Source: Candidatus Woykebacteria bacterium RBG_13_40_15 | GTDB taxonomy: Bacteria; Patescibacteriota; Microgenomatia; Woykebacterales; RBG-16-39-9b | Assembly: GCA_001816655.1 (NCBI GenBank) | Contig: MHCP01000014.1 | Coordinates: forward strand, 27,068-91,067 | Direction: 5' to 3' | DNA length: 64,000 bases | Shown here: one piece after another, positions 1-64,000 of the stretch | Layout of the letters: the number at the start of each line of letters is the position of its first letter | How positions within the stretch are numbered: the stretch's first letter is position 1 | The notes under the pieces: model-generated | Seen by the model: the letters and a program-made list of their open reading frames with translations, nothing else | What the model was told of the DNA's origin: nothing | Database searches by the model: none | Translations under genes and position numbers: made by a program

Positions 1-1269
1 ATGAAAACTAAAAAAATTCATTTTATGGGGGTTGGTGGAACTGGCTGTTCAGCTGTTTATTTTATCGCTAAAAGTTTGGGGTACTCTGTTTCAGGCTGCG
101 ACAAGGAAATTTCTAGGTTTATTGGAACCGAAAAAGGAATCCAAAAAGGCCACAACGCCTTGCATCTAGTCGGAGTAGACTCTTTAGTTTACTCTCCTGC
201 TATTCCAGCCCTCGATCCTCAAAACCCTGAATTATTATCTGCCAAAGCTAGAGGTGTAGAAACTATGCCTTGGGAGAGGTTTGTTGCAAGGGAATTCCTG
301 AAGGATAAGTTTGTTATTGCGGTGTCCGGTACCCATGGCAAAAGCACGACAACGGCGATGATTGCCACGATTCTAGAGAAAGCAGGTTTAGATCCGACTT
401 GTTTAGTTGGGGCTATTGTAAATAGTTGGGGCCGAAATTTTCGTGTGGGAAAATCGAAATACTTTGTAATTGAGGCAGATGAGTACGGGGAAAAATTTTT
501 AGAATTTTCCGCGGATGCCGCTGTCATTACAAATATTGATTTTGATCACCCTGAGTATTTCAAAAACTTAGGAGAGGTGGAACTGGCATTTGAGAAGTTT
601 GTTAAAAATACAAAGGAAGGCTCGATCCTCATGACTGGCCCTGGTGTTAATATTCAAAATCCTAATGGTGAGACACTGAGAGTGGTATCCAACGGTTTTA
701 ATCTTAAGTTAATTGGGGAGTTTAATAAAACTAATGCAGCACTTGCTGCGTCGGTTGCGCGGAAGCTGGGTATTTCCGAAGAAACAATAAAAAGCGCGTT
801 GGAGAGCTTTTCAGGACTTGTTAGGCGATTCGAGTTTAAAGGCGAGGAAAAGGGTGTGGCCGTTTTTGATGATTACGCCCACCATCCAACCGCCGCTCTC
901 GAGACCTTAAAAGCCGTAAGAGAAAGGTTCCCAGACAAAAAAATCTGGTTAGTTTTTCAGCCCCACCTTTTTACGAGAACCAAGGCTCTTTTTGGCCAGT
1001 TTAAAGAAGCCTTTGAAAAAGCACCAGTTGATGAAATAATTCTGGTTGATATTTTTGCTGCAAGAGAAAAAGATACCGGAGAAATAAATAGTGGGGACCT
1101 CGCAAAAAGTATTGAAGGAAGGGAAGTAAAATATATCCCAGAGATAGAAGAAGCTGCAATTTACTTAGTGAAAGAAGTTTCTGCAGGAGACCTTGTAGTT
1201 TCTATGGGTGCTGGTGGTATCTCAAAGCTATCAGAAATTTTGCTAAAAAAATTAAAAGGAAAAGGATGA
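1..1269 (+). CDS. murC: UDP-N-acetylmuramate--L-alanine ligase
   Basis: N-terminal HFMGVGGTG dinucleotide-type motif and Mur-ligase P-loop GTHGKSTTT. 422 aa. First gene of the dcw cluster. Confidence 0.85.
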   Translation: MKTKKIHFMGVGGTGCSAVYFIAKSLGYSVSGCDKEISRFIGTEKGIQKGHNALHLVGVDSLVYSPAIPALDPQNPELLSAKARGVETMPWERFVAREFLKDKFVIAVSGTHGKSTTTAMIATILEKAGLDPTCLVGAIVNSWGRNFRVGKSKYFVIEADEYGEKFLEFSADAAVITNIDFDHPEYFKNLGEVELAFEKFVKNTKEGSILMTGPGVNIQNPNGETLRVVSNGFNLKLIGEFNKTNAALAASVARKLGISEETIKSALESFSGLVRRFEFKGEEKGVAVFDDYAHHPTAALETLKAVRERFPDKKIWLVFQPHLFTRTKALFGQFKEAFEKAPVDEIILVDIFAAREKDTGEINSGDLAKSIEGREVKYIPEIEEAAIYLVKEVSAGDLVVSMGAGGISKLSEILLKKLKGKG

Positions 1270-2162
1270 GCAAAGAGCTAATCAAGAAACTTGGATTTAA
1301 TCGAATAAAACTTAATGAACCGTTGTCAGAGCACACTTTTATTCAAGCGGGAGGACCGGCCGATTTCTATTATGAAGCGAAAATTTCAGAAGAACTAAAA
1401 GAGGCTGCAAAAGCGGCAGCTGCCGAAAAAATTCCTTTTGTGGTGATTGGTGCTGGTGGTAATATTTTAGCTTCGGATAAGGGGTTTCGAGGATTGGTAA
1501 TAAAGAATTCTTCAGAAAATATCAAATTTTCGCCATTTGATTTTGTTGAGGTGGATTCAGGGGTAAACAATAGTGAATTAATCACCGCTGCAAAGGATAG
1601 AGGCCTCACTGGTTTAGAAAGACTAATCAAAGTTCCGGGAACGGTCGGCGGTGCAATATACATGAATGCAGGGGATACAGCAAAATCTGAGTTTTTTGGG
1701 GATTTAGTTGAAACAGTGGCCGTCCTTGATCAAAATGGTGAGGTAAAAAAGTTGGGAAAAGAAGATTGCGGCTTTGCATATCGCACGTCTCGTTTTCAAG
1801 GTAGCGGCGAGATAATTTTGAGCGCCAGCATACAATTAAAACAGGCTACAAAAGAAGAGATAGAAAGTAAGGCGAAGGACGTTTTAGTTCGAAAAATGAA
1901 TCAGCCGACTGGTCCTTCAATGGGGTCAATTTTCAAAAACCCACCTGGAAATTTCGCTGGTAAGCTAATTGATGAAGCAGGTTTAAAAGGAAAAGAGGTA
2001 GGCAGTGCAAAAATATCGGAAAAACATGCAAATTATATAATCAATGAAGGTAGTGCTAAGGCTTCAGATGTAAAAGCTTTAGTAGATTTGGCAAAATCAG
2101 AAGTTAAAAAGAAATTTGGAATCGACCTCCAAGAAGAAATCCGCTATGTTGGGGAGTGGTGA
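1266..2162 (+). CDS. murB: UDP-N-acetylenolpyruvoylglucosamine reductase
   Basis: FAD-binding-type N-terminus (FIQAGGPADFYYEA...VIGAGGN) and MurB-like C-terminal region. ATGA overlap with murC. Confidence 0.8.
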   Translation: MSKELIKKLGFNRIKLNEPLSEHTFIQAGGPADFYYEAKISEELKEAAKAAAAEKIPFVVIGAGGNILASDKGFRGLVIKNSSENIKFSPFDFVEVDSGVNNSELITAAKDRGLTGLERLIKVPGTVGGAIYMNAGDTAKSEFFGDLVETVAVLDQNGEVKKLGKEDCGFAYRTSRFQGSGEIILSASIQLKQATKEEIESKAKDVLVRKMNQPTGPSMGSIFKNPPGNFAGKLIDEAGLKGKEVGSAKISEKHANYIINEGSAKASDVKALVDLAKSEVKKKFGIDLQEEIRYVGEW

Positions 2163-2217
2163 GGAACCGCACCGATATTCAGCACGGTTCCTCAAATCGG
2201 TAGTTGGGTGGTAGGTC

Positions 2218-2619
2218 TTATTGATCGTGGCAGGTACAGGGAAACTCGAAATCTCCGAAGAAGTGCCTCGGATGATCGTTGTGTACGTGGCAATCAAGGG
2301 CCTGACGGCCAGGGTAATCCTGGCACAGGCATTCTTGAGGGTACGGTAGGGTTTTCAGAACTGCCACGATTTTGTCCTCGACCTCAGGCCGTAGCCTTGC
2401 TTCCAAGCTGTGCAGGCACATAAGCTGCAATGTGGAATTGAATTCGTCGGGATCCTCGCAGGACAGGAGGAGCACCTGCGCGTCTCTGCTTTCCATTGGG
2501 CCTGGTTCATCTCGTCCTTGGACTCGCCATCGTTGCCCCCAGGCTTCTAACCTTTTGGTGTCTGGATTGAACCTGACTTCTACCGGTGCTAGTTCGATCG
2601 CCGTGCTTGTTTGCGACAT
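2218..2619 (-). CDS. hypothetical protein with Cys/His-rich C-terminus, encoded in a high-GC insert
   Basis: 133-aa ORF with GGAGGGAG RBS 5 nt upstream of the ATG. C-terminus CLCQDYPGRQALDCHVHNDHPRHFFGDFEFPCTCHDQ. GC content is clearly higher than the flanking mur genes. Confidence 0.45.
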   Translation of the reverse strand: MSQTSTAIELAPVEVRFNPDTKRLEAWGQRWRVQGRDEPGPMESRDAQVLLLSCEDPDEFNSTLQLMCLHSLEARLRPEVEDKIVAVLKTLPYPQECLCQDYPGRQALDCHVHNDHPRHFFGDFEFPCTCHDQ

Positions 2620-2728
2620 ACGGCTCCCTCCTCAGGATGGGTTTGATACTTCTCCAGCTCTTCTAACTAGGGAATAATAACAGAGCTAATCCCCCTCGGT
2701 CAACTATTAAGTTGTTTGACCAGGTTTC

Positions 2729-2757
2729 TTGCAATCTACTACTTGCTAGCTTAAAAT
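2729..2757 (+). promoter_or_regulatory. sigma70-like promoter (TTGCAA-17bp-TAAAAT) directly upstream of the murA ATG
   Basis: -35 at 2729-2734 and -10 at 2752-2757. The ATG at 2765 is only 7 nt downstream and there is no SD. Confidence 0.4.
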
Positions 2758-2764
2758 TAGGGAC

Positions 2765-4081
2765 ATGGCAAAATACATTATTGAGGGTGGCTTTCCCTTG
2801 AAAGGGAAAGTAGCTGTTCCTGGGGCGAAAAATGCCGGTTTTAAGTTAATAATTGCGAGCCTTCTTTCCGATGAAATTTCCACTCTAAGTAACATTTCTT
2901 ATATCCGCGACGTTATTTCAGTCAAAAAAATAATTGAGGCTTTGGGTGCAAAAGTTGCGTTTTCCGATGACACAATGCAGATTAGCGGTGGAATTAAAAC
3001 TTGGGAAGTACCAGCCGAACTTGGAATAGCTTCGCGGGCTTCTTTTATGTATTTGCCGGTTCTTCTGCATAGATTTAAAAAGGGAAAAGTTAATCTTCCT
3101 GTTGGCGATAAAATTGGTGATCGTCCGATAAACTGGTTTCTTGATGGTTTAAAGAAAATGGGGGCGGCTATTGTTGAGAATGATGGTTTAGTCGAAGTTA
3201 CCGCTCCAAACGGCCTTTCTGGCTGCAACTATACTTTTCCAAAAAATTCTCATACCGGAACTGAAGGTTTGATAATGGCAGCAGCTCTTGCTAGCGGAAA
3301 AACTAAGTTAGAAAATTCAGCTGCCGAGCCTGAAATTGATGATTTAATTGCCTTTTTGAACAAAATGGGAGCAAAAATCAGGCGGGTTTCGGAACGAACG
3401 ATTGAGATTGAAGGAGTAGTTTCTTTGAAAGGCGCTGTTCATAAGGTAATGCCAGACCGAAATGAAGTTGTGACTTTTGGTTGTATTGCTCTGGGTACCA
3501 AAGGGGACATTGAAATAGAAAACGCTAACCCTCAGGTCATTAAGGCATTTCTCGAAAAAGTTAAAGAGGCCGGTGGTGGAGTTGAAATGGCAGAGGGGGG
3601 CCTGCGTATTTTTTACAAAGGGGACTTAAAATCAACTAATGTCGAGACGAAACCGTATCCTGGTTTTATGACAGACTGGCAGAGTCTATGGACGGCTTTA
3701 ATGACTCAAAACTTTGGAGAATCGACTGTTCATGAAACAATCTTTGAAAATCGTTTTGGTTTTGTCCCAAGCTTGCAAAAAATGGGAGCAAAGATTGAAT
3801 TATTTTCCCCGAAGGTTACTAACCCAGCTAGTTTTTATAACTTTGATTGGAAAAGCGAATCTGAAAAATATCCTCACGCAGCAAAAATTTTTGGCCCAAC
3901 AAGGCTGAAAGGTAGTGATTTGGAAGTTACCGACATTAGAGCTGGTGCAACTCTTGTCTTTGCGGCACTTGCAGCAGAGGGCGAAAGTAGCCTTTCTGGT
4001 ATAGAGCATATCGAAAGAGGTTACGAAGACTTAGAAGGAAGGCTTGAACGTTTAGGCGCTAGAATCGGAAAGATAGAGTAG
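2765..4081 (+). CDS. murA: UDP-N-acetylglucosamine 1-carboxyvinyltransferase
   Basis: N-terminus MAKYIIEGGFPLKGKVAVPGAKNAG is typical of MurA/EPSP-synthase-fold enzymes. 438 aa. Confidence 0.85.
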   Translation: MAKYIIEGGFPLKGKVAVPGAKNAGFKLIIASLLSDEISTLSNISYIRDVISVKKIIEALGAKVAFSDDTMQISGGIKTWEVPAELGIASRASFMYLPVLLHRFKKGKVNLPVGDKIGDRPINWFLDGLKKMGAAIVENDGLVEVTAPNGLSGCNYTFPKNSHTGTEGLIMAAALASGKTKLENSAAEPEIDDLIAFLNKMGAKIRRVSERTIEIEGVVSLKGAVHKVMPDRNEVVTFGCIALGTKGDIEIENANPQVIKAFLEKVKEAGGGVEMAEGGLRIFYKGDLKSTNVETKPYPGFMTDWQSLWTALMTQNFGESTVHETIFENRFGFVPSLQKMGAKIELFSPKVTNPASFYNFDWKSESEKYPHAAKIFGPTRLKGSDLEVTDIRAGATLVFAALAAEGESSLSGIEHIERGYEDLEGRLERLGARIGKIE

Positions 4082-4090
4082 GGCTATTTT

Positions 4091-5290
4091 ATGAATGGCA
4101 GATTTTTCAAAAAAATTTTACATACCGGACGGAGATTTGCGGCCAAGTTTTGGATGTTGACTCATTCAAAAGTACAGGTAATAGGAATTACAGGAAGTTA
4201 TGGTAAAACGTATACTACGAGTGCCATTAGTAGTGTACTTTCGGAAAAATACAAAGTTCTACAAACTGATATTAACCTCGATACTCTTTATAATGTTCCA
4301 ATTACAGTTTTAAAACTTTCTGATCAACAAAAATTAGTTTTAGAGTACGGTATTGATCATCCAAAGGAAATGAGCGGGCATCTTTTTGTAGTAAAGCCGT
4401 CTATCGCAGTGATAACTGGTATTACACCAGTTCACGCCGACCCCGCTCATTTAGGATCCCTGGAAAACATTGTTAAGGAAAAAGGAAAGTTAGCTGAAGC
4501 TGCCTCAAAAAGGAAGGGTTGGATAGTAGCAAACTGGGATGATCAACTTGCAAGAAGAATTGCAGAGAGTGTAAAGGGAAAAATTATTTTCTACGGAAAA
4601 AACAGGTATCACTGCCAGTTTTGGGCCTCTCACATAAAGGTTCTTTCAAAAGGAACAAGCTTCAAAATGCATTTCAAAGGCCAAAGCCATAATGTCAAAT
4701 TACAACTTATAGGTAAACATCACGTATATACAGCGATGGCTGCTGTTGCTGTAGGGTACCTTTGTGATCTTAAATGGAGGGAAATAATTCGAGGCTTAGA
4801 AAAAGTTAAACCGCTTCCCGGTCGTGGCAACATTGAACTTGGTCCTAAAGAATCAATAGTTTTCAATGATTCGCGTCGGGCTAACCCCGCTTCAACGGTT
4901 GCGGGGCTCCAAACCTTGGCGGACTTTCCGGCAAAAAGAAAAATTGCCGTTCTTGGAGAGATGGGGGAGCTTGGTGACTATTCCGAGGAAGGACATCGCA
5001 GCGTTGGTAGAAAGGCGGCGGAAACAAAACCTGATTATTTGATTTGTGTTGGAGAGCAGACCAAATATATTGCTGATGAAGCCGAAAAAGGAATGAAAAA
5101 AGGGAAGGTAATTTGGGTCAAAGATGTATTTGAAGCTGCTGGAGCTCTCTCTGGGGTTTTGAAAAAAGGCGACCTCTGGTATTTGAAGGGCTCTCTGTTG
5201 AAACACTTAGAGCGGATCCCTCTAATTCTAGAAGGCAAAGATGTTGATCCTGACGAAATCGCTTCAAAACGCTACGAAGTCTACACTTAA
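4091..5290 (+). CDS. murF: Mur ligase family protein, MurF-like (UDP-MurNAc-tripeptide--D-Ala-D-Ala ligase), lacking the N-terminal domain
   Basis: P-loop GITGSYGKTYTT near residue 33. C-terminal domain NDSRRANPAST...IAVLGEMGELGDYSEE resembles MurF/MurE. 399 aa, shorter than typical MurF. Confidence 0.6.
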   Translation: MNGRFFKKILHTGRRFAAKFWMLTHSKVQVIGITGSYGKTYTTSAISSVLSEKYKVLQTDINLDTLYNVPITVLKLSDQQKLVLEYGIDHPKEMSGHLFVVKPSIAVITGITPVHADPAHLGSLENIVKEKGKLAEAASKRKGWIVANWDDQLARRIAESVKGKIIFYGKNRYHCQFWASHIKVLSKGTSFKMHFKGQSHNVKLQLIGKHHVYTAMAAVAVGYLCDLKWREIIRGLEKVKPLPGRGNIELGPKESIVFNDSRRANPASTVAGLQTLADFPAKRKIAVLGEMGELGDYSEEGHRSVGRKAAETKPDYLICVGEQTKYIADEAEKGMKKGKVIWVKDVFEAAGALSGVLKKGDLWYLKGSLLKHLERIPLILEGKDVDPDEIASKRYEVYT

Positions 5291-5353
5291 TTCTGCATTC
5301 TTAAGTCCCTGTAGTTTGCTTGAAAGCCAGTCAAGTGGTAAAATCAAGCCTAC

Positions 5354-6361
5354 ATGGTAAAACTTTTGGGGATTTTGCTTTTTTCTTTTGCGGCTACTTT
5401 TGCCGCGGCAGTCCCTTTTATCAACCTTTTATATAAGCTTAAGTTTCAACGCCAGCGTGAGGCGCAAAAAGATATTTTTGGGCATTTTACTTCAATCGTT
5501 AATCGTCTTCACGGTTGGAAAGTCGGTACTCCAAACGCTGGAGGAATTCTGATTATTTTGGTCACTATATTTTTCTCTGCCCTCTTTTACAAATTGACCA
5601 AGTATCACCTCAATTGGACAGCCTATATTTTGTATATAACTTTGACTGGATTTGGGATCCTAGGTCTTTATGACGACATTAGAAAGTTTTACGGCTTCAA
5701 AATTGCTGGTGTTTGGGGATTGCGAATTCGTTATAAATTTTTATTACAACTTCTTCTCTCATTACTGATTGGTTACCTTCTTTTTAGTAAAATGGGGTTG
5801 TCTTCAATCCACGTTCCTATTGCTAATTCAAATATAGAGCTAGGGCCTTTTTATATAATTTGGGCAGCCCTCATTGTTTTCGCAACAACAAATGCTGTAA
5901 ATATTACAGACGGGTTGGATGGACTAGCCACTGGTAGCGTTATAATTTCGTTAGTTGCTTTTTGGTACCTGGCTAGTCTAACTAACTTTGGTGATATCGA
6001 TTTATTTATCGCTGTAACTATCGGTTCTCTGTTAGCATTTCTTTACTTTAATATCTATCCGGCTAGAGTGTGGCTTGGTGATACAGGAGCGCTTCCTCTG
6101 GGAGCGATGCTGGCGGTAGTTGCTTTAATTTTGAATGCTTCGTTAGTTTTACCTTTCATTGGTTTAATTTTTGTCGTAGAAGCAGCAAGTTCCCTCGCGC
6201 AAATGCTCTCAAAAGGCCTTTTTCATCAGCGTGTTTTTATCGCTGCACCTCTTCATCACCATTTTGAAGCCAAAGGTTGGGATGAGACCAAAGTAACAAT
6301 GAGGTTTTGGCTTGGAAGCGTAGCAGCAGCCTTTATTGGTGTGTTCATTGCCTTATTATAA
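5354..6361 (+). CDS. mraY: phospho-N-acetylmuramoyl-pentapeptide transferase
   Basis: Polytopic membrane protein with NAVNITDGLDGLATG and HHHFE motifs. Confidence 0.85.
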   Translation: MVKLLGILLFSFAATFAAAVPFINLLYKLKFQRQREAQKDIFGHFTSIVNRLHGWKVGTPNAGGILIILVTIFFSALFYKLTKYHLNWTAYILYITLTGFGILGLYDDIRKFYGFKIAGVWGLRIRYKFLLQLLLSLLIGYLLFSKMGLSSIHVPIANSNIELGPFYIIWAALIVFATTNAVNITDGLDGLATGSVIISLVAFWYLASLTNFGDIDLFIAVTIGSLLAFLYFNIYPARVWLGDTGALPLGAMLAVVALILNASLVLPFIGLIFVVEAASSLAQMLSKGLFHQRVFIAAPLHHHFEAKGWDETKVTMRFWLGSVAAAFIGVFIALL

Positions 6362-6372
6362 CTTGTTCCGTT

Positions 6373-7740
6373 ATGTTGATTATGGATTTCAAAGGTAAAA
6401 AAATTGCAGTAATTGGTGCTGGTGTGGAAGGGCTTTCCTCACTAGAATTTTTTTCAAAAAAAGAAGCCTTACTATTTATATTGGACCAAAAAAACGAAAA
6501 CGAAATTAAAAGAGACAAGTTGGATAGGATAAAAGGTCTTGGCGCTAAAATAATTACCGGCAAAAATTATTTATCAAGCTTATCAGATTTCGATATTATA
6601 GTTCGATCGCCAGGGGTTAGGAGGGATTTGCCAGAAATAGTCCGCGCAGAAAAAAGAGGTGCTGTTGTAACATCACAAACTAAATTATTTTTTGATTTGT
6701 GTCCTGCAAAGATTATTGGTGTTACTGGTACGAAAGGAAAGGGAACAACATCAAGTTTAATCTATGAGATTTTAAAGCAGGCTGGGAGAGAAGTTTTCTT
6801 GGGGGGTAATATTGGAAAGCCACCTCTCGATCTTATTGATGAACTGACTAAGGAGTCCATCGTTGTTTTGGAACTTTCGAGCTTCCAACTTATTGATTTA
6901 GATAAAAGTCCCTACATTGCTGTGATCCTAATGATTACTAGCGAGCATCTTGATTGGCACAAAAGCCCTGACGAATACTTTAAAGCAAAGGAGACGATAG
7001 TAAAGTTCCAGAATGAAAATGATTCTGTAGTTATGAATGCGGATTTCGAACAGTCAAAAAAAATTGGGGATACTTCCCTCGCAAAAAAATATTATTTCTC
7101 CACAAAATCAAAAATAGGGCAAGGTGCATTTGTTGATGAGGACCAGATTGTATCAACCATTGGTAGCCTGCAGGAAGTTGTTAAGATTTCAGATATCAAA
7201 ATTCCCGGTGAGCACAATTTGCAAAATGTTGCGGCTGCGACCCTTGTAGCTGAAATTTTAAAAATTCCTGTTGATGCAATAAGATCAGCGGTTAGGTTAT
7301 ATAAAGGACTTCCGCATAGATTAGAGTTAATAGCAGAAAAAAACGGAGTTCCTTTTTACAATGATTCGGCTTCAACCAATCCGGAAACTACAATAGCTGC
7401 AATTTTGGCCTTTAAAAATCCAAAGATATTAATACTTGGAGGTTCAAGTAAGAACTCTAATTTTGATAATCTTGGAAAAGCGGCTTCCAATGAAAACGTA
7501 AAGGCAGTGATTCTGGTAGGACAAGAGGCAATAAGAATAAAACAGTCTTTGGAAAGAGCTAATTTTAAAGGACAGATCGTTGAGAATGTTGAAGAAATGC
7601 AGGGCGTTGTTGGTAAGGCTGTAAGTTTAGCCAATATGGGCGACGTTGTAATTCTTTCACCAGCGTGCGCCTCTTTTGATCAATATAAAAATTACATCGA
7701 GCGAGGGGAGAAATTCAAACAAGCTGTAAGAGAGTTATAG
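6373..7740 (+). CDS. murD: UDP-N-acetylmuramoylalanine--D-glutamate ligase
   Basis: KIAVIGAGVEG Rossmann N-terminus and GVTGTKGKGTTSS P-loop. Start moved to the ATG at 6373 to avoid overlap with mraY. Confidence 0.8.
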   Translation: MLIMDFKGKKIAVIGAGVEGLSSLEFFSKKEALLFILDQKNENEIKRDKLDRIKGLGAKIITGKNYLSSLSDFDIIVRSPGVRRDLPEIVRAEKRGAVVTSQTKLFFDLCPAKIIGVTGTKGKGTTSSLIYEILKQAGREVFLGGNIGKPPLDLIDELTKESIVVLELSSFQLIDLDKSPYIAVILMITSEHLDWHKSPDEYFKAKETIVKFQNENDSVVMNADFEQSKKIGDTSLAKKYYFSTKSKIGQGAFVDEDQIVSTIGSLQEVVKISDIKIPGEHNLQNVAAATLVAEILKIPVDAIRSAVRLYKGLPHRLELIAEKNGVPFYNDSASTNPETTIAAILAFKNPKILILGGSSKNSNFDNLGKAASNENVKAVILVGQEAIRIKQSLERANFKGQIVENVEEMQGVVGKAVSLANMGDVVILSPACASFDQYKNYIERGEKFKQAVREL

Positions 7741-7744
7741 TTTC

Positions 7745-8851
7745 ATGAAAAAAGCAATTAAACTTTCAGTTCACAAGCCAGATTTAATTCTTTTGGGAGT
7801 AGTTTTTGCTCTTTTGTTGTTTGGGCTTTTAATGATTTTTAATGCTTCTCCTGTAACCAGCCTTCGTGATTTCGGTGACAACCTTTACTTAATTCGGTGG
7901 CAGATCCTCTGGTCTATATTGGGCTTGGTAGCCGCTTCTATTGTGTTTATTTTTCCTTACACCTTTTGGCAAAAAATATCGCCTCTGATATTCATTTCTT
8001 CCCTGGTTCTACTTTGCGCAGTTTTAATTCCTGCGTTCGGCTTAAAAGTTTACGGTGCTCAAAGATGGTTGAGTTTTGGTTGGATTGGTTTTCAGCCGGC
8101 GGAATTTGCCAAACTTGCATATATTATTTATGTTTCTTCCGTCCTCGCAAGGGATATAAAAATTAAACATTTTTTGATTGTTACTGCAATTTTCGCTGGG
8201 ATCCTGCTTTATCAAAAAGACCTTGGGACAACTGTTGTTCTTGTAGCGTCGGGCCTAGCAATTTTATTTGCTTCTGGAGCAAGGCTTTTGTATTTTTTTC
8301 TTTTAGTCCCGGCCTTTGCCGCCATAGGGTCGGCTTTAGTTTTTTTCACAGATTATAGGAAAGCAAGATTTCTTTGCTTCTTAAATCCATTAGCTGATCA
8401 ACAAGGAGTTTGTTATCATATTTATCAATCGCTTCTTGCTATTGGATCTGGCGGTGTTTTCGGTCTTGGTTTAGGACAATCTAGGCAAAAATATGGTTTT
8501 ATTCCAGAGGTTGCAACCGACTCAATTTTTGATGTAATTGGAAACGAACTGGGGTTTATCGGAGCTTTGGTGTTGATTAGCACCCTTTTATTATTGATTT
8601 ACCGAGGTTTCAAAATAGCTAAAAATGCTCCTGATAAGTTTAGTTACTTGTTAGTAACAGGAATTACAACTTGGGTGGGTATTCAAGCTCTTATAAATAT
8701 AGCTGGTCTTTCGGCTCTTTTGCCTTTGGTTGGTGTACCTTTGCCCTTTATTTCCTACGGAGGAAGCTCTTTAATAGCAACTCTCCTTGCAGTAGCAATA
8801 CTTCTAAATATTTCCCGTTACACAAAACATGATTCAATTAATTTTAGGTAA
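7745..8851 (+). CDS. ftsW: SEDS-family peptidoglycan glycosyltransferase, FtsW by dcw position
   Basis: 10-TM FtsW/RodA-type protein sitting between murD and murG. Confidence 0.7.
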   Translation: MKKAIKLSVHKPDLILLGVVFALLLFGLLMIFNASPVTSLRDFGDNLYLIRWQILWSILGLVAASIVFIFPYTFWQKISPLIFISSLVLLCAVLIPAFGLKVYGAQRWLSFGWIGFQPAEFAKLAYIIYVSSVLARDIKIKHFLIVTAIFAGILLYQKDLGTTVVLVASGLAILFASGARLLYFFLLVPAFAAIGSALVFFTDYRKARFLCFLNPLADQQGVCYHIYQSLLAIGSGGVFGLGLGQSRQKYGFIPEVATDSIFDVIGNELGFIGALVLISTLLLLIYRGFKIAKNAPDKFSYLLVTGITTWVGIQALINIAGLSALLPLVGVPLPFISYGGSSLIATLLAVAILLNISRYTKHDSINFR

Positions 8852-8861
8852 GGCTTAGTAA

Positions 8862-8891
8862 TTGAACTTGTAAATGACTTTTATGTATAAT
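8862..8891 (+). promoter_or_regulatory. sigma70-like promoter (TTGAAC-18bp-TATAAT) abutting the murG ATG
   Basis: -35 at 8862-8867 and a perfect -10 at 8886-8891. The ATG at 8900 is 8 nt downstream with no SD, so the mRNA would be leaderless or near-leaderless. Confidence 0.4.
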
Positions 8892-8899
8892 CTACATTT

Positions 8900-10009
8900 A
8901 TGAAAGTAGCAATTTGTGGGGGGCATCTCACCCCGGCATTAGCAGTAATAGGGGAGCTAAAAAAACGTGGCATTAAAGATTTAATCTTCATTGGTCGCGA
9001 AAAAGCGACAGAAGGGGATAGTGCTTCAAGCGCTGAATCAGTAGTTATACCAACTCTGGACATTAAATTCTATGCTATTTCAGCAGGAAGATTGCAGAGA
9101 AAATTTACTAGGTATACGATTCCAAGCTTATTAAAAGTGCCGATTGGGTTGGCTCAAACTCTTTTAATCCTAAGTCAAGAGAAACCAAATCTTGTGATTT
9201 CTTTTGGTAGTTACGTTGCTTTTCCCGTTGTAGTTGCCGCTTGGATTTTAGGGATTCCTTCAATTACCCATGAGCAGACTGTTAAAGGCGGGTTGGCAAA
9301 CCATTTAATTGCCCGTTTCGCTAAAAAGATTGCCGTTTCGTGGCCTGATTCTTTAGAATTTTTTCCAAAAGAAAGAACAGTTCTTACTGGGAACCCAATT
9401 CGTGGAGAAATTTTGAGTATAAAGAAAAAAAGGGTAAGTCGCCCAGTCGTTTTTATAACCGGGGGGAACCAAGGCGCCCACACTCTAAATGAAATTGTCT
9501 TGGAAATAATTGAAGAATTGCTACAAAAATATGAAATTATTCACCAAACAGGCGGAGCAACAAAATTTAAGGATTTCGAAATGTTGAGCGCTAGGGTAAC
9601 GCAGCTTTCCCAGCGGCTGCAAAATCGTTATAAATTGTCAAAGTGGTTGAATAGCAACGATCTTATCGAGGTTTATTCCCGCGCTTCCTTGATTGTTGGG
9701 CGATCTGGGGCAAATACAGTTAGCGAGGCTGCTGCGGTTGGGATTCCAGCCTTATTTATCCCACTTCCTTGGGCAGGCGGTGGGGAACAGGATAGAAATG
9801 CAGAAATGTTGAAAGAGCTTGGCGCAGCCTTGATTTTACCACAAGATCGTCTTACCCCACAAAGGCTATTTGCGGCAATTAATATGATCATCAGTAATTT
9901 CGACGAATTCAAAAAATCTGCAAAAAAAGCAAAGAAATTAATTTATCCACAAGCAGCGAAAAACTTCGTCGACGAAGCTTTGAAATTAACCGACCAAAAT
10001 GCTGTTTAA
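8900..10009 (+). CDS. murG: undecaprenyldiphospho-muramoylpentapeptide beta-N-acetylglucosaminyltransferase
   Basis: N-terminus MKVAICGGHLTPALAV and GT-B fold. Confidence 0.8.
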   Translation: MKVAICGGHLTPALAVIGELKKRGIKDLIFIGREKATEGDSASSAESVVIPTLDIKFYAISAGRLQRKFTRYTIPSLLKVPIGLAQTLLILSQEKPNLVISFGSYVAFPVVVAAWILGIPSITHEQTVKGGLANHLIARFAKKIAVSWPDSLEFFPKERTVLTGNPIRGEILSIKKKRVSRPVVFITGGNQGAHTLNEIVLEIIEELLQKYEIIHQTGGATKFKDFEMLSARVTQLSQRLQNRYKLSKWLNSNDLIEVYSRASLIVGRSGANTVSEAAAVGIPALFIPLPWAGGGEQDRNAEMLKELGAALILPQDRLTPQRLFAAINMIISNFDEFKKSAKKAKKLIYPQAAKNFVDEALKLTDQNAV

Positions 10010-10466
10010 AAAACAAAGACCAAAAACCTTCGAGATTTCAAATGTAAATTCGAATAGGAAAAAAATAATTTTTTGGATTGAAATTGTGGCCGTTTTCACT
10101 TTAATTTCTGGGATTTGCTTTAGCTTTTTAAATGTGAAAAACTTTGATTTCTCAAAATTTCTCGAGACTATAAAAAGTTCAAGTGGATTAAAAAAGGACG
10201 AAGCAGAATCTAGGGAACTTACCTTTTTGGATAAAGCGAGAAATTCAATAGATAAAAAACTTTTGTCTATTACAGAATTGAAAGAGACACCAGAAGTCCT
10301 GAGCATTAAGAGTAGGGAGGGAATTGACGTTTTCATTTCGAAAAATAAAGATTTAGAAACCCAGGTGAAGACTTTACAAACTGTTCTATCTAAAGCTAAA
10401 ATAGAGAAAAGGGAAGTTTTGTTGGTGGATTTCAGATTTGATAAACTCACTGTTCGTTACAAATAG
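9999..10466 (+). CDS. small membrane-anchored protein, possible minimal FtsQ/DivIB-like
   Basis: N-terminal TM helix. Sits between murG and ftsA, where ftsQ normally lies. No clear POTRA signature readable by eye. Confidence 0.3.
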   Translation: MLFKKQRPKTFEISNVNSNRKKIIFWIEIVAVFTLISGICFSFLNVKNFDFSKFLETIKSSSGLKKDEAESRELTFLDKARNSIDKKLLSITELKETPEVLSIKSREGIDVFISKNKDLETQVKTLQTVLSKAKIEKREVLLVDFRFDKLTVRYK

Positions 10467-10500
10467 TTTATTCGAAGCTGATTAAATAAGAAGAGGAAAT

Positions 10501-11787
10501 GTGGCTAGAGAAAAAATTATTACGGCACTTGATGTCGGCTCCTCAAAAATTACTACATTGATCGCGAATTCTACCGAAGACGCGCTGACTGTCATCGGAG
10601 TTTCAACTGTTGCATCAAAGGGGATAAGAAAAGGACAAGTTGTTGATATCGATGAAGCTGTTAGCGCAATTTCGGAAAGTCTAGAAGCGGCGGAGCGAAT
10701 GGCTGGGGTTTCTACCTCCTCATGCTTTGCTAGTATTGGTGGTGTTCAAATCTCTTCTATAAATTCGAGAGGAGTGGTCGCCGTAGCTGGTGGCGAAAAT
10801 GAAATCAGCGAAGAAGATGTAAAAAGGGTTGTTGAAGCCGCTCAGGCAATTTCAACACCCTCTTCCAGAGAAATAATTCACGTCATACCGCGCGATTATA
10901 TTGTAGATTCCCAAGAAGGCATTAAAGATCCGGTTGGAATGACCGGTGTCCGTTTAGAAGTAGAGACTCATATAATTACTGGGGCTACTACTAGTATGAG
11001 GAATCTTGTTAAATGTATTCAGCAAGTGGGTTTGGATGTAGAAGGTTTGGTTTTTTCTGGTATTGCAAGTGCAGAATCTACTCTGACAGATACAGAAAAA
11101 GAGCTCGGTGTTGCTTTGATAGATATTGGCGGAGGCACGACCGATGTTGCTCTTTTTGTTGATGGGTCCATAGCCCACTCGGCTGTAATTCCAATTGGGG
11201 GTATAAATATTACTAACGATTTAGCTATTGGACTTCGCAGTTCTCTTGAAACAGCCCAAAAAATAAAATTGGCATTGAGTGAGAAAAGCGAAAAAGAGAA
11301 GATAGAGAGGACTGATAAAGAAGAAAGCTCTTCCAAAAGAAAGGAGGACACAGTTGATACATCTAATTTGGGGATAACAGAGGACTTGGGAAGCAGCCTT
11401 TCGCGGAAAACTTTAACTGAAGGGATTATAAAACCCAGATTGACAGAGATTTTCACTTTGATCGGAATGGAGATAAAACGAGCTGGATACGCTGGTCTTT
11501 TACCGGCCGGTTTAGTAATAACTGGTGGGGCGGCAGATACAATCCTTTTGAGGCAATTGGGGAAAGATACTTTGCGAATGCCTGTTAGGATTGCAGAACC
11601 GAAGGGAGTAAGTGGTTTAATTGACGAGATCTCAAACCCAGCATATGCGGCGTCCGTTGGGCTGCTTTTATATGCCCAAAAGAGTGGTTTAACAATTTCG
11701 GTTGGGGGTATAAGTTTGCCCCGCGGTAAGAACATCACCGACATCTTCAAAAAAGTATTTGGTTGGGCTAGGGGCCTTATCCACTAA
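10501..11787 (+). CDS. ftsA: cell division protein FtsA
   Basis: Actin-fold N-terminus IITALDVGSSKITTLIA. GTG start at 10501 with AGAGGA RBS. Confidence 0.85.
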   Translation: MAREKIITALDVGSSKITTLIANSTEDALTVIGVSTVASKGIRKGQVVDIDEAVSAISESLEAAERMAGVSTSSCFASIGGVQISSINSRGVVAVAGGENEISEEDVKRVVEAAQAISTPSSREIIHVIPRDYIVDSQEGIKDPVGMTGVRLEVETHIITGATTSMRNLVKCIQQVGLDVEGLVFSGIASAESTLTDTEKELGVALIDIGGGTTDVALFVDGSIAHSAVIPIGGINITNDLAIGLRSSLETAQKIKLALSEKSEKEKIERTDKEESSSKRKEDTVDTSNLGITEDLGSSLSRKTLTEGIIKPRLTEIFTLIGMEIKRAGYAGLLPAGLVITGGAADTILLRQLGKDTLRMPVRIAEPKGVSGLIDEISNPAYAASVGLLLYAQKSGLTISVGGISLPRGKNITDIFKKVFGWARGLIH

Positions 11788-11850
11788 AAAACAATTGACA
11801 AAAATTTCCGTTTAATGTACGCTGAAAAGACTCCAGTTTAAGGCAGGTTT

Positions 11851-12942
11851 ATGTTAATAAAGCCAGAAGTTAACAGATTCGCAAAGATTAAAGTTATTGG
11901 AATCGGGGGTGCTGGGTGCAATGCTCTCAATTCAATGATTTCCCTTCAACAAATTCAAGGCGTTGATTTTGTGGGTGTGAATACCGATGCTCAAGCCCTT
12001 CTTTCCTGTTTAGCTCCAACAAAAATCCAAATCGGAGAACAATTAACAAAAGGATTAGGTAGTGGGGGCTTTCCTGAAATTGGTCGAAAGGCTGCCGAAG
12101 AAAGTGCAGAAAAAATGCAGGAAGTAATTAAAGATTCCGATATGGTCTTCCTGACCGCTGGTATGGGTGGTGGTACTGGAACAGGAGCTTGCCCAATAAT
12201 AGCTGAGATCGCGAAGAAAACAGGGGTTTTGACTGTCGCAGTAGTTACTAAACCATTTGCCTTTGAAGGAGCGCACAGGAGAATTGTAGCTGAAGAAGGT
12301 GTAGAAAGCTTGAAAGATAAACTTGATACCATGATCGTTATTCCAAATCAAAGGCTTCTTGATGTAGTCGACAAGAAAATGAGTTTACTCGAAGCTTTTA
12401 AAGTTGCTGATTCAGTTTTGGGCCAGGGAGTGCAAGGAATTTCGGATATTATTGTGTTGCCAGGTCTTATAAATGTTGATTTTGCCGATGTTAGAACAAT
12501 TATGACGAATGCCGGGAGTTCCTTGATGGGTATTGGGCTAGGGTCCGGTGAGGGAAGAGCCGCAGCTGCGGCTAGAGCGGCAGTTGCTTCTCCGCTTCTC
12601 GAAGTTTCCATTGAGGGGGCTAAGGGAATTTTGTTTAGTATTACTGGTGGCCCGGACCTTTCAATGTATGAGGTTGATGAAGCAGCAAAAATCATTTCAG
12701 CTGCGGCAGAAAGTGATGCAAATATAATTTTTGGGGCGGCGATTGATGAAGCAATGGTGGATCAGGTAAAGATTACAGTAATTGCGACTGGTTTCTCGGA
12801 AGATAGAGTACGCGCAGTTGAAACCAAAGAAGCCCTAGAATCTCTTCCTGAAGTGGCTACTGCGGTTGAGGGCGACGGTTCCCCCGTTTCCGATGAAGAC
12901 ACTGACCAGTTCGACATACCAGCTTTCTTACGTCAACGTTAG
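11851..12942 (+). CDS. ftsZ: cell division protein FtsZ
   Basis: IGIGGAGCNALNSM and tubulin signature GGGTGTG. Confidence 0.9.
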   Translation: MLIKPEVNRFAKIKVIGIGGAGCNALNSMISLQQIQGVDFVGVNTDAQALLSCLAPTKIQIGEQLTKGLGSGGFPEIGRKAAEESAEKMQEVIKDSDMVFLTAGMGGGTGTGACPIIAEIAKKTGVLTVAVVTKPFAFEGAHRRIVAEEGVESLKDKLDTMIVIPNQRLLDVVDKKMSLLEAFKVADSVLGQGVQGISDIIVLPGLINVDFADVRTIMTNAGSSLMGIGLGSGEGRAAAAARAAVASPLLEVSIEGAKGILFSITGGPDLSMYEVDEAAKIISAAAESDANIIFGAAIDEAMVDQVKITVIATGFSEDRVRAVETKEALESLPEVATAVEGDGSPVSDEDTDQFDIPAFLRQR

Positions 12943-13077
12943 AAAGACGGTATACTAGATGTTTCAGCATCGTCTATTCCAGCTTTTTTGAGGCGTACTA
13001 ATTGACTTACCTTTAAAACCATATTGACAGAAATATAGTCCGAAATATATAGTTACGGTGGGCCCCAAAAAGACTTT

Positions 13078-13096
13078 CCCCTTCGGGGCTTTTTTT
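13078..13096 (+). terminator. intrinsic terminator-like hairpin after ftsZ
   Basis: Stem CCCC-TTCG-GGGG followed by CTTTTTTT. It directly abuts the pyrG start. Confidence 0.5.
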
Positions 13097-13097
13097 G

Positions 13098-14726
13098 ATG
13101 GTAAACAAGGCAGGTACAAAATATATTTTTATTTCTGGTGGAGTACTATCAGGAGTTGGTAAGGGAATAACTACCGCTTCTTTAGCTTTAATTTTAAAAT
13201 CAAAAGGCTTTACGGTAAGCCCTTTTAAATGTGATCCCTACATTAACGTAGATGCTGGTACGATGAATCCGACCGAACACGGCGAGGTTTTTGTGACCGA
13301 TGATGGGGCGGAGACAGACCAAGACCTTGGTCACTACGAGCGCTTTTTGGATATTGATCTTTCTGGGGCAAACTTTACTACTACCGGGCAAATTTATCAG
13401 ACAGTTATTCAAAAAGAGAGAAATTTAGATTATAAGGGTAAGTGTGTTGAAGTTGTACCTCATATTCCTGAGGAAATTATCAGGCGGATAAAAATTGCTG
13501 GGGAAAAGAATAATGCGGATATAGTACTTGTGGAAATTGGAGGAACAGTTGGCGAGTACCAAAATATTTTATTTCTGGAAGCCGCCAGAATTCTGAAATT
13601 TCGCCAACCTCAAGATGTGATTCATATTCATGTAGGTTACTTGCCAACTCCGAATAGTTTAGGGGAGATGAAATCAAAACCGGTCCAACAGTCGGTTCGG
13701 CTTCTAAATTCAGCCGGGATTCAACCCGATATTCTGGTTTGTCGGTCAGACGAGTTTATGGACGAGAAACGCCGGGAAAAACTCGCTCTTTTTTGCAACA
13801 TGAACCAAGCTGATATTTTTCGAAATCCCGATGTCGATTCAATTTATGAAGTCCCATTAGTTTTGGAAAAACAGCAAATAGGCCAAAAGGTCCTTGAAAA
13901 ATTAAAGTTTAGAGTTGGGAAAAAAGACCTATCGGCCTGGGAGAGTTTAGTTGCTACTATTAAAAAACCAAAAAAAGAATTGCCAATTGCGGTAGTTGGC
14001 AAATATTTTACCACTGGAGACTTTTCCTTGGAAGATTCTTACATTTCAGTAATTGAAGCAATTAAACATGCTTGTTGGGCGAATGTTGTAAATTCTCGAA
14101 TTGTCTGGGTCGATAGTGAGAAAATTGAAAAGGAAGGAACGGGAGCCCTAAAAAAATTTAAAGGGGTTGTAGTTCCTGGTGGTTTTGGTAGTAGAGGGGT
14201 TGAGGGGATTATTAAAGCGATTCAATTCGCCAGAGAAAATAAAGTGCCTTACTTGGGCCTTTGTTTTGGTATGCAGCTTGCAACAGTTGAGTTTGCAAGA
14301 AATGTAGCAGAGTTGAAAGACGCTAATACTACCGAAATAAATAGTGACGCGTACAACAAAGTAATTCATGTAATGCCGGAACAAGAAAAGTTATTAATTG
14401 GTAAGGAGTATGGTGGTACTATGCGGCTAGGAGCCTTTCCTTGTAAACTAGTTAATGGGACTACTGCACAGAAAGCGTATGGTCGCAATGAAATTTATGA
14501 GAGGCACCGTCATCGATATGAATTTAATAGTCAATTTAGAGATAAACTAGAAAAGTCAGGCTTTATTGTTTCAGGTACAAGTTTGAATGGCCGTCTTGTA
14601 GAGATAATTGAGATAAAAGGGCACCCTTTCTTTGTCGGGACACAATTTCATCCCGAATTTAAATCTAGACCACTCAGGCCTCACCCACTATTTTCAGCCT
14701 TTATTAAAAAAAGCTGTCTAGCATAA
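13098..14726 (+). CDS. pyrG: CTP synthase
   Basis: N-terminus KYIFISGGVLSGVGKGITTASLA. C-terminal glutamine amidotransferase domain GLCFGMQ. Confidence 0.9.
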   Translation: MVNKAGTKYIFISGGVLSGVGKGITTASLALILKSKGFTVSPFKCDPYINVDAGTMNPTEHGEVFVTDDGAETDQDLGHYERFLDIDLSGANFTTTGQIYQTVIQKERNLDYKGKCVEVVPHIPEEIIRRIKIAGEKNNADIVLVEIGGTVGEYQNILFLEAARILKFRQPQDVIHIHVGYLPTPNSLGEMKSKPVQQSVRLLNSAGIQPDILVCRSDEFMDEKRREKLALFCNMNQADIFRNPDVDSIYEVPLVLEKQQIGQKVLEKLKFRVGKKDLSAWESLVATIKKPKKELPIAVVGKYFTTGDFSLEDSYISVIEAIKHACWANVVNSRIVWVDSEKIEKEGTGALKKFKGVVVPGGFGSRGVEGIIKAIQFARENKVPYLGLCFGMQLATVEFARNVAELKDANTTEINSDAYNKVIHVMPEQEKLLIGKEYGGTMRLGAFPCKLVNGTTAQKAYGRNEIYERHRHRYEFNSQFRDKLEKSGFIVSGTSLNGRLVEIIEIKGHPFFVGTQFHPEFKSRPLRPHPLFSAFIKKSCLA

Positions 14727-14728
14727 AA

Positions 14729-14760
14729 GAACTCCCCGTGGAGGGCAACACAGGGAGTTC
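14729..14760 (-). terminator. hairpin (GAACTCCC...GGGAGTTC) with a T-run on the minus strand, probable terminator of the MerR-like gene, possibly bidirectional
   Basis: 8-bp stem. An A-run precedes it on plus, giving a T-run on minus. Confidence 0.4.
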
Positions 14761-14890
14761 GAGGTATGAATTATAGCTTATTATTACAATACTTGTAAGT
14801 GATTAACTTACAAAATTGCACAATAGTATTATCAGAAATACGTTGGAGCGTCAACAATCAAGCATTAATTTGATCTATAAAGAAAGCGGT

Positions 14891-15202
14891 TTAGATTATA
14901 TTGAATTCGTCGAAATCGGGGAAAATTTTTTTCTGCAAATCTACGCCATTTTTTCCAGCCAACTCGATCAACTTTAAAATTGAAGCCACTCCTGCAAGAT
15001 TTATTCCCTTCTTATTGGTTAGGTGCCTAATAAATTGCAGTTTTCGGATATCCTTTTGTGAAAATCTTCTTCGGTTTGTTTTAGTCCGCGCTGGGATAAC
15101 TAATCCTTCGTTTTCATAAATCATAAGAGTCCTGGGGTGAACTCCCATTATTTCGGCCGTGACAGAAAGTGTGAATAAGGGTTTGGTATCTGCTGATGTC
15201 AT
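14891..15202 (-). CDS. MerR-family transcriptional regulator (HspR-like)
   Basis: HTH region FTLSVTAEIMGVHPRTLMIYENEGLV. 103 aa. Confidence 0.7.
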   Translation of the reverse strand: MTSADTKPLFTLSVTAEIMGVHPRTLMIYENEGLVIPARTKTNRRRFSQKDIRKLQFIRHLTNKKGINLAGVASILKLIELAGKNGVDLQKKIFPDFDEFNII

Positions 15203-15508
15203 AGGAAAATACTACGATATAATATACTAATAAAATATCAATATGCAAGTGTTATTTTAGCGTAGTGAAAACCGTTTTCTTATCGGAACGGTTGAAGAAG
15301 CTAAAAGAAACTTCTTCCGATTTCGGAAGCCGAAGGTTTTAGCCCGCGGAGCTTCATTTTTGGGCTAGGTAGTAGGTTGGCTGTTGCATTTTTATGCGGA
15401 TCGGTATATTTTTTAATTAGTTAAATATTTGTTGTGTGTAGCCCGTTTTAATGTTTTAGACGGGCGTATTTTGGAACGGGCTTTGAGGGCAACACATAAC
15501 AGGGAAAA

Positions 15509-15536
15509 CCCCGGCAACTTCCGGGGTTTTCTTTTT
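15509..15536 (+). terminator. intrinsic terminator (CCCCGG-caactt-CCGGGG-TTTTCTTTTT) with no upstream protein gene on plus
   Basis: Perfect 6-bp GC stem followed by a T-run. The only upstream plus-strand sequence is a 300-nt ORF-less structured region. Confidence 0.5.
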
Positions 15537-15682
15537 ACCAATTGACCCCTTGACAAATAGTTAGACTTTTTATTACAGTAATGTTGTAAGGTTTTATGAT
15601 AGTAAGACTTTAGTATTAAGCAGGTTTTAAATGCAAGAGTCAGTTTAGAACAATCTTGAAGGGAGGTGAAAATAACAAGACT

Positions 15683-15940
15683 ATGACAATGAGTACCGAA
15701 GAAGCTGGGAGGAGAGGAGGCTTGATGGTAAAAAAGAAATATGGTCCCTCTTTTTACTCTGAGATCGGCCGAAAAGGTGGTCAAGCAACCAAAAAGGCAT
15801 ACGGCCCAGACTTTTATTCGAAGATCGGGGAAAAAGGTGGCGAGATGGTAAAGGAAAAGCATGGCCCCTCGTTTTACTCAGAGATTGGTAAGAAAGGTGG
15901 AAGAATGCGAGCGAACAAGCAAATGAAGTTTGAGTTTTAG
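15683..15940 (+). CDS. KGG-repeat general stress protein (YciG/Con-10-like)
   Basis: Three tandem ~20-aa repeats: YGPSFYSEIGRKGGQ, YGPDFYSKIGEKGGE, HGPSFYSEIGKKGGR. GGGAGGTG RBS. Start placed at the ATG at 15683. Confidence 0.7.
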   Translation: MTMSTEEAGRRGGLMVKKKYGPSFYSEIGRKGGQATKKAYGPDFYSKIGEKGGEMVKEKHGPSFYSEIGKKGGRMRANKQMKFEF

Positions 15941-16055
15941 CTTGGCGATTATGCCCTTAGTGGTCAAGCTAACCCCCGATCATTTCGGGGGAGGAATTAT
16001 CCGTAGTAAAAGCCGCTTGTCTAATTAGCCGTTTTTTGGTTTAATTTACTTCACG

Positions 16056-19010
16056 ATGTTTAAAAAGGTTAGTTCCAAAGTTGATTTTCCGCAACTAGAG
16101 CGTGAAACTCTTAAATATTGGCAAAAAAATAAGATTTTAGAAAAATATCTCGCCAGAAATAAAGATTCCAAAGAAAAGTTCAAGTTTCTCGACGGTCCAA
16201 TTACAGCCAACAATCCAATGGGAGTGCATCATGCTTGGGGAAGGACTTACAAAGATTTGTGGCAACGTTTTTTCAATATGTTGGGCAAACGCCAGCGTTT
16301 TCAAAACGGTTTCGATGAGCAAGGGCTTTGGGTTGAGGTTGAAGTCGAAAAGGACCTTGGATTAAAAACAAAAAAAGACATTGAAAATCTAGTTCCTGGA
16401 AACACCTTTGAATCAATTGCCAAGTTCGTCAATCTTTGTAAGGAAAGAGTTAAAAAGTATTCTGCAGTTCAAGCAGAACAGAGTAAGCGTCTGGGTTATT
16501 TCATGGATTGGGAAAATTCATACCACACAAGTTCCGATCAAAATAATTACGCAATTTGGAATTATCTAAAAACAGTTCACGAAAAAGGCTGGCTTTACAA
16601 AGGGAGAGACACCGTGCCTTGGTGCCCGCGCTGTGGTACCGCCATTTCTCAACACGAGATTTTGACTGAAGAATATCAAGAAATCACCCATAAAGCAGTT
16701 TACGTGCGATATCCTATTATTGGTAAAAAGAATACCTACTTACTTGTTTGGACCACGACTCCTTGGACTCTTCCAGGTAATGTTTCGACTGCTGTTAATC
16801 CTGAACTAAAATATGTAGAAATTGATTGGGTTGTGGGAGCTCCAATCGGGGTTCCAATGGGTAACTACATAGTTTCAGATAACCTCTCAGAACGTATTTT
16901 CAAGGATTTGGACAAGGAAGAAGTAATTCGAACTTTTTCTGGGAAAGAATTAATCGGATTAGAGTATGCGACCCCCTTCGATGATCTTGAAAGAGTTAAA
17001 AATGCAAAAAAAGAAGGAAATTTCCATAAAGTAATCGCTTCCAAAGATTTGGTGACAGCGGAAGAAGGTACCGGTTTGGTTCATATTGCACCGGGGCAGG
17101 GGGAGGAAGATTTTAAACTTGGAAGGGAACAAGATATTCCTACAATTGAATTGATCGATGAAGGGGCTAACTATATAAACGGGTTGGGTGAATTTTCTGG
17201 AAAAAACGCCAAAGACCATCCTGAATTAATCCTTGATTATCTCGAAAAATATGAGAATGGTAAATTTTTCTTTAAAGTCGAGGATTATAAACACCGCTAT
17301 CCAACTTGTTGGCGGTGCAAGACAGAGCTTGTTTGGCGAGTGGTTGATGAGTGGTATATTGCGATGGATAAACCATCGAAGTCAAAAGTAAAAAGTCAAA
17401 ATTCAAAAGTTGAGAAAAAGACTTATCGGGAAATGATGAAAGAAGTTATTAAAGATGTTAAATGGATTCCCTCTTGGGGCTACGAGCGAGAGTTAGACTG
17501 GCTCAACAATATGCACGATTGGCTAATTTCTAAGAAACGATATTGGGGCCTTGCGTTGCCAATTTGGGAGTGTAATAAGTGCGGTAATTTTGAGCTTGTT
17601 GGCTCAAAAGAGGAGTTAAATGAAAAAGCAGTTAGCGGTTGGAAAGAATTTGAAGGCAACTCTCCTCATAGACCTTGGATAGATCAAGTAAAAATAAAGT
17701 GTTCGAAATGTGGGGAAGTGGTATCTAGGATTCCAGATGTTGGAAACCCGTGGCTTGATGCCGGAATTGTTCCATTCTCAACTCTAAATTATTTCGAGGA
17801 CAAAGATTATTGGAGAAAGTGGTTTCCAGCAGATTTTATAACCGAAGCTTTCCCAGGCCAATTTAAAAATTGGTTTTACTCGCTGATTGCAATGTCAACA
17901 GCCCTTGAAGCTACAACCCCATTCAAAACACTTTTAGGTCATGGTCAAGTGAAGGATGAAAAGGGAGAGGAGATGCACAAAAGTAAAGGAAATGCAATTG
18001 AGTTCAATGAATCAGCAGATAAAATAGGGGTTGATGTAATGAGGTGGTTATATCTTAGAACCAAACCTGAACATAATGTTAATTTTGGTTATCACGTTGC
18101 CGAAGAGATAAAGCGCTTATTCTTGTTAAGACTTTGGAATGTTTACGTATTCTTCGTTACTTACGCAAATATTGATGAATGGAATCCGACTAACAAAAAA
18201 TTTAAGCCCACGAATGTTCTTGATAGATGGGTATTTTCCAGAATGAAAGGAAATATTGAGCACGTAACTGAGGCTTTAAATGGTCTTGGGGAGAAGAAAA
18301 GGTTCGATGCAGCAGACGCCATTGGAAACGCCGAAATTTTCGTAGACGACTTATCAAATTGGTATGTGAGGAGAATAAGAGACAGAGTGGGTCCTAACGT
18401 GCCTGATGGAGAAGATAAAAAGGATGCTTATGAAACTCTTTGGGTTGTGCTGAAAAGCTACTCAAAAACCCTTGCTCCAATGGTTCCATTTATTTCGGAG
18501 GAGATATACACAAATTTAACCGGAGAATTATCCGTCCATCTAGTTAATTGGCCTTCAGGTGATGAGTTTTTTAAAGACACAAAACTAGAGGAAGAGATGA
18601 ATTTGGCAAGGGAGATTGTTGAGGCAGCCCACTCTAAACGCAAAGAAAAAGCCATCAAGGTACGTCAACCATTGGCTCTTCTTACCTACCCGAAACAAAA
18701 ACTAGATACAGAAGTGGAAAAGGTAATCGCCGCTGAGGTCAATGTGAAAGAAGTAAGATTTGATCCTAAACAAAAAGAGGGTGTAAGACTTGATGATAGA
18801 ATTACTGAAGAATTAAAAGAAGAAGGAGAAGCAAGAGACTTAATACGGGCTGTTCAGGAAAAACGAAAAGAAGCTAGTGTTGAGTTTAGCGATGAAGTCA
18901 CGGTTTATGCCCCGCTACCAAGTAGAAAAGATCTGGTGGATTTAGTTAAGAAAGAAACATTGGCAAAGAAGCTTATTCAATCTAACGAAATAAAAGTAGA
19001 AAAAGATTAA
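16056..19010 (+). CDS. ileS: isoleucine--tRNA ligase
   Basis: HIGH motif (GVHHAWG), KMSKS-like MHKSKGN, Zn-binding CPRCGT and CSKCG. 984 aa. Confidence 0.9.
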   Translation: MFKKVSSKVDFPQLERETLKYWQKNKILEKYLARNKDSKEKFKFLDGPITANNPMGVHHAWGRTYKDLWQRFFNMLGKRQRFQNGFDEQGLWVEVEVEKDLGLKTKKDIENLVPGNTFESIAKFVNLCKERVKKYSAVQAEQSKRLGYFMDWENSYHTSSDQNNYAIWNYLKTVHEKGWLYKGRDTVPWCPRCGTAISQHEILTEEYQEITHKAVYVRYPIIGKKNTYLLVWTTTPWTLPGNVSTAVNPELKYVEIDWVVGAPIGVPMGNYIVSDNLSERIFKDLDKEEVIRTFSGKELIGLEYATPFDDLERVKNAKKEGNFHKVIASKDLVTAEEGTGLVHIAPGQGEEDFKLGREQDIPTIELIDEGANYINGLGEFSGKNAKDHPELILDYLEKYENGKFFFKVEDYKHRYPTCWRCKTELVWRVVDEWYIAMDKPSKSKVKSQNSKVEKKTYREMMKEVIKDVKWIPSWGYERELDWLNNMHDWLISKKRYWGLALPIWECNKCGNFELVGSKEELNEKAVSGWKEFEGNSPHRPWIDQVKIKCSKCGEVVSRIPDVGNPWLDAGIVPFSTLNYFEDKDYWRKWFPADFITEAFPGQFKNWFYSLIAMSTALEATTPFKTLLGHGQVKDEKGEEMHKSKGNAIEFNESADKIGVDVMRWLYLRTKPEHNVNFGYHVAEEIKRLFLLRLWNVYVFFVTYANIDEWNPTNKKFKPTNVLDRWVFSRMKGNIEHVTEALNGLGEKKRFDAADAIGNAEIFVDDLSNWYVRRIRDRVGPNVPDGEDKKDAYETLWVVLKSYSKTLAPMVPFISEEIYTNLTGELSVHLVNWPSGDEFFKDTKLEEEMNLAREIVEAAHSKRKEKAIKVRQPLALLTYPKQKLDTEVEKVIAAEVNVKEVRFDPKQKEGVRLDDRITEELKEEGEARDLIRAVQEKRKEASVEFSDEVTVYAPLPSRKDLVDLVKKETLAKKLIQSNEIKVEKD

Positions 19011-20110
19011 TGCCAATAGCAAAACTTTTCATAAAGATAGACCTATTAATTTTTATTCCAGCGATTCTACTGAGTTGTTTTGGACTCTTAATTATTTATA
19101 GTGTCTCTTTCGAATCTGACCCATCGTTCTTTTACAGACAAGTTTTCTACCTAATTTTTTCAATAGGACTTTTTTTATTGGTATCACAAATTAGTTTTAA
19201 GACAATTATCCAATTTTCATTTATTTTATATAGTTTGATCATCCTTTTGTTGATTATTACAAATTTCTTTGGAAGCGAAGTTCAAGGGTCTGTGAGATGG
19301 TTGGATTTTGGCTTGGTGAAACTTCAGGCATCTGAGCTTGCGAAACCGGTTGTCGTTTTAGCACTTTCGTTATTTTTTGCCAAGCATCCTGCCAAGAAGC
19401 TAAAAAACTTCCTAATATCTGCGATTTTAGTAGTTATTCCGGCTGTTCTTATTTTAAGGCAACCTGACTTTGGGAACTTTTTTATTTTATTTCTCATTTG
19501 GTTTTTTATCGTCTTTGTTGCAGGAACAAATATTATTTATTTGGTTTCTCTAGTTTTAATTTCGGCTGTTTCCTTTCCATTGCTTTGGAACCTATTAGCG
19601 AGCTACCAAAAGGCTAGAGTGACTACCTTTTTTAATCCCAATTTTGATCCGCAAGGAGCAAGTTACAACGTTGTTCAGGCGATTATTGCGTTTGGAAGCG
19701 GACAGTTAATCGGGAGGGGATTGGGTCGGGGGACACAATCGCATTTGAATTTTTTGCCAGCAGAGCGAACCGACTTTATTTTTGCTTCGACTGGAGAAGA
19801 ACTTGGTTTTCTGGGGATCAGTATAATATTACTTCTTTTTGTTTTTTTGGTTTACCGGCTTGTGAAACTAGCACAATCTACCACGCAGATTGAAGAAAGT
19901 ATATTTATTTTCGGTTCAGCGTTTGCGATTTTTCTTCAATTTTTTATAAATACAGCCGTAAATATGGGTATTTTACCGGCTACTGGTATCACTCTTCCAT
20001 TTGTTTCATTTGGCGGTAGTTCCTTAGCTTCAATGTTTTTGTTTCTCGCCTTGGTGCAATCGATAATTAATCAAAAGAAAGAAAAAGCTGATGCTGTTTT
20101 AACTAGTTGA
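19010..20110 (+). CDS. rodA: SEDS-family protein, RodA-like
   Basis: Second FtsW/RodA-family polytopic protein, outside the dcw cluster. Confidence 0.65.
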   Translation: MPIAKLFIKIDLLIFIPAILLSCFGLLIIYSVSFESDPSFFYRQVFYLIFSIGLFLLVSQISFKTIIQFSFILYSLIILLLIITNFFGSEVQGSVRWLDFGLVKLQASELAKPVVVLALSLFFAKHPAKKLKNFLISAILVVIPAVLILRQPDFGNFFILFLIWFFIVFVAGTNIIYLVSLVLISAVSFPLLWNLLASYQKARVTTFFNPNFDPQGASYNVVQAIIAFGSGQLIGRGLGRGTQSHLNFLPAERTDFIFASTGEELGFLGISIILLLFVFLVYRLVKLAQSTTQIEESIFIFGSAFAIFLQFFINTAVNMGILPATGITLPFVSFGGSSLASMFLFLALVQSIINQKKEKADAVLTS

Positions 20111-20134
20111 CAGTTCACACTCTAAGCCTATATT
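20107..20134 (+). promoter_or_regulatory. sigma70-like promoter (TTGACA-16bp-TATATT) for rplU-rpmA-parB
   Basis: Consensus -35 overlapping the rodA stop. The -10 lies about 38 nt before the rplU start. Confidence 0.4.
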
Positions 20135-20171
20135 ATTTAGGCAACCAAAAGATTATTGAAAGCTTAAATTT

Positions 20172-20480
20172 ATGAAATACGCGGTTATTAGAACAGGCGG
20201 CAAGCAATATAAAGTGATGGAGGGGCAAACTTTGGTTATTGAAAAAGTCGATGTTGAAAAGGAAAAACCCATAGAGTTCGATCAAGTCCTGCTTTTAGTG
20301 GAAGACGATAAAGCAAAGATTGGACAGCCGATTCTTGAAGCAAAGGTTAAGGCAAAAGTCATCGATCATATTAAAGGTGAAAAGATTGATGTTTTCAAAT
20401 ATAAAGCAAAGACGGGTTATCATCGTAAAATTGGGCACCGTCAAAACTTGACAAAGGTACAGATAGAAAAGATCGGATAA
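20172..20480 (+). CDS. rplU: 50S ribosomal protein L21
   Basis: MKYAVIRTGGKQYKV... Confidence 0.9.
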   Translation: MKYAVIRTGGKQYKVMEGQTLVIEKVDVEKEKPIEFDQVLLLVEDDKAKIGQPILEAKVKAKVIDHIKGEKIDVFKYKAKTGYHRKIGHRQNLTKVQIEKIG

Positions 20481-20525
20481 TAAAATTAGAAGTTAGTATT
20501 TAGAAATTATAAATCCGGAGACAGT

Positions 20526-20789
20526 ATGGCTCATAAAAAATCAGGTGGTTCAAAGGCAAGACAAGGTAGTAAACCAGCTGGAAAACGTTTAGGCGTAAAA
20601 ATTTATGCTGGTCAGGCAGTATCACCAGGAGAAATAATTGTTCGACAAAAAGGAACGCGTTTGCATCCTGGAGAAGGGGTAAAAATTGGCAGAGACTTTA
20701 CCATGTTTGCCGTAAAAGAGGGAACAGTCGCAATTAGAAACGTGAAAGGTAAAAAATTTGTGGGTATTGCTCGCGAGGCTAAAAAATGA
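20526..20789 (+). CDS. rpmA: 50S ribosomal protein L27
   Basis: MAHKKSGGSKARQGS... Confidence 0.9.
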   Translation: MAHKKSGGSKARQGSKPAGKRLGVKIYAGQAVSPGEIIVRQKGTRLHPGEGVKIGRDFTMFAVKEGTVAIRNVKGKKFVGIAREAKK

Positions 20790-21586
20790 TGGAAACGATA
20801 GATATTGAGACACTCGAAATCGACATTGATGTTTTACAACCAAACCCTCTGCAACCGCGAGGACAAATTTTACCGGATTCTTTGGTTGAATTGGCAGAAT
20901 CTATACGGGAACACGGGATTTTGGAACCTTTGATTGTTGCAAAGACGCCTGCTGGTTACCAAATAATCGCTGGAGAGAGGCGTTGGAGAGCATCGAAGTT
21001 GGCGGGTCTTACAAAATTACCCTGCTTGGTTAAGGAAACTTCCCCACGAGGCATGCTTGAAATGGCCTTAGTTGAAAATGTTCAACGAGTTGATTTAAAC
21101 CCAATAGAGCGGGCCCAAGCATATAGAAAATTAATTGAAGAATTTTCCTTGACAGCTACTGAAATTGGCCAGCGTGTTGGGAAAAGCGGTCCCTATATCT
21201 CAAATAGTTTGAGACTGCTTGAACTGCCTGATGCTCTAAAGGATGGATTACTTTCCAGTACAATTACCGAAGGCCATGCAAAGGCTTTACTTGGGCTAGA
21301 AGATATCAACTTAATGATAGCAGGTTACAAACAAGTTTTGTCTGAAAATCTTGGCGTTAGAGCGACAGAAGAAATGGTTCGTAGAATGAAGGCTAAAGCA
21401 GAAATAAAGCCCAAGACAAAGAGAGAGTATCAGCACTCAGAAGATATAACCAAAATTGAAAATGAAATTGCATCTTCTACAGGGTGCAAGACAAGGCTTT
21501 TGCGTTCTGCAAAAAGCGGTAGGCTTCTTTTGATTTTCACTTCAGACGATCAACTCCAAGCTATCTATAAGAAACTAACCTCCTAA
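20786..21586 (+). CDS. parB: ParB/Spo0J-like partition protein
   Basis: ParB box ILEPLIV...IIAGERRWRASKLAG and an HTH region. ATGA overlap with rpmA. Confidence 0.75.
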   Translation: MMETIDIETLEIDIDVLQPNPLQPRGQILPDSLVELAESIREHGILEPLIVAKTPAGYQIIAGERRWRASKLAGLTKLPCLVKETSPRGMLEMALVENVQRVDLNPIERAQAYRKLIEEFSLTATEIGQRVGKSGPYISNSLRLLELPDALKDGLLSSTITEGHAKALLGLEDINLMIAGYKQVLSENLGVRATEEMVRRMKAKAEIKPKTKREYQHSEDITKIENEIASSTGCKTRLLRSAKSGRLLLIFTSDDQLQAIYKKLTS

Positions 21587-22155
21587 TAAGTAATTCCTTT
21601 AATTATTGAAATCTTATTGGGTGGCCAGTAACGTAGCCATGCCTTTCCAATAATCGATTTTCTGGTGATTGGACCCCACTCTCTTGAATCATAGCTGTGC
21701 GTTCTATTATCCCCCAAAACAACATAACTGTCCGCTGGAACTTCAACTTTTTTCCCGTCTCGCAGGTAAGAGCCGCCTGATATGGGCTCAGTTATTTGAT
21801 ATGGTTCTGTGAGAGTAAAACCGTTTGGATGCTCGGAGTTATAAATAACGATGTGATCATTTCTAATTTCGACTTTTTCTCCGGGTAGCCCTATGATCCG
21901 TTTTATAAAGTCAACATCAGGGTTCGTTGGCGATTTAAAAACTATCACATCACCTCTCTGGGGTTTATTAAATCTGTAAGTTATTTTATCAGTTAGAATA
22001 TACTGACCATCATAAAAATTAGGCTCCATACTAGCACCTTTTACTTCATGGGGTTGGATAAGGAAGATGTACAAAACTACAAATATTGCGGCAGCGACAA
22101 CTACGGTTTCAATTATATCTATGAAAATAGCCAAAATGGATGTTTTTTCTCCCAT
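21583..22155 (-). CDS. lepB: signal peptidase I
   Basis: S26 motifs GASMEPNF and VLGDNRTHSYDSREWG. Confidence 0.8.
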   Translation of the reverse strand: MGEKTSILAIFIDIIETVVVAAAIFVVLYIFLIQPHEVKGASMEPNFYDGQYILTDKITYRFNKPQRGDVIVFKSPTNPDVDFIKRIIGLPGEKVEIRNDHIVIYNSEHPNGFTLTEPYQITEPISGGSYLRDGKKVEVPADSYVVLGDNRTHSYDSREWGPITRKSIIGKAWLRYWPPNKISIIKGITY

Positions 22156-22294
22156 AACTAAAAACTGGGTTTTTAAAACCAGCAGTTTAAGTATACCTAT
22201 AAAATAAATTGCTACGCAAGAGTCGTTTTGCTAAAATATCGTCGGAGCCGTTATTTTACGTCGATTGGAAGTTGTCGTAAAATTGTTTTGCTTT

Positions 22295-22370
22295 GGGCCC
22301 GTAGCTCAGTGGTTAGAGCGTTCGGTTCACATCCGAAAGGCCGATGGTTCAAATCCATCCGGGCCCACCA
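22295..22370 (+). tRNA. tRNA-Val (anticodon CAC)
   Basis: Cloverleaf GGGCCCGTAGCTCAGTGGTTAGAGCG...GGTTCAAATCC...CCA. Anticodon loop TTCACAT. Encoded CCA. Confidence 0.85.
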
Positions 22371-22375
22371 TTGTT

Positions 22376-23641
22376 ATGAATATTCCTTTTAAACTTGCCT
22401 ACAATACAACGGTTCAGTTTGCCGGCAGATTTATAACAGCAGTTTCTGCTGCAGGCATAACTTATTTAATAGCAAGCAAGTTTTCAGTTGGTAATTATGG
22501 TATTTACACTGCAATTTTGAGCTTTGTTTCACTATTTTATGTGTTCACTGATTTTGGATTCAATGCAATATTTGTTAGGGAGGTTGGGTTAGATTCCGAG
22601 AAGCAGAAAAGTTATTTCAAAAATTTGCTAGGGCTTCGGATTGTAACCTCAGTTCTTGTTGTTTTTATTGCGGTCGCTACGCTGTCATTTACAGATTACT
22701 CGGGGTTGGCAAAGCTGGGGATAATAATTGGACTACTTCTTATTGTTACGCAGTCTCTTGCTGCAACTGCTTTAGCCGTCTTCCAGGCTAAAATCCGTTA
22801 CGACCAAGCTTTGATTGCAGATACTTTTGGGGCGGTTGCCAACTTGGTTTTTGTTTATATAGCAGTTGTAAATTTTAGCAACATTCTTTTAGTGATTTTA
22901 GCTTTAGTTACGGGAAGTGCCGTCCGTACTATTGTAGCTTTATACTTAGCTCGGTTTCAGATTGGAGACCTCGAAATTTCATTCGATTGGATTTTCTGGA
23001 AAAAAATAATTATTCCAGCCATCCCAATTGGGGCCTTGGCAATTTTTAGTCAATTTAATGCACAAATTGATAAGCAGATAGTTTTCTTGGCCCACTATAA
23101 AGCAAGTTTAGGATTAGAGGGCCAGACTGCCGCTGGGATATACGGGCTGGCCTACAAAATTTTCGAGTTTGGTGTAGCTTTACCAACATTTATTATGAAT
23201 GTAGGCTATCCCCTAATGATTCAAAAAAAAGAAGAAGGGGAAGAAAAGCTACTTAACTTTTCAAAAAAATTAGGCATTTTGCTACTGATAATTGGGTTTC
23301 TTGGTTTGGTTTCTGGTTGGGTGTTATCACCTTGGGTTTTTAATATCCCAGGTCTCGAAAAGTTCTCTCAAAGTGTTCCAACACTTCGGGTTCTGTTGAT
23401 CGGATTGCCCTTGTTTTTTATTACCCCTGTATCTTTGTGGCTAGCAATTTCAATAAATAAGGAAAAGGAGATGATGTTTATTTATGGGTTTGTGGCCGCA
23501 CTTAATTTAGTTGCGAATTTGTTTTTCGTACCTTCGTTTGGTTACAATGCCGCGGCTGTAATTACTGTTGTAAGTGAGGGTTTGATCCTACTGTTAAGTT
23601 TTGGGGTTTTGTGGCTGGAAATTAAGAAGATAAAGACATGA
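22376..23641 (+). CDS. MOP-superfamily polysaccharide/oligosaccharide flippase (Wzx/MurJ-like)
   Basis: About 12 TM helices with a polysaccharide-biosynthesis-protein-like layout. Start placed at the ATG after the tRNA. Confidence 0.55.
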   Translation: MNIPFKLAYNTTVQFAGRFITAVSAAGITYLIASKFSVGNYGIYTAILSFVSLFYVFTDFGFNAIFVREVGLDSEKQKSYFKNLLGLRIVTSVLVVFIAVATLSFTDYSGLAKLGIIIGLLLIVTQSLAATALAVFQAKIRYDQALIADTFGAVANLVFVYIAVVNFSNILLVILALVTGSAVRTIVALYLARFQIGDLEISFDWIFWKKIIIPAIPIGALAIFSQFNAQIDKQIVFLAHYKASLGLEGQTAAGIYGLAYKIFEFGVALPTFIMNVGYPLMIQKKEEGEEKLLNFSKKLGILLLIIGFLGLVSGWVLSPWVFNIPGLEKFSQSVPTLRVLLIGLPLFFITPVSLWLAISINKEKEMMFIYGFVAALNLVANLFFVPSFGYNAAAVITVVSEGLILLLSFGVLWLEIKKIKT

Positions 23642-24909
23642 AAATATTACAAATTTTGGTAGCCGTAACTTTGATTTTCCTTCCGCTTTATGTAATTCGT
23701 TGTAAAAATTTTTCCTGGTGTTCTTCTTCGGTACCATTTACATTGTTGGAGGTTTTGATTTTGATTACTTTTGCCGCCTGGGTTGTGTGGAAGGTATATC
23801 TAGCTAAAAAAGGGGAAAAAGTCTCTTGTAGCCTTTATGAAAGCCTTAGAAGACCATTTTTTTGGCCCCTAGTGGTATTTTTAATTCTTGCTACCATTTC
23901 CTTGTTTATTTCGCCAGATATTAGGTCTGCCGCAGGTATTTGGAAAGCCTACTTTATCGAGCCGGCCTTGCTTTTTATTGTAATTACCGACCTTGCTTCA
24001 CGTAAAAAATCACTTAATTGGCTTATTTTACCTATGATTTTCTCAGGCCTATGGGTTTCTGCTATAGCGATATGGCAAGTAATAGCGGATGTGCCTCACT
24101 TTAGTTTGAGTTTAACTAGAATTGAAAGGGTTACAAGCGTTTATAACACGCCAAATAGCCTTGGTTTATACCTAGGCCCGCTTTTTTTATTGACTAGCGG
24201 ATTTTTAGCCGGAACATTTAAAAGCAGAAAATATGGTCTTCAGAAGGTTGTTTTAATTTCTTTTCTTAGCGCATGTCTAATCTCGTTTTTGCTGACTATA
24301 TATTTGAGCGGTAGTAGAGGAGCACTTTGGGGCTTACTTTTTTCGGTTTTATTTTTCTTCTCTTTGGCTGTTTATTCAAAAGTAACAAAAAAGATTAAGA
24401 ACCTACTTAAAATAACTTTTTTTCTTGGGATAGTGGCTTTTTTGGCAGGCTGTTTTTTTTATTTTATCAATATAGATAAAATTGTTGCTGAGAGTAGTCA
24501 AGAGGTGAGGAATAGCTATATTTCACGTTTGTGTATGTGGCAAGGAACTAAGAGAATAGTAAGCGAGAAGGCAATTACTGGAATTGGCCTTTCTGGTTTC
24601 CCGGCGGTTTACCCACGTTATGCTACCTGCGAGCCATTTCATTATCAGTATCCTCATAATATCTTTTTGAATTTCTGGGCCGAACTTGGGCTTTTTGGGT
24701 TGGCTGCTTTCCTTTGGATTACATTTAAATACGTTGAGGTGATAAGTAAAGTCCCCCGCAGCTTCTTAGCTTTTGGTTTATTTTCGGTGATTGTCTATAT
24801 ATTCATTCACGGTTTAGTGGATGTTCCGTACTTTAAAAACGATTTAAGTGTACAGTTTTGGGTATTTCTAGCGATGGTGGGTTGGTTTGATAATGTTTAT
24901 AAGGGCTAG
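23638..24909 (+). CDS. O-antigen ligase/polymerase family membrane protein (Wzy_C-like)
   Basis: Polytopic protein with a GSRGALWG loop motif typical of the O-antigen ligase family. Confidence 0.5.
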   Translation: MKILQILVAVTLIFLPLYVIRCKNFSWCSSSVPFTLLEVLILITFAAWVVWKVYLAKKGEKVSCSLYESLRRPFFWPLVVFLILATISLFISPDIRSAAGIWKAYFIEPALLFIVITDLASRKKSLNWLILPMIFSGLWVSAIAIWQVIADVPHFSLSLTRIERVTSVYNTPNSLGLYLGPLFLLTSGFLAGTFKSRKYGLQKVVLISFLSACLISFLLTIYLSGSRGALWGLLFSVLFFFSLAVYSKVTKKIKNLLKITFFLGIVAFLAGCFFYFINIDKIVAESSQEVRNSYISRLCMWQGTKRIVSEKAITGIGLSGFPAVYPRYATCEPFHYQYPHNIFLNFWAELGLFGLAAFLWITFKYVEVISKVPRSFLAFGLFSVIVYIFIHGLVDVPYFKNDLSVQFWVFLAMVGWFDNVYKG

Positions 24910-25631
24910 CTTTTGACAACCACTGTTAAATTGGTAGTCTTTGTATTTCCCGCTTTATCTTTAGCTCTAACTTCAATTTTTGTTTCTCCAGCTGAAACAG
25001 ACAAGACATAAGAAAAACTGTTGTTTTGATAAATTGGGGTTTGAATTGAGTTTATGAAAACTGTTGTATCGGGTTCAGTTGTTCCTTTTATCGTTACATT
25101 TTTGGTTTCTTTTCCAAATACTTGCCCATTTACTGGTTCTGAAACTGTTAAAGCTGGTTCTGTTTTGTCTAAGGTTATAGTTGCTCTTTCCTCTTGGGTC
25201 TCTCCAGATTTGTCGGAGGCAGCTATTTTTATAAAATTAAGGCCCTCGTTAAGAGAGACGTCAGTAAAGGCGAATTTTCCAGCGTTGTCCGTAACTGTTT
25301 TTCCAGTTTCAGTTCCGTTCAAATAAAGTAATACATTTACCCCGGCGGTAGTTGAACCTGAGATTGTAATCTTTTCTTTGTTGGTGAATTCAGGTAGGGA
25401 AGAAAAAGTAGGTTTGGTTAAAGGAATATTAAGATCGGTGGACTCTTCAGCGTCTTTACTGTTTAAGCCGCCTATTATTTGGACAAAAGTAATTCCCCAA
25501 AACCAAATTACCAAAATTAAAACGGCCGTTATACCAATAATTATTGCTAATCGGCGGTAGATCTGTTTATTTTCCTGATTGAATTGACGGTAAGTGTAAG
25601 CTGGCACTCCCGCACGGATTTTTCTTTTCAT
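24906..25631 (-). CDS. membrane-anchored surface protein with Ig-like (Big) beta-sandwich repeats
   Basis: N-terminal TM segment followed by a Thr/Ser/Asn-rich beta-strand repeat pattern. Confidence 0.4.
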   Translation of the reverse strand: MKRKIRAGVPAYTYRQFNQENKQIYRRLAIIIGITAVLILVIWFWGITFVQIIGGLNSKDAEESTDLNIPLTKPTFSSLPEFTNKEKITISGSTTAGVNVLLYLNGTETGKTVTDNAGKFAFTDVSLNEGLNFIKIAASDKSGETQEERATITLDKTEPALTVSEPVNGQVFGKETKNVTIKGTTEPDTTVFINSIQTPIYQNNSFSYVLSVSAGETKIEVRAKDKAGNTKTTNLTVVVKS

Positions 25632-25636
25632 TTCCT

Positions 25637-25692
25637 TGGAGCCGATGGTCGGATTTGAACCGACGACCCACTCTTTACCTGCCCGACATCCT
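25637..25692 (-). other. tRNA 3'-half fragment (T-arm, acceptor 3' strand and CCA), near-duplicate of the tRNA-Thr 3' end
   Basis: 39-nt direct repeat (25634-25672 vs 25689-25727) with 2 mismatches. No matching 5' acceptor strand. Confidence 0.5.
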
Positions 25693-25767
25693 TGGAGCCC
25701 ATGGTCGGATTTGAACCGACAACCTGGCGCTTACGAAGCGCCTGCTCTTCCGTTGAGCTACATGGGC
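25693..25767 (-). tRNA. tRNA-Thr (anticodon CGT)
   Basis: Reverse complement GCCCATGTAGCTCAACGGAAGAGCAGGCGCTTCGTAAGCGCC...GGTTCAAATCCGACCATGGGCTCCA. Anticodon loop TTCGTAA. Confidence 0.85.
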
Positions 25768-25787
25768 CCGTCAAGGCAGGCGGGCGA

Positions 25788-25820
25788 AAGAGGCGCTCTA
25801 CCACTGAGCTACATTAGCAG
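25788..25820 (-). other. tRNA 5'-half-like fragment (acceptor GCTAATG plus D-arm GTAGCTCAGTGGTAGAGC) with no downstream anticodon/T arms
   Basis: Reverse complement reads CTGCTAATGTAGCTCAGTGGTAGAGCGCC, then diverges. Confidence 0.3.
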
Positions 25821-25911
25821 GTTGATAGATCGAGAGTTCAAATACAATTTTCGACACCTGTATTATACATAATTTTTCAAAATAAAATAGGGACAGTTTG
25901 GGTGAAAAGGA

Positions 25912-26373
25912 TTAAATGTCTCCGGGGTCGAAAGTTCCAAACTCCACGTGTGTTAAGGCTTCTTTTAACAAGTCAATCGATGGAGCATGATATTCCCGAG
26001 GAGTGAGATCTACCTCCCCCATTCTCAAATGATTAGACATCCCAGAAAGTTGTGATATATCGCTTCTAAAATCACCTGCTTTAGCGTCCAGATCTTCTAC
26101 ATCATCATCCCACTTACTGAAGGCAAAATCTGGCTGTTCTTCGTTGGTCAGCGTTTCTCTAAGAACTCGAAAAACTCCTGGCTCTTTCTCTACAACATCC
26201 ATTTGGTATGGGCCTTTTTCTCGAGAAGCAGATTCTTCCACGCGCGGAATATCTAATGTCATTGGTTTTACTTCGCTTTCCCTAGCTTCAGCCTCTTCTT
26301 GAGATTCTATTTCCTGGGCTTCTGATTCACCCATTGAAGGGATTTCACCGTCCATAAATTTAGAATAACACAA
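25912..26373 (-). CDS. acidic hypothetical protein
   Basis: 153-aa ORF rich in Glu/Asp with no recognisable domain. Confidence 0.3.
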   Translation of the reverse strand: MCYSKFMDGEIPSMGESEAQEIESQEEAEARESEVKPMTLDIPRVEESASREKGPYQMDVVEKEPGVFRVLRETLTNEEQPDFAFSKWDDDVEDLDAKAGDFRSDISQLSGMSNHLRMGEVDLTPREYHAPSIDLLKEALTHVEFGTFDPGDI

Positions 26374-26403
26374 AATTTTTATAAGTCAAAAAAGCTGGAG
26401 CGG

Positions 26404-26515
26404 TTGATGGTTCGACTTCGCTTACCACAAGCCTGGCTATTAAATGGAGCAGGTGAAGGGATTAGAACGCTAAAGCGTTCTGCGACCACTTCGTGGGCTA
26501 CGAACCCTTCCATTT
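26404..26515 (-). repeat. 112-bp insert between the tRNA-Gly 3' end and an 8-nt duplicate of that end, carrying the 22-nt core GTAGCCCACGAAGTGGTCGCAG
   Basis: TGGAGCGG at 26396-26403 and 26516-26523. 22-mer at 26480-26501 is identical to 53432-53453. Confidence 0.4.
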
Positions 26516-26590
26516 TGGAGCGGCGGACCGGATTTGAACCGGCGACCTTCTCCTTGGGAAGGAGACATTCTACCGCTGAACTACCGCCGC
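26516..26590 (-). tRNA. tRNA-Gly (anticodon CCC)
   Basis: Reverse complement GCGGCGGTAGTTCAGCGGTAGAATG.CTCCTTCCCAAGGAG...GGTTCAAATCCGGTCCGCCGCTCCA. Confidence 0.85.
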
Positions 26591-26647
26591 GTGAATTCTA
26601 CCCAAGAAACATGAGCCTAAAAATTATACTTTATTAGCGGGTTTTTG

Positions 26648-27232
26648 TCACGGGACGACTAAGGTTTGCCCTGGAGTTATAAGTGGTTCACCGTTCGATA
26701 ATATACCAATTTTTCCGGGATTCATATCACGTATCTTAGTCCAATCAAATCCGTTTCCGTAGAACTTTTCCGCAATGCTCCAAAGACAATCGCCAGACGC
26801 AACAGTGTATTCTCGCACCTTTGTATCTGCTTTTGGAATATTCAATACCTGGTTTGGATTGATAAGGTTAGGGTTTGCTATTTTATTTTCAGTTGCTATC
26901 AAAACCCATTTGTACCCATCCTCGTAATATTTGGTTGAAATATCCCAAAGACTATCACCAGCCACAACTGTGTGCTTTGCTGGCAACTTGGTTGTTGTTT
27001 GTTTTGACGTATCCTGCTTTGGCGTTTCTTTGGCGGTTGATTTTTCGGTTGACTGATCGTTTGATTGTTCTGTCTTCGTACTTTCAGTCTGCTTTGCCGG
27101 CTGCGTAGCTGGTAGGGCGTTGAAAATAACAAAAAGACCGATTATGACAACAATCGCGATAATTCCCGAAATTATAGTTGAACGGGAAGACTGCCAAAAG
27201 TTAACCTTAGGTTTTCTACCTCTTCGAGCCAT
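26648..27232 (-). CDS. LysM domain-containing membrane-anchored protein
   Basis: Two LysM repeats (HTVVAGDSLWDIS..., YTVASGDCLWSIAEKFYG) after a TM anchor and a low-complexity Thr/Lys/Gln linker. Confidence 0.75.
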   Translation of the reverse strand: MARRGRKPKVNFWQSSRSTIISGIIAIVVIIGLFVIFNALPATQPAKQTESTKTEQSNDQSTEKSTAKETPKQDTSKQTTTKLPAKHTVVAGDSLWDISTKYYEDGYKWVLIATENKIANPNLINPNQVLNIPKADTKVREYTVASGDCLWSIAEKFYGNGFDWTKIRDMNPGKIGILSNGEPLITPGQTLVVP

Positions 27233-27430
27233 AAATTACCTCCAAAATTATAAATTATGAGAAGAATTTCGTCCCTCTTGATTTGGCAGTTTCGTCTCTC
27301 ACCAATTAGAAAAATACTATAGCAGTGGGCAATAGGCTAGTCAACAGGTACAAACAGAAGCTTTCTAGCTCATTTTGGTTCAGGAACGTTGACCAGGATA
27401 AGTTTATTTGGTAAACTATTTGGACTAAAT

Positions 27431-27506
27431 GGGTCCGTGGTGTAGCGGTTAACATGCCTCTCTGTCGAAGAGGAGATCGCCGGTTCGAATCCGGTCGGAC
27501 CCGCCA
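27431..27506 (+). tRNA. tRNA-Asp (anticodon GTC)
   Basis: GGGTCCGTGGTGTAGCGGTTAACATGCCTCTCTGTCGAAGAGG...GGTTCGAATCCGGTCGGACCCGCCA. Confidence 0.85.
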
Positions 27507-27645
27507 CTTTTTCCAATTCTCAATTCTTAGTTATTACGTTGACATCTCATAGTTTGTTTTTTATACTAGCGACAAGCAACTAGGTTGAAAGTATAGAGAA
27601 TCATAAAAGCACCCACCATTTTCATATTCCAAGGAGGAAAAAGAG

Positions 27646-28461
27646 ATGTCAGAACTAACACTTCCTTTCACAAGGGACAGGCTTGGCACGCGGGAGATGT
27701 GCGAGCTAATTCTCCACTCAGGGCAGGTGGCTCTTCGCGACATCAATGCGGGAGAGCTTCCATTTGAGTACAGCGCTAACAAGGCTACTCTGGTTCCAGG
27801 GCCCCACGGGCCGATCCTTGAAGGGACTCCCCGTTTTGGTCCTGGCTACATTCTCATCAAGGCGCTTGTCAGCCAGGAACACACATTCTTCAGCCTGATC
27901 AATCAGCTCGCTCTCCGAGTGGTTGACGCCCGTGTGCGGTTGGACGGAATCTGCGGAAATGTCTCGGGAGGGATGATTCCAGGATTCGTCCTAAAGCTCT
28001 ACCTCTCACATCTCTACGGTGGCCCCGTCTACTACTTCTACGCTAGGGAGATGCGAAAAGAGCACGGTTCCCGAGAGATGTTGGTAGGGGTGGACAACAC
28101 ACCCTTCATAAAGGAGGGCATGAACTTCGGGGACGTCGAGGAGCTGGTCAACAATGCCCAGACAACCTGTAACGCCGCTCTCACTCTCAGGGCGTCAGGT
28201 TTCAGGTGCACGCATGCGATTACCATTCTAGATTACGCCAACTCGGCGGCGAAGATTCAAAGGGAGGCGATTAATCTGACACAGATAAGTCTGGTAACAC
28301 TTCCCGAGCTTTTGGCTTACGCAAGGGATGTGGGGAAGTGGCCAGGCCCCGTCATCGACGATTATCTTTCCTACCTCGAAAGTCCTGACGATTGGGCGGC
28401 GAGGAATCAGGAGGCGATCATCAGGACACTTCAGCAAAAAGAGGAGGAGCATCATGGTTAG
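27646..28461 (+). CDS. orotate phosphoribosyltransferase-like (type I PRTase fold) protein with a non-canonical PRPP loop
   Basis: High-GC ORF with AAGGAGG RBS. Block order ICGNVSGGMIPG, YFYAREMRKEHGSREMLVG and GDVEELVNNAQTTCNAALTLRASGFRCTHAITILDY parallels PyrE. The hhhhDDxxTGGT loop is replaced. Confidence 0.5.
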   Translation: MSELTLPFTRDRLGTREMCELILHSGQVALRDINAGELPFEYSANKATLVPGPHGPILEGTPRFGPGYILIKALVSQEHTFFSLINQLALRVVDARVRLDGICGNVSGGMIPGFVLKLYLSHLYGGPVYYFYAREMRKEHGSREMLVGVDNTPFIKEGMNFGDVEELVNNAQTTCNAALTLRASGFRCTHAITILDYANSAAKIQREAINLTQISLVTLPELLAYARDVGKWPGPVIDDYLSYLESPDDWAARNQEAIIRTLQQKEEEHHG

Positions 28462-29182
28462 GTTCAACGTCGATCTCAGTAGACCTATTCTCTGCCTCGC
28501 TCTTGATGAAGGCTCGCTTGAGGGCAACCTGAAGCTAGCTGAGCAGGCGGCAGGCGAAGTCGATATGCTGAAGATCAACGATGACTCCGTGGACGACGCG
28601 GGACTTAGAGCCTGTGTTGAGCCTTTCCTTCAGTTCAGGCTCCCATTTTGGGTCGACATGAAGATGCTCAAGGGCGCAAGAACCATGGGGGAAAGGGCTA
28701 CATCCGCTGCCAAGCTTGGCGCCTCATTCATCAACGCCTACGCTCTGGCTGAAAGGCTTCTCAAGGGTCCTGTTGATGCTCTTGTCGGGACTGAAACAGG
28801 CCTTTTGGGACTAACTGTCCCAACCCATTTTGGAGAGGCCTACTGTCAGCTGGTGTTCCGGCGATCGCTGCCGGACTCAGTCCGCTTTCTCTCCGAGATC
28901 GCAATGGTTCAAAGCCTCGACGGATTGATTCTTCCTCCGACAACGCTTTCCGCAGTCGAGGACATCGATACCATCAAAGCGACCCCTGCCATCAGATCAG
29001 ATTGGTCCGAGAAGAAGGCGAATGACCAAGAGTCGTCGGCAACGCCGGCGGAAGCGGTCCTCGGTGGATCGAAGATCCTGATCGTCGGCAGCCCAATCCG
29101 CAAATACCCTGATGGTCCGGCGGCAGGGGCACGGAGGATCAAGGAGGAGATGCTTGAAGCCTTTGAGCGAAGAGGCGCTTGA
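28454..29182 (+). CDS. orotidine-5'-phosphate decarboxylase-like protein (PyrF family, divergent active site)
   Basis: PILCLALD, LKIN, WVDMKMLK (where PyrF has DxKxxD), LLGLTV, TPAIR..ANDQ..TP, ILIVGSPI all collinear with PyrF. 8-nt overlap with the upstream gene. High GC. Confidence 0.6.
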   Translation: MVRFNVDLSRPILCLALDEGSLEGNLKLAEQAAGEVDMLKINDDSVDDAGLRACVEPFLQFRLPFWVDMKMLKGARTMGERATSAAKLGASFINAYALAERLLKGPVDALVGTETGLLGLTVPTHFGEAYCQLVFRRSLPDSVRFLSEIAMVQSLDGLILPPTTLSAVEDIDTIKATPAIRSDWSEKKANDQESSATPAEAVLGGSKILIVGSPIRKYPDGPAAGARRIKEEMLEAFERRGA

Positions 29183-29702
29183 GCTCCTTACCGAGCAACT
29201 GCCTTTGGCTTTGTCCTTTGCCATCACCGCCCACTCGGAATCTCCTAGGAGACCGGACAAAGCACTGCGGAGGCACGACGGCAGAACGCCTTACTACGTG
29301 CACCCTCTTTGGGGCGCAATGACTGTCCTCCAAGAGCCAAACTTGCCCTTTCAAGTGAGAATCCTTGGCGCGCATGTTCTTGCGTTCCACGACGTTCTGG
29401 AAGATACTACAGCGGAGCTTCCCGACTGGGTGCGTCCGCTTGTGAAGGAAGGCGTTGAGCAGATGACCTTCACAGACTTCGCGGAGGAGAGGCGATTGGT
29501 TTGGGGAAAGCCTGAGTGGATCTGGCTCCTCAAGCTGTACGACAAGGTCAGTAATCTCCTCGATGGATGGCCATGGATGCGTACCAAGGGTGAGGAGTAC
29601 ACTACTGCCTATAAAGCCTTCACTCTGGAACTAGCTAGAAGAGTGCGTGAGCACTTCGGCGAACTCCAGATCCTTAAGATTGCAGAAGCAATTTGCAAGT
29701 GA
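29112..29702 (+). CDS. Mesh1/SpoT-type HD-domain (p)ppGpp hydrolase-like protein (small alarmone hydrolase)
   Basis: AHSESPRRPDKALRRHDGRTPYYVHPL, AFHDVLEDT and KLYDKVSNL match the RelA/SpoT hydrolase signatures (H..R.SGEPYI.HPL, HDvvEDT, KLaDRlhN). Exact start uncertain. High GC. Confidence 0.6.
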   Translation: MVRRQGHGGSRRRCLKPLSEEALELLTEQLPLALSFAITAHSESPRRPDKALRRHDGRTPYYVHPLWGAMTVLQEPNLPFQVRILGAHVLAFHDVLEDTTAELPDWVRPLVKEGVEQMTFTDFAEERRLVWGKPEWIWLLKLYDKVSNLLDGWPWMRTKGEEYTTAYKAFTLELARRVREHFGELQILKIAEAICK

Positions 29703-29726
29703 AGGAATCGGAAGATCGAGGGAGGA

Positions 29727-29772
29727 GCCCCGCTCTGTTGCAGAGATGCAGTAGTAGCGGGGCTTTTCGTTT
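29727..29772 (+). terminator. intrinsic terminator closing the high-GC cassette
   Basis: GCCCCGCT...AGCGGGGC 8-bp stem followed by TTTTCGTTT. Confidence 0.6.
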
Positions 29773-29801
29773 GGGAAAAAATCAGGTAAAATTTTCTAGA
29801 A

Positions 29802-31502
29802 ATGGAAAATAAATTTACAAACAAGGAAGTAGCAGCGTTATTGCGAAATGTTTCAGCTGCATACCAAGTTAAAGGACTCAACTATTTTCAAATACGTGCC
29901 TACGATACTGCTTCAGATGCTATAGAAAATACAGCTTCTGATATCAAGACTCTATGGGAACAAGGGAAACTCGATCAGATTCCGGGTATTGGTACTCACA
30001 TAGCAAATTACTTAGATGAGTATCTTACAACAGGTAAAGTTCGCCACTTCGAATCCGTTTTCAGACAAGTGCCAGAAGATATGTTCCGATTCCTCAAAAT
30101 CCCAGGTGTCGGCCCAAAAACCGCAGTTAAAATAGCAAATAGCGGGGTTGTGAGCATAAAAGATCTCGAGGAAAGAATTAAGAGTGGTTGGTTACTCAAG
30201 CATGACTTTGGTCAAAAAACCCTTGATAATATTTTGCGAGGAATAGAAGAGTTCAATCGAAAAAGCGATCGCTACTTGCTTCCAATAGCCGGAGAAATAG
30301 CAAAAGATGTAGTTAATTACTTGAAGCAAAATAAAGACGTTGTTTACGCAGATCCTCTAGGCAGTCTTAGGCGGAGATTATCAACTGTTGGCGACATCGA
30401 TATTGCTGCTGCTACAAGAAATCCAAAAGGTGTCTTAAACCATTTCGTAAAATACCCAGGTATTCACGAAGTAATTGAGAAGGGTGACACAACAGCTACT
30501 ATTCTGCATGGAAGTGGCATCCATGCTGACCTTATGGTACAACCACCAAATCACTATGGTTCTCTTCTGCAACACTTTACAGGCTCGAAAAGCCACAATA
30601 TTCATCTCCGTTCCTTAGCAAAAGAAAAGGGCTACTCAATATCAGAGTATGGTGTAAAAGAAATTAAAAGTGGAAAGAGCCTCGAATTTGAAAAAGAGGA
30701 GGGAATATACAAGCTTTTAGGCATGGAAACACCAATACCAGAAATCCGCGAAGATACTGGGGAGATTGAGGCAGCACTCGAAAATAAAATTCCAAGATTA
30801 ATCGACTTAAAAGACATCAAAGGAGATTTACATACCCATTCTTCCTGGAGTGATGGGCAAAATACTATTTCGGAAATGGCAGAGGCTGCAGCGCAACTGG
30901 GTAGAGAGTACATTGCCCTAACAGATCATAGTTACCCGAGCCTTAAGTTTGAGCAGAGGATAAAAGACATAGAACAATTTAATTACTCACAAGATAAAAT
31001 TAGAGTAATTTATGGACTCGAAGTAAATATAAATGTTGATGCAACATTACAAATAGCAGATGAGATACTAGAAAGACACGAGTTAATTTTGGTTTCTATA
31101 CACACTAGCTTTAGGCAGGAAAAGGACTTGATGACGAAGAGAATAATTAAGGCTTTGGAGAACCCTAACGTTGACATATTCGCTCATCCAACCGGAAGAC
31201 TTTTATTAGAGCGAGAAGGTATTGAAGCTGATTGGGAGCAAATTTTCAAGGTAGCAGCAAGGACTGGTACATTGATTGAAATTGACGCATATCCAAATAG
31301 ATTGGACCTTCCAGACACGTTAGTTAGGGAAGCTAAGCGTTTTGGGGTTCGGTTTACAATTTGTACTGATGCGCACCATACGGATCAGTTAAATTTGATG
31401 GAATATGGAATTTCAGTGGCTAGAAGAGGTTGGTTAGAACCAAAAGACGTAGTTAATACCTTGCCGTTCGAGAAGCTACGAGATATACTTAAATTCGATT
31501 AA
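29802..31502 (+). CDS. polX: DNA polymerase X family protein with C-terminal PHP phosphoesterase domain
   Basis: HhH motifs (GIGTHIANYL, IPGVGPKTA), PolX catalytic region and PHP motif LHTHSSWSDG...ALTDHS. Confidence 0.8.
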   Translation: MENKFTNKEVAALLRNVSAAYQVKGLNYFQIRAYDTASDAIENTASDIKTLWEQGKLDQIPGIGTHIANYLDEYLTTGKVRHFESVFRQVPEDMFRFLKIPGVGPKTAVKIANSGVVSIKDLEERIKSGWLLKHDFGQKTLDNILRGIEEFNRKSDRYLLPIAGEIAKDVVNYLKQNKDVVYADPLGSLRRRLSTVGDIDIAAATRNPKGVLNHFVKYPGIHEVIEKGDTTATILHGSGIHADLMVQPPNHYGSLLQHFTGSKSHNIHLRSLAKEKGYSISEYGVKEIKSGKSLEFEKEEGIYKLLGMETPIPEIREDTGEIEAALENKIPRLIDLKDIKGDLHTHSSWSDGQNTISEMAEAAAQLGREYIALTDHSYPSLKFEQRIKDIEQFNYSQDKIRVIYGLEVNINVDATLQIADEILERHELILVSIHTSFRQEKDLMTKRIIKALENPNVDIFAHPTGRLLLEREGIEADWEQIFKVAARTGTLIEIDAYPNRLDLPDTLVREAKRFGVRFTICTDAHHTDQLNLMEYGISVARRGWLEPKDVVNTLPFEKLRDILKFD

Positions 31503-31526
31503 AACCTTGAGGGGAGGTGACAGCAT

Positions 31527-32084
31527 TTGAGTCTGCCAATTATTATAGCAATCGTTATTATTTTGGCGATTGTGCTCTATATTTTTGCTCTTTATAACGG
31601 TTTAATTACTAGCCGACTTAGAGTTAACGAATCTTGGAGCGGAATTGACGTACAGCTAAAAAGAAGAACAGATCTGATTCCTAATCTTGTAGAAACTGTT
31701 AAAGGTTACGCTAAACATGAGCGAGAGGTCTTTGAGAACGTGACACAGGCGAGAAGCGCTCTTTTGGGAGCTACTGGTGCAAAAGCGGCTGCTTCTGCGG
31801 ATAATATGCTTACTGGAGCATTGAAGTCTCTCTTCGCAGTCGCAGAAAACTACCCAACATTGAGAGCAAGCGAAAACTTCAAACAATTACAAGAGGAACT
31901 ATCTGATACTGAAACAAAGGTAGCTGCTTCAAGACAATTCTATAATTCAAACGTTTTGGATTATAATACTAAGATTCAAGTGTTCCCAAATGTCTTGATA
32001 GCTGGGATGTTGAGCTTTAAACCGGCTGAGTTTTTTGAGGCTGAAGAAGCTGAGCGCAAGCCTGTCAATGTCAAATTCGAATAG
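31527..32084 (+). CDS. lemA: LemA family protein
   Basis: N-terminal TM helix followed by the [25 protein letters not shown] LemA signature. Confidence 0.75.
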
Positions 32085-32148
32085 AATAAAGAGAAATTAA
32101 AGCAGATTTGGTCAAAGGTGGTTTTTTAAAGATTGTTTAGGCAGGATT

Positions 32149-33066
32149 ATGGTGGCAACCACTTACAATCAAATAGACGCTAATCGGCGTAGAACACTCC
32201 TATTAATGGTAGGTTTTAGTTTTTTTATTGTAGTAGTGGCCTACATTTTAGTGAGAGCTTTGGGTTATCAAGGTGTAGGGGCTTTAAGTTTTGTTGGAAT
32301 ATTTTTAGTTGTTTCCGGATTAATTAATTTAGCTTCTTACTATTGGTCGGACAAGTTAGTTTTAGGGCTAGCAGGCGCAAAGGAAATACAAAAAAAGGAT
32401 AATCCGGAGGTTTATAGAGCAGTTGAGAATCTTTGTATTGCCGATGGTCTGCCTACCCCAAAGGTTTATATAATTGATGATCCCGCTCCAAATGCGTTTG
32501 CTACAGGTAGAGATCCGAAACATTCAGTGATAGCGGTTACTACTGGATTACTTAATCGCTTGGAAAAACTTGAGCTTGAAGGTGTTATTGCCCATGAGCT
32601 TTCCCATGTAAAAAATTATGATACAAGACTTATGAGTATTGTGGTTGTTTTAGTTGGATTATTAGCTGTTTTAGCAGATTTTTTCTTTAGATCTATGTGG
32701 TGGGGGCGTAGTGCCGACAATAGAAACAGCGGGGGTGCCATTTTTTTGGTTTTAGGAATTGTAGCCGCGATTTTTGCTCCAATTGCTGCGAATTTGATAA
32801 AATTAGCGGTATCCCGAAGGCGGGAATTTTTAGCTGACTCTTCTGGCGCGCTTCTAACTCGTTATCCTGAAGGATTAGCGTCTGCCTTAGTGAAGATATC
32901 TGCAGACCCAAACACTTTAAAGGGAGCTAATACGGCGACTGCACATCTCTATATTTCAAATCCATTTAAAGGAAAACAATCAACAAATTGGCTAGTGAAA
33001 CTGTTTAGTACACACCCCCCGGTGGAGGAAAGAGTAGCTGCTTTGAAAGGAATGGAAATGCCATGA
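32149..33066 (+). CDS. htpX: M48 zinc metalloprotease HtpX
   Basis: HELSHVKNYD HExxH motif and four TM segments. Confidence 0.8.
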   Translation: MVATTYNQIDANRRRTLLLMVGFSFFIVVVAYILVRALGYQGVGALSFVGIFLVVSGLINLASYYWSDKLVLGLAGAKEIQKKDNPEVYRAVENLCIADGLPTPKVYIIDDPAPNAFATGRDPKHSVIAVTTGLLNRLEKLELEGVIAHELSHVKNYDTRLMSIVVVLVGLLAVLADFFFRSMWWGRSADNRNSGGAIFLVLGIVAAIFAPIAANLIKLAVSRRREFLADSSGALLTRYPEGLASALVKISADPNTLKGANTATAHLYISNPFKGKQSTNWLVKLFSTHPPVEERVAALKGMEMP

Positions 33067-33365
33067 GGAAAAAAATTAGTTTGGAAGACGCAAGATATGT
33101 TGCAAAATTAGCCAACATACCCTTGACAGAAAGTCAGCTAGAAAAATTCACCTCCCAAGTTTCTGAAGTGATTGAATTTAACATGTCACTTTTGGAAAAA
33201 GTAAATACGGAAAAAATAGAACCGACAGCGCATGTAACAGGAGTTTCAAACAAACTGCGAAAAGATGAAACAGAGCAAAGATTAAGCTCTGACGAAGCTC
33301 TGCAAAATGCTAAAAGTAAACATAATGGATTTTTTAAAGTAAAGGCCATTCTAGAACCCAGCTAA
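33063..33365 (+). CDS. gatC: Asp-tRNA(Asn)/Glu-tRNA(Gln) amidotransferase subunit C
   Basis: 100-aa protein immediately upstream of gatA. Typical GatC N-terminus [15 protein letters not shown]. Confidence 0.8.
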
Positions 33366-33367
33366 TC

Positions 33368-34780
33368 ATGAACGATCTCTTCAAACTAACACTAAAGCAA
33401 GCTGCTGAAGGTTTAAAAACTAAAGAATTTTCTTCTAAAGAACTTACGACGTCTGTTTTAGACAGAATAAAAAAAATAGACCCGAAGATTGGCTCATTTC
33501 TTTTAGTCACTGAGAGCATCGCTTTTAAACAAGCAGAAAAAGCTGATAAACTTATTTCTGAAAATCAAATCTTAAGTTACTTAACCGGTATTCCTTTTGC
33601 CCTTAAAGATATTATTGTTACCAAAGATATTAAAACTACGGCCGGCTCCAAAATACTTTCTGATTTCATTCCCCCGTACTCCGCTACTGTTTACGAAAAG
33701 CTTGAAGGACAGTCTGCGGTATTAGTGGGCAAGACTAATTTGGATGAGTTTGGTATGGGAGCTAGTACTGAAAATTCTGCTTACCAAGTTACAAAGAATC
33801 CTTGGGATTTATCTTGCGTTCCAGGTGGAAGTAGCGGTGGTTCTGCTGCTGCAATTGCCGCCGATCTAGCTATTTATTCAATTGGCGCAGATACCGGCGG
33901 TAGTGTAAGGCAGCCTTCAAGTTTGTGTGGTGTAGTTGGATTAAAACCAACCTACGGTAGAATTAGCCGCTACGGTTTAATTGCTATGGCTTCTTCTCTT
34001 GATCAAATAGGAGTAATTACAAAGAATGCTGAGGATGCCGCATTAGCCCTTAAAGAAATTTCCGGTTATGATAGCCGTGATTCCAATTCTGTAGAAAAAG
34101 AAGTACCAGATTACGAAAAGTTTCTCAAAGACGACCTAAAAGGGTTAAAAATTGGAGTGCCGAAAGAATTTTTAAGCGAGGGTGTTGATATTAAAGTAAA
34201 GGAGACAATCAAAAGAGCCTTTACCCAACTAGAAAAAATAGGTGCAAAGTTAATCGATTTATCACTACCCCGCTTGAAGGAAGCAATTGCGGTTTACTAT
34301 TTGATTATGCCAAGTGAAGTTTCAGCAAATATGGCGCGGTTTGATGGAATTCGTTTTGGGAAAGAACGAGGCGAATTTGGGCCTGAGGTAAAAAGAAGAA
34401 TAATGCTCGGTACATACGCACTGTCGTCAGGTTACTACGACGCCTATTATCTAAAGGCAGCAAAAGTAAGAACCTTGATCCGCGAAGAATTTAAGAGTGC
34501 TTTTGAAAAGGTGGATGTTATTGCTGGCCCGACGTCTCCTGTTTTGCCTTTTAAAATCGGTGAAAGAGCTGACGACCCACTGCAAATGTATCTAGCCGAT
34601 ATTTTAACTGTCCCTGTAAATCTTGCCGGAGTGCCAGCAATCTCAATTCCGTGTGGGTTGGTTGACGGGTTACCAGTAGGCTTACAAATAATTGGAGATC
34701 ATTGGCAGGAAGGTAAGATTTTAAATACAGCCTTTGCTTACGAAAAAAATTATCCTTTCAATGATAAACCTAAATTATGA
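33368..34780 (+). CDS. gatA: Asp-tRNA(Asn)/Glu-tRNA(Gln) amidotransferase subunit A
   Basis: Amidase signature [10 protein letters not shown]. Confidence 0.9.
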
Positions 34781-35187
34781 GTTTTTTAAGTAAATTATTT
34801 AATTTTAATAAATCGGCGGTGGGTAGATCTTATAGGTCGGCTGTTAATTCGGTTGATAGGCAGAAAATTTTAGACAGATGGAAGGTTATAGAGGAATTAA
34901 AAATTACAGGAAAACCATCAGCCTTCAAGGAAGCGGTGATTGAAGCTGATAAACTGGTAGATTTTGCTTTAAGTTGTATTTATCCTTCGGTTGGAGTTTC
35001 TGTTGAAAGATTGAAACAAGCGAAAGAGCTTTTTATCTCAGATAAGCAAGATTACGAGAATCTTTGGTATGCACACAAAATTAGAAATGAGCTGGTTCAC
35101 AAAGTCGGCTTTGACCTACCAAGTATAGAAGCCAAAAACATCTTGGATTATTTCAAAAAAGCGTTGGAGATAATCGGCGGCTTATGA
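34777..35187 (+). CDS. HEPN-like small protein inserted between gatA and gatB
   Basis: 136 aa with an Rx4H motif (KIRNELVHK) in a predicted helical C-terminal half. ATGA overlaps at both ends. Confidence 0.4.
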
Positions 35188-36635
35188 GAACCTATTTAAC
35201 AACAATTGGGTTAGAGGTTCATGTACAACTAAAAACTGCTTCAAAAATGTTTTGCACCAATTCCGCTGAGTATTTTGGGGCACAACCAAACAGCCATGTT
35301 TGCCCAGTTTGTTTAGGACTGCCTGGAGCACTCCCTGTGGCAAATGAAAAAGCTATTGAGTCTGTGACTCGGTTTGCACTAGCTTTGAATTGCCGCATTA
35401 ACAAACAGAGCAAGTTTGATCGAAAGAATTACTTTTATCCCGATTTACCAAAAGGTTACCAGATATCTCAATTCGACTTACCAATTGGAGAACAAGGCTG
35501 GCTAGAGTTGGATGGTAAAAAAATCGGAATAACTAGAGTTCATCTTGAGGAAGATACAGGAAAACTCATACACGCAAATGTAAATGGGGAAAAAGTAAGC
35601 CTTATAGATTTTAACCGTTCTGGTGTCCCACTAATGGAAATAGTTACTGAGCCAGATATAGAAAGCCCTGAGGAAGCACGTTCCTTTTCAAAATTAATTC
35701 ACCAAATTGCACGATACTTAGAAGTTTCTAATGCAGACATGGAGAAGGCTGGGATGAGATTTGATGCCAATGTTTCTATACGTCCTAGAGGTGCTACCAA
35801 ACTTGGGAATAAGGTTGAAATAAAGAACATTAACTCCTTTAGATTTCTAGAAAAGGCCCTTGCTTATGAAATAGGACGACAAGTAGAGATTCTAGAGTCT
35901 GGTGGGAAAATTATTCAAGAGACGAGAGGTTGGGTGGAGTCAAAAAACGTTACAGTTTCTCAGCGAACAAAGGAAACCAGCCCCGATTATAGATATTTTC
36001 CAGAACCAGACTTACCACCTTTAGTTTTTGAACAGGCCCAAATTGAAGCTTTAAAAAACTCCCTACCCGAATTGCCGGCCGAAAAGAGCAAAAGATTCGA
36101 GGAAGAATATTCTCTGGATAAAAAATATGTTCGTATTTTGACTGAGGATAGTAATGTTGCTCAATGGTATGAAAAAGCACTGTCTTTGTACTCAAAAGAA
36201 AAATCAAAAATTCTTGCCAATTGGGTTGTCGAAGAATTATTAAGAATCATTCACGATAAAAATTTAATTATTAATGGGGTACCTATAGAACCGGCAGGTT
36301 TAATTGAGCTTTTAACAATTTTAGATAAGGGTGAAATAAATCAAACTACGGCTAGGAGGGTTTTAGTTCGTATGTTTGAAACAGGAAATTTGCCATCCCG
36401 AATTGTAAATGAAGAAAATTTGGCTCAGCTTTCAAAAAGTGAGGATTTGGAATCTGTGGTCGAGGAAATAATTCGGGAAAATCAGAAAGCTGTTAAGGAT
36501 TTTAAAAACGGAAAAGAAGCTTCAATTGGGTTCCTAGTTGGACAAATAATGAGTAAGACCAAAGGTCAAGCCAATCCAAAGACAGCAGAAACTTTGGTGA
36601 GGAAGAAAATTTATGGAAACCAAAGTGGAAGTTAA
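35184..36635 (+). CDS. gatB: Asp-tRNA(Asn)/Glu-tRNA(Gln) amidotransferase subunit B
   Basis: N-terminus TIGLEVHVQL and C-terminal YqeY-like domain. Confidence 0.9.
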   Translation: MRTYLTTIGLEVHVQLKTASKMFCTNSAEYFGAQPNSHVCPVCLGLPGALPVANEKAIESVTRFALALNCRINKQSKFDRKNYFYPDLPKGYQISQFDLPIGEQGWLELDGKKIGITRVHLEEDTGKLIHANVNGEKVSLIDFNRSGVPLMEIVTEPDIESPEEARSFSKLIHQIARYLEVSNADMEKAGMRFDANVSIRPRGATKLGNKVEIKNINSFRFLEKALAYEIGRQVEILESGGKIIQETRGWVESKNVTVSQRTKETSPDYRYFPEPDLPPLVFEQAQIEALKNSLPELPAEKSKRFEEEYSLDKKYVRILTEDSNVAQWYEKALSLYSKEKSKILANWVVEELLRIIHDKNLIINGVPIEPAGLIELLTILDKGEINQTTARRVLVRMFETGNLPSRIVNEENLAQLSKSEDLESVVEEIIRENQKAVKDFKNGKEASIGFLVGQIMSKTKGQANPKTAETLVRKKIYGNQSGS

Positions 36636-38409
36636 ATATACATTTGTTCAGAAAGATGGAGATCTTCAAAAAATTATCCCGGAGTTAGAGAGTGAACCAA
36701 TCATTGCTCTCGATACGGAAGGAAGCGATCTTGATCCCTACAAAGCTAGGCTTCTTTTGTTACAAATAGCGGTAAAAGATAAGACATATGTAATAGACTG
36801 TACGAAGGTAGATATCTCGCCGCTAAAAAATTTGCTTGAAGGAGAGCGGCCTCTAAAAATAGCCCAGAACTCAAAATTCGATTATGAACTACTAAGGGTA
36901 AAAGCGAATATTAAATTGGGAAATTTATTTGATACTATGCTGGCGGAAAGGATACTTACTTGTGGAGTTTCCCGAGAGATTTCCCTAAAGACCTTGGCGG
37001 CTAAATACCTAAATATGCAGATAGATAAGACTATAAGAGACACTTTCTCTGATCTTTCCAACCCTGCATTGAGAGGTAATTTTTCGAAGGGACAGTTAGA
37101 TTACGCTGCACGGGATGTCCAGGTTTTACTTGAAATTTTTAGCAAACAGTATAAGCAACTGAAGGACGATGAGCTAATAGAAACAGCAAAGCTAGAGTTT
37201 GCAGTAGTTCCAGTTGTTTCAGAAATGGAACTATACGGCTCCCTGATAGATAAAGAAAAATGGTCAGAACATATAAAAGAATTGAAGATAAAAAGAGACC
37301 AAATAAATAAGGAAATTCAAGATCAAATTAGGCACCTATCTCCGTACTCCCAGGTAGATCTTTTTGGTAACGTCAGTGATACAGTAAACCTTGATAGTCC
37401 TATCCAACTCTTGGAAATCTTTAAGAAATTGGGAGAAAATCTAGAAAATACAGCGGAGAGTACGCTACAAAAATCAACTCACGAACTTGCAAAAAAACTT
37501 CTTGAATATCGTGGTTATGAAAAAATGATTACGGCCTTTGGTCAAACCATTTTGGATAAGATAAATCCAATTACTGGCAGGCTCCATCCTGATTTTATTC
37601 AAATTGGAGCAGATACGGGTAGATTTGCTTGTAATAATCCTAATCTTCAGCAAATACCAGCCGACAGTGGATTTAGAAGCTGTTTTGTGGCAAAAAAAGG
37701 ATACAAATTGATAACGGCAGATTATTCTCAGATTGAACTTCGAATCATGGCAGAGGTTTCCGAGGATAATGCTTTTCTAGAGGCATTTGAAAAGGATTTA
37801 GACCTTCACTCCTTGACTGCCAGCCAGATGTTTAGAGTCCCATTGGAAAAAGTTGATAAAGATAAACGTTTTCAAGCAAAATCAATTAACTTTGGCCTGA
37901 TGTATGGTAGGGGACCTGCTTCTTTGGCAAATCAAATTGGACTGTCCGTTGAAGAAAGTAGGAAATTGTTAGACGTTTATTTTTCTAGCTACAAAAAAGT
38001 TAAAAGATGGCTTGATGTAGTTGGTAGGCAGGCTGTTCGTTATGGTTCGGTCCGGACACTTGGAGGCCGAAAAAGAGTTTTTATAATTCCAGAAAGGAAC
38101 CACCCTGATTATGATAAGCTTATTTCGTCAATCGAAAGACAGGGTAAAAATACACCAATACAAGGAACAAGTGCTGATATTACCAAGCACGCCCTAGTTT
38201 ATATTCACAGAGAGTTGGAAAAAAGAAATCTTGACGCGCATCTCATTCATACCGTTCACGATGAAATTGTTGTTGAGGCTAGGGATGATTCAACAAGTGA
38301 GGTTATGAAAATTATAGAACATAAAATGATCGAAGCTGGCGAAAAGCTTCTCAAAAGGGTTCCGGTAAAAGTAGATATTCATATTTCAGATTGCTGGGAA
38401 AAAGGCTAA
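36613..38409 (+). CDS. polA: DNA polymerase I, 3'-5' exonuclease plus polymerase domains only (no 5'-nuclease domain)
   Basis: Exo motif IALDTEGSDLDPY. Pol motifs RQAKSINFGLMYG (motif B type) and HDEIVVE. Confidence 0.85.
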   Translation: METKVEVKYTFVQKDGDLQKIIPELESEPIIALDTEGSDLDPYKARLLLLQIAVKDKTYVIDCTKVDISPLKNLLEGERPLKIAQNSKFDYELLRVKANIKLGNLFDTMLAERILTCGVSREISLKTLAAKYLNMQIDKTIRDTFSDLSNPALRGNFSKGQLDYAARDVQVLLEIFSKQYKQLKDDELIETAKLEFAVVPVVSEMELYGSLIDKEKWSEHIKELKIKRDQINKEIQDQIRHLSPYSQVDLFGNVSDTVNLDSPIQLLEIFKKLGENLENTAESTLQKSTHELAKKLLEYRGYEKMITAFGQTILDKINPITGRLHPDFIQIGADTGRFACNNPNLQQIPADSGFRSCFVAKKGYKLITADYSQIELRIMAEVSEDNAFLEAFEKDLDLHSLTASQMFRVPLEKVDKDKRFQAKSINFGLMYGRGPASLANQIGLSVEESRKLLDVYFSSYKKVKRWLDVVGRQAVRYGSVRTLGGRKRVFIIPERNHPDYDKLISSIERQGKNTPIQGTSADITKHALVYIHRELEKRNLDAHLIHTVHDEIVVEARDDSTSEVMKIIEHKMIEAGEKLLKRVPVKVDIHISDCWEKG

Positions 38410-38452
38410 TTTCCTTGCTACAAATTGCAGCCTTTAGTATAATAATTTATAC

Positions 38453-39442
38453 ATGGCTCCCTTGCCCAAAGAAATCAATAATTTAAAAGAAATACTAACA
38501 AAGATATTTATTCCTCACCATAAAAATAACCATAGGCCGTATGTGCTGCAGAGTAGTGGCTTAACTGTTTTTTTACTCGTTCTTCTTGTTGGGCAAGGCG
38601 TTGCTAATTTTCAATCAGGTAGCGTTAAAATACTTGGCTACGCTACTAATATTTCTCGATCGGAAATAATCCGTCTAACAAATATTGAACGGAGTAAAGC
38701 GGGGTTCCCTCAACTTTCAGAAAATTCTTCCCTTGATAAAGCAGCGACTTTTAAAGCCGGAGATATGTTTGCTAAAAATTATTGGGCTCATTATGCTCCG
38801 GATGGCACTAGCCCCTGGTACTTTTTCAATTTGGTTGGTTACCAGTATTCCACAGCAGGAGAAAACCTCGCTCGTGATTTTTCGACTTCTGGTGGGGTGG
38901 TGACAGCATGGATGGCAAGTCCTGGGCATAGGGCAAACATTTTACACGCAAGTTTTACGGAAATTGGTGTTGCTGTTGTAAATGGAAGTTTGCAAGGGGG
39001 AGAAACAACTTTAGTTGTCCAACTTTTTGGTAGGCCAGTAGCTTCTGCTGCGCCCTCAGCCTCTGCAAATCCCAGTCAACAGGGAACCTCGGCCCAATCT
39101 TCAATTCAAGGAACACCGTCGAAACTAGAGGCAAAATTACAGTTTCCCTCATCCACTAAAAGCGCGACAAGAACAGTTGCAGGAAATGTTGGCAGTGAAA
39201 GTACTCCTTTGTCTACACAGCAAGGGGGACAACCGATTTTATCAGTGTTTCAAAACGCGAGTTCTAGCCAGAAAGTTACACTTGCCCTGCTTTTGATAAT
39301 TTCAGTGTTTTTATTAATTGATTCGATCATTTTATATAGGAGAAGGCAGATGCGGGTGGGTAGCCACTCATTTGCGCATTTGTCAGTTTTATTAATACTT
39401 CTAGTTGTCTGCTTATTATATGGAAAAGGACTTATACTTTAA
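38453..39442 (+). CDS. CAP/SCP/PR-1 domain protein with C-terminal membrane anchor
   Basis: N-terminal signal/TM, CAP-like core (HYAPDGTS...GHRANILHASFTEIGVAVV), low-complexity linker, C-terminal TM. Confidence 0.55.
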   Translation: MAPLPKEINNLKEILTKIFIPHHKNNHRPYVLQSSGLTVFLLVLLVGQGVANFQSGSVKILGYATNISRSEIIRLTNIERSKAGFPQLSENSSLDKAATFKAGDMFAKNYWAHYAPDGTSPWYFFNLVGYQYSTAGENLARDFSTSGGVVTAWMASPGHRANILHASFTEIGVAVVNGSLQGGETTLVVQLFGRPVASAAPSASANPSQQGTSAQSSIQGTPSKLEAKLQFPSSTKSATRTVAGNVGSESTPLSTQQGGQPILSVFQNASSSQKVTLALLLIISVFLLIDSIILYRRRQMRVGSHSFAHLSVLLILLVVCLLYGKGLIL

Positions 39443-39706
39443 TTGGCATAAATACTATAGGGAGCATCTTTTGCAATATCTTTTGGTTGTTATAGTTTTT
39501 GTGTTTTCCTTGTTTTTGCTCCTGCAACTGAAGGATTTTTTATATAAATCTTTGGTCGTCGGCTTTCTCTCTATCTTTTACCTAACTTTTGGGATTTGGC
39601 ACCACTGGGAAGAAAAAAACCTCAGATTGGGTCACGTTTTGGAGTATTTGATAGTCTCCACTATTATTTTTGTTGTTTTATATTCCGTCTTTCTTTCTTA
39701 AAGCGA

Positions 39707-39735
39707 TTGACAAAATCGGTTTTTAACAATAGAAT
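39707..39735 (+). promoter_or_regulatory. sigma70-like promoter (TTGACA-17bp-TAGAAT) for rplS
   Basis: Consensus -35/-10 with a GGAG SD before the ATG at 39754. Confidence 0.4.
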
Positions 39736-39753
39736 CTTCTCTCGGAGCAGTTT

Positions 39754-40065
39754 ATGGAAAATAAAGATGAAGTACAAATATCTCCTGGCGATTTGATTCG
39801 GGTAGATGCCAAAGTCAAAGAAGGTGGGAAAGAAAGAATACAAAGCTTTGAAGGCACTATTATCTCTATTCGTGGCACAGGAGACTCCAAGACCTTTACT
39901 GTAAGAAAGATTGCAAGCGGTGGGATTGGTGTAGAGCGGATATGGCCATTGAACTCCCCTACGATTAGTAAAATAAAAGTTATTAAAAGCCGGAAGCAGA
40001 AAAAAGCAAAGTTATTTTACATTAGAGGACTTGCGGGTAAAGAAGCAACAGGTAAGTATTTATAG
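39754..40065 (+). CDS. rplS: 50S ribosomal protein L19
   Basis: IRVDAKVKEGGKERIQSFEGTIISIRG... Confidence 0.9.
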   Translation: MENKDEVQISPGDLIRVDAKVKEGGKERIQSFEGTIISIRGTGDSKTFTVRKIASGGIGVERIWPLNSPTISKIKVIKSRKQKKAKLFYIRGLAGKEATGKYL

Positions 40066-40070
40066 GCCTT

Positions 40071-40700
40071 ATGAAAATTAAAGCTACTTTCGAATTAGAA
40101 AGAGAGCTTTGGAAAAAAGGTATTGAGGCTATAGCCGGCATCGACGAGGTGGGAAGAGGTTCTTGGGCCGGGCCGGTTGTTGCCGCGGCAGTAGTTTTCC
40201 CTAAATTTTTTAAACCATCCTTTAATCTTTTTGATTCAAAAATGGTTACCCAGTCGGAAAGAGAAGAAATAGCTAAGAAAATCAAAGAAGTCTCAACGGT
40301 TGGGCTTGGAGTAATTGGGCTAGATTCGATTAACAAGTTGGGAATTGGGAAAGCAACTCAAAAAGCTTTCAAGGCAGCTATCAAATCTCTAGATATAGAG
40401 CCGCAACATTATCTGATTGATGCTTTTTACATTCGTGGTTGGAAAAAAGCAAATCAAACGGCCATGAAACATGGGGACCGTCTTTGTGCGTCAATTGCTG
40501 CCGCCTCAATAATCGCTAAGGTTTACAGAGATAATTTAATGGCGGGACTTGATCAAAAATATCCAGGGTACAATTTTGCAGCTCACAAGGGTTATGGTAC
40601 TACCGACCACCAAGAAGCAATAAGGCAACTTTTATTTTCACCCGTACACCGGAAATCTTTTAATTTGGTGCCGACTGTTTTTCCGGAGTTGCTTATTTAA
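40071..40700 (+). CDS. rnhB: ribonuclease HII
   Basis: GIDEVGRGSWAGPVVAAAV catalytic N-terminus. Confidence 0.85.
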   Translation: MKIKATFELERELWKKGIEAIAGIDEVGRGSWAGPVVAAAVVFPKFFKPSFNLFDSKMVTQSEREEIAKKIKEVSTVGLGVIGLDSINKLGIGKATQKAFKAAIKSLDIEPQHYLIDAFYIRGWKKANQTAMKHGDRLCASIAAASIIAKVYRDNLMAGLDQKYPGYNFAAHKGYGTTDHQEAIRQLLFSPVHRKSFNLVPTVFPELLI

Positions 40701-40705
40701 TCAAA

Positions 40706-41071
40706 ATGGGTAAAGAGAAAAAGGAATTAGGAAAAGTTGGCGAACAGTATGCGGCTGAACTGTTGAAAACTAAAGGTTACAAAATACTGCAAACAAATTT
40801 CCAGACCCGTTTAGGCGAGATTGATATCGTGGCAATTGATGGCGAAACTCTTGTTTTTGTCGAGGTAAAGACAAGAATTGGCCGCGTTTTTGGATTACCT
40901 GAAGAGGCAGTTGGATTCCGTAAGTTAAGATCAATTATAAAGGTCGGTGAAGTTTTTAGATTAAAAAATCAAAATCTTCCAGAGAGCGAGCGGATCGATG
41001 TGGCTGCAATTGAGCTAGATAATTCTGGTAAGGTCCTGAGGGAAGAATTAATTAAAAATGTTACTGGTTAG
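40706..41071 (+). CDS. yraN: YraN-family (UPF0102) endonuclease
   Basis: GEIDIVA...LVFVEVKTR PD-(D/E)xK-like motif. 121 aa. Canonical rnhB-yraN pairing. Confidence 0.75.
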   Translation: MGKEKKELGKVGEQYAAELLKTKGYKILQTNFQTRLGEIDIVAIDGETLVFVEVKTRIGRVFGLPEEAVGFRKLRSIIKVGEVFRLKNQNLPESERIDVAAIELDNSGKVLREELIKNVTG

Positions 41072-41152
41072 AGGTGAGGTGGCAGCTGCTCCGTAGGAAA
41101 CAACTGCCACATCTCCTTTCCTCGCTTTGAGTTGATTCTAGGCTTTGTACTT

Positions 41153-42121
41153 CTACCCTTCTTGTGGTTCATTCCTCCTTTCTCTATCTTGCTTCCAGAT
41201 TTGCTCAAGGTGCTGGTTGTAGATGCCGCCGTGTTCGGGAACAAGTTCGGCAATTGCCTTCCCTACAAGATCAACAAAGGCTTGACTTGGGGTGATGCCA
41301 TATTCTCTGGCTAGTCTTCGGCTCTCCTGGTCCAGCCAGTTTACAGGACGTGGTGGTCCAATCACCACTTTTACGTCTCTTCCGAACAACGGCCAGCGAG
41401 GCGGTTTGGATGTAGACCACACACCCTTTTGCGCCGCTCTTATACCGATTGGTACAACTGTATCGGCGCACCGAATAAGTCCGGCGGCGCCTGATTGGAT
41501 TCGTTTCATTTGGCCATCTAGGGCTCTTGCACCTTCTGGAAAGAGCATCAAGCCGTGTTGATTGATCTGTGCCTTGAGGGCCTTTAGGCACTCCTTGAGT
41601 ATTCTGGCTATTACTCGCTGCTCCTCGGGAGACCGTCCCTCGATCATGTCTGGAGGAACTATATTGATTCTGCCAGCAGATAGCAGCATTCTGCTGAGGA
41701 ACTTATCCCTGTTGAAGTACTTTGATCCGATCACGTAGATTAGGTTTTCTACAAATGATCGGAAGCCCTTGAACCAGAGAAATAGCTGGATCATTACCGT
41801 GTCCGCGCGGCTGGTGTGGTTGGAAGCAAGGACTACTCTCACACCATTCCCAAGACCCGAGAGGTTTTCCAACCCCTCAACCACCAAACGGCCGAATACC
41901 CAGTTCGGTATTCCGAAGCATACGATTGCCACCCATTTCCCGAACTGCCTTACAATCCAATTGTGAGGGTAAAATCCGGCAGGTTCGTCCATCGTGAAGT
42001 CGGCCGTTTTATCCTTGATTGGGTACGGTGTCCAAAGCAGGGAGGCTGCCAGAGCAATTATGAAGATAATTACAGCCGCAGCCAGAACTGCTAGAAGATC
42101 AAGAAAAACGTTAAAGAGCAT
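41153..42121 (-). CDS. lysophospholipid (1-acyl-sn-glycerol-3-phosphate) acyltransferase family protein, high-GC
   Basis: NHTSRAD (Hx4D) and FPEGAR motifs. N-terminal TM. GC much higher than neighbours. Confidence 0.65.
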   Translation of the reverse strand: MLFNVFLDLLAVLAAAVIIFIIALAASLLWTPYPIKDKTADFTMDEPAGFYPHNWIVRQFGKWVAIVCFGIPNWVFGRLVVEGLENLSGLGNGVRVVLASNHTSRADTVMIQLFLWFKGFRSFVENLIYVIGSKYFNRDKFLSRMLLSAGRINIVPPDMIEGRSPEEQRVIARILKECLKALKAQINQHGLMLFPEGARALDGQMKRIQSGAAGLIRCADTVVPIGIRAAQKGVWSTSKPPRWPLFGRDVKVVIGPPRPVNWLDQESRRLAREYGITPSQAFVDLVGKAIAELVPEHGGIYNQHLEQIWKQDRERRNEPQEG

Positions 42122-42267
42122 TGATCCTACCTCCCTTCAACCTAGTGTCAGGAGCTGCGGCTTATGGTTCTCTAGGTTGCTAGTTAGAGTATCATAAATA
42201 ATAACTATGGGCAAGGATATTAAAAATTGACTTTGTAAAGCTAGTATTAAATAATGGTTTTACTGTT

Positions 42268-42669
42268 ATGGAAAAAGACATGGTTGCAGGGTTGATTATT
42301 AAAAATAAAAAGGTGTTGCTGGTTCACAACACAAAGCATAATGGTTTAAGAATAGAACCTCCTGGCGGTAAGAAAAAAGCAGAAGAGGGCTGGAGGGATG
42401 CGGTTGTTAGAGAGGTGAGTGAAGAGTTAGGAGTAGAGGTTGATCCAGTAAAGTTTTTTGGTGCCTATAACACAAACTCGCCTGAAGGGAAATTCTCAGT
42501 TCACATGTATTTTTGCGATATAATTTCCGGCAAACTATCCGTCTTAGAGCCTAAAAAAATACCTAGCTTTGCCTGGTATAGTTATGACGAATTAGAGCAG
42601 TTGAGTAAATCTAAGATTTTAGTTCCAAATATGCGCCAAGCTCTCTCGGAGATTAGAAAATATCTTTAA
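42268..42669 (+). CDS. NUDIX hydrolase
   Basis: Nudix box GGKKKAEEGWRDAVVREVSEELGVE. Confidence 0.75.
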   Translation: MEKDMVAGLIIKNKKVLLVHNTKHNGLRIEPPGGKKKAEEGWRDAVVREVSEELGVEVDPVKFFGAYNTNSPEGKFSVHMYFCDIISGKLSVLEPKKIPSFAWYSYDELEQLSKSKILVPNMRQALSEIRKYL

Positions 42670-42683
42670 ATTCAGGGATTCCT

Positions 42684-43217
42684 ATGCAATTAGTTGACAC
42701 AAATTGGTATGTTGTAACTGGTGGACCGGGGTCTGGAAAAACTAAAACAATAGAATACCTCGCGTTTCTTGGCTATTCGACTGTTTCAGAAGCGGCAAGG
42801 AAATTGGTTGATCTAGAGATGAGTAAAGGGAAAACGGTTGAGGAAGTTAGGAGGAACGAAAAAAGGTTTCAAAGAAAAGTCTTAGCCATGAAAGTAGACG
42901 TCGAGGAAAAAATTCCGCCTGGGCAGATCACCTTTTTCGATAGGGGAATTCCCGACAGCCTTGCTTACTATAGACTTAGTAATATGGACGAAGCCGAAGT
43001 TGTAAATGCTTCTAAAAGGAAATATAAGGGCGTTTTCTTTTTGGATAGCCTTCCTTATGAAAAAGACTATGCAAGAATAGAGGACGAGAAAACGGCAAAA
43101 AAGTTGCATCAACTTCTTTACACGGCCTACACTAGGTTTGGATATAAAGTTATAAAAGTTCCGGTGATGCCGATAGATAAAAGGGCAAAATTTATTTTGA
43201 GTAAGATTTCCAAGTGA
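42684..43217 (+). CDS. P-loop NTPase (AAA_28/NadR-like predicted kinase/ATPase)
   Basis: Walker A VVTGGPGSGKTKT. 177 aa. Confidence 0.45.
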   Translation: MQLVDTNWYVVTGGPGSGKTKTIEYLAFLGYSTVSEAARKLVDLEMSKGKTVEEVRRNEKRFQRKVLAMKVDVEEKIPPGQITFFDRGIPDSLAYYRLSNMDEAEVVNASKRKYKGVFFLDSLPYEKDYARIEDEKTAKKLHQLLYTAYTRFGYKVIKVPVMPIDKRAKFILSKISK

Positions 43218-44180
43218 TTAGAGTTTTTCAATTGCTCGTATTTTTGCGCTTTGAGACCTTGGATTGCTAGAAGTTTCTTCGTTTGTTGGAAAAAGAGGCT
43301 TCTTAGTCAAAAGTTTTACTGTTGGCTGCTCTCGAAAATTGGCTGGTTGCGTGGCTTCCCTAAACGCATGTTTAACTATTCGATCCTCTAGGGAATGGAA
43401 AGTGATTACTACTAGTCTGCTACCGCTATTTAATCTATTTATCGCTTGCGGTACCATTTCTTCTAGGGCTTGCAGCTCTTGGTTTACTTCCATTCTGATT
43501 GCTCTAAAGACATTACTTGCATACTGCCCTTTCGGTTGGCTAAATCGGTACTTTGGTGGTGTTGCTGTTCTTATTATTGAAAGTAAGTCATTTGTTGTTT
43601 CTATTGGTTTGATAGTACGCTCCTTAACTATTTGTTGAGCAATTTTCGTTGAAAAAGGCTCTTCCCCATATCGGAAAAATATCTCTCGCAACTTAGCTTC
43701 TGGGTAGTTGTTAACAACGTCAAAGGCACTAAAGGGGCTTTCTTGATCCATTCTCATATCAAGGCGAGCATTTAGGTTTTCCTCTTTCTCGCTAGAACTA
43801 AAACCTCTGGAAGGACTCGTAAGTTGGTAACTAGAAACTCCTAAGTCGAGTAAGATCCCATCTACCTTTTCGATTTTTAAATTATCAAAAATTTTTCCAA
43901 GATCACGAAAGTTACCTTTAACAAAGGTTACTTGGTTTTCTGCAAAAGACAGGTTTTCTTTCGCTGCTTCCAAAGCTTGCGAATCTTGATCCATTCCAAT
44001 TAACCTTCCTTTTTCGCCAATTTTTTCTAAGATTAATTTAGCGTGGCCACCACTACCAATAGTTGCATCCATGTAAACACCACCCGGTTTTGGGCTAAGC
44101 AATTCTAAGACCTCTTTAGGCATTACAGGAGTGTGTTCGAATTTTACTTTGTCTATTTGATTCATTGTTTGAATTATCAA
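43218..44180 (-). CDS. rsmH: 16S rRNA (cytosine1402-N4)-methyltransferase RsmH (MraW)
   Basis: YMDATIGSGGHAKLILE SAM motif and DLGVSSYQL. Confidence 0.85.
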   Translation of the reverse strand: MIIQTMNQIDKVKFEHTPVMPKEVLELLSPKPGGVYMDATIGSGGHAKLILEKIGEKGRLIGMDQDSQALEAAKENLSFAENQVTFVKGNFRDLGKIFDNLKIEKVDGILLDLGVSSYQLTSPSRGFSSSEKEENLNARLDMRMDQESPFSAFDVVNNYPEAKLREIFFRYGEEPFSTKIAQQIVKERTIKPIETTNDLLSIIRTATPPKYRFSQPKGQYASNVFRAIRMEVNQELQALEEMVPQAINRLNSGSRLVVITFHSLEDRIVKHAFREATQPANFREQPTVKLLTKKPLFPTNEETSSNPRSQSAKIRAIEKL

Positions 44181-44217
44181 ACATTAATAAACAATAATTA
44201 ATTGCATTTGGTTTAAA

Positions 44218-44651
44218 CTAATTGGTTAGTATTCCTAGTATTCTTTCTGCTTCGTCTAGTTGTAGTTCCTTGTAGAGTGACTTTCGCTTAGTATCCAACT
44301 TCTTTGCTATTTCGTCAGTTTCTTCTCTCGGTACTAAGTGAAAATGGAGATGATTAACGTGAGTTCTACTGTTTTTAAAGTAAGGTTTGTAATTCTGTCT
44401 GATTTCAACTCCTTTGGAAAGCATATCTAAAATTTTCTTTTGATATTTTGATAGGAATTTAAAAATTTCTACAACCTCCTCGTTCCTTAGATCCGAAAGT
44501 ATCCGAATATGTCTACTAGGAATAATTAAAAGATGGCCTGGTGCAAGTCTTGGATCACTTAAAGTCACAAAGGAGTAACTGCCCTCTTCAACAGCACGTT
44601 TCTTTATTTCTCTCGAGCAAAAAGGACAAATTTCATCTATCACAATCATTG
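44218..44651 (-). CDS. HIT-family hydrolase
   Basis: Histidine triad HVNHLHFHLVP. Start trimmed to the ATG at 44651 so it does not overlap tRNA-Lys. Confidence 0.7.
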
Positions 44652-44664
44652 GTTTGTCAAATAC

Positions 44665-44739
44665 TGGTGAGCCCGGAGAGATTCGAACTCTCAACGCACA
44701 GCTTAAAAGGCTGTCGCTCTACCATTGAGCTACGGGCCC
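44665..44739 (-). tRNA. tRNA-Lys (anticodon TTT)
   Basis: Reverse complement GGGCCCGTAGCTCAATGGTAGAGCGACAGCCTTTTAAGCTGT...GAGTTCGAATCTCTCCGGGCTCACCA. Confidence 0.85.
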
Positions 44740-44786
44740 CAGCCCGCCAAGCAAGTCTAGCTTGCTAGGCGTTGCGGGCGGGCCCT

Positions 44787-45053
44787 TTAAGAACCCACCA
44801 CATCATTCAAAAAATTAGTAATCCTGTTCTTTAAGTATCTTCTGCCAAATCCTGTTTTGAAGTACTTTTCGCGTTTGACTGCGTCTGTTTCGTTTAAGCA
44901 GCACTCATAGTAAACAAGTTTGAGCGGTCTCCTTTTTCTAGTCGAGTTTACCGATCCATTATTGTGATCTTTAATCCGTGCTTTTAAATCCTTTGTAAAT
45001 CCAATATAAAATTTACCATCTTTTGAACTTAAAAGCACGTAGGTAAAGTACAT
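44787..45053 (-). CDS. GIY-YIG nuclease-domain protein (UPF0213-like)
   Basis: YFTYVLLSSKDGKFYIGFTKDLKARIKDHN...Y..TG. 88 aa. Confidence 0.75.
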   Translation of the reverse strand: MYFTYVLLSSKDGKFYIGFTKDLKARIKDHNNGSVNSTRKRRPLKLVYYECCLNETDAVKREKYFKTGFGRRYLKNRITNFLNDVVGS

Positions 45054-45141
45054 TGAAGAAGTATGATATCAAATTTAGCCTTAGGTTTCAATTTAGAGAA
45101 ATCTTTGACTTTTTTTACTAGGTTGCCCATAATTAATTTAG

Positions 45142-45582
45142 ATGGATAATCCTGCTTTAAAATCATCATCTTCGCCAGTCGATCTTAAGCTTCTTGCAAT
45201 TTTGATCGTTATATCACTAGCTCTCGCTGGCCTTTTGTACGCCTTTTTAGTAATTGATCAAGAATTGAATGTTCGGAAAGTGGCAAAAGTAAATAACACA
45301 ACAAGTAATAGCCAATCAAAGAAAACATATTTACAATCTTCCGAAGACCAGAAAAGAAAAAACGATATTTTTTCTATTAATTCAGCACTTAAAACTTACT
45401 TTTTGAAGAACCAATCCATACCAAAAAGTTTAAAGGAACTTTCGCCTGATTTCTTATCAAAAGTTCCGACTGATCCTGCTAATAATAAAGAATATAATTA
45501 TGTAGTTTCTTATGATGGGCTGAGTTGGTCGGTTTCAGCAACCCTTTCCGATAAAAGCACCTTCAACTTGAAAGGACCGTAA
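45142..45582 (+). CDS. membrane-anchored hypothetical protein (weak pseudopilin-like C-terminal region)
   Basis: Single N-terminal TM helix. No canonical prepilin cleavage motif. Confidence 0.3.
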   Translation: MDNPALKSSSSPVDLKLLAILIVISLALAGLLYAFLVIDQELNVRKVAKVNNTTSNSQSKKTYLQSSEDQKRKNDIFSINSALKTYFLKNQSIPKSLKELSPDFLSKVPTDPANNKEYNYVVSYDGLSWSVSATLSDKSTFNLKGP

Positions 45583-45614
45583 GGTGCCAAAGTAAAAAAA
45601 AATCAAAAAATTTA

Positions 45615-46070
45615 TTATTTTGGCCAACTGGAAAAAGGGTGTTTAGTAAGATTGTAATTCCGAAAACGGAGATCGTCTGTTACCTCTAATTCTACCCACA
45701 GAGGTTTTTTAAATTTATGATTTTCTTTAGGAAGTTCGACTTCTGCGAGTGCCAAACCTTTATTTGCACCTTTGTACAGATCTATTTGCCAGACAAGCCC
45801 ATCAATTTTTAAGCAAGATCGATTTTTTTCTATTTTTGCGCTTGAGAGATGTAATATTTTTCTGGCCTCGCGAAGGCAAATCTCATACTCAAATTCGTCT
45901 CTCGAAACTAACCCTGGGGTTTTTAATGTTAAAAAGCTGCGATTTCCTTCAGTTCTTACACGTATTTCTGGTTTTTCACAGAAATAACCAGTAATTAATG
46001 TTTTACCTTTAGGTAAGTGGGGGAGCTTATTTTTTTTGATCAGGAACTTTCGTTCAATTTCCCTCTTCAT
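45615..46070 (-). CDS. CYTH-domain protein (CyaB/triphosphatase-like)
   Basis: N-terminal EIERKFLI signature and acidic/basic beta-barrel pattern. Confidence 0.6.
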   Translation of the reverse strand: MKREIERKFLIKKNKLPHLPKGKTLITGYFCEKPEIRVRTEGNRSFLTLKTPGLVSRDEFEYEICLREARKILHLSSAKIEKNRSCLKIDGLVWQIDLYKGANKGLALAEVELPKENHKFKKPLWVELEVTDDLRFRNYNLTKHPFSSWPK

Positions 46071-48346
46071 TATTTTTTCGAGACAAGTTTCTTCTCGGCT
46101 TCGTAGACAATTTCTCTGGTTTTATCAATTGCGTCAGGTGAGACTGAAACAGATGAAATACCCCACTCGATTAATTTTTCAGTTAATTCTGGGTAAACTG
46201 AAGGTCCCTGCCCGCAAATTCCAGAATAAAGTTTTCTTTTGCGGCATTCCTTAATAATATGTTCTATGCTCCACAAAACAGCTTCATCGAGTTCGTTGAA
46301 TTCAGAAGAGACCTTGGCATTATCTCTATCAAGTCCAAGTAGGAGCATAGTTAGATCGTTACTTCCGATAGAAACCCCGTCAATTCCTAGATCAAGGAAC
46401 TTATCTACCAAAATTACATTGGAAGGAATTTCAGCCATCATTAGTAACTTGAAACTTGGTGATCTATGCAATCCTGCCGCCACAACGAGCTTCTTCACGG
46501 CCTCCATCTCAGAAAGGGTTCTTACAAAAGGGATCATTAACCAAAGATTTATGAATCCATATTTATTTCGAACCTGTTTTATTGCTTCAAGTTCCATCTC
46601 GAAAACTTGTGAATCAGCAAGGTAGCGATAGGCACCTCGATAACCAATTAGAGGATTTTCCTCGGTGTCTTCGTATTTTTCTCCTCCTTTTAGGTTTTTA
46701 TATTCATTACTTTTGAAGTCTGTCGTGCGGTAGATTATTGGTCGGGGGTCAAAGGCTTCGGCGAAAACTACGATGCTAGCGGCTAGCTTTTCAATAAACA
46801 CTTTTTGTTTCTTTTCCGCAATTATTTTTCTTGGGTGTGTTCCGATTTCAGCAATCATAAACTCAGCTCTAAGCAAGCCAATACCATCGACATATTTTTT
46901 AGCAACGTCCTCTGCAAGTTCTTTCTGGCCAAGATTAACAAATACCTTTGTCGCTGTTTTCATTAATTTTACTTGTTCCTCTTTTTGTTTTTCGACATAT
47001 TCAATAGTAGCTAGTTTATCGGTTGCGAGGGCACCTTTGTATACAATGCCATTAGCCCCATTTACAGTAAGGACGGAATGTTTCTGTCTTAGCATTTTAG
47101 TTGCTTTTTCGGTTCCGACAACACAAGGGATTCCAAGTTCTCTTGAAACAATTGCTGCGTGGCTGGTTCGCCCACCTTTGTCTGTTACTATTGCAGCCGA
47201 TCTTTTCATTGCCGGTACATAATCCGGATTGGTCATAGGGGCAACTAAGATATCGCCTTGTTTTATTTTTCCAAGTTCCCCGACTCCGTAGATTACTTTT
47301 GGAAAGCCGATGGCAATACCTGGAGAGGCAGGTGAACCCCTTAAAATTACTGGTAGGTTTATTTCAATATGCTCCTTTGTTTTATCGACCTCTTTTATAG
47401 TTGTCACTGGTCGTGATTGGACAATTTCGAGTTTATCATTCATTAGGGTCCACTCAATATCTTGAGGAAAACCGTAATGATCCTCGATTTTCTTGCCGAT
47501 TTTTGCGAGTTCCCTTATTTTTTCATCTGAAAGTTTTTGAATATTTCGGTATTGTTTAGCGACATCAATCTCTTTTGTTTGCCTTCCAACCTTTATTAGT
47601 TGCTTTGCTTGGTCAGACATTTGCTTTCTAATCAGTTTGAACCCATTTTTATCAACTTCGTAATGATCAGGAGTAACAATTCCCTGAACGATAAGTTCAC
47701 CTAATCCCCAAACCGATTCAATTACAATCTTTCTCTTATCATTTTTAATAGGGTCGATCGTAAACATTACTCCGGAGACTTCGGATTGGACCATTTTTTG
47801 AACAACCGCTGCAAGGCCCACCTTAAAATGATCAAAACCATTTTGCTCCCTGTAGAAAATCGCTCGCGGCTTGTAAAGGGATGCCCAACAATTTCGTACG
47901 GCCTCAAGAAGTTCTCTTTCTCCCAGCACATTTAAAAATGTTTCTTGCTGCCCTGCAAATGAGGCATTTGGTAGATCCTCTGCTGTAGCTGATGAACGGA
48001 CTGCAACCAAGCCATCCCCCCCATTAAAAAGTTTTTTGTAGCTTTTGGCAATTTCGGTTGCTAAGCTAGCTGGAATAGGCGCCTTTTTTATCACAGAGGT
48101 GATTAAATCAGAAGCCTCTGTCAAAAGATCAGTATTGTTTACATCGACTTTTTCTAAGAGTGATTTTATTTTTGGCTTCAATTTTTCTTCATCGAGAAAA
48201 TCGAAAAATGCGGAAGCGGTAACAGTAAAACCATCTGGTACTGGAAGGCCTGCGCTTTTTAATTCACCTAAATTTGCAGCCTTACCCCCGACTAGTGGAA
48301 TATCTTCCTTTCGTGTTTGCGAAAACCACAAAACATCTTTGGACAT
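46070..48346 (-). CDS. ppsA: phosphoenolpyruvate synthase (pyruvate, water dikinase)
   Basis: ATP-grasp N-terminus, phosphohistidine domain GGRTSHAAIVSRELGIPCVVG, C-terminal PEP-utilising TIM-barrel. 758 aa. Confidence 0.8.
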   Translation of the reverse strand: MSKDVLWFSQTRKEDIPLVGGKAANLGELKSAGLPVPDGFTVTASAFFDFLDEEKLKPKIKSLLEKVDVNNTDLLTEASDLITSVIKKAPIPASLATEIAKSYKKLFNGGDGLVAVRSSATAEDLPNASFAGQQETFLNVLGERELLEAVRNCWASLYKPRAIFYREQNGFDHFKVGLAAVVQKMVQSEVSGVMFTIDPIKNDKRKIVIESVWGLGELIVQGIVTPDHYEVDKNGFKLIRKQMSDQAKQLIKVGRQTKEIDVAKQYRNIQKLSDEKIRELAKIGKKIEDHYGFPQDIEWTLMNDKLEIVQSRPVTTIKEVDKTKEHIEINLPVILRGSPASPGIAIGFPKVIYGVGELGKIKQGDILVAPMTNPDYVPAMKRSAAIVTDKGGRTSHAAIVSRELGIPCVVGTEKATKMLRQKHSVLTVNGANGIVYKGALATDKLATIEYVEKQKEEQVKLMKTATKVFVNLGQKELAEDVAKKYVDGIGLLRAEFMIAEIGTHPRKIIAEKKQKVFIEKLAASIVVFAEAFDPRPIIYRTTDFKSNEYKNLKGGEKYEDTEENPLIGYRGAYRYLADSQVFEMELEAIKQVRNKYGFINLWLMIPFVRTLSEMEAVKKLVVAAGLHRSPSFKLLMMAEIPSNVILVDKFLDLGIDGVSIGSNDLTMLLLGLDRDNAKVSSEFNELDEAVLWSIEHIIKECRKRKLYSGICGQGPSVYPELTEKLIEWGISSVSVSPDAIDKTREIVYEAEKKLVSKK

Positions 48347-48384
48347 ACGCTCCTTTTAAAAATCCACTATTTATAATGTTGTAA

Positions 48385-49074
48385 TTAATCCTTTACGATT
48401 CGGTTTACTAATTTGCTTAGGATTCTTTCAGCCGGCTCTTTTCCACCCAAACCAAAAGCCAATCCGCCTGCCAAAGCAACCATCAATACAAACCCGGTAA
48501 ATAATATTCGAATCAAATCTCTTGCGACGCCAAGTTGGTTTAAAGCAGCTAAAAGAGCAAAGATAATTATTGCCCAGCGTGCTACCTCGCCAATGACTTG
48601 CGATGATTGAGTTCCGAGTCCCGTTATCGTTGCCGTCACAAAATCCCGAGCAATTTTTGCAAGAACTGCTCCGATGGATACAATTATCACTGCAACTGCT
48701 ACATTCGGGATGTAGAGCAGTAAGGATTTCAAGACATCGTTTACCGCCCCTAGACCCAGTTGATCAACGGCTGGAATCAAGAATATAAGAATAACAAACC
48801 ATCTAAGTAGCTCGCCGAGGAGGCCTGTAATGGTCAAGGACGTTTCGGCTTTTTTCAGAGCTTGCGGAATACCTGTTGATTCTAAGAGCTTCTCAAAGTT
48901 TATTGCGTTAAAAATCCTTACCAAGGCAGCGCGTAGAATAGCAGCGATCACGACGCCAATTATAAAGATAATAATGGCAATTAAAAGCTTTGGAAGTAAA
49001 TCTGCTGTAGCTACCAATGAATCACTCAGCGCCGAAGTTACACTATTTCCTAGTCCTTCTGTCATATTTTTCAC
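48385..49074 (-). CDS. membrane protein with duplicated conserved-TM-helix repeats (MscS-N-terminal-like)
   Basis: Internal repeats LLGELLRWFVILIFL... and IGEVARWAIIIFALL... Confidence 0.4.
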   Translation of the reverse strand: MKNMTEGLGNSVTSALSDSLVATADLLPKLLIAIIIFIIGVVIAAILRAALVRIFNAINFEKLLESTGIPQALKKAETSLTITGLLGELLRWFVILIFLIPAVDQLGLGAVNDVLKSLLLYIPNVAVAVIIVSIGAVLAKIARDFVTATITGLGTQSSQVIGEVARWAIIIFALLAALNQLGVARDLIRILFTGFVLMVALAGGLAFGLGGKEPAERILSKLVNRIVKD

Positions 49075-49187
49075 CTCCTTGTCGTTAAATCAAAGTATAT
49101 TAAGTTAGCCTCGTTGTGTCAATATAACAACGCGTAGGCGGCTTTTAAAAGCCGCCTACATCTAAGGTTACGACCTTAAATCAACTA

Positions 49188-49856
49188 TTATTTATTTACT
49201 CTACTAGCAAATTTCTTTAGCCAGTCGGAAGCTGTTTCTCTTCCAGCGAGACCAAAAGCCAAGAAACCGGCAGCAAGGAGGGCAATGATAACCAATCGAA
49301 TTATATCAATCGTTACTCCAAGCACCAATGCCGCTTGAAGTGCTGCGAAGATAACAGTCGCAAAGTAAGTCACATTTGCAATTAGGTTTGCTGGGTTGTT
49401 GCCGACTATTGTTCCGACGGCCATAACAATTCTGCGAACAAACCAGGCGACGACGAATCCAAAGAGCAAGAGTAATGAGGCGAGTAACACCTTGCTAATG
49501 TAACCGAACACGAGTGAGAAAGCAGTAGCGGCCCCCTCTATCTGCAGACTTGTGAAAGCCGGTATTAGGAAGACAATAATTGCTATCCATCTGACGACTT
49601 CACCAAGCATGTTTGTAAGCTCTAGTTCGTCGTCTGCCTTTACAACACCGGAATAAGCAGGAACCGATGAAAGTACGCGCTCAAGGCCCACTACCTTAGA
49701 AACTTCTTGGACGATTCTCTTCAAGATCCAACCCAATATAAGACCAATAATTATTGCTATAACTGCGGCAAGAATATTGGTAAACACGGGTAAGAAATTA
49801 TTGAAGAAAGCTCTGATCGAGTCCTGAGAAAGGTTAATATAATCTTGAAAAGTCAA
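49188..49856 (-). CDS. paralogous membrane protein with conserved-TM-helix repeats
   Basis: Same length and architecture as the 48385-49074 product, with motif LGEVVRWIAIIVFL. Tandem paralogues. Confidence 0.4.
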   Translation of the reverse strand: MTFQDYINLSQDSIRAFFNNFLPVFTNILAAVIAIIIGLILGWILKRIVQEVSKVVGLERVLSSVPAYSGVVKADDELELTNMLGEVVRWIAIIVFLIPAFTSLQIEGAATAFSLVFGYISKVLLASLLLLFGFVVAWFVRRIVMAVGTIVGNNPANLIANVTYFATVIFAALQAALVLGVTIDIIRLVIIALLAAGFLAFGLAGRETASDWLKKFASRVNK

Positions 49857-49966
49857 GTTGTTTCACCCCCCTTCAAAGTCGGTAGATTATAAGTTATTTT
49901 TCTTTTCCACGGGGGCAGTTATCAATTAACTATCAGTCTAACTAAACATTGCTCTATTGTCAAATT

Positions 49967-51070
49967 TTAACTTGCGAGTTTTTCCCAGGGGAAGCAGTCT
50001 CGTCCGAAATGACCATAGGAAGCGGTTTTCTCGTAGATGGGTTTTCTTAAATCTAACGCTGCCAATATACCGTTTACCGATAAATCCATTAGGTTCCAGG
50101 CGAAGGATTCAATTATCGAGACCTTCTTTTTCTCTGTTCCAAAGCAATTAACTGCTTTTACCAGGGGGTCTCTTTGTCCAATTACATAAGCTATTTGTAC
50201 CTCAGCCATTTCGGCTAGTTGTGCGGCAACGATGTTTTTAGCTAAAAACCTCGCTGCATACGCAGCAGAGCGATCCATCTTAGTTGGATCTTTTCCAGAA
50301 AACGCTCCACCACCAACTCGCCCGAAGGCGCCGTACGAATCAACTATTATTTTGCGACCAGTGACTCCTGTGTCAGTTGCTGGTCCTGGGGTAATCCAAA
50401 TACCCCCGCCATTAACAATTAGGTCTTCTTTAGGGGTTTTAAGACCAAACGTTTCCAATACAGGTAATACAACGAATTTCAAAAGATCTTCCTTGAGTTG
50501 AAAATTACTAATATTCTCTTCGTGGCAAGCAGCTAAAACCACCCTTTCTAATGATTTTGGTTTATTATTTTTGTATTCAAAGGTAACCTCACTTTTTCCA
50601 TCTGGCCTCAAATAGGGAATTATTTTTTTCTCTCGAACGGCATCTAATTTTTCAACGAGTTTGTGGGCAATACTTATTGGAAGGGGCATTAGTTCTGGCG
50701 TTTCACCTACCGCATAGCCAAACATCATACCTTGGTCTCCGGCGCCTCCAGTATTAACGTCGGCGGAAATTTCAGGAGATTGTTCATGAATGTAAACTTG
50801 AATATCGCTTTCTGGAGAAAATTCGAATTTCTTGTTCGTATAACCGAGGCGTTTAATTACGCCCTGGGCGATTTTTTTATAATCCAAGCTCGCTTTTGTT
50901 GTTAATTCTCCAGCAATGACCATTCGATTTTTTGTCACTAAGGTTTCCACAGCTACTCTGGAGCAGGGGTCTTGGGAGATGGCTGCATCAACAATAGCAT
51001 CAGAGATCTGGTCGCAGATTTTGTCTGGATGGCCGGCGGCGACAGATTCTGAAGTAAAGTACTTATACAC
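49967..51070 (-). CDS. metK: S-adenosylmethionine synthase
   Basis: FTSESVAAGHPDKICDQISDA..., GGGAFSGKD. GTG start with AAGGAGG RBS. Confidence 0.9.
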   Translation of the reverse strand: MYKYFTSESVAAGHPDKICDQISDAIVDAAISQDPCSRVAVETLVTKNRMVIAGELTTKASLDYKKIAQGVIKRLGYTNKKFEFSPESDIQVYIHEQSPEISADVNTGGAGDQGMMFGYAVGETPELMPLPISIAHKLVEKLDAVREKKIIPYLRPDGKSEVTFEYKNNKPKSLERVVLAACHEENISNFQLKEDLLKFVVLPVLETFGLKTPKEDLIVNGGGIWITPGPATDTGVTGRKIIVDSYGAFGRVGGGAFSGKDPTKMDRSAAYAARFLAKNIVAAQLAEMAEVQIAYVIGQRDPLVKAVNCFGTEKKKVSIIESFAWNLMDLSVNGILAALDLRKPIYEKTASYGHFGRDCFPWEKLAS

Positions 51071-51094
51071 AAAACCTCCTTTAAATTTTGATAA

Positions 51095-51230
51095 TTAAAA
51101 AACACTTCCCTCAAAGAGAAGTGCCACTAAACAGTTCCCTTTTCGGGCGCATCAATTTTGGCACCCTGCCTGTTTTAGGGTTGCCGCCCTCCGAAGCTTT
51201 ACGCGAAGGAGGGGCTCGAGATGCTTAATA
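51095..51230 (-). ncRNA. SAM (S-box-like) riboswitch candidate plus terminator in the metK leader
   Basis: Minus-strand leader contains GGAGGG..GCAACC and GGTGCCAAAATT, resembling SAM-I/IV core elements. A CACTTCTC-TTTGA-GGGAAGTG-TTTTTT terminator lies just upstream of the RBS. Confidence 0.4.
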
Positions 51231-51288
51231 ATTAGGAAAGATTATAACTTGACAGCTGCCAAGCGGTCAAGTATCATTTTCGCTTAGA

Positions 51289-53325
51289 ATGGGTACCGAT
51301 CAGGTTCTTTATTGGGTTATAGGTGCAGCTTCATTAGCAATCATTTACGCTTTAGTTCTTACCCTTAGATTACTGAGGCTTCCAACTGGCGATAGTAAAA
51401 TGCAGGAGATTGCCAAGGCAATTCAGGAAGGGGCAGGTTCTTACTTAAATCGCCAGTATTTTGTTGTTGGAATAGTTGGGGTTGTAATTTTTCTTGTTAT
51501 TTGGTTCCTTATGAAACAACCGACCACTGCGGTTGGTTTTCTAGTTGGAGCGGTCGCTTCTGCAGTTGCGGGCTACATTGGTATGAATGTTGCGGTTAGA
51601 GCAAATGTTAGAACAGCCGAGTCAGCTAAAAGAGGCTTAGCAGCCGCCTTGGGTGTTGCTTTCAGGGGTGGAGCAGTGACCGGTCTTATAGTTGTGGGTC
51701 TGGCACTTTTGTCAGTTGCTCTCTTTTATTTTTTCACACGGGATGTAAAAGCTTTGATTGGTCTTGGTTTTGGTGGAAGCTTGATTTCTGTATTTGCGAG
51801 ACTTGGAGGAGGGATTTATACAAAAGGGGCTGATGTTGGTGCTGATTTGGTTGGTAAGTTGGAGGCTGGTATTCCTGAGGACGATCCCCGAAACCCGGCA
51901 GTAATTGCAGACAATGTTGGAGATAATGTCGGTGATGACGCTGGGATGGCAGCTGATCTTTTCGAAACCTACGCTGTTACCGCAATTGCCGCAATGCTGC
52001 TTGGAAGTCTAGTTTTTCCAGGCAGTAGCAGCGCAATAATTTACCCACTTGCTATTGGCGCAGTTTCTGTCGTAGCTTCAATAATCGGAACATTTTTTGT
52101 CCGGCTTATAGGGAAAAGTATCATGGGGGCTTTATATTTAGGTTTAGCAGCTTCTGGGATACTAGCTAGTATTGGCTTTTGGTTTTTGACATCGTATATT
52201 TGGGGAGGAAACCTGTCCTCTACTCAACCATATTGGATACAAGCTGTCGAAACAAATAGGGTACTACCGTTTTTCTACTGCTCCTTAATCGGAATTTTTG
52301 TTACTTTGGGAATGGTTATTATTACCGAGTTCTATACTTCGAAAAGATTTGGTTCAGTGAAAGCAATAGCTAATGCTTCGCAGACTGGGCATGGGACAAA
52401 TGTAATTACAGGGTTGGCAGTTTCTATGAAGTCTACTCTGGCTCCAATTATTTTAATTTCCGCCGCAATAATGTTAGCGTTCAACCTGGCTAGTCTTTAC
52501 GGAATTGCTATTGCTGCTATGAGCATGCTTTCGATGACCGGGATTATTGTTGCGATTGATGCCTTTGGGCCTATTACTGATAATGCCGGTGGTATTGCTG
52601 AAATGGCAGGATTGCCAGATGATGTTAGAAAAGTAACCGACGAGTTAGATGCAGTTGGAAACACGACAAAAGCGATAACTAAAGGGTACGCAATTGCAAG
52701 CGCCGCTCTTGCAGCATTGGTGCTCTTTGCTTCATTTTCCCAAGATCTTGTAGCGGCTGGAAAAATCCATGTTATCTTCAACTTAGGAGATCCAAAAGTT
52801 TTAATAGGACTTTTTATTGGGGCAGCTCTGCCTTATTACTTTGGAGCGATGGCGATGGAGGCCGTAGGGAAGACAGCAGGCGCCGTTGTTAGTGAGGTTA
52901 GAAGGCAATTCAAGGAAATAAAGGGAATAATGGAAGGAAAAGCGAAGCCCGATTACGCAAGAGCAGTTAAGATTGTTACAGCAGCTGCGCAAAGGGAAAT
53001 GATTGTCCCAGCCTTACTCCCCGTTGTTGTCCCTATCATTGTTGGTCTTTGGCTTGGACCAGAAGCGCTCGGTGGGATGTTGGTCGGTTCAATTGTTACT
53101 GGTCTTTTTGTTGCTATTTCGATGACAACCGGCGGAGCAGCTTGGGATAATGCTAAAAAGTATATCGAAGAAGGTAACCTTGGCGGTAAAGGGAGTGAGG
53201 CCCACAAAGCCGCAGTGACTGGGGATACAGTAGGGGATCCTTATAAAGACACCGCGGGACCTGCTATAAACCCCATGATAAAAGTTATTAACATTGTTGC
53301 TCTTCTATTGGTTCCGTTTCTTTAA
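51289..53325 (+). CDS. hppA: membrane-bound H+/Na+-translocating pyrophosphatase
   Basis: [22 protein letters not shown] and a 16-TM layout. 678 aa. Confidence 0.9.
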
Positions 53326-53513
53326 TCTCTTCGCGGTGTCTTTGCGATAACTACACTCCATTTTAAAATCGTTGGTTTAAAATTACGTTCCATTATCTAA
53401 AAGATACAGCTGGGCCAGCGATAAACCCTATGTAGCCCACGAAGTGGTCGCAGGATTCGAGAGTACCTAAATACTTGAGTGATTAACGAATGGATTTAGT
53501 TATGGAGAATACT

Positions 53514-53576
53514 ATAAAGGTGATCAATATAGTGGCACTTCTACTCGTACCGTTTCTTTAATTTCCTCGGTAGCGT
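53514..53576 (+). repeat. degenerate duplicate of the hppA 3' end (last 15 codons, stop and ~12 nt beyond) with only synonymous changes
   Basis: 53514-53561 encodes [15 protein letters not shown], the same peptide as 53278-53325, with 8 synonymous differences. A 173-bp insert (53341-53513) separates the copies. Confidence 0.7.
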
Positions 53577-53587
53577 TTTTGGTTTAA

Positions 53588-53989
53588 TCAATTCTCTTTT
53601 AGGCTCACGTTGAAAAAACCAGGCATTCCTCTGTAGGGAATAGGTGTTATTCTTTTCGACTCTGAAATAACATAACCATATTTATTTTTTAAGCTCCATC
53701 CTTCTAGCTCTATTAAATCTCTGCTCGCAAGATGCAGTTTAACGTCCTTGTAGAACTCAGTATCGTTTTGATATCGCTTAACATCCTTCAAAAAAGCCTT
53801 TCCTACTATTAAACCAGTTGGTAGGTTTCTAAAACCAAATCTTTCAATTACCTCTGTTTTAGTATCTTTTCTCGCTGCATAAACGTAAAACCATCCTCTA
53901 AAGCTAGTGTTTTTGGTTCTCACTTCAACCTTTTTTCTACCTGAGACTAACAATTCTGCCCAAGGTTGGCTAAGCGCTAGTGCTTTCAT
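53588..53989 (-). CDS. ASCH (PUA-like) domain protein
   Basis: ALSQPWAELLVSGRKKVEVR matches the ASCH N-terminal motif. Confidence 0.55.
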   Translation of the reverse strand: MKALALSQPWAELLVSGRKKVEVRTKNTSFRGWFYVYAARKDTKTEVIERFGFRNLPTGLIVGKAFLKDVKRYQNDTEFYKDVKLHLASRDLIELEGWSLKNKYGYVISESKRITPIPYRGMPGFFNVSLKEN

Positions 53990-54002
53990 ATTAGATTCCA
54001 GC

Positions 54003-54551
54003 TTACTCGGTTGATGCACGATTTTTATTCAACCCTTCTAGTGCCAGTTCGATTGTTTGTGGAATGTTATTTTTGCCGGTATCAAGTACTAGATTAAAAA
54101 ATTTCGGGTTTTCATAGTTATCATTTGAATAGAGTTTTTTGAATTTTGCTCGAAGCTGGTGGCGTCGCTCTTCAATTTCGCGAGGGGTTTCTTTGTGGGT
54201 GTGTTGGCGGGCTAAAATTCTTTTTGTCGCCACTTCTTTGTCGCAAACAAGTAAAATCCTAAAATTGCTCGGCAAATTTCTGGCAAACCAAGCAGAATAA
54301 TGACTATCAACCACGATCTCTTTTTTTGTTTGTAGTTTTTCAAAAATTTCCTGGTCGATTTTTTTATCCACCTCGTCAGGAATTGAGGATTTGTCCCAGA
54401 GAGGGATGTTGTGGTTTTTATGATACGCTCGAAAAAAATCACCAGCAGAAAAAAATTGCCATCCGAGCTTTTCCGCAAGGCCTTTGGCTAGAGTGGACGT
54501 GCCCGTGCCAACATCTCCGGAGACTATAATGTTTTGATATTTCGTGTTCAT
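54003..54551 (-). CDS. P-loop nucleotide kinase (cytidylate-kinase-like/AAA_17)
   Basis: Walker A IIVSGDVGTGTSTLAK. 182 aa. Confidence 0.5.
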   Translation of the reverse strand: MNTKYQNIIVSGDVGTGTSTLAKGLAEKLGWQFFSAGDFFRAYHKNHNIPLWDKSSIPDEVDKKIDQEIFEKLQTKKEIVVDSHYSAWFARNLPSNFRILLVCDKEVATKRILARQHTHKETPREIEERRHQLRAKFKKLYSNDNYENPKFFNLVLDTGKNNIPQTIELALEGLNKNRASTE

Positions 54552-54682
54552 AGTTTTGGAAAATAAAATATTGGTTTACTAATTAATAATAACAGATTTA
54601 GCGGCTTATTATATGAGATTGGGTTGCTCTCCTTTCCTCCGTAGATGCAACCCCAATATAATTTGAACAGATACTCCACGGG

Positions 54683-55240
54683 CTAGCAGGAAATGGTGGG
54701 TGCTAATCGTAGTTTTCTCCCAACCCATTCAGCAAGTAGCGCGATTATCAGGCTGTGAGAAGTGCGGTGACGGCGGTCCGCATCTTCGGCCAGGACGTTA
54801 AGCACAAGGTGATCTGTATGCTCCTGCGTCCACTCTTCTCCTTTTCCAACACGAACCCGTCTCATGAGACTGAAGGCTGTGTCGAAATACTCGCCATGAC
54901 CGACATAGTACGTGCTTGTGAACCACCATCCTACGCGAGTCCATATCCGGCGCCAGCTGGGTGCTATCGTATCGCAGATCACATCGACAGTGACCAGTTC
55001 ACCCTTGAACAGGTGGTAAACGACGTAGACCGCTTTCCCATCAAAGGTTGTGTACATGGACTTTATCTGGTGATGGCAATCATGAAGCCATTCTTGGGCA
55101 GCGTATAGGATGTTGTTCACAAGCTTGGTTGTAACCACCACGTTTGGGAGTATTACCAAGAATATCCAGCGCGGCCAGTTGTGCCATGTGAAAGCATACG
55201 GACTATTGACCCTATTATCTATCATCTTAATGATGCTCAT
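54683..55240 (-). CDS. high-GC membrane-associated putative metal-dependent hydrolase (YdjM/DUF457-like?)
   Basis: His-rich motifs (HDCHH, HGEYFDT, HTDH) with hydrophobic segments. GC clearly above flanks. Confidence 0.3.
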   Translation of the reverse strand: MSIIKMIDNRVNSPYAFTWHNWPRWIFLVILPNVVVTTKLVNNILYAAQEWLHDCHHQIKSMYTTFDGKAVYVVYHLFKGELVTVDVICDTIAPSWRRIWTRVGWWFTSTYYVGHGEYFDTAFSLMRRVRVGKGEEWTQEHTDHLVLNVLAEDADRRHRTSHSLIIALLAEWVGRKLRLAPTISC

Positions 55241-55496
55241 GATATCTCTATCCTTTCAACCTTTGGTTAGGATTACGCTTATTGTATGGGTGCGAACACA
55301 CTGGCCGATATAATACCTAACTGCTAGGCAGAAAGTCAAATCATATCGGTCTGTAGGTTAATGGTGGTGGGTGTGGTTTTCCTGTGGGGACTGGCTCATC
55401 ATTTGTAGCATATCTGATTAATTTATGTCTATTGACAAACTCGGGTTTTAATATTATTCTGATAACAGATACCCCCTCCTGGGGTGGAGGTATAAG

Positions 55497-55757
55497 ATGA
55501 TAAAAGATGCAAAGAAAGAATCTGTCAGAAGATTAAAAATAATTGAAGGCCATGTTCGGAAAATCCGAGAGATGGTAGAAAAAGATGAGTATTGTTTGGA
55601 TGTCCTACAGCAAACGAGTGCAGTAAATTCCGCCTTAAAGAAAGTCGATGAGATAATTTTAGATTCACACCTACACACTTGCGTGATACCGGCGTTTAAA
55701 GGTTCAAAAGCAGAGGAATCAATTAAAGAACTTGTTGAGGTTTTCAAAAGGAGGTGA
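55497..55757 (+). CDS. csoR: CsoR/RcnR-family metal-sensing transcriptional repressor
   Basis: LKIIEGHVRKIREMVEKDEYCLDVLQQTSAVNSALKKV...HLHTC. Cys-His-Cys ligand pattern. Confidence 0.75.
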   Translation: MIKDAKKESVRRLKIIEGHVRKIREMVEKDEYCLDVLQQTSAVNSALKKVDEIILDSHLHTCVIPAFKGSKAEESIKELVEVFKRR

Positions 55758-55762
55758 ACGGA

Positions 55763-55927
55763 ATGATGATGAACGGTTGGACAGCGGATCACATGCAAAA
55801 TATGATGGGAAGCTCTTTTGCTCCGTTTGCTTGGTTTTTGATTCTCTTGTGGTTCGCTACGTGGATCTTAATAATTGTCGCTTTAGTAGCTTTAATCCGT
55901 TGGCTTTGGAGAAAAGGTGAAAGATGA
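55763..55927 (+). CDS. small (54-aa) membrane protein, not in the supplied ORF track
   Basis: GGAGGTG RBS, ATG at 55763, one TM helix (FAWFLILLWFATWILIIVALVAL). ATGA overlap with the next gene. Confidence 0.35.
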   Translation: MMMNGWTADHMQNMMGSSFAPFAWFLILLWFATWILIIVALVALIRWLWRKGER

Positions 55928-56442
55928 AAAATCTGTTTAGTAAGGGCAAAATTGACCCGGTTATCTTAGGCATCATAGGATTTTTCGTACTCTTACTATT
56001 GGGTAGCTTAATTTTTCTATTTAGTTCCGCAAAAGAAAATAAAACTGTTACCTATTCAAAAAGCGACGCAGAGAGACCCAAGTTGCAAATTGAAAAAACT
56101 AATATCGATCTGGGACGTATAAAAGTGGCTGATAAAAAAATCTCGGTGATAAAATTAAAAAATGTTGGTTCCAAACCACTGCAGATCACTAATGTTTTTA
56201 CATCTTGCGACTGTACATCCGCCCAATTGGTAATTAACGGTCAAGAATCACCAGTGTTTAGCATGCATGAAAATCCAACTTGGGTAGGTGAGTTACAGCC
56301 AAATGCGGAGGCGACTTTGAAAGCTATCTATGAACCCTACAAAATGCCGGTTCACGGAGCGGTAGAAAGAACCATATATTTTAAAACAAATGATCCTGAT
56401 AAAACTGACGTACAAATTCAAATGAAGGCAAACGTAAATTAA
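55924..56442 (+). CDS. DUF1573-like membrane-anchored beta-sandwich protein with CxC motif
   Basis: N-terminal TM and TSCDCT motif. Confidence 0.45.
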   Translation: MKNLFSKGKIDPVILGIIGFFVLLLLGSLIFLFSSAKENKTVTYSKSDAERPKLQIEKTNIDLGRIKVADKKISVIKLKNVGSKPLQITNVFTSCDCTSAQLVINGQESPVFSMHENPTWVGELQPNAEATLKAIYEPYKMPVHGAVERTIYFKTNDPDKTDVQIQMKANVN

Positions 56443-56445
56443 AAT

Positions 56446-57123
56446 ATGCTTCCTCTAGTGATTGTTAATGGACTAATTGATTCTTATAATCCATGCGCAA
56501 TTGGAGTTTTATTACTTTATATTGCTATTCTTCTTGGTACCAACTCTTCCAGGCGATTTGTGCTAACTTTCGGCGGTTTTTACATCCTTGCTACTTTCGT
56601 TACTTATTTTTTGATTGGTTTGGGGATTTTGCACGTTGTCCATTTTTTTGGTATTCCCCACTTTTTTGGTTGGGTAGCCGCAGCTGTAGTTTTATTCATC
56701 GGACTTTTTCAACTAAAGGATTACTATTTTCCACTTGTTAAGATCCCAATAATTTCACCGATACTTTCCACCTGCCGAATGATTACCTGGAACAAAGAAC
56801 TGACAATTTTATCAGCCGTTGTTCTGGGTGTATTAATCGGCTTGTGTGAGTTTCCCTGTTCTGGAGGTATTTACCTTGCTACTGTTGCTATGCTTTCGCT
56901 AAAAGAAACATTTTGGCAAGGCGCTTTATATCTATTTATTTACAACCTAATGTTTATTTCTCCCTTGGTAATAATATTTCTCTTCGCAACAAACAAGACT
57001 CTTTTAAATAAAGTTAAAGGTTGGCAATCTAAATATGCAGGGAGAGCAAAATTAATTTCAGGGTTTCTGATGACAATTTTGGGTATAATATTATTAATCT
57101 GGTTGATAATCGAGCGGATCTAA
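56446..57123 (+). CDS. CcdA/DsbD-family thiol-disulfide transporter-like membrane protein
   Basis: Six TM helices with Cys in NPCA and FPCSGG motifs. Confidence 0.5.
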   Translation: MLPLVIVNGLIDSYNPCAIGVLLLYIAILLGTNSSRRFVLTFGGFYILATFVTYFLIGLGILHVVHFFGIPHFFGWVAAAVVLFIGLFQLKDYYFPLVKIPIISPILSTCRMITWNKELTILSAVVLGVLIGLCEFPCSGGIYLATVAMLSLKETFWQGALYLFIYNLMFISPLVIIFLFATNKTLLNKVKGWQSKYAGRAKLISGFLMTILGIILLIWLIIERI

Positions 57124-57160
57124 AAACTGTTTTGCGGGGCTTTAGTATATTAAAATATTT

Positions 57161-59395
57161 ATGAAAACTTGTCCGATGCACCCGGAGGTGACTTCTTACC
57201 AACCTGGTTCTTGCCCAAAGTGCGGGATGAAATTGGTTGAAAAAAATCAACAGCCACAAAACACAGTAGAATCTTCGCAACACGTCACTCACTCTCAAGA
57301 AAGAAATACTCACCGAGGGATACGAATTTTTTATACCTGTCCAATGGATCCAGATGTAATACAAGGGCAGAGTGGAAATTGTCCAAAGTGTGGGATGAAG
57401 CTTGTAGCGATGAACTCAGACCATGAAGGTCACGAGGACCACGCTGCGATGGAAAAAGATTTTAAGAAGCGTTTCTTTATCACTCTGCCTTTTGTTATTA
57501 CCACCATGCTCCTTTCACCGAATATCCAAAAATGGCTCCATTTCAGTATAAATTTTCAAGGTATTGGATGGCTCCTTTTTGCGATAGGTGCCTTTATTTT
57601 CTTTTTTGGCGGGTTACCTTTTTTCAAAGCGGCAAGGGGAGAATTGTTAAATAAAAATCCCGGAATGATGACCTTAGTAGCCTTTGCTATAACAGTAGGT
57701 TTTAGCTTTTCGGTTGCCGCAACATTTCTTTTTCCGGGAGAATCCTTATATTGGGAAATAGCCACTCTTATTTCGGTTTTCCTATTAGGTCATTGGTTGG
57801 AAATGAGGGCGGTGAGGGGTGCAACAGGTGCCCTGACAGAACTAGCTAAACTCATTCCCCCATCTGCCCACCTTGTTGAGGCTGGAAACATTGTAGATGT
57901 TAAAACAAGTGAACTAAAAATAGGCAATAGGGTTTTGGTCAAGCCAGGAGAAAAAATCCCGGTTGATGGAGTAGTAATAGATGGAGAAAGTTCTGTTAAT
58001 GAATCAATGATTACCGGAGAATCAAGGCCCATTATCAAGAAAAAAGGGGAGAGCGTAATTGGTGGCACTATAAACCAGGATGGATCATTAACGATTGAGG
58101 TTTCCAAAACAGGGGCTGATACAGCAATATCTCAAATCATGAAGCTTATCCGGGAAGCTCAATCTACAAAACCCAATGTTCAGCACCTGGCTGATAGAGC
58201 TGCCGGTGTTTTATTTTACATAGCTGTTATTGCCGGAGCTCTCTCATTTATCACTTGGTTACTTATTTTACCTCACGGGGCTATTTTTGCAGCGACTGTG
58301 GCAGTAGCGGCGGTTGTTGTTGCCTGTCCTCATGCACTTGGACTTGCTATTCCTACCGTTACTACAATTACTTCCACTCTTGGCGCTAAAAATGGCATTT
58401 TAATAAAGGATATGAAAGGCCTAGAAATCGCGAGAAAGTTGAACTACGTGGTATTCGATAAAACAGGAACATTAACTCGTGGGGAATTTGGGGTAACCGA
58501 GATTATTTTAAACCAAAAATCAGATATTAAAGACCAAATTAAATTATTGCGGCTGGCCGCGGCTATCGAAGTTCAATCACAGCATTCTATTGCGAGAGGA
58601 ATCGTTAGTGAAGCCAAAAAGAAAAAATTGGAAATTACCAATGTAAAAGAATTTAAATCTTATCCAGGAAAAGGAGCAACTGGGAAAGTTGATGATAAAA
58701 AAATTGTTGTTGGCAATAAAACCTTGATGGAAGAATTGAAAATAGAAATGGAAAATGGTGGTTGGGAAACAGAAAATAAGACTAATACACCAGTTTATGT
58801 CGCTATAGAGGGCGAACTAGCCGGGGTAATCCTTTTGGCAGACATTATCAGAGAAGAATCAAAAGAGGCTGTTAAAAGGCTTCATGATATGGGAGTAAAG
58901 ACAGCGATGCTTACAGGAGATACCCAAGATGTAGCCAATGAAGTAGGAAAACAACTTGATATGGACACAGTTTTTGCCCAAGTGCTACCCGAGGAAAAAG
59001 TTAATAGGGTCAAACAACTGCAAAATGAAGGGAATATTGTGGCTATGGTGGGAGATGGTGTGAATGATGCCCCATCTCTTACTCAATCACATGTCGGTAT
59101 TGCAATTGGAGCAGGAACTGATGTAGCGGTAGAGGCAGCAGACATAGTGCTAATGAAAAATGATCCTATGGATGTGGTTAAGGCAATATCGCTGAGCCGA
59201 AAGACTAATACAAAGATGATGCAAAATCTTGCTTGGGCGACAGGATATAACGTCTTTGCTATTCCAACGGCAGCAGGAGTACTTTATCCGTCATTTGGTA
59301 TTTTACTTCGGCCTGAATGGGCAGCACTTTTAATGAGCGCATCATCAATTATCGTCGTTTTCAATGCCTTGTTGCTGCGACGCTCAAGTCTATAA
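57161..59395 (+). CDS. copB: copper-translocating P1B-type ATPase (CPH-motif, CopB-like)
   Basis: Two N-terminal CPMHPE/GxCPKCGMKL metal-binding fingers, TM CPH motif, DKTGTLT, GDGVNDAP. Confidence 0.85.
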   Translation: MKTCPMHPEVTSYQPGSCPKCGMKLVEKNQQPQNTVESSQHVTHSQERNTHRGIRIFYTCPMDPDVIQGQSGNCPKCGMKLVAMNSDHEGHEDHAAMEKDFKKRFFITLPFVITTMLLSPNIQKWLHFSINFQGIGWLLFAIGAFIFFFGGLPFFKAARGELLNKNPGMMTLVAFAITVGFSFSVAATFLFPGESLYWEIATLISVFLLGHWLEMRAVRGATGALTELAKLIPPSAHLVEAGNIVDVKTSELKIGNRVLVKPGEKIPVDGVVIDGESSVNESMITGESRPIIKKKGESVIGGTINQDGSLTIEVSKTGADTAISQIMKLIREAQSTKPNVQHLADRAAGVLFYIAVIAGALSFITWLLILPHGAIFAATVAVAAVVVACPHALGLAIPTVTTITSTLGAKNGILIKDMKGLEIARKLNYVVFDKTGTLTRGEFGVTEIILNQKSDIKDQIKLLRLAAAIEVQSQHSIARGIVSEAKKKKLEITNVKEFKSYPGKGATGKVDDKKIVVGNKTLMEELKIEMENGGWETENKTNTPVYVAIEGELAGVILLADIIREESKEAVKRLHDMGVKTAMLTGDTQDVANEVGKQLDMDTVFAQVLPEEKVNRVKQLQNEGNIVAMVGDGVNDAPSLTQSHVGIAIGAGTDVAVEAADIVLMKNDPMDVVKAISLSRKTNTKMMQNLAWATGYNVFAIPTAAGVLYPSFGILLRPEWAALLMSASSIIVVFNALLLRRSSL

Positions 59396-59415
59396 CATTT
59401 ACGCTTAATCATCTG

Positions 59416-61260
59416 TTAATAGGAGTTTAAATCAAGTTTTCTTATTCGGATGTTTTTAGGGGTGACTTCCACGATTTCACTATCATTGATATATTCCAAA
59501 GCCGCCTCTAAATGCATCTGTCTCGGAGCATTAAAATGTTCTGATACTCCTTCCCCGCTGGAACGGTGATTGGTTTGCTGCTTTTCTTTGCAAACATTGA
59601 TTCGGATATCATCGATCCGGGAATTTTGACCAATTACCTGCCCGGCATAAACCGGAACAGATGGGCCAATGAATAGATCACCTCTCCCTTGAGCTGCAAT
59701 TAAACCATAAAGTTTGGTAGTACCATTTTCATGGGCAACGAGAGATCCTCGATCGCGGGCGTATGAATTGCCGGAATTTCTCCGATATTCTAAAAAGGAG
59801 GAATTAATTATTCCCAAACCACGAGTATCGACAATAAATTCACTTCTGTAACCAAAAAATTCTTTTGTAGAAATAATAAACTCAAAACGCACCACGCCCT
59901 CTTCAGTAGTCATGTTCTGCAACTCCCCATGGCGCACACCCATTTTTTGGATTACCACACCGGAATAAGTTTCTGGAACTTCAATCAAGACCCTCTCAAA
60001 AGGAGTCAGTGTTTCTCCATTGATACTTTTCTCAATCACTTCGGGTCTGGAAACTTGGAACTCATAACCTTCCCTTCTCATTCTTTCAATTAAAATTGCC
60101 AAATGCAGTTCTCCTCGTCCCAAGACTACCCAACCTCCTGCTGTCGCTTGCCCTGAGGACATTCGGCTGAGCTCAGTCGAAGTCCTTGTTGAAGGGTCTA
60201 CCCGCAAGGCGACATCCGTTTCCAGTTTCCTATACAATCTTTCCTGAATTTGTCTGGTTGTTTTAAATTCACCTTCTTTGCCAGCAAAAGGGGAGGCGTT
60301 AACGCTAAAAGTCATTCGCACTGTCGGTTCCTCTATATTAAGCAGCGACAAAGCCAGGGAGGCTTGTCCCAAACTAGCTGAAGGGTCAGCTATCGTATCC
60401 CCACAAGTAATTTCAGGAATACCAGACACCGCTACAATATCACCTGCTACTGCTTCCGGAGTGTCCACTTTCCCCAATCCTTCAAAAGTCATTAGAGATG
60501 TGAGACGCATTTTTTTCATCTCGCCAGAGCGGTTAATATGCATTACATCTTGACCAGCCGTAATTTTACCGCTGTAAATTCTGCCGACGGCAATCCTGCC
60601 CTTAAAATTATCACCAATGGTAAAGGTAACAAGCATTTGCAGGGGTTTGTTTATGTCGCCTACGGGAGCTGGAATATATTTCAAGATAGCTTCAAAAATG
60701 GGGGAGATATCGACCATTTTAGCGAGATCCGGCTCTTTTGCAGCCTTACCATACTTGCTTGAGCAATAAACAGTTGGAAAATAAGCAGTCTCTTCATCTG
60801 CTCCCAGTTCCAAGAAAAGATCGAGAGTTTTATCTAAAACGTGATGGGCTCTGGCGCCGCTCTTATCTACCTTGTTAATTACGACAATTATTTTGTGTCC
60901 CAGCTCCAAGGCTCTTTTTAAAACAAACCTGGTTTGGGGCATTGGCCCTTCTTTAGCATCAACTAAAAGCAGGCAGCCATCTGCCATTTTTAAAACTCTT
61001 TCTACTTCTCCACCAAAATCAGCATGTCCCGGGGTATCAATTATATTTATCTTGATCCCGTTCCAGACAACAGAGGCATTTTTGGAAAAAATAGTGATTC
61101 CCCGTTCCTTTTCTAAATCATTACTGTCCATTATAAGTTCACTGCTTTCAGTAAACCCTTTTCCTAAATTAGTTTTGGATTGGTGAAGCAAGGCGTCCAC
61201 TAAAGTGGTCTTGCCGTGGTCAACATGGGCGATAATTGCAACGTTTCGAATTTTATTCAT
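59416..61260 (-). CDS. typA: translational GTPase TypA/BipA
   Basis: NVAIIAHVDHGKTTLVD, DTPGHADF, NKVD. Start trimmed to MNKIRNV. Confidence 0.85.
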   Translation of the reverse strand: MNKIRNVAIIAHVDHGKTTLVDALLHQSKTNLGKGFTESSELIMDSNDLEKERGITIFSKNASVVWNGIKINIIDTPGHADFGGEVERVLKMADGCLLLVDAKEGPMPQTRFVLKRALELGHKIIVVINKVDKSGARAHHVLDKTLDLFLELGADEETAYFPTVYCSSKYGKAAKEPDLAKMVDISPIFEAILKYIPAPVGDINKPLQMLVTFTIGDNFKGRIAVGRIYSGKITAGQDVMHINRSGEMKKMRLTSLMTFEGLGKVDTPEAVAGDIVAVSGIPEITCGDTIADPSASLGQASLALSLLNIEEPTVRMTFSVNASPFAGKEGEFKTTRQIQERLYRKLETDVALRVDPSTRTSTELSRMSSGQATAGGWVVLGRGELHLAILIERMRREGYEFQVSRPEVIEKSINGETLTPFERVLIEVPETYSGVVIQKMGVRHGELQNMTTEEGVVRFEFIISTKEFFGYRSEFIVDTRGLGIINSSFLEYRRNSGNSYARDRGSLVAHENGTTKLYGLIAAQGRGDLFIGPSVPVYAGQVIGQNSRIDDIRINVCKEKQQTNHRSSGEGVSEHFNAPRQMHLEAALEYINDSEIVEVTPKNIRIRKLDLNSY

Positions 61261-61354
61261 AAGAAAAAGCCGCTCTTTGCGGCGTTTATATGATACCATT
61301 TTAAGCTTAAATTTACAAATCAAGTTTAAACCAATCGGAAAACTACGGCATTTG

Positions 61355-61825
61355 TTAGTAGCTGATTACCTGCAAATTAGGAACCTTATCGAATTCCTTT
61401 TTATTTTTTGTAACAATAGCTTGAAGGTTAAGATCTTGCATATAGGCTAGGTGAAAAGCATCGCGTGGGCGAAAGTTAAAACTACCAATGTTCTCTATAA
61501 CCTGTCTCACACCTGATTCAAAGTCGTTTTCAAATTGAATTATTTTTATGTTTTCTGGTAATTTTCTTATTTCTTCTAAAATTCGTTTAATCTCCGAATA
61601 AAATTCCTTAATTGGCTTTCTTTTCTCCTTAGGTATGTCTTTTTGTGAAACTTCATATATCTTGTACCAAGCCTCATCTAATCCCAGGGTGGAAATATAG
61701 GTTACGCAATTTTGCTTTAGTAAATTAAAAAAGAGCAATCTGCTTGCATTATGATCATTGTGGTCATCCAGAAAATATGCGATTAGAAAGTTTGCATCAA
61801 GATATATTTTCTCTGGCAAACCCAT
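61355..61825 (-). CDS. PIN-domain nuclease (VapC-like)
   Basis: YLDANFLIAY (Asp1), LDEAW (Glu), RPRDAFHLA (Asp). 156 aa. Confidence 0.65.
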   Translation of the reverse strand: MGLPEKIYLDANFLIAYFLDDHNDHNASRLLFFNLLKQNCVTYISTLGLDEAWYKIYEVSQKDIPKEKRKPIKEFYSEIKRILEEIRKLPENIKIIQFENDFESGVRQVIENIGSFNFRPRDAFHLAYMQDLNLQAIVTKNKKEFDKVPNLQVISY

Positions 61826-61829
61826 AAAT

Positions 61830-62198
61830 TCAATAAATCGAGGTATTATAAATTTTTATTATGTCAATTTTTTCTTCAAGCCTAATTGCCCCCGCAGTTT
61901 TAAGGAGAAATTGCCTTTTTTCATCCGACAATGTGTAAAAGCTATCACCAACTAACTCAAGCCACTCATTTTCTTTTTGTTGATTTTCTAACGAGGGTAA
62001 CCTTTCAATATAAGGCAAGGGGCCATAAGCCTTTTTATCGATTTCGTCTTTTGGAAATAATTTTGTCGGCCAAGCTGTGTCTATATGCTCATCTATATTA
62101 AGAGTACCTGCCGTATCTTTATGTGGATTGACAAGTAAATCAAGTAGTACTGGGTTTTTAGAAAAATCAGATGTAAAATCAGATGTAAGACTTGGCAT
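61830..62198 (-). CDS. hypothetical protein (middle gene of the PIN operon)
   Basis: 122 aa with no recognisable domain. N-terminus contains TSDFTSDF, encoded by a 12-nt tandem duplication. Confidence 0.35.
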   Translation of the reverse strand: MPSLTSDFTSDFSKNPVLLDLLVNPHKDTAGTLNIDEHIDTAWPTKLFPKDEIDKKAYGPLPYIERLPSLENQQKENEWLELVGDSFYTLSDEKRQFLLKTAGAIRLEEKIDIIKIYNTSIY

Positions 62199-62199
62199 A

Positions 62200-62823
62200 T
62201 TATCCTTTCACAAATTTATTAATCGCTTGTTCAATCTCTCTATAATCAACCAATAGCTCTTTAGCTAATTTTGTAAAATCGATTTTTCCTGTTTCATAAT
62301 GTACGTTGGTATGCGCTTCTAATTGTTTTTCTTGCCCGCTAGGAACTATTTGTATATCAAACTTCCGACCTAATTTACTGAAGACAACTCTTGCTCCAGC
62401 TTCTAATAATTTGCCTCCATTTATAAGACTTTTAAGGCTAGGTGATAAAAGTTTTTCATAAGAAATATCTTCCTGTAATTGCAACGATATATCGTAGTTA
62501 TAACCGTAAGCCCTAAGCGTAGATTTACCGATAAAGGCTTTATATACTTTTTCAAAATCGCCTACAACCTTCGATTTAGATGGATCTTCTACACTAGCAT
62601 CACTCACTCGTAATCTATTTGGTTCGATAACGACTTCTTTCTTAAGAGTAGGTATAATCAATACTTTTGTTCCAGGCAGTTCAATAAAAGGGGTATTTAC
62701 CCTCTCTGAAGCTTCTAAATCGAATAAATCTCTTATAGTATCACTCGTAATTTGAGATTGATCTATTTTGTCGAAAAGAGCGGTTATATTTAATTTCTTC
62801 AATTGTAGGTTTTGAATCTTCAT
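62200..62823 (-). CDS. hypothetical protein (first gene of the PIN operon)
   Basis: 207 aa with no recognisable domain. 1-nt gap to the next gene. Confidence 0.35.
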   Translation of the reverse strand: MKIQNLQLKKLNITALFDKIDQSQITSDTIRDLFDLEASERVNTPFIELPGTKVLIIPTLKKEVVIEPNRLRVSDASVEDPSKSKVVGDFEKVYKAFIGKSTLRAYGYNYDISLQLQEDISYEKLLSPSLKSLINGGKLLEAGARVVFSKLGRKFDIQIVPSGQEKQLEAHTNVHYETGKIDFTKLAKELLVDYREIEQAINKFVKG

Positions 62824-62975
62824 ATTACTTTCCTGAAGCTATTCTAGCAGAAATCACTTAGAGTGGCTACTACGCAAAAATTTTTCTTACCTCACCACCT
62901 TTTTGCAAACTTCCAAGAAGCATTATTTTCATATTGTCCATGTGATTATTTTTATCTTACAACAAAAAATGATAG

Positions 62976-64000
62976 AATGTTAGCCATGAAAAACAAAATT
63001 GCAATTTTAGGATTTGGCGGAACGATTGCGATGGTTCCAAATAAAGAAGGTACTTTAGTTCCAGCCAAGGGCGTTGATGAACTTATTTCTTTCGTACATA
63101 AGATTAAAGAATTAGCAGATGTAACCCTCGTACAGCTTGAAAATCTAGATAGTACAAATATAAACCCGACTCATTGGACTAAACTGGCAAATAAAATAGC
63201 CCAGGTTTACAAAGATTACGATGGTATTATCGTCATCCATGGTACAGATACAATGGCTTATACCGCAGGAGCAGTTGCACTAGCTGTAGGTAAAGCTTTA
63301 TCAATACCAGTAGTCTTTACTGGTTCGCAACTTCCAATGATTGAAACAGGTACTGACGCTCCTTTCAATCTAGAAAATTCAGTGAAAACGGTTTTACAGG
63401 CAATTAGAGAAGGTATAGCTGAGGTAATGATAGTTTTTTCGGATAGAGTGTTGAGGGGTGTTCGCGCTATCAAAACTAGTGAATCAAAATTCGGGGCTTT
63501 TGATTCTCCCGCCTTTCCTTATCTAGCCCAAATAACGGCAACTGGAGTTTCATTTAGCCCTTTAGCCCTCAAAGCTACTAAAAATAAAACCAATGAATTA
63601 AAGATAAATGGGCATTTCAAGAGTGATATCTTGGCTATTGACCTAGTTCCGGGATTAGAACCAGGGATATTAAGAAAGACAATAAAGTCTGGAAATATTC
63701 AAGCTTTGCTTCTCAAGTCTTTAGGGGCTGGTAATGTTCCTTCCATTGAACCATATTCGTTTTTGCCTCTGATAGAAGAAGTGGTTAAGGATGGTATCCC
63801 AGTTCTAATCTCAACCAAGTTTGTTGGCGGAAAGACCATTTTAGACCTTTATGAGCCAGGCAAAAAGGCCCTCGAGGCTGGTGCTATTCCCACAGGAGAT
63901 ATGACTGATGTTATGTCCCAGGTAAAGCTGATGTGGCTTTTAGGCAAAGGCTTTACCTCAATGGAAGATTTGAAGAAAGAAATACTTACTGATTATGTCG
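62976..64000 (+). CDS. ansA: L-asparaginase (type I), 3'-truncated by the window end
   Basis: IAILGFGGTIAM and HGTDTMAYTA motifs. The ORF runs off the end of the window. Confidence 0.8.

Follow-up and report, generated by a model that had tools for sequence, protein, structure and literature searches.

The hppA gene of Candidatus Woykebacteria bacterium RBG_13_40_15 encodes a membrane pyrophosphatase, and its 3′ end occurs twice. This raises the question of which of the two ends is native and how the other came to lie beside it. Genomes of CPR bacteria are tiny and densely packed with genes, and little is known about the mobile DNA in them. The locus belongs to a stretch of 64,000 nucleotides that was analysed as a whole and is called the window here; its features are collected in Table 1.

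An earlier note on this DNA had described a repeat of the last 15 codons of hppA (53278-53325 and 53514-53561), and that repeat is present. Its true extent, however, is 26 codons plus the stop: the segment 53245-53325 recurs downstream in two pieces, 53400-53432 and 53514-53561, the first of which adds 33 nt to what had been recognized. Within the 15-codon part all codon differences are synonymous, as had been claimed, but nine codons (10 nt) differ rather than eight. The 56-nt direct repeat starting at 53278 and 53514 takes in 8 nt past the stop and is 79% identical; the 33-nt repeat (53245-53277 versus 53400-53432) is likewise 79% identical, with synonymous changes only, and over both copies 17/17 differences are synonymous. 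The downstream copy, hereafter the relic, is split in frame exactly at a Met|Ile boundary by an 81-nt insert that we call element E. Once the element is taken out, the alignment of the relic with copy 1 runs through the insertion point without a gap (70/89 nt; z = 34 relative to shuffles). What had been taken for one 173-bp insert, or a shrunken integrative element, is thus a composite of a 74-nt spacer, a 33-nt half of the relic and the 81-nt element.

Table 1. Features of the hppA and tRNA-Gly loci (window coordinates).
Feature	Position	Strand	Remarks
hppA (membrane pyrophosphatase), intact	51289..53325	+	product 100% identical to Ca. Woykebacteria RBG_13_40_15 protein
Copy 1 of duplicated hppA terminus: 26 codons, stop and 8 nt	53245..53333	+	functional end; probably foreign
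Long-range 12-bp stem, 5′ arm AAAGACACCGCG (codons KDTA)	53245..53256	+	covaries in L024, L026
Spacer s_a, 74 nt, ends ..ATCT|A	53326..53399	+	84% identical to L024 spacer
Long-range 12-bp stem, 3′ arm CGCGGTGTCTTT, 7 nt past hppA stop	53332..53343	+	
Relic part 1, first half of displaced, probably native hppA terminus, 11 residues	53400..53432	+	
Element E, long form, 81 nt: TAGCCCACGAAGTGGTCGCAG, 7-bp closing stem, internal GAGAGUAC..UAUGGAG domain and apical hairpin	53433..53513	+	84.6 bits; exactly between ATG and ATA
Relic part 2, 15 hppA residues and 8 nt	53514..53569	+	
ASCH-domain gene, between relic and AAA_17/18 kinase gene	53588..54019	-	elsewhere in other lineages
Older, decayed tRNA-Gly 3′-end relic without E (..GAAGTCGAACCATCAACCGCTCCA)	26396..26427	-	read directly from sequence
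tRNA relic part 2 (AATCCCTTCACCTGCTCCA)	26445..26463	-	T-stem pairs with relic part 1; acceptor strand misfits resident tRNA-Gly
Element E, short form, 37 nt, in T-loop between TTCG and AAT	26464..26500	-	43.2 bits
tRNA relic part 1 (AAATGGAAGGGTTCG): variable region, T-stem 5′ strand, T-loop TTCG	26501..26515	-	
tRNA-Gly(CCC), intact	26516..26590	-	

The 5′ arm of the long-range stem and the duplicated unit start at the same nucleotide. Folded as a single RNA, the region 53326-53600 has no excess stability (z = +0.99). Of 56 ORFs in the window, only hppA has a terminal relic, and the C-termini of all 120 best homologues are intact, so that truncated hppA proteins gave no sign of E in a functional copy. 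ASCH neighbours were also tried as a way to closer relatives, and were set aside given the positions of that gene in other lineages.

A check had been proposed on whether 53498-53561 is still translated. The small ORF spans 53490-53561 (23 aa) and contains the ATG at 53501 internally; from neither start is it conserved as coding between the window and L024, a second genome with the same arrangement. At the 8 codons encoded by the element 4 positions differ, all non-synonymously, and there is no clear ribosome-binding site, so the ORF was rejected as a gene. Translation of relic part 1 was rejected as well, an in-frame stop lying 11 codons upstream and a start codon being absent.

Origin of the two hppA termini

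Three assemblies made independently carry the arrangement: that of RBG_13_40_15, a JGI contig of 846 kb and an ENA contig of 808 kb. The uninterrupted site that the earlier note had suggested looking for in relatives was found: hppA abuts the convergent kinase gene in L023, L029, L030, L032 and L033, and the ancestral locus therefore probably lacked the arrangement. The window and L024 are not sister lineages, and their closest relatives, L023 and L032, are without it. Nevertheless, the joints spacer|relic, relic|E and E|relic are identical in the window and L024, the spacers being 84% and the E copies 82% identical. Joints shared to this degree are not what random illegitimate joining would give, and they seem to call for a site-specific step of some kind or a mobile cassette. 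The spacer-relic joint was sought in viral contigs, with no match.

The synonymous-only divergence had been described as selection-like conservation of the downstream copy. It does not show selection on that copy, because the C-terminal 40 amino acids of hppA are identical in 7/8 Woykebacteria genes compared (the eighth has one V-to-I change) and third codon positions are saturated across these genes, so that orthologous hppA ends differ synonymously only. The observed divergence thus requires no selection on the relic. Its 26 codons carry no non-synonymous change in the window and one in L024, and the relic is probably young and undecayed.

Nearest-neighbour analysis of the 78-nt termini gave identities of 0.71-0.86 for every pair and hence no usable signal at the nucleotide level; codon identity was more informative. 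Between the window and its closest relative, 253/532 codons are identical in the gene body (0.48) and 11/25 in the relic (0.44), as against 7/25 in the functional terminus (0.28). The comparison of L024 with L032 gave 0.49, 0.46 and 0.29, respectively. Pooled over both genomes, the functional terminus matches at 14/49 codons, the 49 codons being the whole of this test, where 0.48 is expected (P about 0.004, a normal-approximation estimate). These values indicate that the downstream relic is probably the native hppA end and the functional terminus foreign. The earlier proposal of a replacement terminus on hppA, with the displaced original downstream, thus finds support in the codon comparisons made for both genomes. 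With 78% homology and a longest identical run of 13 nt, the two termini are too dissimilar for ordinary RecA recombination.

The element E family and its targets

Element E is a small, non-coding, hairpin-structured insertion element of Woykebacteria-like CPR bacteria. A 22-mer had been noticed at both loci of the window; it is exact at 53432-53453 (+) and 26480-26501 (-), where chance would yield none even with 3 mismatches allowed. It is no boundary repeat of a large element and is instead the 5′ module of an element family of 37-97 nt that lies inside the displaced copy. Exact matches to the 22-mer were found in 4 GTDB genomes and at 18 metagenome loci, and a search of viral contigs gave none. 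By covariance model the family comprises 32 copies in Woykebacteria and related metagenome contigs, including those with diverged 5′ hairpins, its members being either short (37-38 nt) or long (67-97 nt). The 5′ module is conserved, with TAG(C) followed by a 4-bp hairpin, and the 7-bp closing stem shows covariation, a single position having as many as 5 pair types. Its cells are paired in 92.9-93.4% of cases, compared with 81-83% after shuffling, and the observed value was reached by 0/500 shuffles. Weak matches to the model at 30460 and 13539 fall within coding genes; they were discarded as chance.

The ends of the element are TAGCCC.. and ..NNCT, and its flanks form a contiguous target sequence. 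Insertion occurs precisely between G (or T) and A, at a preferred site TYG|AT and without target-site duplication; position -1 is G in 24/29 copies and T in 4/29, +1 is A in 27/29 and +2 is T in 25/29. Once E is removed, relics rejoin across the insertion site in the window, L024, L012, L018, L020 and L006 (z = 5-34). An origin by inversion between the two inverted 22-mers was rejected, since each copy has on its two sides the parts of a single interrupted sequence. The description of a non-autonomous, MITE-like element comes close to the truth for the 81-nt part, but E has neither terminal inverted repeats nor target-site duplication, and with its ends it is not a classical MITE.

Relics containing E derive from hppA (two genomes), sufC, a VanY-like gene, a SEC-C gene, DUF3465, the 5′ end of thyA and five tRNAs. 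Roughly half of the E copies are enclosed by a partial and diverged duplicate of a neighbouring gene's terminus; the others are without a relic. Where there is one, the intact gene copy is always 5′ of E, and the 5′ boundary of the relic is 4-33 nt from the element. The tRNA-Gly locus at 26.4-26.6 kb has the same architecture as hppA. Here, E was rejected as a tRNA intron or part of a permuted tRNA, as ARAGORN still finds tRNA-Gly only when the element is removed.

Among 30 window ORFs no transposase or recombinase was found, and we infer the mobility of E from its distribution only. With the families of Rfam 15, the only match at 53200-53700 was a chance miRNA (E = 4.6), and at 26300-26700 only the tRNA was matched. 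A full-text literature search with the core sequence of E found no paper, and the family appears to be undescribed so far.

How the termini may have been exchanged

We give a probability of about one half to the reading in which E struck the native hppA terminus and a xenologous terminus took the native end's place. One copy of E would have inserted in the last 15 codons of native hppA at ATG|ATA, putting a TAG stop directly after the Met codon. A unit from a different Woykebacteria lineage, made up of 53245-53399 (26 codons with their stop, followed by a tail of 74 nt), would now stand immediately upstream of the damaged end; hppA function would be kept because this unit supplies a working C-terminus, and the native end, with E still inside, would stay downstream as the relic. 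Against this reading speak the joints common to the window and L024, the low homology of the two termini, the lack of a transposase or recombinase among 30 window ORFs and the E copies that have no relic. Candidates for the joining step are illegitimate joining near E during uptake of related DNA, strand transfer by the element ends and a dedicated cassette, and either E or the cassette may have come first.

The identical joints and the 84% identical tail in two non-sister lineages would also be expected if the 155-nt unit 53245-53399 were a mobile gene-end cassette, that is, a site-specific element that inserts at hppA TAT|AAAG and replaces the terminus, with E a secondary arrival in the freed relic. 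The left edge of the unit coincides with the base of the 12-bp stem, which covaries between genomes, its tail ends ..CT|A as E does and adjoins a T|A site, and the closest relatives are without the tail. Such a cassette is possible but rather unlikely: the tail is found at hppA loci only and is detected by neither E model (R1, R2), which also argues against the spacer as a degenerate E element; between the two genomes the unit's coding parts have reached saturation (4/25 codons identical), so any common origin would be old; no recombinase was found in 30 window ORFs; and E-free relics, which should not be rare if cassettes precede E, are rare in the window. A broader and doubtful idea is that E could be the cis-acting part of a previously unknown CPR mobile system driving gene-terminus replacement, either by joining at the element ends or by a guide-type attack from which a synonymously recoded terminus is immune. 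In the guide version, E and its gene-matching flanks would be a selfish targeting module that makes a guide-like RNA for a putative nuclease or recombinase, the functional terminus being the immune rescue copy of a natural cleave-and-rescue system. The relic flanks do evolve like coding sequence between the window and L024 (codon positions 1 and 2 nearly constant, the third randomised) although they are not translatable, the functional copy is unlike the relic at nearly every synonymous site, and the short form of E matches a CRISPR repeat in size, its 3′ hairpin lying beside a gene-matching flank. We nevertheless hold such a module to be improbable, given that no effector gene was found in the window and that the flanks are unrelated in about half of the E copies; a simpler account of the coding-like pattern is that each relic preserves a native gene end as it stood recently.

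The integrative element of the earlier note would, in its classical e14/icd form, have been a prophage or island that integrated into the hppA 3′ end with a replacement end and was then almost wholly deleted. A duplicated gene terminus with ortholog-like divergence is what such an event leaves, and tRNA 3′ ends, where the same pattern occurs, are typical att sites. Yet only 74 nt separate the hppA copies, with no integrase, att-type identity block or cargo between them, no integrase was found in 30 window ORFs, and the extra genes at the hppA-kinase junction, which differ between lineages and could speak for such an island, lie outside the repeat pair. Moreover, the architecture is seen again at 8 or more unrelated genes, in one case at the 5′ end, and is always polar relative to E, so that one integrase with one attB would be insufficient; this makes a scar of that type highly improbable. 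The arrangement is tandem and some joints show short microhomologies, as local duplication followed by divergence in place, or an assembly artefact joining the contig ends of two strains, might produce. Both are largely refuted and scarcely credible: a non-coding copy diverging in place should change at all codon positions, the relic and the functional copy are unequally related to the closest relative, and three independent assemblies show the arrangement.

The recurrence of E in displaced termini of essential genes and tRNAs suggests that the element, or repair after it, causes terminus-by-terminus xenologous replacement in core genes. Such replacement leaves the amino acids as they were and so cannot be seen in the protein; a relic with its element offers a practical marker to date and trace these events. 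The locus also advises caution in gene 3′-end annotation and phylogeny in metagenome-assembled genomes. Should a site-specific mechanism underlie the identical joints of the two non-sister lineages, there is a new recombination system still to be discovered.

Relation to known mobile elements

GTAG REP/RAYT elements are short non-coding hairpin repeats with a (G)TAG head 5′ of a small hairpin (PMC3733652, PMC8266576). In these systems an unpaired GTAG marks the 5′ foot of a palindrome of 20-40 nt, and the RAYT gene usually has REPs on its flanks. Element E resembles these repeats, whose mobility depends on RAYT/TnpA-REP (Y1 HUH): it is a short, non-coding hairpin, mostly intergenic or at gene 3′ ends, with a (G)TAG head just 5′ of a small hairpin and CT at its 3′ boundary, and the given strand is the folding strand, as in GTAG REPs, because G-U pairs are present. 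In contrast to REPs, the G of its "GTAG" belongs to the target, fitting the interrupted tRNA or hppA sequence in 6/6 cases; its boundary is CT|A rather than C|T; the unit includes a second covarying stem with a variable apical domain of 3-60 nt; and copies do not form inverted pairs (REPINs/BIMEs). REPs reach high copy numbers (>100 per genome), often as inverted pairs; E has a low 2 copies in 64 kb, a window count rather than a genome census, and up to 3 per 3-8 kb locus elsewhere. No RAYT gene (Y1 transposase) was found in 30 window ORFs or in the ORFs beside clustered E copies.

Like non-autonomous elements derived from IS200/IS605, E lacks terminal inverted repeats and target duplication, has hairpins near both ends and inserts precisely and in a specific orientation beside a short motif. 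Unlike them, it inserts inside TYG|AT, with the motif on both sides, rather than 3′ of a 4-5 nt motif, its 3′ hairpin extends to the very end of the element, and neither TnpA nor TnpB was found in 30 window ORFs. IS200/IS605 elements are also biased towards the lagging-strand template; the two window copies of E are oppositely oriented in one domain, the GC skew being uniformly positive across the window, but two copies are too few to be decisive. A diversity-generating retroelement (TR/VR) was rejected, with A at only 5/17 (copy 2) or 2/17 (copy 1) differing sites and no RT among the scanned ORFs, as was an integron attC with RYYYAAC/GTTRRRY core sites at the ends of an imperfect palindrome, E ending in TAGC.. 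and ..CT instead.

Rickettsia palindromic elements (RPEs) are likewise small and palindromic and, in reduced genomes, may be located within genes, those for RNAs among them; they are, however, kept in frame within functional genes, whereas the copy hit by E is non-functional and an intact copy adjoins it. As in integrative elements that replace 3′ ends (e14 in icd, ICESt1/CIME in fda and tRNA-targeting islands), incoming DNA would give a working terminus and the native end persists as an ortholog-like direct repeat. Here, in contrast, neither integrase nor cargo lies between the repeats, many genes are targets, and a small structured element resides inside the displaced copy.

The duplicated hppA terminus

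The 3′ end of hppA, the membrane pyrophosphatase gene, is repeated downstream of its own stop codon. An earlier note had described this as a terminal repeat around a single 173-bp insert. The repeat that it reported is present, measuring 56 nt here, but the extent was drawn too short, as the 33 nt preceding it are also repeated (Table). The downstream copy (hereafter the relic) consists of two pieces of 11 and 15 residues, together the last 26 codons of hppA, and 81 nt separate them, the first three bases of which (TAG) lie immediately 3′ of a Met codon. With these 81 nt taken out, the relic aligns gap-free to hppA over the junction (70/89 nt, z = 34). The supposed insert is therefore three-part: a 74-nt spacer, the first half of the second copy and an 81-nt insertion.

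Features of the hppA and tRNA-Gly loci
Feature	Coordinates	Strand	Remarks
hppA	51289-53325	+	product 100% identical to Candidatus Woykebacteria bacterium RBG_13_40_15 pyrophosphatase
Repeated segments of the functional terminus	53245-53277; 53278-53333		33 nt; 56 nt
12-bp stem	53245-53256 / 53332-53343		encloses last 22 hppA codons
Spacer	53326-53399		74 nt
Relic, first piece	53400-53432		33 nt, 79% identical to 53245-53277
Element E within relic	53433-53513	+	81 nt
Relic, second piece	53514-53569		56 nt, 79% identical to 53278-53333
Small ORF	53490-53561		23 codons
Second element E	26464-26500	-	in T-loop of tRNA 3′ fragment directly after intact tRNA-Gly(CCC)
Second occurrence of 22-mer	26480-26501	-	
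tRNA-Gly 3′-end relic without E	26396-26427	-	decayed; just past E-bearing relic; T-run after it
metK	49967-51070	-	
SAM-I/IV riboswitch	51120-51229	-	42.6 bits, just over gathering score; upstream of metK

All 17 nucleotide differences between the two copies are synonymous (17/17), which the earlier note had read as selection-like conservation of the downstream copy. Selection is not needed to account for this pattern. Seven of eight Woykebacteria genes compared (overall identity 76-86%) encode the same final 40 hppA residues, the eighth showing one conservative V-to-I change, and C-termini were intact and very similar in 120/120 best homologues. Third codon positions are saturated, with all pairs of termini, relics included, 0.71-0.86 identical. 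Any two orthologous hppA ends would therefore differ only synonymously. The relic carries no non-synonymous change in the window and one in L024 (an hppA locus with the same arrangement on an 846-kb contig), indicating that the relics lost function recently. Translation of 53498-53561 had been raised as a possibility; the small ORF here is not conserved as coding, since its eight codons encoded by the insertion differ from L024 at four positions, 4/4 of them non-synonymous.

The 5′ edge of the duplicated unit coincides with the base of a perfect long-range stem of 12 bp, in which the KDTA codons of hppA pair with sequence lying 7 nt past the stop. The stem covaries through synonymous changes in L024 (AAGGATACAGC/GCTGTATCCTT) and in L026 (one G-U pair), and it may form a structure at the mRNA 3′ end or belong to a mobile unit.

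A structured element and its insertion sites

The earlier note had observed a 22-mer shared between the hppA insert and a tRNA-Gly locus, and this was confirmed. It comprises the first 21 nt of the 81-nt insertion plus the preceding G, and no second occurrence is expected by chance. Exact matches were found in four GTDB species genomes (two of them Candidatus Woykebacteria) and at 18 metagenome loci, and none was found in viral contigs. A covariance model identified 32 copies of the element, here termed E, in the retrieved loci. Only two lie in the window (53432-53513 and 26464-26501 including the preceding G), with either model used.

Every copy follows a common plan: a conserved 5′ module (TAGC, a small CCAC-GAA-GTGG hairpin, then (TC)GCAG) and a 7-bp closing stem, AGnnnnn...nnnnnCT. 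In the short form (37-38 nt) a loop of 3-4 nt joins the stem arms, while in long forms (67-97 nt) the arms enclose an internal domain, in which a variable hairpin is flanked by the conserved strands GAGAGUAC and UUACGGAG. Covariation is seen in the closing stem: as many as five types of base pair occur at a position, and 92.9% of cells are paired versus 83.2% in shuffles; the covariation score of this stem was reached by 0/500 shuffles. A larger alignment, fitted to the model, gave 93.4% of cells paired and double changes at 10 pairs, and some copies have altered 5′ hairpins, such as the compensatory CCAU/AUGG. No Rfam family matched E, and a full-text literature search with its core sequence found no paper. 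Separately, a MAG labelled 'uncultured Gammaproteobacteria' (CAYIWY010000007.1) carries an exact short form downstream of a PIN/TRAM-type gene; the family would then extend beyond CPR, unless this contig is mis-binned. At L019 (2743-2895, -), two diverged copies, neither of them with a 5′ hairpin, form a tandem pair with 7 nt between them, adjoining a PolX-family gene.

The base before TAGC is G in 24/29 copies and T in 4/29; the terminal CT is followed by A in 27/29 and then T in 25/29. In 5/5 tRNA cases and in hppA, the preceding G completes the interrupted target (TTCG/AAT in the T-loop; ATG/ATA in hppA), and the element is therefore defined as TAGC...CT. Target bases are neither lost nor duplicated, and there are no terminal inverted repeats. 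E is thus shown to be structured, to insert precisely and to exist in multiple copies.

At the tRNA-Gly locus, the two T-stem halves of the E-bearing fragment pair, and its acceptor strand is mismatched to the resident tRNA. Removal of E yields no second tRNA. The neighbouring relic without E suggests that terminus displacement was repeated at this locus.

Relics beside E and the origin of the working terminus

Approximately half of the independent E copies sit within a diverged partial duplicate of the adjacent gene's terminus. Such relics were found at hppA (window and L024), sufC (L006), a VanY-like gene (L007), a SEC-C-motif gene (L009), DUF3465 (L001), the 5′ end of thyA, with E antisense to the gene (L016), and five tRNAs (window, L012, L017, L018 and L020). 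With E removed, each relic becomes a contiguous, ortholog-like copy; at L007, for example, the gene ends in ..MVESGLILEEYLRHFGVV and stop, followed directly by the relic MIDSGLILEEFLQRFGTI and stop. The intact copy is always 5′ of E regardless of gene orientation, and the relic 5′ boundary lies 4-33 nt from E. Relics are thus both associated with E and polar relative to it. The remaining copies are plain insertions between genes or at gene ends, and a protein-level scan of 56 window ORFs revealed no terminal relic besides that of hppA.

Several individual loci were also recorded. A long form lies at the 3′ end of a DUF3465-like gene (L001 198-267, -) and, at the end of the same gene in another genome, a short form lies a few bases away (L010 393-430, -); both ORFs read into E and terminate inside it, a pattern resembling an insertion hot spot or conversion between forms. 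At L003 (1504-1574, -), E is in antisense orientation between infB and the gene that follows, and supplies the last seven codons and stop of the infB ORF that enters it. In L018 (10400-10520), a second T-arm-like hairpin (CTGGG-ACGAATC-CCCAG) upstream of the E-bearing tRNA-Lys relic may have been left by an earlier event.

Native and foreign termini were compared by counting identical codons where the amino acid is the same. Between the window and its closest relative (L023), codon identity was 253/532 (0.48) in the gene body, 11/25 (0.44) in the relic and 7/25 (0.28) in the functional last 26 codons; between L024 and its closest relative (L032), the values were 264/542 (0.49), 11/24 (0.46) and 7/24 (0.29). 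The relics agree with the gene-body expectation, whereas the pooled functional termini (14/49 versus an expected 0.48) fall below it (P ~0.004, estimated by normal approximation), in the same direction in both relic halves and both genomes. Codon identity thus points to the hppA relic, native-like and young, as the native end and to a working terminus from another lineage, in support of the earlier proposal of a replaced terminus whose original persists. The uninterrupted 3′ site sought in relatives was seen in five (L023, L029, L030, L032 and L033), where hppA abuts a convergent AAA_17/18 kinase gene, taken to be the ancestral state. Other lineages have different extra genes at this junction; that of the window, an ASCH gene, is located elsewhere in other lineages.

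Two further observations concern this region. In L024 an extra HTH_3 gene (4838-5695, -) between relic and kinase gene seems, by reading, more G+C-rich than its surroundings; if so, this would be a sign of foreign DNA at that junction. In Woykebacteria RBG_16_44_10 (MHCT01000016.1) the contig ends 152 nt past the hppA stop, possibly because the assembly broke at a repeat.

Possible mechanism and known systems

In the reading favoured here, E would have disrupted the native hppA terminus, and a xenologous terminus would then have been fixed because it restored the gene. The window and L024 belong to non-sister lineages, and the whole arrangement is missing from the closest relatives of both. 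The joints in the window and L024 are nevertheless identical, their spacers match at 84% and their E copies at 82%, with coding parts at saturation, which argues against simple illegitimate recombination. The spacer is recognised as E by neither model. It ends in ..ATCT/A, resembling the 3′ end of E, and abuts a T/A site. Together with the shared joints and the start of the duplication at the 12-bp stem, this suggests a site-specific step or a mobile terminus cassette.

The nature proposed for the insert in the earlier note is not supported, and E falls outside the definitions of a DGR, an attC site and a classical MITE. It is similar to GTAG-tagged REPs and to miniature elements of the IS200/IS605 type. 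The superfamily of GTAG REPs is a broad one, whose members frequently lie downstream of genes and in some cases within them (PMC3733652), and key parts in the processing of REPs by TnpA-REP are played by the GTAG head and a CT cleavage dinucleotide (PMC8266576). In contrast to these, E has different boundary positions, an additional covarying stem whose apical domain is variable, and copies without inverted pairing. A further difference concerns the transposase: none, and no recombinase or TnpB-like gene either, was found in 30 window ORFs or beside clustered copies. The replacement of termini resembles e14/icd-type integration, but occurs without an integrase, without cargo between the repeats and at many different genes. 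E belongs with known kinds of small repeat element, from which it varies in form, and has an unusual, repeatable link to xenologous gene-terminus replacement and an apparently site-specific aspect.

Follow-up and report, generated by a model that had tools for sequence, protein, structure and literature searches.

VapBC modules place the gene of a PIN RNase last in a tight operon, with the gene of a small acidic partner upstream, and they are mobile and patchily distributed. The operon described here, which we call A-B-PIN after its three genes, resembles VapBC in all of these respects. It differs in having three genes instead of two, the extra one being a 207-aa first gene, and its middle product, B, matches no AbrB, RHH, PhD or HTH DNA-binding domain. 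TAC systems, in which a HigBA, MqsRA or HicAB pair is accompanied by a SecB-like chaperone, offer a second comparison. There, as here, the third protein is constant and the toxin-antitoxin pair is exchanged. The putative antitoxin B is also predicted to be disordered, and a short motif at one of its termini is a candidate handle for the third protein. However, A shows no similarity to SecB or to any other chaperone, and SecB was not retrieved by the fold search with A; A is encoded first and not last; the putative handle is N-terminal in B, whereas the ChAD of TAC is C-terminal; and the toxins of A-headed cassettes are PIN and HEPN proteins. Omega-epsilon-zeta and paaR-paaA-parE also have a first gene that is separate from an antitoxin without a DNA-binding domain, but their first genes encode RHH or HTH repressors and A has no such fold. 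Finally, TIGR04255, a "sporadically distributed" NCBIfam family, shares with A the operon position, a similar size (236-255 aa) and a mid-protein motif, R-[IL]-G-x-R-Y where A has AYGFNY, but A misses the TIGR04255 model and the profile-profile comparison is not significant.

Our literature search found no description of the A-B-PIN module or its architecture, nor of TIGR04255. Judging from sequence comparisons, A-B-PIN is an undescribed type of three-gene PIN module, of the toxin-antitoxin kind, with putative functions for its products. The explanation that we prefer, at slightly better than even odds (about 0.55), is a mobile three-gene toxin-antitoxin-like cassette in which PIN would be the toxin, B the antitoxin or adaptor and A an accessory controller; here we infer the toxicity, the binding partners and the biochemical role of A.

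Layout of the operon and properties of its proteins

The window is a stretch of 64,000 nucleotides from contig MHCP01000014.1 of Candidatus Woykebacteria bacterium RBG_13_40_15. An earlier note, made from its letters alone, had reported three tightly packed minus-strand genes ending in a PIN gene, and this layout is borne out by the coordinates (Table 1), by gaps of 1 nt from the A stop to the B start and 4 nt from the B stop to the PIN start, and by a match of the last product to the Pfam PIN domain (PF01850, E=5.3e-9, 37.2 bits against a gathering cutoff of 23.6). The GC content is 32-33% across A-B-PIN, compared with about 40% on both flanks. The listed typA ORF downstream begins at an upstream TTG, but translation probably starts at the ATG at 61260, shortly past the hairpin listed in Table 1. 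This hairpin could be the operon terminator. It may also belong to the host locus and not to the cassette, because it lies in the non-conserved flank just before the typA-like start.

Table 1. Positions of the operon features in the window, and contexts of related cassettes (L numbers denote loci)
Feature	Position	Strand	Details
Gene A	62200-62823	-	207 aa, ATG start
Gene B	61830-62198	-	122 aa, ATG start
PIN gene	61355-61825	-	156 aa, ATG start
Exact 12-nt tandem repeat in B	62163-62186	-	Encodes TSDF-TSDF, T5 to F12
Conserved promoter/leader of the cassette	62824-62885	-	Promoter scan and alignment to relatives
-35-like TAGCCA	62869-62864	-	Promoter scan
TG-extended -10 TAGAAT	62846-62841	-	Promoter scan
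AGTAGCCACT, near-palindrome	62871-62862	-	One mismatch from the perfect palindrome AGTAGCTACT of close relatives
GC-rich hairpin, then T-run	61269-61283	-	72 nt past the PIN stop
TypA/BipA-like GTPase gene	59416-61260	-	
Asparaginase-like ORF	62986-64000	+	Runs off the window end
Context, window			typA and asparaginase flanks
Context, L001			Restriction-modification gene; tRNA-Arg (7492-7569) 12 nt past the PIN stop
Context, L002			Lon, GreA; tRNA-Glu (5110-5183) upstream
Context, L004			Phosphatase, response regulator
Context, L134			SBP_bac_5, SecG; tRNA gene at 75-146
Context, L136			AAA_15/AAA_21, excisionase-like HTH
SDH-type ClpP-like protease gene, L017	1550-2632	-	Upstream of A
SDH-type ClpP-like protease gene, L095	3436-4461	+	Upstream of A
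SDH-type ClpP-like protease gene, L132			341-aa ORF, upstream of A

In the PIN protein, D10, E51 and D122 are found in every clade sequence aligned at these sites (30, 31 and 31 of 31, respectively). The fourth acidic site is D in 29 of 31 relatives but N141 in the window (TKNKKEF; codon 61403-61405), and one other clade member also has N there. The RNase of the window copy may therefore be attenuated, weak or inactive.

Homologs of A fall into 48 clusters with at least 48% identity, found only in metagenomes and in MAGs of candidate phyla such as Candidatus Shapirobacteria. An exhaustive HMMER search with an A profile extended the family to 165 clusters (50% identity) at E<=1e-3; among the best 150 of these 165, lengths range from 69 to 229 aa and are mostly about 200-225 aa apart from fragments. 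The family shares the motifs NIT, AYG[FY]N[YF]D and H.N.H. Pfam gave no match for A or for 117 family members, and PDB sequences gave none for the family. A itself has no NCBIfam match, no PADLOC-DB v2 match at E<=1 (nor does the PIN protein) and no meaningful PHROG match. As far as these searches go, A is an undescribed protein family. The earlier note had proposed AlphaFold models of the two upstream proteins, and these differ greatly in quality. A is modeled confidently by AF2 (pLDDT 93.8, pTM 0.88) as two similar halves, in each of which a long strand leads into short helices, three or four strands and a final long helix. The family alignment shows no exception to G107 and N109 and keeps N12, R70 and N173 at 90% or more, while the subset selected by motif has almost no variation at H171, H175 and D111; by strand periodicity, N12, G107, N109, D111, H171, N173 and H175 would lie on the helix-free face of the sheet. 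A Foldseek search of the model against the PDB retrieved no good match, the best being AdoMetDC (TMq 0.34), and SecB was absent from the 50 listed PDB matches, in line with the lack of a Pfam SecB match in A and the 117 members. Several folds were considered for A and set aside: matches to Bet v1, CYTH and lipocalin folds were scattered (TM<0.3), a TBP-like topology suggested by the order of secondary-structure elements was dropped as unproven with no TBP match, and a BFVD match (A0A515MGR4, TM 0.70) is an unnamed and uninformative protein.

B is acidic (pI 4.8 in the window, 4.1-5.3 across the family) and is predicted to be disordered when alone (AF2 pLDDT 45.8); only the conserved C-terminal part tends to form helix. 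Its layout comprises an N-terminal strand-like LTSDFTSDF, a variable middle and a conserved C-terminal stretch of about 45 aa (EW..LVG..FY.LS....F...TAG...). The 12-nt tandem duplication at the start of the gene had been pointed out before and is indeed an exact repeat. LTSDFTSDF or a close variant (TADFTFDF, TSDFISDF) is kept in most B homologs, which makes the doubled motif an old feature under selection, not a product of recent slippage. The homologs form 41 clusters, all from metagenomes or candidate-phyla MAGs, again including Candidatus Shapirobacteria. B and 13 diverse homologs have no Pfam, NCBIfam or PDB sequence match; no similarity of B to a known antitoxin or VapB could be detected, and B has no PADLOC match (PADLOC-DB v2, E<=1) and no meaningful PHROG match. 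The earlier statement that neither upstream protein has a recognizable HTH, AbrB or RHH fold agrees with these searches, which returned no such match to A or to B.

The scan predicts a sigma-70-like promoter upstream of A. About 65 nt upstream of A can be aligned among the window, L001, L002, L136 and others, and the farther flanks cannot. The 10-bp palindrome AGTAGCTACT lies at -49 in five close relatives, and other palindromes are found upstream of the distant members L004, L059, L236 and L238. It is conceivable, if unlikely, that A autoregulates transcription of the operon, comparable to omega or PaaR, by binding the palindrome over the -35 element, B being an antitoxin without a DNA-binding domain of its own. 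Such a role would suit the first position of A, the lack of an HTH, RHH or AbrB match in B, the palindromes in close and distant members (with one mismatch in the window) and the basic pI of A in five of the six close-family copies (8.5-9.5; 6.2 in L004). Across the family, however, pI has a median of 5.8 and exceeds 8 in only 27 of 117 members, and A has neither a recognizable DNA-binding fold nor a PDB match. The conservation of the palindrome is not independent evidence, since the whole leader of about 65 nt is conserved in close relatives, and short palindromes in AT-rich DNA could arise by chance. Moreover, an 85-aa protein or TIGR04255 can replace the first gene without a shared operator.

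Recurrence and mobility of the cassette

A-B-PIN is a real, conserved and horizontally mobile three-gene cassette. Its gene order is kept in six unrelated neighborhoods, with wholly different neighbors where contigs are long enough (Table 1), and the conserved sequence runs from about 65 nt before A to the stop codon of PIN. Because the three genes recur together elsewhere, A-B-PIN is a true unit and not a set of chance neighbors. One locus (L135:335-971) holds a decayed cassette with an 88-aa A fragment, an intact B and no PIN gene. The earlier note had read the operon as a non-canonical tripartite toxin-antitoxin or defense-type module and had pointed to co-occurrence of the genes in other genomes as a check. 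That reading gains support from the finding that A and B travel with PIN as one cassette, in at least six unrelated neighborhoods, with toxicity and neutralization as its conjectural part. The possibility that the upstream genes are housekeeping genes unlinked to PIN was also raised there, and the result was the reverse: A and B are restricted to certain lineages and linked to PIN.

A scan of GTDB species genomes for the A motif yielded at least 15 true members. Among the matches listed, the bacterial members belong to Saccharibacteria, Liptonbacteria, Nealsonbacteria, Peregrinibacteria, Parcubacteria, Taylorbacteria, Shapirobacteria, unclassified Patescibacteria and Anaerolineae, the only archaeal one is a Woesearchaeota, and five A-family members stand in an A-B-PIN context. 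No homolog of A was found by tblastn against INPHARED phages, and an A-motif scan of IMG/VR viral contigs gave four chance matches and no family member. In three CPR genomes a gene for an SDH-type ClpP-like serine protease (PF01972) lies directly upstream of A-B-PIN (Table 1), and this protease may be a fourth, optional component of the cassette. A-like paralogs of 207 aa (MNITAKHIQRSNI...) occur without an RNase in Saccharibacteria, Parcubacteria and Taylorbacteria (L034, L038, L084, L108 and L114 among the matches listed), where they sit between membrane-anchored proteins of 415-615 aa and about 555 aa, near GT2-like and beta-lactamase-like genes. Given these five paralogs, the A family is therefore not exclusively RNase-linked.

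PIN domains also function in rRNA and tRNA maturation, and the window copy stands among core genes (typA and asparaginase). One might accordingly picture A, B and PIN as a lineage-specific housekeeping complex for RNA processing, with no role in conflict. We regard this as highly improbable: the cassette lies at a different position in every genome examined, most genomes of the same phyla have no homologs, one copy has decayed, the alleles of PIN and A are mosaic and GC dips over the cassette. A mobile toxin-antitoxin-like cassette remains the preferred reading.

In three of the six close-family loci (L001, L002 and L134), tRNA genes are located within 12-400 nt of the cassette, and in L002 a tRNA-like T-arm fragment lies between tRNA-Glu and A. 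The tRNA genes near the cassette may be integration hot spots.

Exchange of first genes, middle genes and RNases

In six cassettes whose A proteins are 86-93% identical, the PIN proteins form two types with only 53-57% identity between them. The PIN type is mirrored in the last 30 residues of B, whereas the rest of B tracks A. In the close family, the N-terminal part of B gives rho 0.86 with A and 0.27 with PIN. Across all 19 A-type triads, the C-terminal part of B gives rho 0.84 with PIN and 0.66 with A. This pattern is supportive rather than decisive for a B protein whose C-terminus would contact PIN and whose N-terminal part would relate to A; physical linkage together with a recombination breakpoint inside B could yield an identical co-variation pattern.

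We also searched JGI metagenomes at the DNA level for the PIN motif Y.DANFL[IV]A, using a degenerate pattern, and classified the matches with custom-built HMMs. At least 43 loci match the custom PIN profile. Unlike bicistronic VapBC, and in support of the module proposed in the earlier note, all 33 informative loci among the matches listed (strong PIN match and enough upstream sequence) have a B-like gene directly upstream of PIN and a further gene before B. This first gene belongs to the A family in 17 of the 33, to a family of 232-257 aa, here called A2, in 11, encodes a protein of 85-129 aa in four, and is a genuine TIGR04255 protein in one (L252; NCBIfam E=2e-38). The C-terminal stretch of about 45 aa of B (..IG.DLF..LS....F...TAG.IDFG..ID...Y) is conserved across all four first-gene types, while the remainder of B varies. 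A2 has no usable match in Pfam, NCBIfam, PADLOC, PHROGs or PDB sequences. A and A2 are collinear from residue 1 in an hhalign comparison with a probability of 15% (E=0.0018), which is only suggestive of a relationship.

The RNase can be exchanged as well. In Anaerolineae and on three metagenome contigs, the gene after A encodes a 188-239-aa protein and the next one a 127-132-aa protein assigned to HEPN (Pfam HEPN, E=0.018-0.035; PDB "HEPN domain-containing protein", E=0.012); L119 has this arrangement of A, unrelated middle protein and HEPN. The HEPN-linked middle protein (B-long) has no detectable relation to the PIN-linked one (B-short; hhalign probability 0.08%) and no usable match in Pfam, NCBIfam, PADLOC, PHROGs or PDB sequences. 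The middle gene thus switches with the RNase type, B-short going with PIN and an unrelated protein with HEPN, and A stays constant. In a Nealsonbacteria MAG (L103), A precedes a pair of 184-aa and 96-aa proteins; directly downstream of this A-headed operon (L103:3030-4152), an HTH-Panacea (SocA-like) antitoxin gene and a gene for a 117-aa partner form a small toxin-antitoxin island.

A can also precede a complete MNT-HepT pair (L073). This adjacency, together with the invariant or near-invariant polar residues that probably line the helix-free sheet face of A, would fit an enzyme or a small-molecule or nucleotide sensor through which B or PIN is modified or gated, with a logic like that of type VII toxin-antitoxin systems or of signal-activated defense. 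The polar residues of A (N12, R70, N109, N173, H171/H175/D111) would be more in keeping with an enzyme or ligand binder than with a chaperone. We nevertheless consider this explanation improbable: no catalytic fold is recognized in A, whose best PDB match is the weak one to AdoMetDC; no counterpart of the polar residues can be seen in A2 or TIGR04255, although both fill the same place in the operon; and the adjacency at L073 occurs once and may be coincidental.

The toxin-antitoxin-like reading accounts for these exchanges as follows. Since the middle gene swaps with the RNase and the first gene stays, the middle protein is likely the cognate inhibitor and the first protein a toxin-independent controller. 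The cassette would be transcribed from its own promoter. PIN would be the effector, a Mg-dependent RNase, and B its cognate inhibitor or adaptor, whose C-terminal 45 residues or so would fold onto PIN and block it. The N-terminal LTSDFTSDF of B would tie B to A, whose compact alpha/beta fold is pseudo-twofold and presents a conserved polar face of its beta-sheet, and A would control B by stabilizing it, presenting it or sensing through it, as the SecB-like chaperone does in TAC. If A were lost or titrated, or B proteolysed, the RNase would be freed. A TAC-like logic is favored because B is predicted to be disordered, because it has a terminal motif and because a dedicated protease gene is occasionally present. 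Several observations count against the preferred reading: B resembles no known antitoxin and A no chaperone, the polar residues of A point more to an enzyme or ligand binder, five A paralogs stand in an RNase-free context, the PIN of the window copy has N141, and neither PADLOC nor the INPHARED and IMG/VR searches gave a true match.

TIGR04255 operons and a possible wider class

On the Thermus brockianus plasmid pTB1 (L256, NZ_CP016313.1, 201176-202864), three successive genes encode a PGAP-annotated TIGR04255 protein, a hypothetical protein and a HEPN protein. The HEPN gene is an unannotated 130-aa ORF (5297-5689 in the locus) of the same family as the A-linked HEPN proteins (custom profile, E=1e-24), and the operon adjoins VapBC, a DNA methylase and cas6. 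The plasmid is also an example of the architecture of first gene, middle gene and HEPN from a cultured organism. TIGR04255 precedes B and PIN in L252 and HEPN in pTB1, and therefore takes the same position as A, before the same two kinds of RNase. In sequence, A and four diverse family members had no match to the NCBIfam TIGR04255 model (cutoff 30 bits) at E<=1, and neither did A2; the first gene of L252 (E=2e-38) was the positive control. The hhalign probability was 0.2% for A5 against three TIGR04255 sequences, and the comparison of A2 with TIGR04255 was not significant. The middle protein of pTB1 likewise has no significant similarity to B-long.

The first 15 residues of all middle proteins, as judged by eye, have an alternating pattern of hydrophobic residues and T, S, N or D, for example LTSDFTSDF, LT.DF, LTLNNLT, DTTFFNASD and, in a Phocaeicola plasmid, SLTTYINTN. 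By the same visual judgment, this strand-like pattern is common to B and to the unrelated HEPN-linked middle proteins, and it is a candidate handle for the first-gene protein. A tentative, and to us rather doubtful, extension is that A, A2 and TIGR04255 are one structural superfamily and define a broad class of tripartite RNase conflict systems, in which the first protein grips the N-terminal strand of the middle protein and releases PIN or HEPN when triggered, for example by phage infection or proteotoxic stress. The grip would be on the pseudo-symmetric beta-sheet, the tandem TSDF-TSDF matching the two halves of A, and the class would extend over CPR bacteria, DPANN archaea and Chloroflexota and, via TIGR04255, over Thermus and Bacteroidota plasmids.

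The sporadic distribution of a mobile cassette with mosaic parts, the exchange between PIN and HEPN effectors, and defense-type neighbors in L001 (restriction-modification), L136 (AAA_15/AAA_21), L103 (Panacea toxin-antitoxin) and pTB1 (VapBC, methylase, cas6) are all compatible with anti-phage abortive infection, in which A or TIGR04255 would sense a phage cue and B-PIN would be a held-back effector. We consider this quite improbable, given that no PADLOC match was obtained and that the neighbors in the window are housekeeping genes. It overlaps with the toxin-antitoxin-like explanation that we prefer rather than excluding it, and a role in phage defense is compatible with all the other readings.

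The cassette is apparently one member of a broader, undescribed class of three-part RNase systems whose carriers are mostly ultra-small bacteria and archaea. If our preferred reading is true, toxin-antitoxin and defense biology would gain a new three-component architecture, with a new type of antitoxin and a new family of controllers, and TIGR04255, a family named in NCBI annotation with no paper in the literature searched, would have its first functional context. The cassette would then join a small number of conflict systems that typify CPR and DPANN organisms, whose tiny genomes have little known immunity and are expected to retain only modules that pay. The swappable first genes and the exchange of PIN and HEPN provide experimental handles.

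One further TIGR04255 locus is found on a Phocaeicola massiliensis plasmid (L257, OY726032.1, 1563-5621), where an integrase gene is followed by genes for a TIGR04255 protein (255 aa) and for proteins of 115, 209 and 313 aa. The 115-aa protein carries the N-terminal SLTTYINTN, and the 209-aa and 313-aa proteins are of no named family. This locus may represent a further effector type.
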